From positions 62,001 through 126,000 of the forward strand of contig NIVC01001537.1 in NCBI GenBank assembly GCA_002269645.1: 64,000 bases of DNA, written 5' to 3'. Positions 1 through 64,000 of the stretch are shown here, one piece after another; position 1 is the first letter of the stretch, and each line of letters starts with the position of its first letter. The notes beneath the pieces are model-generated. The model was not told where the DNA came from. It saw only the letters and a list, made by a program, of their open reading frames with translations, and searched no databases. The translations under genes were made by a program, and so were the position numbers. Source of the DNA: Macrostomum lignano (taxonomy: Eukaryota).

Positions 1-342
1 TGTTAGGCAGGCGATAGGAAAGCAAAAAATCACAAGGGCAACAGTCTCAATAATTATTGTTTTCTGCCTATCTGCACTATCCATCGCAGTGACCATGAAC
101 ACCTCCCAGTAAAACTAAGATGTACACAAAGGAGTTGAACCCGTACAGCAATTCGACGTCGTCGATGTCAATCAGATACTGTGTACTTTTTACATTACAT
201 AGATGGATAACGATGTCGTATTGTGTTTCTTATTCTGTCAATTACATTTTCGAAGTGAATACTTGTTAATGATTTGTTGCATTGGTCTTTATTGGGTAGG
301 GGTAGGGAATTTCGAATTCCTTGAAGAATGAAGTGCACTATG

Positions 343-602
343 GGGCCTTTTCATATTGCTTGCTCTGGTTCCAGAACCAGAACCAATTTGTGAAGTATAA
401 CTTTTTGTCTCCATAACTAGAGGGAGATACGTGCTATAAAGTTTTTATTATTGAATGACAATCGCCAATAAGAAAGTGAAAAATTGTGCTAAGTTAGGTT
501 GTTAAGGCAGTCAAATATTAACAGAGTTTAATAGTTATACTGCTGTTTTTCTTGGAATTCCGAACCGATTCTGGTTCTGGAATTGGTAATATGAAAAGGC
601 CC
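343..602. mobile_element. Non-autonomous MITE, about 260 bp, Tourist/PIF-Harbinger-like
   Basis: 15-bp terminal inverted repeats gggccttttcatatt (343-357) and aatatgaaaaggccc (588-602), with a subterminal ttccagaaccagaa motif mirrored inside. A 3-bp direct repeat ATG flanks both ends (340-342, 603-605). No ORF. Family assignment is inferred from the GGG-start TIR and 3-bp TSD. Confidence 0.65.
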
Positions 603-3421
603 ATGGATGTATGCCTGATGTGCTTTTATGCGGTCTAAGAATTTTTTACTCAAAAAATTCTTCATTAGTAGTAATGTCACTCCTCACCACTGAATTATCT
701 ATAAGTAGTCGAGTTCTCTTGGAAATAAAAGTTACCAGAGTTTGTTATAAATTGTATCCATGAACTTGCAGAAATTTAAAGTGCTGCCATGCCGCGGTTT
801 CTAAAAAAGAAATCTGAATATTGATCAATGACTAGATAGATACTGTTTTGATCATGTTGCCCTGTCGCTATCGAAGACTATTAAAGTGTAGAGAAGTTTT
901 ATGAAGTCCGATGTTAACAACAAACGCATTCATAGTTTTATTTACTGTTTCCTGTGTGTATGGTTTGGTTTCTAGAATCGCTTTTTTATTTGCTACTGCT
1001 GCTAAGTGCTAAGTGCTAGCTACAGTTTCGGTCGGTCCTACTGCAGAAATGCAGTTATGTTACTTTACCTAACTGTTAATAGGCCTATTCAACCTGCTTC
1101 AATTTTTGGTTTTCCCTATTTTTACATGAATTTGTACTATATGTAGCCATGTATATGTCCTGAAAGGAAACCAGACAAGACAATCCATCGAAAAGTTGAT
1201 TTGTTGAAAGACTATTTGTAAAAAAGAAAGACATTTTATTGATTTCAGTATGGAAAATCTGCCAAAAAGAGATTTTTAAAACTATTATTGAATAAATGAT
1301 GAATAGAAGAGGGGTTGTATAGTTCATAAATGACAATGAATACTTGATATACTAAGCAGACTAGGCTAATTGGCAATTTTACTAGGGGCCTCCATACTAG
1401 CTAGAGGCTGCAGTGAAGGTTAGAGGCACAAGAACTAGTCCAAGTACCAAGGCTAGGGCCTAGGTTGTTCTTAGTATAGCACATTTAATAGACCTATGGC
1501 ATTTTATGTCAATAATACCTTTGTTTAAATTTTAGTCGTTTGTCTAAAATTTCCCTTTTTATAGAAAGGCCTAGGCCTATCTACAGAAATTTTACCACAT
1601 TAGTCCTATTGAGTGGCAGTTTTGTAATAAAAAAGCATTCATATTGTTAACATTTGTTTATTTACTTTTTGCAACTATATTCTTGTTTAAAATATATTTT
1701 GGATTTAAGCATACCTACAAAATTTAACAAAAAATTTAATTTATATGGCATAATTTTTTTTGATAAAATGTCTTATCATACATAGAATCATTTTTAAAAA
1801 TTGTCTTGTAGGTGATTAGTTAATTTAGTAAGTAGCATCATATTAACATGTTTAAATTATATTTATTAAAACTATTTAACTTGGCTTAAATAAAAAGTTT
1901 ATGAATTGATCTTATTTTAATACTATGATATAACTTAAGGCCTAGTGGATATCATGCACAATAGGCTAGAACAAAGAATAACTGATCAAAAACTTATGCC
2001 AATATATACTAAGCTTCTTATGACTTCTTATGGCTCTTATGATATGCCAATAGAAATATTATGAAAAGTATTAGGCTATGCCAACTTCTAATTATTAACC
2101 CCAAATTTAATACTAGAAGCATGATGATGTAGGACAATTAAAAAGACCTATCTATGATAGAAAAAGGATTAGGAATAAACAAGAAGAGATATAGAGAGAA
2201 AAAGAGGCTAAATGAAGAAAATAGAAAGGGAGAAGGGAGAGCAAATCTCAATCTAAATATTCAAAGAAATTTTTTTGAGATTAGACTAGTTATACACAAA
2301 AAATGTAAGTTTTGTTTTATAGTACTTGACAAAAAAGTCTACAAAATCTATTTCTTTAGATTAATAAATTGATAAAACGAATAATGAGCTAAAATCAAGT
2401 TCATATAATAAAACTTTTTTTGAATACCACATCACAGTATAGTCTATATCTATATACCTACATACATCTTTTATATATACAATAACACTGGACATTTAAA
2501 TCTTTTCATGCTACTTTAAGTAGCAAAAAGCATATTTTTATATTTGTACTTTACTGGCCTCATTTGAAACTTTAAAAGATAATTTGTATGCTTATTAAGA
2601 AAACTGCATTTTGCTTCTATTGCTTGCAGAAAGTTTGAAAGCTTTGGACCATTTTTAATTTTGTTTTAATTTTATTAACTACTTACAAATAGTAATAAAT
2701 CCATATTTTAGTGGTATCACAGATGTATTAAAGACATGCAATTTAAAGCAATGTCACATTTTTTAGCTGATATAAAGAATATACTTTTATTATTATACCT
2801 GGTTTGTATTGCAATTTGTATTGATGTCTACTGTAATAAAATATAACTATTTAGCCTTCTCCTTGTCCTAATCCAAAATCTAATAGCTCCTGAAATGCAG
2901 AGCTTAGCGAATCCCACGAATCTCCCCTGCATTTTCCTCTGTAGACTGTATCTCTCTATTCATTTTTCTCTTCTGCTCTTGCCCTGCCTACCATGTCTGC
3001 CTGTCCTGCACCCGCAGGCAGGCGCTGGGCTTAGGGGCGGAATAGCAGCTCTGTTGTCTTGCCTACCAGCCCAATATTATTCCTGAAAAGACTCTGAAGC
3101 TCACGGAGAGACAGAGAAAAAACTATGAGAATATGTGGGAAGGGAGGTCTGCCTTGTCTGCCTTGCGTTGCTGGGGCCCTCGCTCCATCCTTCCCTCTGT
3201 GACTATTCTGTCTCTCTCTGTCTCCAACCAGAAAAATCGATTTTTCTCCCTTCCCCATCATCCGCTGCTGCAGCAGCAGCACCTCGCCTCTGCTGCCACC
3301 CCATTGTTTAAGCGGCCTGTCCCGTCCTGCATGCCATCTTCCCTCTCTGGCTCTCCCCGTTCAACAGTCCCAACTCACAGTTTCCTAGGCTGCTTCCCCC
3401 GCTCTTGCTGTTTGTTTCTCC

Positions 3422-3436
3422 GTTACCATTGGCAAC
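3422..3436. promoter_or_regulatory. RFX X-box upstream of pkd2
   Basis: GTTACC-ATT-GGCAAC fits GTNRCC-N(0-3)-RGYAAC. It lies in a GC-rich island about 370 nt before a splice donor (caag|gtaagc at 3804/3805) that probably ends a 5'UTR exon. Confidence 0.55.
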
Positions 3437-3869
3437 CAATGCGGGACCCCACGATGCAGCCTTTCTGTTTTCTAGCCGCTCAAAAACTCGTCCCACACCC
3501 GGCCTCCGGGTCTATAGAACTTGGGGATGGCAGGCTATGGGGGCTTGAGCATATTCTCCCATTTGTCCACAGTGAGAGCGAGGTCGGTCGCCGGAGCTGC
3601 CATTCTGTTCCTCCTCATCTCCATTCGCAACCCCCGCCCTCCCTGCCCTGCTGCAGTCGCTTCAGTTTTGCATTCATTCCAGCCTTTAAAGAGCCGTGGG
3701 TTAGTTGGTTGGGAGAGCTTGCGCTGGATTAGGGGCGTGAGACCTGCTCAATCGATTGCATAGTGCCAGCCTGTTTAAAGAGAGCTCTAACGCTTTTTAC
3801 CAAGGTAAGCAGATCTAGTTTGAATTCTTGTTGCTAATGAAGTCATTCAGTAAGAATCACCTTTGCATT

Positions 3870-4700
3870 TTCGAGAATCGCCCTCCTGTAGTCGCCGTTT
3901 TCAAGAATCGCCCTCCTGTAGTCGCCGTTTCCAAGAATCGCCCTCTTGTAGTCACCGATCCCAAGAATCGCCCTCTTGTAGTCACCGATCCCAAGAATCG
4001 CCCTTATGTAGACACCGATCCCAAGAATCGCCCTCCTGTAATCGCCGTTTCCAAGAATCGCCCTCCTGTAGTCACCGATCCCAAAAATCGCCCTCTTGTA
4101 GTCGCCGTTCCCAAGAATCGCCCTTATGTAGTCACCGTTTCCAAGAATCGCCCTCCTGTAGTCACCGATCCCAAAAATCGCCCTCCTGTTGTCTCCGTTT
4201 GCAAGAATCGCCCTCCTGTAGTCGCCGTTCCCAAGAATTGCCCTCCTGTAGTCACTGATCCCAAAAATCGCCCTTATGTAGACAACGATCCTAAAAATCG
4301 CCCTTATGTAGTCACCGATCCCAAAAATCGCCCTTATGTAGACACCGATCCAAAAAATCGCCCTCCTGTAGTCACCGATCCCAAAAATCGCCCTCTTGTA
4401 GTCGCCGTTCCCAAGAATCGCCCTTATGTAGTCACCGTTTCCAAGAATCGCCCTCCTGTAGTCACCGATCCCAAAAAACGCCCTCCTGTAGTCACCGATC
4501 CCAAAAATCGCCCTTATGTAGTCACCGTTTCCAAGAATCGCCCTCCTGTAGTCGCCGTTTCCAAGAATCGCCCTCCTGGAGTCACCGTTTCCAAGAATCT
4601 CCCTCCTGTAGTCGCCGTTTCCAAGAATCGCCCTCCTGGAGTCACCGTTTCCAAGAATCTCCCTCCTGTAGTCGCCGTTTCCAAGAATCGCCCTCTTCGT
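3870..4700. repeat. 30-bp minisatellite (aagaatcgccctcctgtagtcgccgtttcc) in the putative 5'UTR intron of pkd2
   Basis: Visible 30-bp period; produces the artefactual KNRPPVVTDP ORF. Confidence 0.9.
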
Positions 4701-4782
4701 AACCCACCACTGTCGAGAGCACAGCTTTCCTAACGAATCTCCTTATCCAAAGAATCCGCTCCCCAGACCAGACAGAATCCGC

Positions 4783-7700
4783 ATGCAACCCATCGCCGCA
4801 CTTTTCCGTTCAGACCGCAGTGTGCACCAAACCGACATGTCGTCTCGGCCGCAAAGCTCCGGCGTCAGGTCGCGCAGCGGCGCCGGCCGCCCGTCTTCGT
4901 CTCAGCAGCAGCTGCACGGCGGCAGCCAGGCCTGGTCAGCGGCCGGCGACGATGTTGACGTCGCCAATCCGACTGTGCTGGACCAGGAGCCCGAGGCCTG
5001 CCAGTCCGATAATCCGTTTGAGCATCCCGACGGTCAGACGGAGCCGGAGGTTGAGGAGGCCCACGGATGCTGGTTCCGCTTTAAGCGGGGCGTGCGAGGT
5101 GAGCAGCGAGGGATTTGATAGCGATGTGAGAGTGGCGAGTTTGATGGATAAACACAATAAGATTGGGTGAGATTTGATAAATAAACACAATAAGATTGGG
5201 TGAGATTTGATGAATAAACACAATAAGATTGGGCGAGTTTGATGGATAAACACAATAAGATTGGGTGAGATTTCATAAATAAACACAATAAGATTGGGTG
5301 AGATTTGATGGATAAACACAATATATCAGTATTGACAGATAAGATACCTCTCTTATTTTTAGCAAAAATCTAAGATTGGGTGAGATTTGATGAATAAACA
5401 CAATAAGATTGGGTGAGATTTGATGGATAAACACAATAAGATTGGGCGAGTTTGATGGATAAACACAATAAGATTGGGCGAGATTTGATGGATAAACACA
5501 ATAAGATTGGGTGAGATTTGATGGATAAACACAATAAGATTGGGCGAGATTTGATGGATAAACACAATAAGATTGGGTGAGATTTGATGGATAAACACAA
5601 TAAGATTGGGTGAGATTTGATGGATAAACACAATAAGATTGGGCGAGATTTGATGGATAAACACAATAAGATTGGGTGAGATTTGATGGATAAACACAAT
5701 AAGATTGGGTGAGATTTGATGAATAAACACAATAAGATTGGGTGAGATTTGATGGATAAACACAATAAGATTGGGTGAGATTTGATGGATAAACACATGA
5801 ATATTGGGTGAGATTTGATAAATAAACACATGAACATTAGGTGAGATTTGATGGATAAACACATGAATATTGGGTGAGATTTGATAAATAAACACATGAA
5901 CATTGGGTGAGATTTGATGGATAAACACATGAACATTGGGTGAGATTTGATAGATAAACACATGAATATTGGGTGAGATTTGATAAATAAACACATGAAC
6001 ATTAGGTGAGATTTGATAGATAAACACATGAACATTGGGTGAGATTTGATAAATAAACACATGAACATTAGGTGAGATTTGATAGATAAACACATGAACA
6101 TTGGGTGAGATTTGATGGATAAACACATGAACATTGGGTGAGATTTGTTGGATAAACACATGAACATTGGGTGAGATTTGATAAATAAACACATGAACAT
6201 TGGGTGAGATTTGATAGATAAACACATGAAAATTGGGTGAGATTTGATGGATAAACACATGAACATTGGGTGAGATTTGATAAATAAACACATGAACATT
6301 GGGTGAGATTTGATAGATAAACACATGAACATTGGGTGAGATTTGATAAATAAACACATGAACATTGGGTGAGATTTGATAGATAAACACATGAACATTG
6401 GGTGAGATTTGATAAATAAACACAACACAACCGGAAATTGGACGGCAGGGTCCAACCAGAATTTCTAACAAAGCTGCAATTCCCGCAAATCCCAACCAAG
6501 CCGCGTGGCTAACCAAGGACACGGTAGACGTGACCGGTGATACCGAATTGCGAATTAAGACCACCCTGAGGGAGCTGCTTCTGTACTGCGTCTACCTGAC
6601 TATCCTGTCCATATGTAAACAATACTGAAGTATTATAATAAAGAACTTTATTTTTTATTAATTAAATTTTGGAAGTCACCGTAACGTATTAATATTTTTC
6701 TTAATTTTTCACATTTTCGCTGCAATTTATTAAATCACAATATTAGCTGGAGGTTCACTACTATTCACCAAATTTAGCAATCTGGCGAACCAACATGACT
6801 GAGGACACTCGCGAGGACAGGGAGCTGTACATCAAGACCACCCTCCGGGAGCTCATTGTCTATTTGTTCTTTCTCATTGTTCTCATGGTTTGTAAGTGAT
6901 TTTTCACGAGACTTTTTTGTTCATTTTTTTATCTCAGTTTTATTGATTCACTTTCAAATGTGGGATTTCATTGTTTTCGGTTACTCAGTGTCACGTGATA
7001 GGCGGTTTCCTCTAAATACCTTAGTCCCAATTAGAAACTCTCTGAGATCCCAATCCCATTTAGAATCCCAGAGATCCCAATTAGAATCCATGAGATCCCA
7101 ATCCCAATTAGAATCCCAGAGATCCCAATCCCAATTACAATCTCAGAGATCCCAATCCCAATTAGAATCCCAGAGATCCCAATCCCAATTACAATCTCAG
7201 AGATTCCAATCCCAATTAGAATCACAGAGATCCCAATCCCAATTAGAATCCATGAGATCCCAATCCCAATTAGAACTCAGAGATCTCAATCCCATTTAGA
7301 ATCCCACAGATCCCAATCCTAATTAGAATCCCAGAGATTCCAATCCCAATTAGAATCACAGAGATCCCAATCCCAATTAGAATCCATGAGATCCCAATCC
7401 CAATTAGAATCCATGAGATCCCAATCCCAATTACAATCTCAGAGATTCCAATCCCAATTAGAATCCCAGAGATCCCAATCCCAATTAGAATCCCAGAGAT
7501 CCCAATCCCAATTACAATCTCAGAGATTCCAATCCCAATTAGAATCACAGAGATCCCAATCCCAATTAGAATCCATGAGATCCCAATCCCAATTAGAATC
7601 CATGAGATCCCAATCCCAATTACAATCTCAGAGATTCCAATCCCAATTAGAATCACAGAGATCCCAATCCCAATTAGAATCCATGAGATCCCAATCCCAA

Positions 7701-9149
7701 TTACAATCTCAGAGATTCCAATCCCAATTAGAATCACAGAGATCCCAATCCCAATTAGAACTCAGAGATCTCAATCCCATTTAGAATCCCACAGATCCCA
7801 ATCCTAATTAGAATCCCAGAGATCCCAATCCCAATTAGAATCCCAGAGATCCCAATCCCAATTAGAATCCCAGAGATCCCAATCCCAATTGAAATACTTG
7901 AGATCCCAATCCCAATTAGAATTACAGAGATCCCAATCCCAGTTAGAATTCCAGAGATCCCAATCCCAATTAGAATTCCAGAGATCCCAATCCCAACTAG
8001 AGTCCCAAACGATCCCAATCAAAATCCCAAAGATCCCACTTGGGTCCCGAAGATTCGAATCCCGGCTGAGACACCAATGGAGTATGGAACCAATAAGCAA
8101 AATATTGAATAACAACAACTTCAGTGGCGTTCGGCATGACCAGCTCCACCATGTACTACTTCACCAGCGTGATGCAGGCCCAGTTCGACCAGGCTCCCAA
8201 CTCGGAGACCCAGACCACCTTTTCCACCGCGACTACCATCGCCGATTGGTGGCGGGTAAGTGTGCAATATTCAAGCTTGTGTGAAGCTTCGAGTTTGTGT
8301 GAAGCTTCTAGTTTGTGTGAAGCTTCGAGTTTGTGAAGCTTCCAGTTTGTGTGAAGCTTCTAGTTTGTGTGAAGCTACCAGCTTGTGTGACGCTTCTAGT
8401 TTGTGTGCAAGCTTCCAGCTTGTGTGAAGCTTCTAGTTTGTGTGAAGCTTCGAGCTTGTGTGAAGCTTCGAGTTTATGAAGCTTCGAGCTTGTGTGAAGC
8501 TTCTAGTTTGTGTGAAAGCTTCAAGTTTGTGTGAAGCTTCTAGTTTGTGTGAAGCTTTGAGCTTGTGTGAAGCTTCGAGTTTGTGTGAAAGCTTCAAGCC
8601 TGTGAAAGTTTCGAGCTTGTGAAACGCCCTCACTTATCGTTGGCTTGCAGTTCGTGAAGGGCCCGCTGCTGGAGGGCCTGTACGTGACCAACTGGTACAA
8701 CAACCTGAACTTTAGCGACTCTCGCGAGGTGAATTTTGTCTACTACGAGAACAAACTGCTCGGAGTGCCCCGCCTGCGCCAGGTAAAAGTGCGCAATGAC
8801 AGCTGCTCCATTGCGGACGACTTTAAAAACGAAATCAAAGCCTGCTACGCCATGTACAGCCCCGGCGTTGAGGAGAAAAGCCCGTTCGGCTATATGAACT
8901 CCACGGCTTGGAACCACACCACCGAGAAGGAGCTGGACGGCCGCAGCTACGCTGGCCAGATTGCCAGCTACGATGGCGGCGGCTACTACGTGGACTTGAC
9001 TAGGAACCGTGACGACTCGGCCGCTATCATTGAGGAGCTGTTCAAGGTGAGGCATGGGCCTGCAATAGCAGCATTTGATTTGGTCCAACAAGCATCAATT
9101 TGATCCATTGCGGCTCTATAGCTTCACCCTTAGATTTTTGACTATCTAG

Positions 9150-9240
<91 letters not shown>

Positions 9241-9280
9241 CCTATCTATCTATGTATCTATCTATCTATCTATCCATCTG

Positions 9281-9372
<92 letters not shown>

Positions 9373-9386
9373 CCTATCTATCTATG

Positions 9387-9418
<32 letters not shown>

Positions 9419-9424
9419 CATCTG

Positions 9425-9516
<92 letters not shown>

Positions 9517-12500
9517 CCTATCTATCTATGTATCTATCTATCTATCTATCCATCTGTCTATCTATCTACTGCAGAAAGCTCTATATTGTATTTCTTAAAC
9601 ACACCAGGGCCTGTGGATCGATCGCGGCACCCGGGTAGCCTTCGTGGACTTCACTGTGTACAATGCCAACATCAACCTGTTCTGCGTAGTGAAGCTGGTC
9701 ATGGAGTTCCCGGCCACCGGGGGCGCCATTCCGTCATCAGAGTACCGCACGGTCAAGCTGCTGCGCTACGTGGAGCCTCGGGACTACGTTGTGCTGATCT
9801 GCGAGATCATCTTCATGCTGTTCATCTGCTACTACGTTGTTGAGGAGGTCATCGAGATTAAGCGGCACAAGCTGGGCTACTTCAAGAGCTTCTGGAACTG
9901 GCTGGACATCCTGGTCATCATCATCTCGCTGGTGTGCGCCGGGTTCAACGTCTACCGCACCATCGCCGTTGGCAACAAGCTCACCGAGCTGCTCAAAGAC
10001 GAGTCGAAATTTCCCGACTTCGATTTCCTGTCCTACTGGCAGCTGCAGTTCAACAACGCCATCGCCATCACCGTGTTCTTCGCCTGGGTGAAGATCTTCA
10101 AGTACATCAGCTTCAACAAGACCATGACCCAGCTCAGCTCCACCCTGGGCGCCTGCGCCAAGGATCTGGTCGGCTTCGCGGTGATGTTCTTCATCATCTT
10201 CTTCGCCTTCGCCCAGCTGGGCTACCTGATCTTCGGCACCCAGGTGAAAGACTTCCGCGAATTCCAGCAGGCCATCTTCACGCTGTTCCGCATCATTCTG
10301 GGCGACTTCGATTTCCACGAATTGGAGAACGCCCACCGCGTCCTGGGGCCAATCTTCTTCCTGCTGTACGTGTTCTTCGTGTTCTTCGTGCTGATCAACA
10401 TGTTCTTGGCCATCATTAACGACACCTACAGCGAGGTGAAGAGCGACCTGGCTAATCAGCCGAACGACTTCGAAATGACCGACTATTTCAAAGAGGTAAA
10501 CGGCATGAGTAGCTATGTCTTGTTTTTATGAGTTTAATTCCTCGGCATCTAATTAAGAACAAAAATTTAGAAATCTTTTATTCAAGGGTAAACAGCGAGA
10601 GTAGCCATGCCCCTTTTCCATTGTTAAATTCTTCGCCATCTGATTAGGGGCTTGTATTAGGATATCCTACCATTTCAAACAGGTAAACGGCGGGAGTAAC
10701 TCTGTATCTAGTAGTGTATCTAGTTTGATAATTACATTCCCCGTCATCTAATTAGTGACTATTTAATGAGTTAAACAACAGAGGGAGTAACTATACCTGT
10801 ATCATTAGTTGAATTCTTCGTCATCTAATTAGTCTACTTATCTTAATGAGTAGTATAAAGCAGTATAATAGTGGAAAATTGTGTTTTCTTCTTATCAGAC
10901 ATTGTTTTGTTTGGTTGCTATGACTCATGATCATTAATAATGCAAGTAATGCTCAAGTTTCACTCCATCTTAATTAATTATTTATCGAAATCAATCGGTG
11001 CAAATTAAGCGACACTAATTACCTACTGAATAATTTATTAGCCAGTGCAGTGCTGAATAATTAACTGTTTAATTTGCTATGTTTTGTCAGCGCGCCGGGA
11101 AAGTGATGGACAAGCTCAACATTAAGCGCGACAAGATTATCGACATTCAGAAGGCAATGCAGTCTGCTGACGTAAACAATGACCGCCAGCTGGACTTTGA
11201 GGAGTGGCGCGCCGAGCTCAAGATGTGAGTGGGGACTGGGGTGGAATGGGTGTCTGCTGGGTGGACTGGGTGTCTGTTGGGGTGGACTGGGTGTCTGTTG
11301 GGGTGGACTGGGTGTCTGTTGGGGTGGACTGGGTGTCTGTTGGGGTGGACTGGTTGTCTGTTGGTGTGGAATGAGGTGTCTGCTGGGGTGGACTGGTTGT
11401 CTGTTGGGGTGGACTAGGTGTCTGTTGGGGTGGACTGAGTGTCTGTTGGGGTGGACTGGGTGTCTGTTGGGGTGGACTGGTTGTCTGTTAGGTTGGACTG
11501 GGTGTCTGCTGGGGTGGACTGGGTGTCTGTTGGGGTGGACTGGGTGTCTGTTAGGTTGGACTGGGTGTCTGTTGGGGTGGACTGGGTGTCTGTTGGGGTG
11601 GACTGGGTGTCTGTTGGGGTGGACTGGTTGTCTGTTGGTGTGGACTGGGTGTCTGTTGGGGTGGACTGGTTGTCTGTTGGGGTGGACTGGTTGTCTGTTG
11701 GTGTGGAATGAGGTGTCTGCTGGGGTGGACTGGTTGTCTGTTGGGGTGGACTAGGTGTCTGTTGGGGTGGACTGAGTGTCTGTTGGGGTGGACTGGGTGT
11801 CTGTTGGGGTGGACTGGTTGTCTGTTAGGTTGGACTGGGTGTCTGTTGGGGTGGACTGAGTGTCTGTTGGGGTGGAATGGGTGTCTGTTAGGTTGGACTG
11901 GGTGTCTGTTGGGGTGGACTGGTTGTCTGTTAGGTTGGACTGGGTGTCTGCTGGGGTGGACTGGGTGTCTGTTGGGGTGGACTGGGTGTCTGTTAGGTTG
12001 GACTGGGTGTCTGTTGGGGTGGACTGGGTGTCTGTTGGGGTGGACTGAGTGTCTGTTGGGGTGGACTGAGTGTCTTTTTTGGTGGACTGAGTGTCTGTTG
12101 GGGTGGACTGAGTGTCTGTTGGGGTGGACTGGGTGTCTGCTGGGTTGGACTGGGTGTCTGTTGGGGTGGATTTTGTGTCTGCTGTGGTGGACTGGGTGTC
12201 TGATGAGGTGGACTGGGCTCGATTGAAGTCGTTGCTTGTATTTAAAAATTAATTAATTGCATTGGCAAGCAGCTTAATGAAATATTGAGTACATATGGAC
12301 TTGAAATTTAATAGTACATTGTGTTTAAAGATCGTCGTCAACTTTAATAGTACACTGTGTGTATAGAGATTAGCATCTATTTTAATAGTGCATTGTGTTT
12401 ATAGAGATTGGCGTGTACTTTAATAGTACATTGTGTGTAGACATTAGCGTGTACTTTAATAGTACATTGTGTGTAGACATTAGCGTGTACTTTAATAGTA

Positions 12501-15424
12501 CATTGTGTGTAGACATTAGCGTGTACTTTAATAGTACACTGTGTGTATAGAGATTAGCATCTATTTTAATAGTGCATTGTGTTTATAGAGATTGGCGTGT
12601 ACTTTAATAGTACATTGTGTGTAGACATTAGCGTGTACTTTAATAGTACATTGTGTGTAGAGATTGGCGTGTACTTTAATAGTACATTGTGTGTAGAGAT
12701 TGGCGTGTACTTTAATAGTACATTGTGTGTAGAGATTGGCGTGTACTTTAATAGTACATTGTGTGTAGAGATTGGCGTGTACTTTAATAGTACATTGTGT
12801 GTAGAGATTGGCGTGTACTTTAATAGTACATTGTGTGTAGAGATTGGCGTGTACATGGCGAGACTAACACCTCTCGAGCCTGCTTTAAATAGGCCTAATT
12901 ACTAAATCCTTTCCTGCTTCCAGGCGAGGCTACGCTGACGGCGAAATCGAGGCGATGTTTGCCAAATATGACGTCGACGGCGACCGAGTGCTGGACGAGG
13001 AGGAGCAGCGCAGGATGACCAGCGAATTGGAGGGCCAGAAGGTTAGCAATGAGTCTGTATTCATTTCGCATAGCAACTATTTAATGAAGCGTATTATTAT
13101 TAATAATAATTTATTTAACATTGTGTCCCCCAATTCACAGCGTAATTTGGAAACCAATGCAGTAGGAGTGAAGCTTTATTATTGCTTATTTATAATTATT
13201 TATTGTGTACCCGTTGCCATGTAAAATCTGTTGTATTCTGTTTGTTGGTTGTTCCTCATGTATAATTTGTGTGCTTCCGACTATCTTGATGTAACATGTA
13301 AAAAATGATAATTTTGCTAACAAGGCTGAGCCTCCTGTACTGCCAGCATCTCTAAATTGCACGTTAATTATGCAATTAAAAATGTAACAACTGCACCGAT
13401 GTTCGGGTACCGCCTGTATCGATTGTGTGTACAAGTGTCTTGTATCTGTCAGTGTCCTGTAAGTGTCCTGTGTCTATATGATAGACGTTTCTAAATGAAC
13501 CCAAATCTAATCTGTATCTATCCCAGATCTAATCCGCATCCATCCCAGTTCTAATCCGTATTTCCTAGATCTAATCCGCATCTATCCCAGGTCTAATTCG
13601 TATCTATCCCAGATCTAATCCGCATCCATCCCAGTTCTAATCCGTATTTCCTAGATCTAATCCGCATCTATCCCAGGTCTAATCCGTATCTATCCCAGAT
13701 CTAATCCGCATCCATACCAGTTCTAATCCGTATTTCCTAGATCTAATCCGCATCTATCCCCGGTCTAATCCGTATCTATCCCAGATCTAATCCGCATCTA
13801 TCCCAGATCTAATCCGCATCTATCCCAGTTCTAATCCGCACCTATCCCAGGTCTAATCCGTATCTATCCCAGATCTAATCCGCATCTATCCCAGATCTAA
13901 TCCGCATCTATCCCAGTTCTAATCCGCACCTATCCCAGGTCTAATCCGTATCTATCCCAGATCTAATCCGCATCTATCCCAGGTCTAATCCGTATCTATC
14001 CCAGATCTAATCCGCATCTATCCCAGATCTAATCCGTATTTCCTAGATCTAATCCGCATCTATCCTAGATCTAATCCGTATCTATCCCAGGTCTAATCCC
14101 TATCTATCCCAGATCTAATCAGCATCTATCTCAGATCTAATCCGCATCCATCCCAGATCTAATCCGCATCTATCCCAGATCTAATCCGCATCTATCCCAG
14201 ATCTAATCCGCATCTATCCCATATCTAATCCGCATCTATCCCAGATCTAATCCGCATCTATCCCAGATCTAATCCGCATCTATCTCAGATCTAATCCGCA
14301 TCTATCCCAGATCTAATCCGCATCTATCTCAGATCTAATCCGCATCTATCCCAGATCTAATCCGCATCTATCCCAGGTCTAATCCGTATCTATCCCAGAT
14401 CTAATTCGCATCTATCCCAGGTCTAATTTGTATCTATCCCAGTTTTAATCCGTATCTATCCCAGGTCTAATCCGCATCTATCCCAGATCTAATCCGTATC
14501 TATCCCAGGTCTAATCCGCATCTATCCCAGATCTAATCCGTATCTATCCCAGTTCTAATCCGTATATCCCAGATCTAATCAGCATCTATCCCAGTTCTAA
14601 TCCGTATTTCCTAGATCTAATCCGTATCTATCCCAGATCTAATCCGCATCTATCCCAGATCTAATCCGTATCTATCCCAGGTCTAATCCGTATCTATCCC
14701 AGATCTAATCCGTATCTATCCCAGTTCTAATCCGCATCTATCCCAGATCTAATCCACATCTATCCTATATCTAATCCGCATCTATCCTATATCTAATCTG
14801 CATCTATCCCAGATCCAATCCGCATCTATCCTATATCTAATCCGCATCTATCCCAGCTCTATCCGAATCTATCCCAGCTCTAATCCACATCTATCCCAAC
14901 CGCCGCAGGCCGCCCTAAACGACCAGATCCAATCCGAGCGCGACCGTCCAGCCAGCGCCCGCTCAACCGCCGACCTCGGCGCCGACGCCGACGACCGCCT
15001 CAGGAGCTCTCGACGGGGCGTCAGCGGCGGCGGCGGCGGCGGCGGCGGCGCCGGCGTGTCTTCGGAGGAGTTCACGGTGCTGGCCAGGCGCGTGGACCGC
15101 ATGGAGCACAGCATCGGCAGCATCGTGTCGAAGATTGACGCCGTGCTGGTGAAGCTGGACACGATGGAGAAGGCGAAGCTGCGCAGGCGGGAGACCATGA
15201 GCAAGCTGCTGGACTCCATCAGCGAGAATGAGGCTGTGTCAGACGAGCAGAAACGCGAACAGATGGAGCAGCTGGTGCGCGAGGAGCTGGAGCGCTGGGA
15301 GAGCGAGCCGGTTGACGCGGCGCCTGCCTCCTCGCGGGCCGCCACCGCGCGCGGCCGATCAGCCGGCGCCTCGCGTCCGGGTAGTGCGGCCGGCAGCGGC
15401 AGCGGCGCGGAGGCTCGCTACTGA
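4783..15424 (+). CDS. pkd2: Polycystin-2 family TRPP cation channel (PKD2/PKD2L1-like), about 870 aa, 8 coding exons
   Basis: Exons 4783-5098, 6778-6891 (or 6501-6614), 8125-8255, 8651-9046, 9608-10495, 11091-11224, 12924-13041, 14909-15424. All junctions are GT-AG and phase-consistent (sum 2613 nt). Motifs: [41 protein letters not shown]...[13 protein letters not shown], pore [29 protein letters not shown] hands, and coiled coil [24 protein letters not shown]. The start could instead be the ATG at about 4837 (MSSRPQSS). Confidence 0.96.
5140..6420. repeat. 33-bp minisatellite (aagattgggtgagatttgatggataaacacaat), two sub-arrays, pkd2 intron
   Basis: 33-bp period; the unit switches from cacaataagattgg to cacatgaacattgg near 5790. 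Confidence 0.92.
6501..6614 (+). CDS. pkd2: Alternative (probably mutually exclusive) pkd2 exon 2a
   Basis: AG at 6499-6500, GT at 6615-6616; 114 nt, phase 1-1, identical in length and phase to exon 6778-6891. Translates (A)[37 protein letters not shown], paralogous to (A)[37 protein letters not shown]. Confidence 0.75.
7040..8010. repeat. 27-bp minisatellite (tcccaattagaatcccagagatcccaa), pkd2 intron
   Basis: Visible 27-bp period. Confidence 0.9.
8270..8620. repeat. About 18-bp minisatellite (gaagcttctagtttgtgt), pkd2 intron
   Basis: Visible period with a HindIII site in each unit. Confidence 0.88.
9145..9568. repeat. (TATC)n microsatellite, pkd2 intron
   Basis: Direct reading. Confidence 0.97.
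10496..10835. repeat. Four diverged copies of a roughly 90-bp unit starting at the exon-5 splice donor
   Basis: gtaaac...gagta(g/a)c...catct(a/g)atta recurs with GT at 10496, 10588, 10683 and 10770. Confidence 0.6.
11230..12220. repeat. 21-bp G-rich minisatellite (ttggggtggactgggtgtctg), pkd2 intron
   Basis: 21-bp period starting immediately after the donor at 11225. Confidence 0.92.
12300..12860. repeat. 39-bp minisatellite (core aatagtacattgtgtgtagagattggcgtgtacttt), pkd2 intron
   Basis: 13-aa periodicity in the overlapping ORFs. Confidence 0.9.
13500..14900. repeat. 22-bp minisatellite (ctaatccgcatctatcccagat), about 60 copies, ending at the exon-8 acceptor
   Basis: 22-bp period; the array runs up to the AG at 14907-14908. 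Confidence 0.93.
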
Positions 15425-15837
15425 GCTGCCGGGGCCGACTGACTGACCTTGAGAGATATCTATTTATAATATTTTATTGAGAGATTTCCAAGCCCTGAAC
15501 GCCAATTATATAATTGCCAACTGCTCCCACTCACAAGCCGTCCGAAGTTGAAGCTTATTCTATGATATTTGAAATCTCTGGCTTTTACGGATAAACATGG
15601 CTCTGAATGTATTTTTAACTGACAGCTGATCGAGGAACCTTTTAATGGGCTGATTTTAACATAAAAATTATTTTTATCGATGCGACCTGAACCTATTTCT
15701 GACTGCTGTGTGTCAACGAATGAAATATCGTTAATAAATCTCTTGATAAATTCCATTCCTTCTTGGCAATCCAAAATGTAGCATCGCTCACAAACCTGCG
15801 ACCTGTTTCGTGTCCGCTTCTTTTGTAACTGGTCGAT

Positions 15838-17838
15838 TGGGGGCGCCAGCTGAAGGATTGGGGAACGCCAGCTGAAGGATTGGGGAGGGGGCGCCAGCTG
15901 AAGGATTGGGGGTGCCAACTGAAGGATTGGGGGCGCCAGCTGAAGGATTGGGGGTGCCAACTGAAGGATTGGGGACGGGGCGCCAGCTGAAGGATTGGGG
16001 GGCGCCAACTGAAGGATTGGGGGAGGGGGCGCCAGCTGAAGGATTGGGGGTGCCAACTGAAGGATTGGGGGTGCCAACTGAAGGATTGGGGGCGCCAGCT
16101 GAAGGATTGGGGGTGCCAACTGAAGGATTGGGGGTGCCAACTGAAGGATTGGGGGCGCCAGCTGAAGGATTGGGGGTGCCAACTGAAGGATTGGGGGTGC
16201 CAACTGAAGGATTGGGGGCGCCAGCTGAAGGATTGGGGGTGCCAACTGAAGGATTGGGGGTGCCAACTGAAGGATTGGGGGTGCCAACTGAAGGATTGGG
16301 GGTGCCAACTGAAGGATTGGGGGACGGGGCGCCAGCTGAAGGATTGGGGGGCGCCAACTGAAGGATTGGGGGACGGGGCGCCAGCTGAAGGATTGGGGGG
16401 CGCCAACTGAAGGATTGGGGGAGGGAGCGCCAGCTGAAGGATTGGGGGACGGGGCGCCAGCTGAAGGATTGGGGGGCGCCAACTGAAGGATTGGGGGAGG
16501 GGGCGCCAGCTGAAAATTGGGGGGCGCCAGCTGAAGGATTGGGGGTCGCCAACTGAAGGATTGGGGGGGGCGCCAGCTGAAGGATTGGGGGTGCCAACTG
16601 AAGGATTGGGGAACGCCAGCTGAAGGATTGGGGAACGCCAGCTGAAGGATTGGGGAGGGGGCGCCAGCTGAAGGATTGGGGGTGCCAACTGAAGGATTGG
16701 GGGCGCCAGCTGAAGGATTGGGGGTGCCAACTGAAGGATTGGGGACGGGGCGCCAGCTGAAGGATTGGGGGCGCCAACTGAAGGATTGGGGGAGGGGGCG
16801 CCAGCTGAAGGATTGGGGGTGCCAACTGAAGGATTGGGGGTGCCAACTGAAGGATTGGGGGCGCCAGCTGAAGGATTGGGGGTGCCAACTGAAGGATTGG
16901 GGTGCCAACTGAAGGATTGGGGGCGCCAGCTGAAGGATTGGGGTGCCAACTGAAGGATTGGGGGTGCCAACTGAAGGATTGGGGGCGCCAGCTGAAGGAT
17001 TGGGGGTGCCAACTGAAGGATTGGGGGTGCCAACTGAAGGATTGGGGGTGCCAACTGAAGGATTGGGGGTGCCAACTGAAGGATTGGGGGACGGGGCGCC
17101 AGCTGAAGGATTGGGGGGCGCCAACTGAAGGATTGGGGGACGGGGCGCCAGCTGAAGGATTGGGGGCGCCAACTGAAGGATTGGGGGAGGGAGCGCCAGC
17201 TGAAGGATTGGGGGACGGGGCGCCAGCTGAAGGATTGGGGGCGCCAACTGAAGGATTGGGGGAGGGGGCGCCAGCTGAAAATTGGGGGGCGCCAGCTGAA
17301 GGATTGGGGGTCGCCAACTGAAGGATTGGGGGGGCGCCAGCTGAAGGATTGGGGGTGCCAACTGAAGGATTGGGGGACGGGGCGCCAGCTGAAGGATTGG
17401 GGGGCGCCAGCTGAAGGATTGGGGGGCGCCAGCTGAAGGATTGGGGGAGGGGCGCCAGCTAAAGGATTGGGGGCGCCAGCTGAAGGATTGGGGGAGGGGG
17501 CGCCAGCTGAAAGATTGGGGGAGGGGCGCCAGCTGAAGGATTGGGGGGCGCCAACTGAAGGATTGGGGGGCGCCAGCTGAAGGATTGGGGGACGGGGCGC
17601 CAGCTGAAGGATTGGGGGGCGCCAACTGAAGGATTAGGGGGCGCCAGCTGAAGGATTGGGGGAGGGGGCGCCAGCTGAAGGATTGGGGGACGGGGCGCCA
17701 GCTGAAGGATTGGGGGAGGGGCGCCAGCTGAAGGATTGGGGGACGGGGCGCCAGCTGAAGGATTGGGGGGAGGGGGCGCCAGATGAAGGATTGGGGGAGG
17801 GGGCGCCAGCTGAAGGATTGGGGGCGCCAGCTGAAGGA
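15838..17838. repeat. G-rich compound minisatellite (21-28 bp; ggattggggg(c/t)gcca(g/a)ctgaa)
   Basis: About 2-kb array between the convergent pkd2 and pacifastin-like genes, with a G4-G6 run in every unit. Confidence 0.93.
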
Positions 17839-18167
17839 GTTCTGATGTCATAGCTACATGCCCAGCTCAAAATTTGGACATGCCTCCTTCCTATGTATGT
17901 ATTACTGTAGCTCGTATATTATGTGAAAATTAACACTTCTTAAAAGTAGGACAACTGCTCGAAACACACTACTGACTTGGCAAAGGCATGCATAAGTAGT
18001 AGCAGTCGGATTTATTTGACACTGAGTGATACTATACGGCGAGACCCGCGTGTTTGATTGAGCGGTCATTCGGTTTAATTTTATTACTCATTTACAAGCA
18101 ACAGAAGCAGCCGAAAGTAAAGCCGAGGCCACAGTTGCTATGCGAGTTAATTAAAATTGGCAGCCGC

Positions 18168-18854
18168 TCAGAACCGCTGGGCCAGCCACTGCATCAGAGA
18201 GCCGCGCTGCCTGCGGCCGCGCCGCCTGTTGCCGCGCCTGCCACCCTCGATATTGGCGCCCAGACTGCGGCAGTGCCGCTTGAACTCGCGCTTGCTGCCG
18301 ACGAACTCCGGGCAGGTGTTGCTGGTCTCGCACTGGGCAGCCGTGGCCGGCGTGTCCGGGCACTGACACTGGTTGCAGCCGTCGAAGAACTTCACTCCCG
18401 GCTGCTGGCGGCACAGCTTGCGCTCCTTGAAGCACTTGATTGGCCAGCGCTCGGGTTCAGCAGAGCCACCGGCAGCGGCGGCGGCGGCGGCTCGCCTCTC
18501 CATGCGGCGCTTGTAGCGGAGCTTCTTCTTCTCGACCCGGCGGGCCAGCTTCTGGCAGAAGCGGTCGGCCCTGCGTTTCAGCCGGGGCTCCAGGATCTCC
18601 GTCTGGCGCGGGCAGGACTTGATGGTGCACGTGGCCTGGCCGGCGTTGGAGCCGCAGGTGCACAGGTTGCAACCGTCCGACACCTTGAAGCCGACAAGAG
18701 AAGCGTCTCCGTTGCAGATGCTCTGCGCCTTCAGGTCCGAGCACGTGACCTCCGGCTTGTTCCGGCCGCGACCGCCGCCCCGGCGCCCGAATCTGCGGCC
18801 GTAGGCGGCCGAAGACACCGCTAGGACCAACGCCAGCAGTAGTACCAGGCGCAT
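18168..18854 (-). CDS. Secreted Arg/Gly-rich protein with two pacifastin-like Cys domains (putative serine protease inhibitor), 228 aa, single exon
   Basis: Signal peptide MRLVLLLALVLAVSSAAYG. Domain 1, C-x13-CNLCTCGSNAGQATCTIKSC, resembles the pacifastin pattern C-x(9-12)-CNxCxC-x(2-3)-G-x(3-4)-CT-x3-C with slightly longer spacing. Domain 2, CRQQPGVKFFDGCNQCQCPDTPATAAQCETSNTC, is degenerate. High GC3; TATA upstream; AATAAA downstream (18011-18016). Confidence 0.8.
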   Translation of the reverse strand: MRLVLLLALVLAVSSAAYGRRFGRRGGGRGRNKPEVTCSDLKAQSICNGDASLVGFKVSDGCNLCTCGSNAGQATCTIKSCPRQTEILEPRLKRRADRFCQKLARRVEKKKLRYKRRMERRAAAAAAAGGSAEPERWPIKCFKERKLCRQQPGVKFFDGCNQCQCPDTPATAAQCETSNTCPEFVGSKREFKRHCRSLGANIEGGRRGNRRRGRRQRGSLMQWLAQRF

Positions 18855-18956
18855 TTGCTTGTCTGTCTTGTTGAATTGAAGTCGATGCCTGTTTGAAACT
18901 CTCTCTCTCTCCTGCCGGTGTTATTGGAAAGACTTGCCTTGCTGCTTTTGCTATTG

Positions 18957-18964
18957 TATTTATA
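18957..18964 (-). promoter_or_regulatory. TATA box of the pacifastin-like gene
   Basis: TATAAATA on the minus strand about 100 nt upstream of the ATG at 18854. Confidence 0.6.
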
Positions 18965-19424
18965 GGCTATGCTGTCCCCACCTGAATTTCAGATTGGCAG
19001 TCTTGTGACTTGCCTCTTTTATCTTATCATCTCAACCCCTGGTCTTGCAGCTGTTGCTGGCGGGGGTTCATCTGCGTCCACCAGATTTCCTGCGAGCTGT
19101 GTTTCAGTTTGACTGCGTGTGTAGAAATCTGGCAGATAAACAGTCGCTCTGCAGATAGCATTGCCAGCCTGCAATTCACAAGCCTTCTTGTTTTTCATAT
19201 ATGGCAAAGGTGGACCAGCTAGAACAGGTCTTGGGTTTTATTGCTTTCGCTCTAAACTTTCTGCACGAACAGTGATAGTTCACCCTCACCCCACGTGACT
19301 TTCTTCTGTTGCACTGCAACTCCTCGCGCTGTTGATCTGCAATGAAGATATTTGCGGTCAAACAGGACTTCATTGACTTTTGTCTGCGACCATTTTTAAC
19401 TGCGATTAGACATGATGTCTGGTC

Positions 19425-20520
19425 ATGATCTCATTGTCTATCTCATTCTCTATCTCATTGTCTATCTCATTGTCTATCTCATTCTCTATCTCATTGTCTA
19501 TCTCATTCTCTATCTCATTCTCTATCTCATTCTCTATCTCATTGTCTATCTCATTGTCTATCTCATTATCTATCTCATTATCTATCTCATTGTCTATCTC
19601 ATTATCTATCTCATTATCTATCTCATTATCTATCTCATTCTCTATCTCATTCTCTGTCTCATTCTCTATCTCATTATCTATCTCATTATCTATCTCATTG
19701 TCTATATTATTCTCTATCCCATTCTCTATCTCATTCTCTGTCTCATTCTCTATCACACTCTATCTCATTCTCTGTCTCATTCTCTATCTCACTCTATCTC
19801 ATTCTCTATCTCATTCTCTATCTCATTCTCTGTCTCATTCTCTATCTCACTCTATCTCATTGTCTATATTATTCTCTATCCCATTCTCTATCTCATTCTC
19901 TATCTCATTCTCTATCTCATTCTCTGTCTCATTCTCTATCTCATTATCTATCTCATTATCTATCTCATTATCTATCTCATTGTCTATATTATTCTCTATC
20001 CCATTCTCTATCTCATTCTCTGTCTCATTCTCTATCTCACTCTATCTCATTCTCTGTCTCATTCTCTATCTCATTCTCTATCTCATTCTCTATCTCATTC
20101 TCTATCTCATTGTCTATCTCATTGTCTATCTCATTGTCTATCTCATTGTCTATCTCATTGTCTATCTCATTCTCTATCTCATTCTCTATCTCATTCTCTA
20201 TCTAATTGTCTTTCTCATTCTCTATCTCATTCTCTATCTCATTGTTGTCTATCTCATTCTCTATCTCATTCTCTGTCTCATTCTCTATCTCATTCTCTAT
20301 CTCATTTTATATCTCATTGTCTATCTCATTCTCAATCTCATTCTCAATCTCATTCTCTATCTCATTGTCTATCTCATTCTAAATCTCATTGTCTATCTCA
20401 TTGTATAACTCATTCTCTATCTAATTGTCTATCTCATTCTCTATCTCATTGTCTATCTCATTCTCTATCTCATTGTCTATCTCGTTCTCATTCTCTATCT
20501 CATTCTCTATCTCACTCTAT
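19425..20520. repeat. 12-bp pyrimidine-rich repeat (tctatctcatt[c/g/a])
   Basis: Direct reading. Confidence 0.93.
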
Positions 20521-20853
20521 CTTAATTAGGATTTTATTGCTATTCAATTTTTTTAGTTTCTTACCCTCAACTTTTGGCTCTTTTGCGGTTTGTTAACTTC
20601 TTTAACTTCTTTCTCATTCGCGTCTTGTCTTGTGCTTTTGCAACCAGTTCCGTCCGGTGCCACAATCGGCAAAGCCAAAATTGCAGGTACAAGAAATTCT
20701 CATTATTATGAAACAGCTTCAAACGACTGCCGGTTTTGTGACTTTTGTCACTTTTATCTCACTTTTTGACAAATCAAAAGTTTAACTTAAGCAAAATAAC
20801 TATTTTATTTTTCACTTATTTTCTACACGAATTTCTGTTGCCTATAAACGATA

Positions 20854-21018
20854 TTAGCAATCGATTCTAATCTTTACTCGCTAGATTAGCAGTCCATTCT
20901 AATCTTTACTCGCTAGATTAGCAATCCATTCTAATCTTTACTCGCTAGATTAGCAATCCATTCTAATCTTTACTCGCTAGATTAGCAATCCATTCTAATC
21001 ATTACTCGCTAGATTAGT
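20854..21018. repeat. 33-bp minisatellite (ctaatctttactcgctagattagcaatccatt), 4-5 copies
   Basis: Direct reading; shares a 21-bp core in reverse complement with the 26.4-33.7 kb array. Confidence 0.85.
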
Positions 21019-21985
21019 ACAAAAGTACAAAAAATCTGTCTGCATATGATGAAGGGAAAGAGAGGAGTCTGCCACATGTTACACACAAGAGATGAGAAAC
21101 TGAAATGTGAGCACTTCTACCCAATTTTTACAGTACAATGCTGAATAAAAGCCAACCTACTGACAGTAGCTTATTGTATATAAAAAAGTAAAACTTTCTT
21201 TACGAGTTGAAAAGTTGGCGAGTTAGCGAGATCCAGTAACTAACGTTTCGAATTCGTTTACTAACATTCAAATTGGCGCCCAAAAAAGTCGGAACAAAAT
21301 TTTAACAAACCCTTGCTGTAAACGTTTAAACGGTTGAAAAAGTTTTTTGTCTGCGAGTATGATTTAATGCTAAAAAGAGCAAAAGAGACTGTATTAATAT
21401 CTCATTCGGGAAAAGAACCAGGGAGAGGTCAGAAGCAGTGTGAAGCAACACACGGAAGAGGAAGAGAGCGGAACTGGGGGAGAGAGGGGGATTATTGAAA
21501 GCCGGAGCCAAGGAAGTCAGGAGTCACAGTACTCAGCACTCCGCGACTACTCTGCCCCTCGCTCACTGCCGCATGTACGGCAGCTGGGTCACTCCGAGCA
21601 GGTTAGGAAGGGCCAGACAGTACACACTCTCTCACAATATTCTTCCCCAACAAGTTTTACATTTTCTATTCCTATTCCTCATCTGTATGTTCCTAGCAAC
21701 GAGGCGTGGCGGCGGCGGGGGAATGGGAAAGGGGAAGAGCGAAAGCGGAGGGGAACTCGGGGTTCGAGTCCGAGAGGCAGAAGGTGGAGCAGAAGGTGTA
21801 CAGCGGGCTCCAGATCAGCCTCCGCCATTGGACTAGCGACCAGCTTCCCGCAGCCCCTCCCGAACTGCCCTCCCTTCGTACTGCAGCTTCTTTTTAAAAG
21901 AATCCTCTCGAGAAAGACGCGACGCCTCTGAACAACTCAGTTTTTCTTGAATTCAAACAACCGTAAGGCGAACAGCTTCGAAAGA

Positions 21986-23148
21986 ATGCCGGCTGCAGTT
22001 GAAGCTCTGCTGCTTGCAGCCTGTCTGTTGGCCATTCTCAACTCTGTCTGCGAGGCCCAAGGTAAGGTCTGCGAGCTGCTGTGGTCCACTTGCCTGTTCC
22101 CAACTCATGCCTTGCCTGTTCCCAACTCATGCCTTGCCTGTTCCCAACTCATGCCTTGCCTGTTCCCAATTCATGCCTTGCCTGTTCCCAACTCATGCCT
22201 TGCCTGTTCCCAACTCATGCCTTGCCTGTTGGATCATGTCACCTGTCACTCTTTCCTCATATCACTCTTCACATCTTGTCACTCTTCACTCTTGTCACTC
22301 TTCACTCTTGTCACTCTTCACTCTTGTCACTCTTCACTCTTGTCACTCTTCACTCTTGTCACTCTTCACTCTTGTCACTCTTCACTCTTGTCACTCTTCA
22401 CTCTTGTCACTCTTCACTCTTGTCACTCTTCACTCTTGTCACTCTTCACTCTTGTCACTCTTCACTCTTGTCACTCTTCACTCTTGTCACTCTTCACTCT
22501 TGTCACTCTTCACTCTTGTCACTCTTCACTCTTGTCACTCTTCACTCTTGTCACTCTTCACTCTTGTCACTCTTCACTCTTGTCACTCTTCACTCTTGTC
22601 ACTCTTCACTCTTGTGAATCTTCATCAGCTATTAAATCCTTGTCTCCAGTATTCGATTTTCCTCGCTCCAAATCACCCCACACTGCTCACTCCCTGACCC
22701 CCCCTTCCCTGCAGTGTTCTCCTCAGACTCCGGCGGCGGCATCAGCTGCTACGTGTGCAGCTCCATCAACGGTTCGAACCCGGCCTGTCACGACCCGTTC
22801 GACTCCTCTCTGATCGGCTTGACAACCCCGTGCAACCAGGGTCGCCGAGCGCAGAACGGCGTGTTCCCCGCCAGGTTCTGCTTCAAGCTGAAAGGCAGGC
22901 GCCGGTCTGACGGCCAGTCCGTGCTGGTGCGCCGGTGTAGCGTCGACCCGCTGGTCAACAACGTCATGAAGAGCCACTGCGGCAACTTCAAACTCGCTAA
23001 CGATGGCGAGCAGCAGTACTTCGATGGCTGCGTCACCATGTGCCGATTTGACGGCTGCAACTCGGCGTCGAGGGGGACTGCGGCATCGACAGCCGTGATG
23101 ATGATGCTACTGGCGGCTCTGCTGCTGCCTCTAAAGCCGCTGTCTTGA
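21986..23148 (+). CDS. Ly6/uPAR three-finger protein, quiver/sleepless-like, predicted GPI-anchored, about 169 aa
   Basis: Exon 1 21986-22061 (signal peptide MPAAVEALLLAACLLAILNSVCEAQ, phase-1 donor gtaagg). Exon 2 22715-23148 (alternative in-phase acceptor at 22727). ISCYVCSSINGSNPACHDPF...RFCFK...RRC...HC...GCVTMCRFDGCN gives 10 Cys ending in CN, followed by a hydrophobic C-terminal tail. Confidence 0.88.
22090..22615. repeat. 22-bp (tgccttgcctgttcccaactca) and 16-bp (ttgtcactcttcactc) arrays filling the Ly6 intron
   Basis: Direct reading. Confidence 0.9.
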
Positions 23149-23219
23149 CATTGCTGAACTGTCTCTGCAATGTGCTTTGTTTATGTCTAGGGCGCCGGCT
23201 TCAGGTGGTTTGGGTTTCG

Positions 23220-24170
23220 ATTTTCTTGGGGTCCACGGCTTTTGGGGTCCATGGCTTCTTGGGGTCCATGGCTTCTTGGGGTCCATGGATTCTTAGGGTC
23301 CATGGATTCTTGAGGTCCATGGCTTCTTGGGGTCCATGGCTTCTTGGGGTCCATGGATTCTTGGCGTCCATGGCTTCTTGGGGTCCATGGATTCTTGGGG
23401 TCCATGGATTCTTGGGTTCCATGGCTTCTTGGGGTCCATGGCTTCTTGGGGTCCATGGCTTCTGGCGTCCATGGCTTCTTGGCGTCCATGGCTTCTTGGC
23501 GTCCATGGCTTCTTGGGGTCCATGGATTCTTGAGGTCCATGGCTTCTTGGGGTCCATGGGTTCTTGGGGTCCATGGCTTCTTGGGGTCCGTGGGTTCTTG
23601 GGGTCCATGGCTTCTTGGGGGTCCATGGCTTCTTGGCGTCCATGGCTTCTTGGGGCCCATGGATTCTTGGCGTCCACGGCTTTTGGGGTCCATGGCTTCT
23701 TGGGGTCCATGGCTACTTGGCGTCCATGGATTCTTGGGGTCCATGGCTTCTTGGGGTCCATGGCTTCTTAGGGTCCATGGCTTCTGGCGTCCATGGCTTC
23801 TGGCGTCCATGGCTTCTTGGCGTCCATGGCTTCTTGGGGTCCATGGCTTCTTGGGGTCCATGGATTCTTGGGGTCCATGGCTTCTTGGGGTCCATGGCTT
23901 CTTGGGGTCCATGGCTTCTTGAGGTCCATGGCTTCTGGCGTCCATGGCTTCTTGGGGTCCATGGCTTCTTGGGGTCCATGGCTTCTTGGGGTCCATGGCT
24001 TCTTGGGGTCCACGGCTTCTTGGGGTCCATGGCTTCTTGGGGTCCATGGCTTCTTGGGGTCCATGGCTTCTTGGGGTCCATGGCCTTTTTGGCGTCCATG
24101 GCTTCTTAGGGTCCATGGCTTCTTGGGGTCCATGGCTTCTTGGGGTCCATGGCTTCTTGGGGTTCATGGG
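23220..24170. repeat. 17-bp minisatellite (ggggtccatggcttctt), in or near the 3'UTR of the quiver-like gene
   Basis: Direct reading; an ATTAAA follows at about 24186. Confidence 0.92.
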
Positions 24171-24837
24171 GTCCACTACATATTTATTAAAAGCAGGGCC
24201 TGTGTGCACCCTGGCGCACTTTAAGCGACATTGTCACACAACCGGAGAGAGGCATTGCTACCCATTCCGCCGACTCCCCTGAGCAGGCACACAAGCGCGC
24301 GGATACGTAAGCAGTCACACGCACAGGCATACACTCACACAGGAGTGTACAGCGGTCCTAACTTTATTTATTGCTAGGCATGTACACTTCACTGTGTCTT
24401 GGGGGTTGGCCCTCAAGGCGTTAATTGCACAAGCAGAGCCAAGTTAATTTAACCAAAAATTAATGTAATAATGAATTATATAACCATAGGGTCATGCATC
24501 CGTGAGTTTTTGGCGTGTGGGTTGGTCATAAAAATGCAAACGCTAAGAAGCTTTACTACTTCCCATACTATTTATAGTAGGCAGTGCGCTCGCAATGTGG
24601 CTTTTAAATTATGCAAAAACTATTATTTTTGCACTTGACTTCAAATTAAAATGTCGAGAATTTGTTTGCTTTGTGCCTGCCAGATCAGGCTCGCGATTTA
24701 CGTAAAAAATACATAACGGCTTACATCTAGTTTATGCGATCCGTCCTTGTGGTAAAAAACATGAATCACAAGTTAATAATTATTCGCCTATATGCTTGCT
24801 ATGAAGGTTTTGGCTGAAATGAGTATACCAATAGCAC

Positions 24838-26140
24838 GAGTAACTGGACCTCTTCATTGTGTTTATATCTACTAACTGGACCTCTTCATTGTGTCTCTAT
24901 CTACTAACTGGACCTCTTCATTGTGTCTATATCTACTAACTGGACCTCTTCATTGTGTCTATATGTACTAACTGGACCTCTTCATTGTGTCTATATCTAC
25001 TAACTGGACCTCTTCATTGTGTTTATATCTACTAACTGGACCTCTTCATTGTGTCTCTATCTACTAACTGGACCTCTTCATTGTGTCTATATCTACTAAC
25101 TGGACCTCTTCATTGTGTCTATATGTACTAACTGGACCTCTTCATTGTGTCTATATCTACTAACTGGACCTCTTCATTGTGTCTCTATCTACTAACTGGA
25201 CCTCTTCATTGTGTCTATATCTACTAACTGGACCTCTTCATTGTGTCTATATCTACTAACTGGACCTCTTCATTGTGTCTATATGTACTAACTGGACCTC
25301 TTCATTGTGTCTATATCTACTAACTGGACCTCTTCATTGTGTTTATATCTACTAACTGGACCTCTTCATTGTGTCTATATGTACTAACTGGACCTCTTCA
25401 TTGTGTTTATATCTACTAACTGGACCTCTTCATTGTGTTTATATCTACTAACTGGACCTCTTCATTGTGTCTATATCTACCAATTGGACCTCTTCATTGT
25501 GTCTATATGTACTAACTGGACCTCTTCATTGTGTCTATATGTACTAACTGGACCTCTTCATTGTGTCTATATCTACTAACTGGACCTCTTCATTGTGTCT
25601 ATATGTACTAACTGGACCTCTTCATTGTGTCTATATCTACTAACTGGACCTCTTCATTGTGTTTATATCTACTAACTGGACCTCTTCATTGTGTCTATAT
25701 GTACTAACTGGACCTCTTCATTGTGTTTATATCTACTAACTGGACCTCTTCATTGTGTTTATATCTACTAACTGGACCTCTTCATTGTGTCTATATCTAC
25801 CAATTGGACCTCTTCATTGTGTTTATATCTACTAACTGGACCTCTTCATTGTGTCTATATCTACCAATTGGACCTCTTCATTGTGTTTATATCTACTAAC
25901 TGGACCTCTTCATTGTGTCTATATCTACCAATTGGACCTCTTCATTGTGTCTATATGTACTAACTGGACCTCTTCATTGTGTCTATATGTACTAACTGGA
26001 CCTCTTCATTGTGTCTATATGTACTAACTGGACCTCTTCATTGTGTTTATATCTACTAACTGGACCTCTTCATTGTGTTTATATCTACTAACTGGACCTC
26101 TTCATTGTGTCTCTATCTACTAACTTGACCTCTTCATTCA
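24838..26140. repeat. 32-bp minisatellite (actaactggacctcttcattgtgtctatatct), about 40 copies
   Basis: Period 32 (24841 to 24873). Confidence 0.95.
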
Positions 26141-26399
26141 TTGTACACAGGTTTATAACGCTTAAACCTTGTCGTATTTGATACATAAACTGTTGACAAG
26201 TTTGCTATAGTTTACTTTAAAGTCGGCCAAATCTGCCTGATCCCAGGCTTATCTGTGTTCGCAGCAGTCCTGCCATATCTTTTCAGCCAAATGACCTTTT
26301 TATGAAACTGTCTGAGACTCCTCGAGCCGGCAACTATCCAGATAAAACAAATTAGCATTTACCTATCTCTGCTTGGAAATTAGATTTGCTTTGAAAAAT

Positions 26400-29300
26400 T
26401 CATTGCTAATTTAGCCCACAGCAATGACGGAATAGAATGGATTGCTAATCTAGCCTACATCAATGAAGGAATAGAATGGATTGCTAATCTAGCCCACAGC
26501 AATGAAGGAATAGAATGGATTGCTAATCTAGCCTACATCAGTGAAGGAATAGAATGGATTGCTAATCTAGCCTACATCAGTGAAGGAATAGAATGGATTG
26601 CTAATCTAGCCCACAGCAATGAAGGAATAGAATGGATTGCTAATCTAGCCTACATCAGTGAAGGAATAGAATGGATTGCTAATCTAGCCTACATCAATGA
26701 AGGAATAGAATGGATTGCTAATCTAGCCCACAGCAATGAAGGAATAGAATGGATTGCTAATCTAGCCTACATCAGTGAAGGAATAGAATGGATTGCTAAT
26801 CTAGCCCACAGCAATGAAGGAATAGAATGGATTGCTAATCTAGCCTACATCAGTGAAGGAATAGAATGGATTGCTAATCTAGCCTACATCAATGAAGGAA
26901 TAGAATGGATTGCTAATTTAGCCCACAGCAATGAAGGAATAGAATGGATTGCTAATCTAGCCTACATCAATGAAGGAATAGAATGGATTGCTAATCTAGC
27001 CTACATCAATGAAGGAATAGAATGGATTGCTAATCTAGCCTACATCAATGAAGGAATAGAATGGATTGCTAATCTAGCCTACATCAATGAAGGAATAGAA
27101 TGGATTGCTAATCTAGCCTACATCAATGAAGGAATAGAATGGATTGCTAATCTAGCCTACATCAATGAAGGAATAGAATGGATTGCTAATCTAGCGTACA
27201 TCAATGAAGGAGTAGAATGGATTGCTAATCTAGCCTACACCAATAAATGTATAGAATGGATTGCTAATCTAGCCTACATCAATGAAGGAATAGAATGGAT
27301 TGCTAATCTAGCCTACATCAATGAAGGAATAGAATGGATTGCTAATCTAGCCTACATCAATGAAGGAATAGAATGGATTGCTAATCTAGCCTACATCAAT
27401 GAAGGAATAGAATGGATTGCTAATCTAGCCTACATCAATGAAGGAATAGAATGGATTGCTAATCTAGCCTACATCAATGAAGGAATAGAATGGATTGCTA
27501 ATCTAGCCTACATCAATGAAGGAATAGAATGGATTGCTAATCTAGCCTACATCAATGAAGGAATAGAATGGATTGCTAATCTAGCCTGCATCAGTGAAGG
27601 AACAGAATGGATTGCTAATCTAGCCTACATCAGTGAAGGAATAGAATGGATTGCTAATCTAGCCTACATCAATGAAGGAATAGAATGGATTGCTAATCTA
27701 GCCTACATCAATGAAGGAATAGAATGGATTGCTAATCTAGCCTACATCAATGAAGGAACAGAATGGATTGCTAATCTAGCCTACATCAATGAAGGAACAG
27801 AATGGATTGCTAATCTAGCCTACATCAATGAAGGAACAGAATGGATTGCTAATCTAGCCTACAGCAATGAAGGAATAGAATGGATTGCTAATCTAGCCTA
27901 CATCAATGAAGGAATAGAATGGATTGCTAATCTAGCCTACATCAATGAAGGAACAGAATGGATTGCTAATCTAGCCTACATCAATGAAGGAACAGAATGG
28001 ATTGCTAATCTAGCCTACATCAATGAAGGAACAGAATGGATTGCTAATCTAGCCTACATCAATGAAGGAATAGAATGGATTGCTAATCTAGCCTACATCA
28101 ATAAAGGAATAGAATGGATTGCTAATCTAGCCTACATCAATGAAGGAATAGAATGGATTGCTAATCTAGCCTACATCAATGAAGGAATAGAATGGATTGC
28201 TAATTTAGCCCACAGCAATGAAGGAATAGAATGGATTGCTAATCTAGCCTACACCAATAAATGTATAGAATGGATTGCTAATCTAGCCTACATCAATGAA
28301 GGAATAGAATGGATTGCTAATCTAGCCTACATCAATGAAGGAACAGAATGGATTGCTAATCTAGCCTACATCAATGAAGGAACAGAATGGATTGCTAATC
28401 TAGCCTACATCAGTGAAGGAATAGAATGGATTGCTAATCTAGCCTGCATCAGTGAAGGAATAGAATGGATTGCTAATCTAGCCTACATCAATGAAGGAAC
28501 AGAATGGATTGCTAATCTAGCCTACATCAATGAAGGAGTAGAATGGATTGCTAATCTAGCCTACATCAATGAAGGAATAGAATGGATTGCTAATCTAGCC
28601 TACATCAATGAAGGAATAGAATGGATTGCTAATCTAGCCTACATCAATGAAGGAGTAGAATGGATTGCTAATCTAGCCTACATCAATGAAGGAATAGAAT
28701 GGATTGCTAATCTAGCGTACATCAATGAAGGAATAGAATGGATTGCTAATCTAGCCTACATCAATGAAGGAATAGAATGGATTGCTAATCTAGCCTACAT
28801 CAATGAAGGAATAGAATGGATTGCTAATCTAGCCTACATCAATGAAGGAATAGAATGGATTGCTAATCTAGCCTACATCAGTGAAGGAATAGAATGGATT
28901 GCTAATCTAGCCTACATCAGTGAAGGAACAGAATGGATTGCTAATCTATCCTACATCAATGAAGGAATAGAATGGATTGCTAATCTAGCCTACATCAATG
29001 AAGGAATAGAATGGATTGCTAATCTAGCCTACATCAATGAAGGAATAGAATGGATTGCTAATCTAGCCTACATCAATGAAGGAACAGAATGGATTGCTAA
29101 TCTAGCCTACATCAATGAAGGAACAGAATGGATTGCTAATCTAGCCTACATCAATGAAGGAACAGAATGGATTGCTAATCTAGCCTACAGCAATGAAGGA
29201 ATAGAATGGATTGCTAATCTAGCCTACATCAATGAAGGAATAGAATGGATTGCTAATCTAGCCTACATCAGTGAAGGAATGGAATGGATTGCTAATCTAG

Positions 29301-32300
29301 CCCACAGCAATGAAGGAATAGAATGGATTGCTAATCTAGCCTACATCAGTGAAGGAATAGAATGGATTGCTAATCTAGCCTACATCAATGAAGGAATAGA
29401 ATGGATTGCTAATTTAGCCCACAGCAATGAAGGAATAGAATGGATTGCTAATCTAGCCTACATCAATGAAGGAATAGAATGGATTGCTAATCTAGCCTAC
29501 ATCAATGAAGGAATAGAATGGATTGCTAATCTAGCCTACATCAATGAAGGAATAGAATGGATTGCTAATCTAGCCTACATCAATGAAGGAATAGAATGGA
29601 TTGCTAATCTAGCCTACATCAATGAAGGAATAGAATGGATTGCTAATCTAGCCTACATCAATGAAGGAACAGAATGGATTGCTAATCTAGCCTACATCAA
29701 TGAAGGAACAGAATGGATTGCTAATCTAGCCTACATCAATGAAGGAACAGAATGGATTGCTAATCTAGCCTACAGCAATGAAGGAATAGAATGGATTGCT
29801 AATCTAGCCTACATCAATGAAGGAATAGAATGGATTGCTAATCTAGCCTACATCAATGAAGGAACAGAATGGATTGCTAATCTAGCCTACATCAATGAAG
29901 GAACAGAATGGATTGCTAATCTAGCCTACATCAATGAAGGAACAGAATGGATTGCTAATCTAGCCTACATCAATGAAGGAATAGAATGGATTGCTAATCT
30001 AGCCTACATCAATGAAGGAATAGAATGGATTGCTAATCTAGCCTACATCAATGAAGGAATAGAATGGATTGCTAATCTAGCCTACATCAATGAAGGAATA
30101 GAATGGATTGCTAATTTAGCCCACAGCAATGAAGGAATAGAATGGATTGCTAATCTAGCCTACACCAATAAATGTATAGAATGGATTGCTAATCTAGCCT
30201 ACATCAATGAAGGAATAGAATGGATTGCTAATCTAGCCTACATCAATGAAGGAACAGAATGGATTGCTAATCTAGCCTACATCAATGAAGGAACAGAATG
30301 GATTGCTAATCTAGCCTACATCAGTGAAGGAATAGAATGGATTGCTAATCTAGCCTGCATCAGTGAAGGAATAGAATGGATTGCTAATCTAGCCTACATC
30401 AATGAAGGAACAGAATGGATTGCTAATCTAGCCTACATCAATGAAGGAGTAGAATGGATTGCTAATCTAGCCTACATCAATGAAGGAATAGAATGGATTG
30501 CTAATCTAGCGTACATCAATGAAGGAATAGAATGGATTGCTAATCTAGCCTACATCAATGAAGGAGTAGAATGGATTGCTAATCTAGCGTACATCAATGA
30601 AGGAATAGAATGGATTGCTAATCTAGCCTACATCAATGAAGGAATAGAATGGATTGCTAATCTAGCCTACATCAATGAAGGAATAGAATGGATTGCTAAT
30701 CTAGCCTACATCAATGAAGGAATAGAATGGATTGCTAATCTAGCCTACATCAGTGAAGGAATAGAATGGATTGCTAATCTAGCCTACATCAGTGAAGGAA
30801 CAGAATGGATTGCTAATCTATCCTACATCAATGAAGGAATAGAATGGATTGCTAATCTAGCCTACATCAATGAAGGAATAGAATGGATTGCTAATCTAGC
30901 CTACATCAATGAAGGAATAGAATGGATTGCTAATCTAGCCTACATCAATGAAGGAATAGAATGGATTGCTAATCTAGCCTACATCAATGAAGGAATAGAA
31001 TGGATTGCTAATCTAGCCTACATCAATGAAGGAATAGAATGGATTGCTAATCTAGCCTACATCAATGAAGGAGTAGAATGGATTGCTAATCTAGCCTACA
31101 TCAATGAAGGAATAGAATGGATTGCTAATCTAGCCTACATCAATGAAGGAATAGAATGGATTGCTAATCTAGCCTACATCAATGAAGGAATAGAATGGAT
31201 TGCTAATCTAGCCTACATCAGTGAAGGAATAGAATGGATTGCTAATCTAGCCTACATCAATGAAGGAATAGAATGGATTGCTAATCTAGCCTACATCAAT
31301 GAAGGAATAGAATGGATTGCTAATCTAGCCTACATCAATGAAGGAATAGAATGGATTGCTAATCTAGCCTACATCAATGAAGGAATAGAATGGATTGCTA
31401 ATCTAGCCTACATCAATGAAGGAATAGAATGGATTGCTAATCTAGCCTACATCAATGAAGGAATAGAATGGATTGCTAATCTAGCCTACACCAATAAATG
31501 TATAGAATGGATTGCTAATCTAGCCTACATCAATGAAGGAATAGAATGGATTGCTAATCTAGCCTACATCAATGAAGGAATAGAATGGATTGCTAATCTA
31601 GCCTACATCAATGAAGGAATAGAATGGATTGCTAATCTAGCCTACATCAATGAAGGAATAGAATGGATTGCTAATCTAGCCTACACCAATAAATGTATAG
31701 AATGGATTGCTAATCTAGCCTACATCAATGAAGGAATAGAATGGATTGCTAATCTAGCCTACATCAATGAAGGAGTAGAATGGATTGCTAATCTAGCCTA
31801 CATCAATGAAGGAATAGAATGGATTGCTAATCTAGCCTACATCAATGAAGGAGTAGAATGGATTGCTAATCTAGCCTACATCAATGAAGGAGTAGAATGG
31901 ATTGCTAATCTAGCCTACATCAATGAAGGAATAGAATGGATTGCTAATTTAGCCCACAGCAATGAAGGAATAGAATGGATTGCTAATCTAGCCTACATGA
32001 ATGAAGGAATAGAATGGATTGCTAATCTGGCCTACATCAATGAAGGAATAGAATGAATTGCTAATCTAGCCTACATCAATGAAGGAATAGAATGGATTGC
32101 TAATCTAGCCTACATCAGTGAAGGAATAGAATGGATTGCTAATCTAGCCTACACCAATAAATGTATAGAATGGATTGCTAATCTAGCCTACATCAATGAA
32201 GGAGTAGAATGGATTGCTAATCTAGCCTACATCAATGAAGGAATAGAATGGATTGCTAATTTAGCCTACATCAATGAAGGAATAGAATGGATTGCTAATC

Positions 32301-33712
32301 TAGCCTACATCAATGAAGGAATAGAATGGATTGCTAATCTAGCCTACATCAGTGAAGGAATAGAATGGATTGCTAATCTAGCCTACATTAATGAAGGAAT
32401 AGAATGGATTGCTAATTTAGCCCACAGCAATGAAGGAATAGAATGGATTGCTAATCTAGCCTACATCAATGAAGGAATAGAATGAATTGCTAATCTAGCC
32501 TACATCAATGAAGGAATAGAATGGATTGCTAATCTAGCCTACATCAATGAAGGAATAGAATGGATTGCTAATCTAGCGTACATCAATGAAGGAGTAGAAT
32601 GGATTGCTAATCTAGCCTACACCAATAAATGTATAGAATGGATTGCTAATCTAGCCTACATCAATGAAGGAATAGAATGGATTGCTAATCTAGCCTACAT
32701 CAATGAAGGAGTAGAATGGATTGCTAATCTAGCCTACATCAATGAAGGAGTAGAATGGATTGCTAATCTAGCCTACATCAATGAAGGAATAGAATGAATT
32801 GCTAATCTAGCCAACATCAGTGAAGGAATAAAATGGATTGCTAATCTAGCCTACCCAAATGAAGGAATAGAATGGATTGCTAATCTAGCCTACATCAATG
32901 AAGGAATAGAATGGATTGCTAATCTAGCCTACATCAATGAAGGAATAGAATGGATTGCTAATCTAGCCTACATCAATGAAGGAGTAGAATGGATTGCTAA
33001 TCTAGCCTACATCAATGAAGGAATAGAATGGATTGCTAATCTAGCCAACATCAGTGAAGGAATAAAATGGATTGCTAATCTAGCCTACCCAAATGAAGGA
33101 ATAGAATGGATTGCTAATCTAGCCTACATCAATGAAGGAATAGAATGGATTGCTAATCTAGCCTACATCAATGAAGGAATAGAATGGATTGCTAATCTAG
33201 CCTACATCAGTGAAGGAATAGAATGGATTGCTAATCTAGCCTACATCAATGAAGGAATAGAATGGATTGCTAATCTAGCCTACATCAATGAAGGAGTAGA
33301 ATAGATTGCTAATCTAGCCTACATCAATGAAGGAGTAGAATAGATTGCTAATCTAGCCTACATCAATGAAGGAATAGAATGGATTGCTAATCTAGCCTAC
33401 ATCAATGAAGGAATAGAATGGATTGCTAATCTAGCCTACATCAATGAAGGAGTAGAATAGATTGCTAATCTAGCCTACATCAATGAAGGAATAGAATGGA
33501 TTGCTAATCTAGCCTACATCAATGAAGGAATAGAATGGATTGCTAATCTAGCCTACATCAATGAAGGAATAGAATGGATTGCTAATCTAGCCTACATCAA
33601 TGAAGGAATAGAATGGATTGCTAATCTAGCCTACATCAGTGAAGGAATAGAATGGATTGCTAATCTAGCCTACAGCAATGAAGGAATAGAATGGATTGCT
33701 AATCTAGCCAGC
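26400..33712. repeat. 39-bp satellite (aatggattgctaatctagcctacatcaatgaaggaatag), about 187 copies, 7.3 kb
   Basis: Highly homogeneous 39-bp period with recurring variant blocks; produces the artefactual EWIANLAYINEGI ORF. Confidence 0.97.
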
Positions 33713-33983
33713 ATTAATGATACCTACTTATAGTAATTAGGCTTTTAAATTAAAATAATGAAACCAACTCGCTTATATTATGATTATTAAAACCTAACTA
33801 GGAACTTTTGTAACTATATTCGACATAATTATTATGTTGGCAAATATATTTATATGAAGACTGCACCTCTATACTTAAAAACTATAAAATTCTTCATTTT
33901 GTTAAATTTCGTTGCTGTTTCTTTGTTTTTCATCAGATGTTTTGTTCACTTTCCGGGCACATCTAAAAGCTCAAAGGTTTAGT

Positions 33984-34810
33984 TCACAGCAGCACCGACT
34001 TGATGCCCATTAGCAGGGCACCAGACAGGAGCCCGACTGAGGCTGAGGCAACGACAGAACGGTGGCCGGAGTTGCACAGATCCGTGTTGCACTCGGTGCA
34101 GCCTGTGCTGGTAAAGTTGCAGCCGCCGCAGTTGCCGTTGATCTGCCAGAGGGACGTTGTGGTGGAACAGAGACTCACCACAGGGTCTTTGTAGTGTGTG
34201 GGTAATGAGGGTAGGATCTATAGTAATGGGGGATAGGATCTATAGTAATGTGGGGTATGATCTATAGTAATGAGAGGGTTGGATCTATGGTAATGAGAGG
34301 CTGGGATCTATGGTAATGAGAGGGTTGGATCTATGGTAATGAGAGGCTGGGATCTATGGTAATGAGAGGGTTGGATCTATGGTAATGAGAGGCTGGGATC
34401 TATGGTAATGAGAGGGTTGGATCTATGGTAATGAGAGGCTGGGATCTATGGTAATGAGAGGGTTGGATCTATGGTAATGAGAGGCTGGGATCTATGGTAA
34501 TGAGAGGGTTGGATCTATGGTAATGAGAGGCTGCGATCTATGGTAATGAGAGGCTGGGATCTATGGTAATGAGAGGCTGGGATCTATGGGAATGAGAGGG
34601 TTGGATCTATGGTAATGAGAGGGTTGGATCTATGGTAATGAGAGGGTTGGATCTATGGTAATGAGGGGGTTGTTAATCTCACAATTCGAACGCCAAGCAC
34701 TGTCATATCCTGTTTGAAGCAAGATGTGACGCCTGAAGGGCAAGTCACTTCAGTCCGAATGTCGCCCAGGATGCTTGAGTACGCGTAGCACCTGATGCTC
34801 ACAGCGCATG
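33984..34810 (-). CDS. Second Ly6/CD59-like three-finger protein, predicted GPI-anchored (first exon uncertain)
   Basis: Exon 34810-34683 reads CAVS|IRCYAYSSILGDIRTEVTCPSGVTSCFKQDMTVLGVRI. Exon about 34186-33984 reads DPVVSLCSTTTSLWQINGNCGGCNFTSTGCTECNTDLCN plus the hydrophobic tail SGHRSVVASASVGLLSGALLMGIKSVLL. The junction is off by 1 nt unless the acceptor at 34217 is used. A tentative first exon is 35010-34965 (MATRAIVTRIICINI). Confidence 0.7.
34205..34670. repeat. 23-bp minisatellite (ggatctatggtaatgagagggtt/gctg), partly alternating as a 46-bp dimer, in the Ly6 intron
   Basis: Direct reading. Confidence 0.9.
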
Positions 34811-35002
34811 CTGAAAAAAGTTTTAATAAAGCTTTGGTGGGGCCTGCTTATTATAATAAAAAAATTAGTGACTAACAACTAGACTCCTTGCCTGTTTTGA
34901 AACGATCGGCTCAAGTTTATTTGACAAAAATTCTGAATCAAATCTTTTTTGACACCTTTTTTACTAATATTTATGCAGATAATTCTAGTCACTATTGCTC
35001 TG

Positions 35003-35016
35003 GTTGCCATGGCTAC
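35003..35016. promoter_or_regulatory. Near-palindromic X-box-like motif
   Basis: GTTGCCATGGCTAC, one mismatch from the GTTGCCATGGCAAC palindrome, near the 5' end of the minus-strand Ly6 gene. It overlaps the tentative start codon. Confidence 0.4.
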
Positions 35017-35339
35017 AAGCACTGATTAAGGCATAAGATAAGCACTGCTATGATCGTGGGTTTTGCAATTGTGGGACCGAAGTCATTAGTAGTTAATTTG
35101 ACTCAGGACAGCAAACATTGTAATCTCACATTCAATGCTGATAGTGGAAAAATTTTTACCAAAACAAATGTTGAATCCGCTATCTGCTGTTGTTTAAATT
35201 GGACTGCCTGGGCTCTGAATGCTCACAGGAAATTGAGAACTGACCCAATTAATTAAATCCTTGATCTCAATTGGACTTGGATTGTAGCTCGAATGAACTG
35301 GTTTGCTAGTAACTGCTCTGCCATTTCACCCTACCTTGT

Positions 35340-36150
35340 CCCTGCTACCCTACCCTCTCCCTGCTACCCTACCCTCTCCCTGCTACCCTACCCTCTCCCT
35401 GCTACCCTACCCTCTCCCTGCTACCCTACCCTCTCCCTGCTACCCTACCCTCTCCCTGCTACCCTACCCTCTCCCTGCTACCCTACCCTCTCCCTGCTAC
35501 CCTACCCTCTCACTGCTACCCTACTCTCTCCCTGCTACCCTACCCTCTCACTGCTACCCTACCCTCTCACTGCTACCCTACCCTCTCACTGCTACCCTAC
35601 CCTCTCCCTGCTACCCTACCCTCTCCCTGCTACCCTACCCTCTCCCTGCTACCCTACCCTCTCCCTGCTACCCTACCCTCTCCCTGCTACCCTACCCTCT
35701 CCCTGCTACCCTACCCTCTCCCTGCTACCCTACCCTCTCCCTGCTACCCTACCCTCTCCCTGCTACCCTACCCTCTCACTGCTACCCTACTCTCTCCCTG
35801 CTACCCTACTCTCTCCCTGCTACCCTACCCTCTCACTGCTACCCTACCCTCTCCCTGCCACCCTACCCTCTCCGCCGCCATCCCATTCTCTCCCCGCCAT
35901 CCCATTCTCTCCCCCGCCATCCCATTCTCTCCCCGCCATCCCATTCTCTTCCCCGCCATCCCATTGTCTCCCCCGCCATCCCATTCTCTTCCCCGCCATC
36001 CCATTCTCTCCCCTGCCATCCCATTCTCTCCCCCGCCATCCCATTCTCTCCCCCGCCATCCCATTCTCTTCCCCGCCATCCCATTCTCTCCCCCGCCATC
36101 CCATTCTCTCCCCCGTCATCCCATTCTCTCCCCCGCCATCCCATTCTCTC
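35340..36150. repeat. Adjacent C-rich 19-bp (ctaccctaccctctccctg) and 20-bp (ccccgccatcccattctctc) minisatellites
   Basis: Direct reading. Confidence 0.92.
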
Positions 36151-36629
36151 CCCGCCATTCCACCCTCGCTCCACCGTGCCTGTTTCTTCCCCAGCCGTCC
36201 CATTCTCCCCTAGTTTTTTCTCATAAACCAGCTGTCTATTATTAAACTATAATAGTTTTACTATCTGCTGCAGAAGAAGCCATTACAAGCCTTTAATTGC
36301 AGCGTCAATAATCCATCGATCTGCCCCTATTAAGAAACCAGGTTTAACGATAAACAAATCTCTTTATAGTCAGGTTTTTCTAAACCTGATAAATAATACT
36401 TCGTCACAATGACCTGCTCTCGTCAATACAGAAGCGCATCTGTGTGTTTAAACAACAGTGGCTTCAGCGGCTTTTGTTTATTCATATTTTTTTAAATTCC
36501 ATTCATCTTGTCTATCACTTCATGAATAATTCTTGTCTGCTAGCTCGAAATCGCACACCGAGACAGAGTTTTGGCGTACTGAAAGTAGCAAGATTGGGAC
36601 ATTTTTCTAATTGGTAAACAAATTAATAA

Positions 36630-36826
36630 TTTGCCAATGGAACCCTTCCGATTGGCTGATCGATTGACCAATAGGAATCCTTGGCGGCAAAAGCAATTAT
36701 CTGGGACTTTTGGCGGTCTGAAAAAAGATTTATTTCGAAGGATTTGAAACAGCGATAAGCAGAAAACTGCGAACTTTTGGCCTCCTGTTTGACCTTGAGA
36801 CTGGACTGCAGAATAATCAGGTGAGT
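36630..36826 (+). promoter_or_regulatory. CCAAT-rich putative promoter plus non-coding first exon ending at donor cag|gtgagt (36820/36821)
   Basis: Three CCAAT/ATTGG boxes within 36631-36672, followed by a strong donor. The only plus-strand gene found downstream is the Ror-like gene. Confidence 0.4.
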
Positions 36827-37260
<434 letters not shown>

Positions 37261-37679
37261 AATTTCCTCTTGCCCATTATAACCTTTTCAATCAGCCTAA
37301 GGTTATTTATTGCACTGTTTGATAGATGTCTGATAGAGCGTGGTCGCCGCCATGTCCCCCTCAGGACTAATGCGCAATTCGAAATTTTAATAGCAATTTT
37401 TATAACATTCCCAGTGGGGATCTGGACTACTAGCCCACCCACCCCAATGCTGCCCCTGCCCTTAGCAACTCCATCATCCTTGGATGAGAAAGAAAAGTAG
37501 TCTTGCTGATGAAACAAGATTTCGGTGGTTGGAATTGCGCTGAAACACGCCTCGCACCTCCCCCAGGTGACCCGTGTGCTGGTGTGGCTCTCATATTGGT
37601 CTAATTTTGAATACTTGTTTAAAATATAGAAAATAATTTGCTTTTCAAATTGGATAATGATTACATTTGAAGATGCAGT

Positions 37680-58544: not shown

Positions 58545-59060
58545 TAACTACTAGTTCCGCTCTGGTCATAGAGTCATAGCTTCATGTACTTAGTTCCGCT
58601 CCGGTCATAGACTCAGAGCTACATGTACTTAGTTCCGCTCTGGTCATAGACTTACAGCAACATGTACTAGTTCCGCTCTGGTCATAGACTCACAGCAACA
58701 TGTACTAGTTCGGCTCTGGTCATAGACTCACAGCAACATGTACTTAGTTCCGCTCTGGTCATAGACTCACAGCAACATGTACTAGTTCGGCTCTGGTCAT
58801 AGACTCACAGCAACATGTACTAGTTCCGCTCTGGTCATAGACTCACAGCAACATGTACTAGTTCGGCTCTGGTCATAGACTCACAGCAACATGTACTTAG
58901 TTTCGCTCTGGTCATAGACTCACAGCAACATGTACTAGTTCGGCTCTAGTCATAGACTCACAGCAACATGTACTTAGTTCCGCTCTGGTCATAGACTCAC
59001 AGCAACATGTACTAGTTCCGCTCTAGTCATAGACTCACAGCAACATGTACTTAGTTCCGC
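58545..59060. repeat. 38/39-bp minisatellite (tagttccgctctggtcatagactcacagcaacatgtac)
   Basis: Direct reading. Confidence 0.92.
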
Positions 59061-59296
59061 CACAATTCGCGCCTAAAAGCAGAAATTAAAATCTTTCGCA
59101 CAATTAATTACACGCGTGTATTGTCGGATATTTTTTTTGACGCACTTGCCTCTCATGGGGGCATTGTGTTAGCAATAACAGTTTATGTGCTGCATGCTTG
59201 AGTTTGCCAAACAGGAGCTGACGGGGAGAGAAACAGAGAAAGGTCGGAGTGAAAGGGTCCAATTTCCAAGAAAAACCGCCCTGCAATGGAATCGAA

Positions 59297-59608
59297 TCAT
59301 CGTCTATTAATGCGGTACTGCCGCTTGCCGTAGCGAGGCCGGCTGGCCCAGTACACGTACTGCAGCAGGCTGATCACGTACTTGGCGGCCTCTTCAGGTG
59401 AGCGAAAGTCTTTGGTCTTGCTGCGCTTGCCGAACCGGTAAAGGCTGAGCCAGTAGAAGTACTTGTTGAGGCCCTGCAAGTACTCGTCAACTTCGTCGGC
59501 CGAGTTGAACTTTGTTGGAGCTTCTGGAACTTCTGCCAGGCACCTGGGCGGATCCAGAGTCCCAAAGATGAGCACCAGCACCAGAATTAGAGTTGGGAGT
59601 CGAGCCAT
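59297..59608 (-). CDS. npf: NPY/NPF-family precursor B, 103 aa, two peptides: 34-aa ...WLSLYRF-amide and 31-aa ...WASRPRY-amide
   Basis: ATG at 59608 (MARLPTLILVLVLIFGTL signal), GKR after each peptide, Tyr at -10/-17 and Phe at -26 conserved. The longer ORF start at 59719 runs through low-complexity sequence and is unlikely. Confidence 0.88.
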   Translation of the reverse strand: MARLPTLILVLVLIFGTLDPPRCLAEVPEAPTKFNSADEVDEYLQGLNKYFYWLSLYRFGKRSKTKDFRSPEEAAKYVISLLQYVYWASRPRYGKRQYRINRR

Positions 59609-59864
59609 GGTTTGATTAACTTTAAGATTAAGATTAAGATTAAGATTACGAAGTATACGGAGGAACAGAGGCGGAAAGGTGCAGAGAAACGAGAGTTCCC
59701 ATTCTTTAGGCATTCCCAAAGGATGTCACTTCATATTTTTCAAGCTGCAGATTGCGCATTGATAAATTTTAAGATCGTGTCCATAGTTCCTACTGATAGT
59801 AGTATATGCCGGAAAGCATATTCATGTGCAGTGGTCGTGAAAGCAATGTTAGCTGCACAATTAT

Positions 59865-61560
59865 CATAGACAGTTTAGCTACACAATGGTCATAGACAGT
59901 TTAGCTACACAATGGTCATAGACAGTTTAGCTACACAATGGTCAAAGACAGTTTAGCTACACAATGGTCATAGACAGTTTAGCTACACAATGGTCAAAGA
60001 CAGTTTAGCTACACAATGGTCATAGACAGTTTAGCTACACAATGGTCATAGACAGCTTAGCTACACAATGGTCATAGAAAACTTGGCTACACAATGGTCA
60101 TAGACAGTTTAGCTACACAATGGTCATAGACAGTTTAGCTAAACAATGGTCATAGACAGCCTAGCTACACAATGGTCATAGACAGTTTAGCTACACAATG
60201 GTCAAAGACAGTTTAGCTACACAATGGTCAAAAACAGTTTAGCTACACAATGGTCATAGACAGTTTAGCTACACAATGGTCATAGAAAACTTGGCTACAC
60301 AATGGTCATAGACAGTTTAGCTACACAATGGTCATAGACAGTTTAGCTACACAATGGTCATAGACAGTTTAGCTACACAATGGTCATAGACAGTTTAGCT
60401 ACACAATGGTCATAGAAAACTTGGCTACACAATGGTCATAGACAGTTTAGCTACACAATGGTCATAGACAGTTTAGCTACACAATGGTCATAGACAGTTT
60501 AGCTACACAATGGTCAAAGACAGTTTAGCTACACAATGGTCATAGACAGTTTAGCTACACAATGGTCATAGACAGTTTAGCTACACAATGGTCATAGAAA
60601 ACTTGGCTACACAATGGTCATAGACAGCCTAGCTACACAATGGTCATAGACAGCCTAGTTACACAATGGTCATAGACAGTTTAGCTACACAATGGTCATA
60701 GAAAACTTGGCTACACAATGGTCATAGACAGTTTAGCTACACAATGGTCATAGACAGTTTAGCTACACAATGGTCAAAGACAGTTTAGCTACACAATGGT
60801 CATAGACAGTTTAGCTACACAATGGTCATAGACAGTTTAGCTACACAATGGTCATAGAAAACTTGGCTACACAATGGTCATAGACAGCCTAGCTACACAA
60901 TGGTCATAGACAGCCTAGTTACACAATGGTCATAGACAGTTTAGCTACACAATGGTCATAGACAGCCTAGTTACACAATGGTCATAGACAGTTTAGCTAC
61001 ACAATGGTCAAAGACAGTTTAGCTACACAATGGTCAAAGACAGTTTAGCTACACAATGGTCATAGACAGTTTAGCTACACAATGGTCATAGACAGTTTAG
61101 CTACACAATGGTCATAGACAGTTTAGCTACAGAATGGTCATAGACAGTTTAGCTACACAATGGTCATAGACAGTTTAGCTACACAATGGTCATAGACAGT
61201 TTAGCTACACAATGGTCATAGACAGTTTAGCTACACAATGGTCATAGACAGTTTAGCTACACAATGGTCATAGACAGTTTAGCTACACAATGGTCATAGA
61301 CAGTTTAGCTACACAATGGTCATAGACAGTTTAGCTACACAATGGTCATAGACAGTTTAGCTACACAATGGTCATAGACAGTTTAGCTACACAATGGTCA
61401 TAGAAAACTTGGCTACACAATGGTCATAGACAGTTTAGCTACACAATGGTCATAGACAGTTTAGCTACACAATGGTCATAGACAGTTTAGCTACACAATG
61501 GTCATAGACAGCCTAGCTACACAATGGTCATAGACAGCCTAGTTACACAATGGTCATAGC
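59865..61560. repeat. 26-bp minisatellite (tggtcatagacagtttagctacacaa), about 65 copies
   Basis: Direct reading. Confidence 0.95.
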
Positions 61561-61699
61561 GACTGGAACTCAAGCAGTTCGATCTGTCTGCAACAAAGTA
61601 TTATCTGTTGGTTTCAGTTTGAAGTTTTTCGCGAGAAAGTGCGCTGCATGCAGTGACGAAAATCGAAGAGGTCTTTAAAAGAAATTTTGGGAACAATTG

Positions 61700-62060
61700 C
61701 TACATTTAATCCTCTTCATTTGCATGCAATCTGCTACAAATTCAAGCAAAGTGTTAGCAGCCACTCTCTTTAAACTAACCAATCGTCCTTATCTTAGTCT
61801 GGTTGCTATGGAAACTCGGCGAATGTGGAATTATCAATGGCGCAATTTTGTTCTTCCTCCGGGAAACGAAGGGTCGCAGTGCGAACTGAAATCACGGACG
61901 CATTACGGAGAGGCGAAGAATCGAAAATCAAAGCAGCAGCCTCGTGACAAAAGAGCTGTTTTTTTAATTTCCTCATTCAGCGAAAGGAAATTAGAAAGCT
62001 TAGCAGAATTACAAGAAGGCCTCGTTGAAGATGACACTGTGGCTTAGCAAATAAATTGAA
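61700..62060. promoter_or_regulatory. Conserved non-coding block, copy 2: octamer ATTTGCAT (61718-61725) plus X-box GTTGCTATGGAAAC (61802-61815)
   Basis: Exact match to the GTHNYY-AT-RRNAAC X-box consensus; paralogous to 58225-58500. Confidence 0.6.
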
Positions 62061-62139
62061 ATTGCTTTTTTGAATCTCTTTATTCGGTTTTAACGTCAAT
62101 GGTCATACCTCAGTCTGACCTCAGTCAGCGGAGGATTAT

Positions 62140-62740
62140 GGTCATACAAACTAGTTCCGCTATGGTCATGAGATTTATAGCTACTAGTTCCGCCCTGGTC
62201 ATAGGCTCATAGCTTACTAGTTCTGTTCTGGTCATGAGATTCATAGCTACTAGTTGAGCCCTGGTCATAGGCTCATAGCTACTAGTTCTGCTCTGGTCAT
62301 AGACTCAGCTACCAGTTCTGCTCTGGTCATAGACTCATAGATACTAGTTCCGCTCTGGTCATAGACTCATAGATACTAGTTCCGCTCTGGTCATAGACTC
62401 ATAGATACTAGTTCCGCTCTGGTCATAGACTCATAGCTACGAGTTCCGCTCTGGTCATGGACTCATAGCTACTAATTCCGCTCTGGTCATAGACTCATAG
62501 CTACGAGTTCCGCTCTGGTCATGGACTCATAGCTACTAATTCCGCTCTGGTCATAGACTCATAGCTACGAGTTCCGCTCTGGTCATGGACTCATAGCTAC
62601 TAATTCCGCTCTGGTCATAGACTCATAGCTACTAATTCCGCTCTGGTCATAGACTCATAGCTACTAGTTCCGCTCTGGTCATGGACTCATAGCTACCAGT
62701 TCTGCTCTGGTCATGGACTCATAGCTACCAGTTCTGCTAT
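62140..62740. repeat. 32-bp minisatellite (tagttccgctctggtcatagactcatagctac)
   Basis: Direct reading; paralogous to the 38-bp array at 58545. Confidence 0.92.
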
Positions 62741-62981
62741 AATCCATGTCTGAAAGCAACAATCTAAAGCAGTAGTTCAGAAAGCAGTGGCAAAATAATT
62801 TAGTTTTCACAATTGCACGCGTTTATTGTCGGATTTTATTTTGACGCATCGTGTTAGCAATAACAGTTTGCCAAGTAGGAGCTGTGAGAGACAGAGAGAG
62901 GTTCGAGTGAAGAGGGAGAGACGGGCCAGCAATTGACTCAGTAGGTCCAGTTTCTAGGAAACGCTGCTCAATCCAATCGAA

Positions 62982-63395
62982 TCATCGCCTATCAATGCGG
63001 TACATCCGCTTGCCGAAGCGGGGCCGGCTCATGGAGTGCAGGTACTGGTTGAGGTTGTTGATGTACTCGGCGGCCGCGGCCGGGGTGTCGAAGGAGGCCT
63101 GCCGCTTGCCGAAGCGGGGCCGGCTGACCGAGTGCAGGTACTGGTTCAGGCTGGTCACATACTTGGCGGCCTCGGCTGGCGAGCGGAAGTCGTAGGCGTT
63201 GCCGCGCTTGCCGAATCGGGGCCGGCTGACCGAGTGGAAGTACTTGTTCAGGTAGTGTAAGTACTCGGCCACGTCGTCGGCGGAGGTGAAGTCTTTGTTC
63301 ACCTCCTCGGGCGCTCTGGCCAGAGACTTGGACTGGCCGAGGGCGGCGGCGGACAGGATCAAAAGCAGAAGAGTTGACAGTTGAGCCGCGTTCAT
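62982..63395 (-). CDS. npf: NPY/NPF-family precursor C, 137 aa, three RPRF-amide peptides (39, 31, 29 aa)
   Basis: Signal MNAAQLSTLLLLILSAAALGQS; KSLARAPEEVNKDFTSADDVAEYLHYLNKYFHSVSRPRF-GKR, GNAYDFRSPAEAAKYVTSLNQYLHSVSRPRF-GKR, QASFDTPAAAAEYINNLNQYLHSMSRPRF-GKR; AATAAA at 62822-62827. Confidence 0.93.
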   Translation of the reverse strand: MNAAQLSTLLLLILSAAALGQSKSLARAPEEVNKDFTSADDVAEYLHYLNKYFHSVSRPRFGKRGNAYDFRSPAEAAKYVTSLNQYLHSVSRPRFGKRQASFDTPAAAAEYINNLNQYLHSMSRPRFGKRMYRIDRR

Positions 63396-63514
63396 TTCTG
63401 CTGCTGGGCCGAGGTTGCGGTTGATCAGTTTGTGGGTGCTTGTTTAACCTGCCGTTAGCTGCTAGGCGGGGGGATTTCAGCGCGGCGAGCCTTCGAGATG
63501 CCGGGCTGCCCGGA

Positions 63515-63625
63515 TTTATAGGGGCGGCGCTCGGTGCGTGGGCGGGCCGGCCAGCGGCGACTCGGGGCAGCGATTGGGCTGGGCGGGGCGGCCTTCGGCT
63601 GAGCTGGGGGGCCCGGTAGCAACGA
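63515..63625 (-). promoter_or_regulatory. Promoter of NPF precursor C: TATAAA (63515-63520), GC boxes, CCAAT and an RFX half-site (63617-63623)
   Basis: Motifs read directly, 120-230 nt upstream of the ATG in a CpG-rich patch. Confidence 0.55.
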
Positions 63626-63689
63626 GCTGCTGACCTATCAGTCAGCCTGTTTAGCTGGCACTGTTTAGCTTACATTGGATCAATTTATT

Positions 63690-64000
63690 TGTCTGCCCTA
63701 GTGTCTGCCTTAGTGTCTGCCCTAGTGTCTGCCCTAGTGTCTGTCTTAGTGTCTGCCTTAGTGTCTGCCTTAGTGTCTGCCATGTTGTCTGCCTTAGTCT
63801 CTGCTATAGTGTCTGCCCTAGTGTCTGCCTTAGTGTCTGCCCTAGTGTCTACCTTAGTGTCTGCTTTAGTGTCTACTTTAGTGTCTACCATAGTGTCTGC
63901 CCTAGTGTCTGCCCTAGTGTCTGCCCTAGTGTCTGCCCTAGTGTCTGCCCTAGTGTCTGCCATAGTGTCTGTCTTAGTGTCTGCCTTAGTGTCTGCCATG
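63690..64000. repeat. 12-bp repeat (gtgtctgcccta), running off the window
   Basis: Direct reading. Confidence 0.92.

Follow-up and report, generated by a model that had tools for sequence, protein, structure and literature searches.

A candidate mutually exclusive exon pair for the pre-S1/S1 segment in a PKD2-family channel gene of Macrostomum lignano

Two short exons, here called 2a and 2b, lie next to each other at the pre-S1/S1 position of a PKD2/TRPP gene of the flatworm Macrostomum lignano, and the question is whether splicing uses them one at a time, leaves one of them idle or joins them in the same transcript. Judging from genomic sequence, we consider it rather likely that they are a mutually exclusive pair that arose by tandem duplication and is swapped by splicing, with 2b as the default and 2a as the minor form; the pair is real, and probably functional in this sense. 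All positions refer to the window (the whole stretch of 64,000 nucleotides that was analyzed) unless another locus is named.

The host gene is Mlig004710g1. The spliced gene model was 100% identical to the M. lignano protein PAA66722.1 (P0001) from MSSRPQ onward, and the Pfam domains PF08016, PF20519 and PF00520 as well as PF00036 are on record for this identical product. A phmmer search of the window protein against the PDB retrieved PKD2L1 (6DU8, E=3e-209) and PKD2 (5K47, E=2e-200), the solved structures of these two proteins being matched at E-values of 1e-198 to 1e-209 with a near-equal fit to either. The product thus has PKD_channel and polycystin domains and a 6-TM core homologous to solved PKD2/PKD2L1. 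A C-terminal EF-hand and coiled coil are also present: a tblastn probe matched exons 6 and 7, and the coiled coil of exon 8 was 61% identical to it. Product identity, domains and structure matches together bear out the assignment to the PKD2 family made in an earlier note on this DNA.

All coding exons are on the forward strand. Exon 1 (4783..5098, donor GAG/gtgagc) belongs to the spliced model and ends in phase 1; its annotated start probably lies at the second Met (4837). Exon 2a (6501..6614, a-type, unannotated) and exon 2b (6778..6891, the canonical b-type, present in all annotated products) are separated by an AT-rich intron of 163 nt (6615..6777) and are followed by exon 3 (8125..8255), whose acceptor is common to both and which encodes the end of S1 and the start of the S1-S2 polycystin/TOP domain. 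The polycystin domain continues through exon 4 (8651..9046, tblastn match and spliced model) and ends in exon 5 (9608..10495, 296 codons), which also encodes S2-S6, the pore and the TRP-like region with the K688 equivalent. Exons 6 (11091..11224, EF-hand region) and 7 (12924..13041, EF-hand) were both placed by a tblastn match and the spliced model; a 21-nt cassette microexon encoding RNLETNA (13141..13161) is present in the g2 and g3 homeolog products and left out of that of g1, and exon 8 (14909..15424) carries the C-terminal coiled coil and the stop codon. Intron 1 holds a minisatellite of about 38 copies of a 33-nt unit (5140..6425) that ends 75 nt upstream of 2a, and intron 2 another of about 37 copies of a 27-nt unit (7025..8020).

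The earlier note described 2a and 2b as two 114-nt exons of phase 1-1, 163 nt apart and sharing IKTTLREL, and took them for homologous alternatives for pre-S1/S1; coordinates and sequences are exactly as it gave them, and alignment, equal length and equal phase support the homology. Exon 2a has the acceptor ...cccaaccaag/ and the donor TAT/gtaaac, exon 2b the acceptor ...ccaaatttag/ and the donor TTT/gtaagt, and each has a single open frame, which is the one linking the end of exon 1 (5098) to the start of exon 3 (8125). Aligned with no gaps, they are identical at 64 of 114 nucleotides and 20 of 39 amino acids, including IKTTLREL, and the pre-S1 Trp is likewise kept in both. They are therefore adjacent and homologous, of equal length and phase and each bounded by AG...GT, as a tandem duplication predicts, and each of them aligns with PKD2 exon 2 in a range of animals. 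Maximum Kyte-Doolittle hydropathy over 19 residues was 2.09 for 2a and 2.75 for 2b, both values being compatible with an S1 helix. The splice signals of 2a, earlier called weaker, are so only marginally: its donor matches the consensus at 5/9 positions (the weakest in the gene, against 6/9 for 2b and 6-8/9 for constitutive exons), but its polypyrimidine content of 0.61 lies within the range across the gene (0.50-0.78). The intronic hexamer GTAAAC of 2a is identical to that of constitutive exon 5. The additional in-phase AG noticed upstream is indeed present at 6472-6473, and its use would extend exon 2a by 9 in-frame residues; the annotated a exon of a paralog begins at the position homologous to 6501.

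This paralog, Mlig009305 (PAA56728.1, locus L001), is 65% identical to the window gene and has the same a-then-b exon pair. Its a exon (12188-12301 of locus L001) and its unannotated b exon (12461-12574 of locus L001) are each 114 nt long, of phase 1-1 and bounded by AG/GT, so that exon order, sizes and phase are as in the window gene, with an a-b intron of 159 nt (163 nt in the window). The b exon is 81% identical to window exon 2b, and the a-type states TKDT.DV and EL[RK]I are common to the a exon and window 2a. Alignment of the a exons of the two paralogs scored z=9.8 against shuffles and therefore indicates homology far beyond chance; over the 80 nt of intron that precede this exon, the paralogs could not be aligned (z=0.9). 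The a-b introns of the two genes retain residual similarity (z=4.1) in four blocks (AAAnAACTTTATT, TTAATTTTnCAC, AATCACA and TTCACnAAAT), two of which are changed in homeolog g3.

Annotation shows the two genes in opposite states. Exon 2a is absent from the annotation of the window gene, whose deposited products (three homeologs and two UniRef models, 5/5) all use 2b; in Mlig009305, unlike in the window gene, annotation has the a-type exon and the b-type is hidden, with a used by all NCBI products and the transcript-based models P0005, P0124 and P0125 having the a exon only. No entry in the protein collection matched the 852-aa 2a isoform exactly, and when a representative library was searched with the 2a peptide, the sole hits were the paralog and, from other animals, genomic ORF fragments of exon 2. 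Word-indexed protein searches with a 110-aa 2a junction peptide and with the 301-aa 2a N-terminus retrieved no 2a product, but they missed the known 2b product (P0001), the positive control, too, so these negatives carry little weight. The M. lignano annotation was made with StringTie/TACO at an isoform-frac of 0.75 (PMC5730564), settings that would leave out a minor isoform, as a 2a form would be. Transcript-based annotation of this kind keeps dominant isoforms only, and one exon of each pair is therefore unannotated in each paralog.

The same one-sided products could instead mean that the unannotated copies are silent relics: after the paralog duplication the window gene would have specialized on b and Mlig009305 on a, leaving the unused copies to decay. 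The weak 2a donor fits this account, as does dN, which is about twice as high in a-type as in b-type exons, and yet we regard it as unlikely, since a pipeline that drops minor isoforms would yield the same products and the sequences do not look like decaying ones. Although synonymous divergence is saturated, both supposedly unused exons retain their length, frame and splice sites. The unannotated b exon of Mlig009305 has a dN of 0.15, similar to the 0.13-0.20 of expressed b exons. Between window 2a and the paralog a exon dN/dS was 0.24 with dS saturated, and differences at the three codon positions numbered 13/7/18; when the 39 observed substitutions were placed at random, no stop together with at least 21/37 amino acid identity arose at P of about 0.0006. 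Tajima relative-rate tests of 2a against the expressed paralog a exon (16 v 16, 15 v 11, 17 v 13 and 17 v 11) gave no sign of acceleration in 2a. Among the three homeologs, 2a differs by one synonymous change in 114 nt and 2b by 0/114, whereas 16 of 335 intron columns (4.8%) are variable; by Fisher test of exon against intron variation, 2b reached p=0.008 and the two exons combined 0.0016, and the test restricted to 2a reached only p=0.044. By these substitution patterns exon 2a is under coding constraint and no dead copy. Selection keeps both exons intact, which makes a swap by alternative splicing their most likely use.

A quite improbable alternative is that 2a behaves as a cassette, included along with 2b or skipped with it, so that a non-functional product with a duplicated S1 or with none would down-regulate the channel. 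Co-inclusion would duplicate S1, as the earlier note had anticipated, and the corresponding model is an open ORF of 909 aa; double skipping leaves 832 aa, also open, so both forms would be in frame and escape NMD, and at 163 nt the a-b intron could be spliced out. For Mlig009305, one UniRef model (P0150) does contain the a and b exons together, but it predates the RNA-seq-based Mlig_3_7 annotation, to which the three a-only models belong. A poison exon, moreover, has no need of conserved S1-like code, whereas in 2a purifying selection has preserved the Trp, IKTTLREL and a hydrophobic helix, and the Lingula and amphioxus RefSeq isoforms described below carry one exon each and never two. That 2a is a chance ORF or a repeat-derived artefact, an idea to which the abundant minisatellites of the flanking introns might lend color, is refuted, with virtually nothing left in its favor, by its position in unique sequence, its homology to PKD2 exon 2 across animals, its conservation with both splice sites in three homeologs and one paralog, and the substitution tests.

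As a mutually exclusive pair, 2a and 2b would go back to tandem duplication of an ancestral 114-nt exon 2 of Mlig004710. Each appears to be a complete version of the segment, with the pre-S1 gating Trp (human W201), a 14-residue acidic linker, the invariant IKTTLREL and the inner two thirds of S1, and joining either one between exons 1 and 3 would give two channels, each 870 aa long or, counted from the annotated start, 852 aa, with no difference outside the pre-S1/S1 module. Exon 2b would be the default in bulk RNA and 2a a minor or cell-type-restricted form, with the preference reversed in Mlig009305. Both the inclusion of 2a in the window gene and its exclusivity are what we infer, and the swap is predicted to alter how the voltage-sensor-like domain gates, responds to lipids or interacts with partners.

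How one exon would be chosen was considered for several known routes to exclusivity. Steric exclusion, as for exons 2/3 of alpha-tropomyosin, occurs when the distance from donor to branch point is below about 50-60 nt and splicing of the intron is blocked; it was rejected for M. lignano, where the a-b intron is 163 nt long and the branch-point-like sites of 2b are >90 nt from the 2a donor. Exclusivity enforced by NMD was rejected as well, because 114 nt is divisible by 3 and the frame survives whether both exons are included or both are skipped, so that neither form would be cleared. U2/U12 incompatibility does not apply, all donors being GTRAG-like or GTAAAC, with /ATATCC and /GTATCC absent. 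A search for competing RNA structures around the exons found only short, AT-rich inverted repeats at chance density, and a hairpin over the 2b donor was not significant, with z against shuffles between -1.5 and -0.85 among the three homeologs; the matching stretch of the paralog, at z = -0.4, was as stable as its shuffles. The duplex energy between the intron-1 and intron-2 minisatellites was ordinary compared with other arrays and shuffled tiles, and looping-out by their pairing was therefore rejected. The choice may instead be made by trans-acting regulators on two exons with weak donors, possibly together with the partly conserved a-b intron.

The same exon was then compared with that of other animals. 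Human PKD2 exon 2 (c.596-709) has boundaries identical to those of M. lignano exon 2 (PMC11355194), and M. lignano 2a/2b and human exon 2 are the same ancestral exon. In Branchiostoma, the PKD2 RefSeq isoforms X1 and X2 (XP_066304091/XP_066304092 and XP_035669432/XP_035669433) are 871 aa long each and differ solely in this exon, and two PKD2-like genes of Lingula anatina have X1/X2 pairs of the same kind (XP_013419422/23 and XP_013419430/31); isoforms of amphioxus and of both Lingula genes contain one exon copy or the other. As in M. lignano, the homologous exon (114 nt, phase 1-1) is duplicated in tandem in both animals, and each copy has canonical sites. In amphioxus, however, the canonical copy comes first, whereas in M. 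lignano it is the divergent one that lies upstream, and the Lingula divergent copies, unlike that of M. lignano, are 1-2 codons longer. The amphioxus inter-exon intron measures 67 nt, as against 163 nt in M. lignano, and has a tactaac branch point whose A is 33 nt from the donor, so a steric mechanism is plausible there. In the divergent S1 of both M. lignano 2a and amphioxus, polar residues at positions 30/34/37 form a stripe on one helix face. An identity matrix of the divergent copies gave no clustering across phyla that would speak for deep orthology, so their origins are either independent or unresolvable. Same-length RefSeq pairs of molluscs (Crassostrea, Mya and Mercenaria) were discarded, since they differ only in the C-terminal tail and not in S1.

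The earlier note knew of no such pair in vertebrate PKD2 genes, and this holds, but computational annotation already shows equivalents in a cephalochordate and in a brachiopod. No PKD2 event was found in the text of a human exon catalogue (PMC9741552), where an exon-2 pair is not reported for human PKD2, and a literature search for a mutually exclusive exon pair in PKD2 or TRPP found no description. Vertebrate PKD2, PKD2L1 and PKD2L2 likewise present differing pre-S1/S1 segments on an otherwise conserved TRPP core, but obtain this variety through separate genes.

The swapped segment is not a passive linker, as it bears the gating Trp and the greater part of the S1 helix in the voltage-sensor-like domain; TRPP gating depends on contact of this pre-S1 Trp (human W201) with the TRP-like lysine, a contact that PIP2 modulates (PMC6483072). 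Three phyla keep two versions of this exon, which suggests that pre-S1/S1 is a natural tuning module of polycystins, whether the retention is independent or ancient. Tentatively, and with less conviction than we have in the pair itself, we suggest that the swap is an old or repeatedly re-invented means of tuning TRPP channels across Bilateria, in which a divergent S1 would confer distinct gating, lipid sensitivity or partners in particular ciliated sensory cells, and which vertebrates would have replaced with the PKD2/PKD2L1/PKD2L2 duplications. On this Bilateria-wide proposal, the swap would be shared by flatworm, brachiopod and cephalochordate and would predate lineage-specific gene duplications in the first two. 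The results also expose an annotation gap, the a-type exon in the window gene and the b-type exon in Mlig009305, and offer matched isoform pairs for structure-function work with no need to design mutations. M. lignano is amenable to transgenesis, and the cell-type use of both exons is therefore directly testable.

Exon substitution is well known in 6-TM cation channels, as in SCN exon 5a/5b and the CACNA1 pairs, and is convergent across phyla (PMC9741552, summarizing Copley 2004; PMC12772994). Substitution of tandem-duplicated exons is thus established for ion channels, and the PKD2/TRPP case is a newly recognized one that recurs across phyla. It differs from the SCN and CACNA1 pairs in belonging to the TRPP family rather than to Nav/Cav and in swapping pre-S1 and S1 rather than S3-S4 or S6, and its mutually exclusive use in the M. 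lignano gene is a prediction from genomic sequence. Like them, it consists of adjacent exons of equal length and phase that encode alternative transmembrane segments of a voltage-sensor(-like) domain, with purifying selection on both copies, recurrence at the same exon in distant animals, and duplicated exons alongside duplicated genes.

Apart from exon 2, the coding exons of the PKD2 gene were found with a human PKD2 sequence, which served as a probe only, and their splice sites were then read, yielding eight coding exon positions on the forward strand: 4783-5098, exon 2 (either of two homologous 114-nt exons, 2a or 2b), 8125-8255, 8651-9046, 9608-10495, 11091-11224, 12924-13041 and 14909-15424. 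The open reading frame is 870 aa with 2a or with 2b, and spliced models with both exons or neither also stay in frame. By database search, the 2b form is 100% identical to M. lignano PAA66722.1 (BOX15_Mlig004710g1), a protein with Pfam matches to PKD_channel, polycystin, ion-transport and EF-hand; this identity confirms every junction of the gene model. Solved structures of PKD2L1 (E=3e-209) and PKD2 (E=2e-200) match the window protein nearly equally, which on sequence comparison makes the gene a TRPP channel of the pre-vertebrate-duplication type. The structure-match alignment places exon 2 at residues 199-236 of human PKD2, and human exon 2 (c.596-709) is likewise 114 nt long with the same phase (PMC11355194). 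The boundaries of this exon are ancient, as the 114-nt exon is common to human, Ptychodera, Tubulanus, Lingula and Branchiostoma. The interval between exons 7 and 8 also holds a 21-nt cassette microexon, cgtaatttggaaaccaatgca (RNLETNA; 13141-13161, forward strand; acceptor cacag/, donor /gtagga); homeologs g2 and g3 include it in their deposited products (P0121, P0122), and the g1 product (P0001) skips it.

Exon 2a (6501-6614, forward strand; acceptor ...cccaaccaag/, donor TAT/gtaaac) and exon 2b (6778-6891, forward strand; acceptor ...ccaaatttag/, donor TTT/gtaagt) are 114 nt each and lie 163 nt apart. The earlier note had claimed, from sequence alone, that they form a hidden mutually exclusive pair, and our re-reading returned exactly its coordinates, exon size and spacing. 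Read in all three frames, each exon has one open frame, which joins exon 1 (last base 5098, leaving a single codon base) to exon 3 (starting at 8125). IKTTLREL is shared amid divergence as the note described, with 20 of 39 residues and 64 of 114 nucleotides identical without gaps, and 2a also retains a tryptophan at position 3. The Kyte-Doolittle value of the hydrophobic stretch is 2.09 in 2a and 2.75 in 2b, and 2a thus preserves the features required of an S1 exon. The in-phase AG that the note placed upstream of 2a (6472-6473) is present, adding nine residues if used. Donors match the consensus at 5 of 9 (2a) and 6 of 9 (2b) positions, against 6-8 of 9 for the constitutive exons.

Apart from the short a-b intron, each intron of the gene is filled by a minisatellite of its own, with up to 107 copies, at 5140-6425 (33-nt unit), 7025-8020 (27-nt), 8260-8623 (18-nt), 9142-9568 (4-nt), 11237-12217 (21-nt), 12307-12854 (36-nt) and 13500-14898 (22-nt). 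RNAduplex showed strong complementarity (-148 kcal/mol per 200 nt) between the CCCAAT-rich array of intron 2 and the GGGTG-rich array of intron 6. Long frames on both strands at 15460-17625 and in many other stretches were rejected as genes, being translations of tandem repeats (e.g. PILQLAP/QSFSWRP). Downstream of PKD2 lies a 228-aa cysteine-rich ORF (18168-18854, reverse strand), whose counterpart beside PKD2 at the homeologous loci (L004 and L005) has a weak pacifastin-inhibitor Pfam match. Further along, a 274-aa ORF (53696-54520, forward strand) with the tyrosine-kinase catalytic motifs HRDVAARN and DLG is probably one exon from a gene for a receptor-type kinase.

The a-then-b arrangement recurs in the paralog Mlig009305 (PAA56728.1, locus L001), whose protein is 65% identical to window PKD2: an a-type exon (L001 12188-12301) and a b-type exon (L001 12461-12574), both 114 nt, phase 1-1 and AG/GT, lie 159 nt apart. 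Its annotation is a mirror image of that of the window gene, with the a-type exon in all three NCBI models (P0005, P0124, P0125) and the b-type exon unannotated; 2b is in all deposited products of g1, g2 and g3 and in two UniRef models. The exact 2a isoform was absent from deposited proteins by exact look-up, and a representative-library search with the 2a peptide returned Mlig009305 only; word-indexed protein searches are unreliable for short queries and missed the known 2b product. StringTie/TACO, applied to RNA-seq with an isoform-frac of 0.75, produced the M. lignano annotation (PMC5730564), so that a minor isoform would be lost from it.

Among g1-g3, we counted one variable site (synonymous) in 2a, none in 2b and 16 in 335 columns of flanking and intervening intron (one-sided Fisher tests: p=0.044 for 2a, 0.008 for 2b, 0.0016 combined). 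Between the paralogs, for which synonymous sites are saturated, the a exons align (z=9.8) with a dN/dS of 0.24 and with 13, 7 and 18 differences by codon position, and the 80 nt upstream do not align (z=0.9). Random placement of the 39 substitutions that separate the a exons left the frame open with at least 21 of 37 residues identical in 0.06% of trials. When four b-type outgroups were used in Tajima relative-rate tests, 2a showed no acceleration over the expressed a-type exon of Mlig009305 (16 v 16, 15 v 11, 17 v 13 and 17 v 11); relative-rate tests gave none of the hidden Mlig009305 b exon over window 2b either. The paralog pair, homeolog variation, paralog divergence and relative rates argue that 2a is functional, and we consider it likely to be a functional alternative to 2b; the interpretation as an alternative pair is thereby supported by comparative and selection evidence.

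Some co-inclusion of a and b exons in one transcript may occur: UniRef model P0150 of Mlig009305, which stems from an older annotation, contains both. As means of enforcing exclusivity, steric exclusion is ruled out in M. lignano by the 163-nt a-b intron, which is too long, U12-type sites by the U2-type of all splice sites in the gene, and nonsense-mediated decay because the double-inclusion product is in frame. Inverted repeats are short and AT-rich, a hairpin over the 2b donor was not significant, the equivalent paralog stretch was no more stable than shuffles, and the minisatellites in introns 1 and 2 were no more complementary than controls. With these mechanisms excluded and the structures not significant, we infer that splicing makes a regulated choice between the two exons, whose donors are weak; in-frame mis-spliced products would presumably be cleared as misfolded protein. 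The a-b introns (window 6615-6777; L001 12302-12460) retain similarity (z=4.1) and have four short blocks in common, AAAnAACTTTATT, TTAATTTTnCAC, AATCACA and TTCACnAAAT. The shared blocks may be elements that regulate splicing, although two of them are changed in g3. Past the b exon, the alignment of the next 100 nt between paralogs is weak (z=2.0).

A single clade (96% bootstrap; internal order unresolved) unites the five PKD2 paralogs of M. lignano, the two pair-bearing genes are not recovered as sisters in it, and Mlig009158 and Mlig005060 have a b-type exon only and short first introns. The a-type exons share the derived states K6, D7, V11 and a basic residue at 18, as well as order and spacing, and the simplest history is a single exon duplication that preceded the radiation of the paralogs, with later losses. 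Tandem exon 2 copies with RefSeq alternative isoforms were also found in Branchiostoma lanceolatum (L006 6236-6530) and Lingula anatina (L008 2833-3306). Isoforms X1 and X2 of B. lanceolatum and B. floridae, 871 aa each, carry MWATRQTEEFHGDKEQYVKTTLRELFTYIIFIVILCI or IWATRLADDVEPGTDAYIKIILRELWTYLAFITILSL at exon 2, and those of Lingula gene 1 and of a second Lingula PKD2 gene (P0108, P0286) likewise differ at precisely this exon. The amphioxus pair has the canonical copy upstream and a 67-nt inter-exon intron, whose tactaac branch point lies 33 nt from the donor. Too short a donor-to-branch-point distance makes intron removal sterically difficult, as it would be here because of this spacing. 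Lingula gene 1 has the divergent copy (117 nt) upstream and a 243-nt intron. Exon 2 is single-copy in Ptychodera and Tubulanus, and same-length mollusc isoforms differ at the C-terminal tail only, not at exon 2. Across the three phyla, divergent exons are no closer to each other than to canonical exons. Independent duplication is the economical reading, and an ancient origin is possible.

Gating of TRPP2 and TRPP3 requires a pre-S1 Trp to interact with a TRP-like Lys, and PIP2 disrupts this interaction (PMC6483072). Exon 2 carries this Trp, and the equivalents of both residues are retained; a 14-residue linker and inner S1 are what differs between the isoforms. C30, T34 and S37 of the 2a S1 (6588-6611), at i, i+4 and i+7, fall on one helix face; in the divergent amphioxus exon, position 34 is likewise T or S and position 37 is S, and the Mlig009305 a-type exon lacks the pattern. 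The natural expectation is that the swap would alter the voltage-sensor-like domain in its gating, lipid sensitivity or contacts with partners. Our literature search found no description of tandem exon substitution in PKD2 or TRPP, and PKD2 is not in the text of the human catalogue (PMC9741552); for amphioxus and Lingula, RefSeq already lists equivalent isoforms. The 2a/2b pair belongs to tandem-duplicated exon substitution, a class that is well documented, enriched in ion channels and convergent at the same exon across phyla (PMC9741552; also PMC9013439, PMC12772994).
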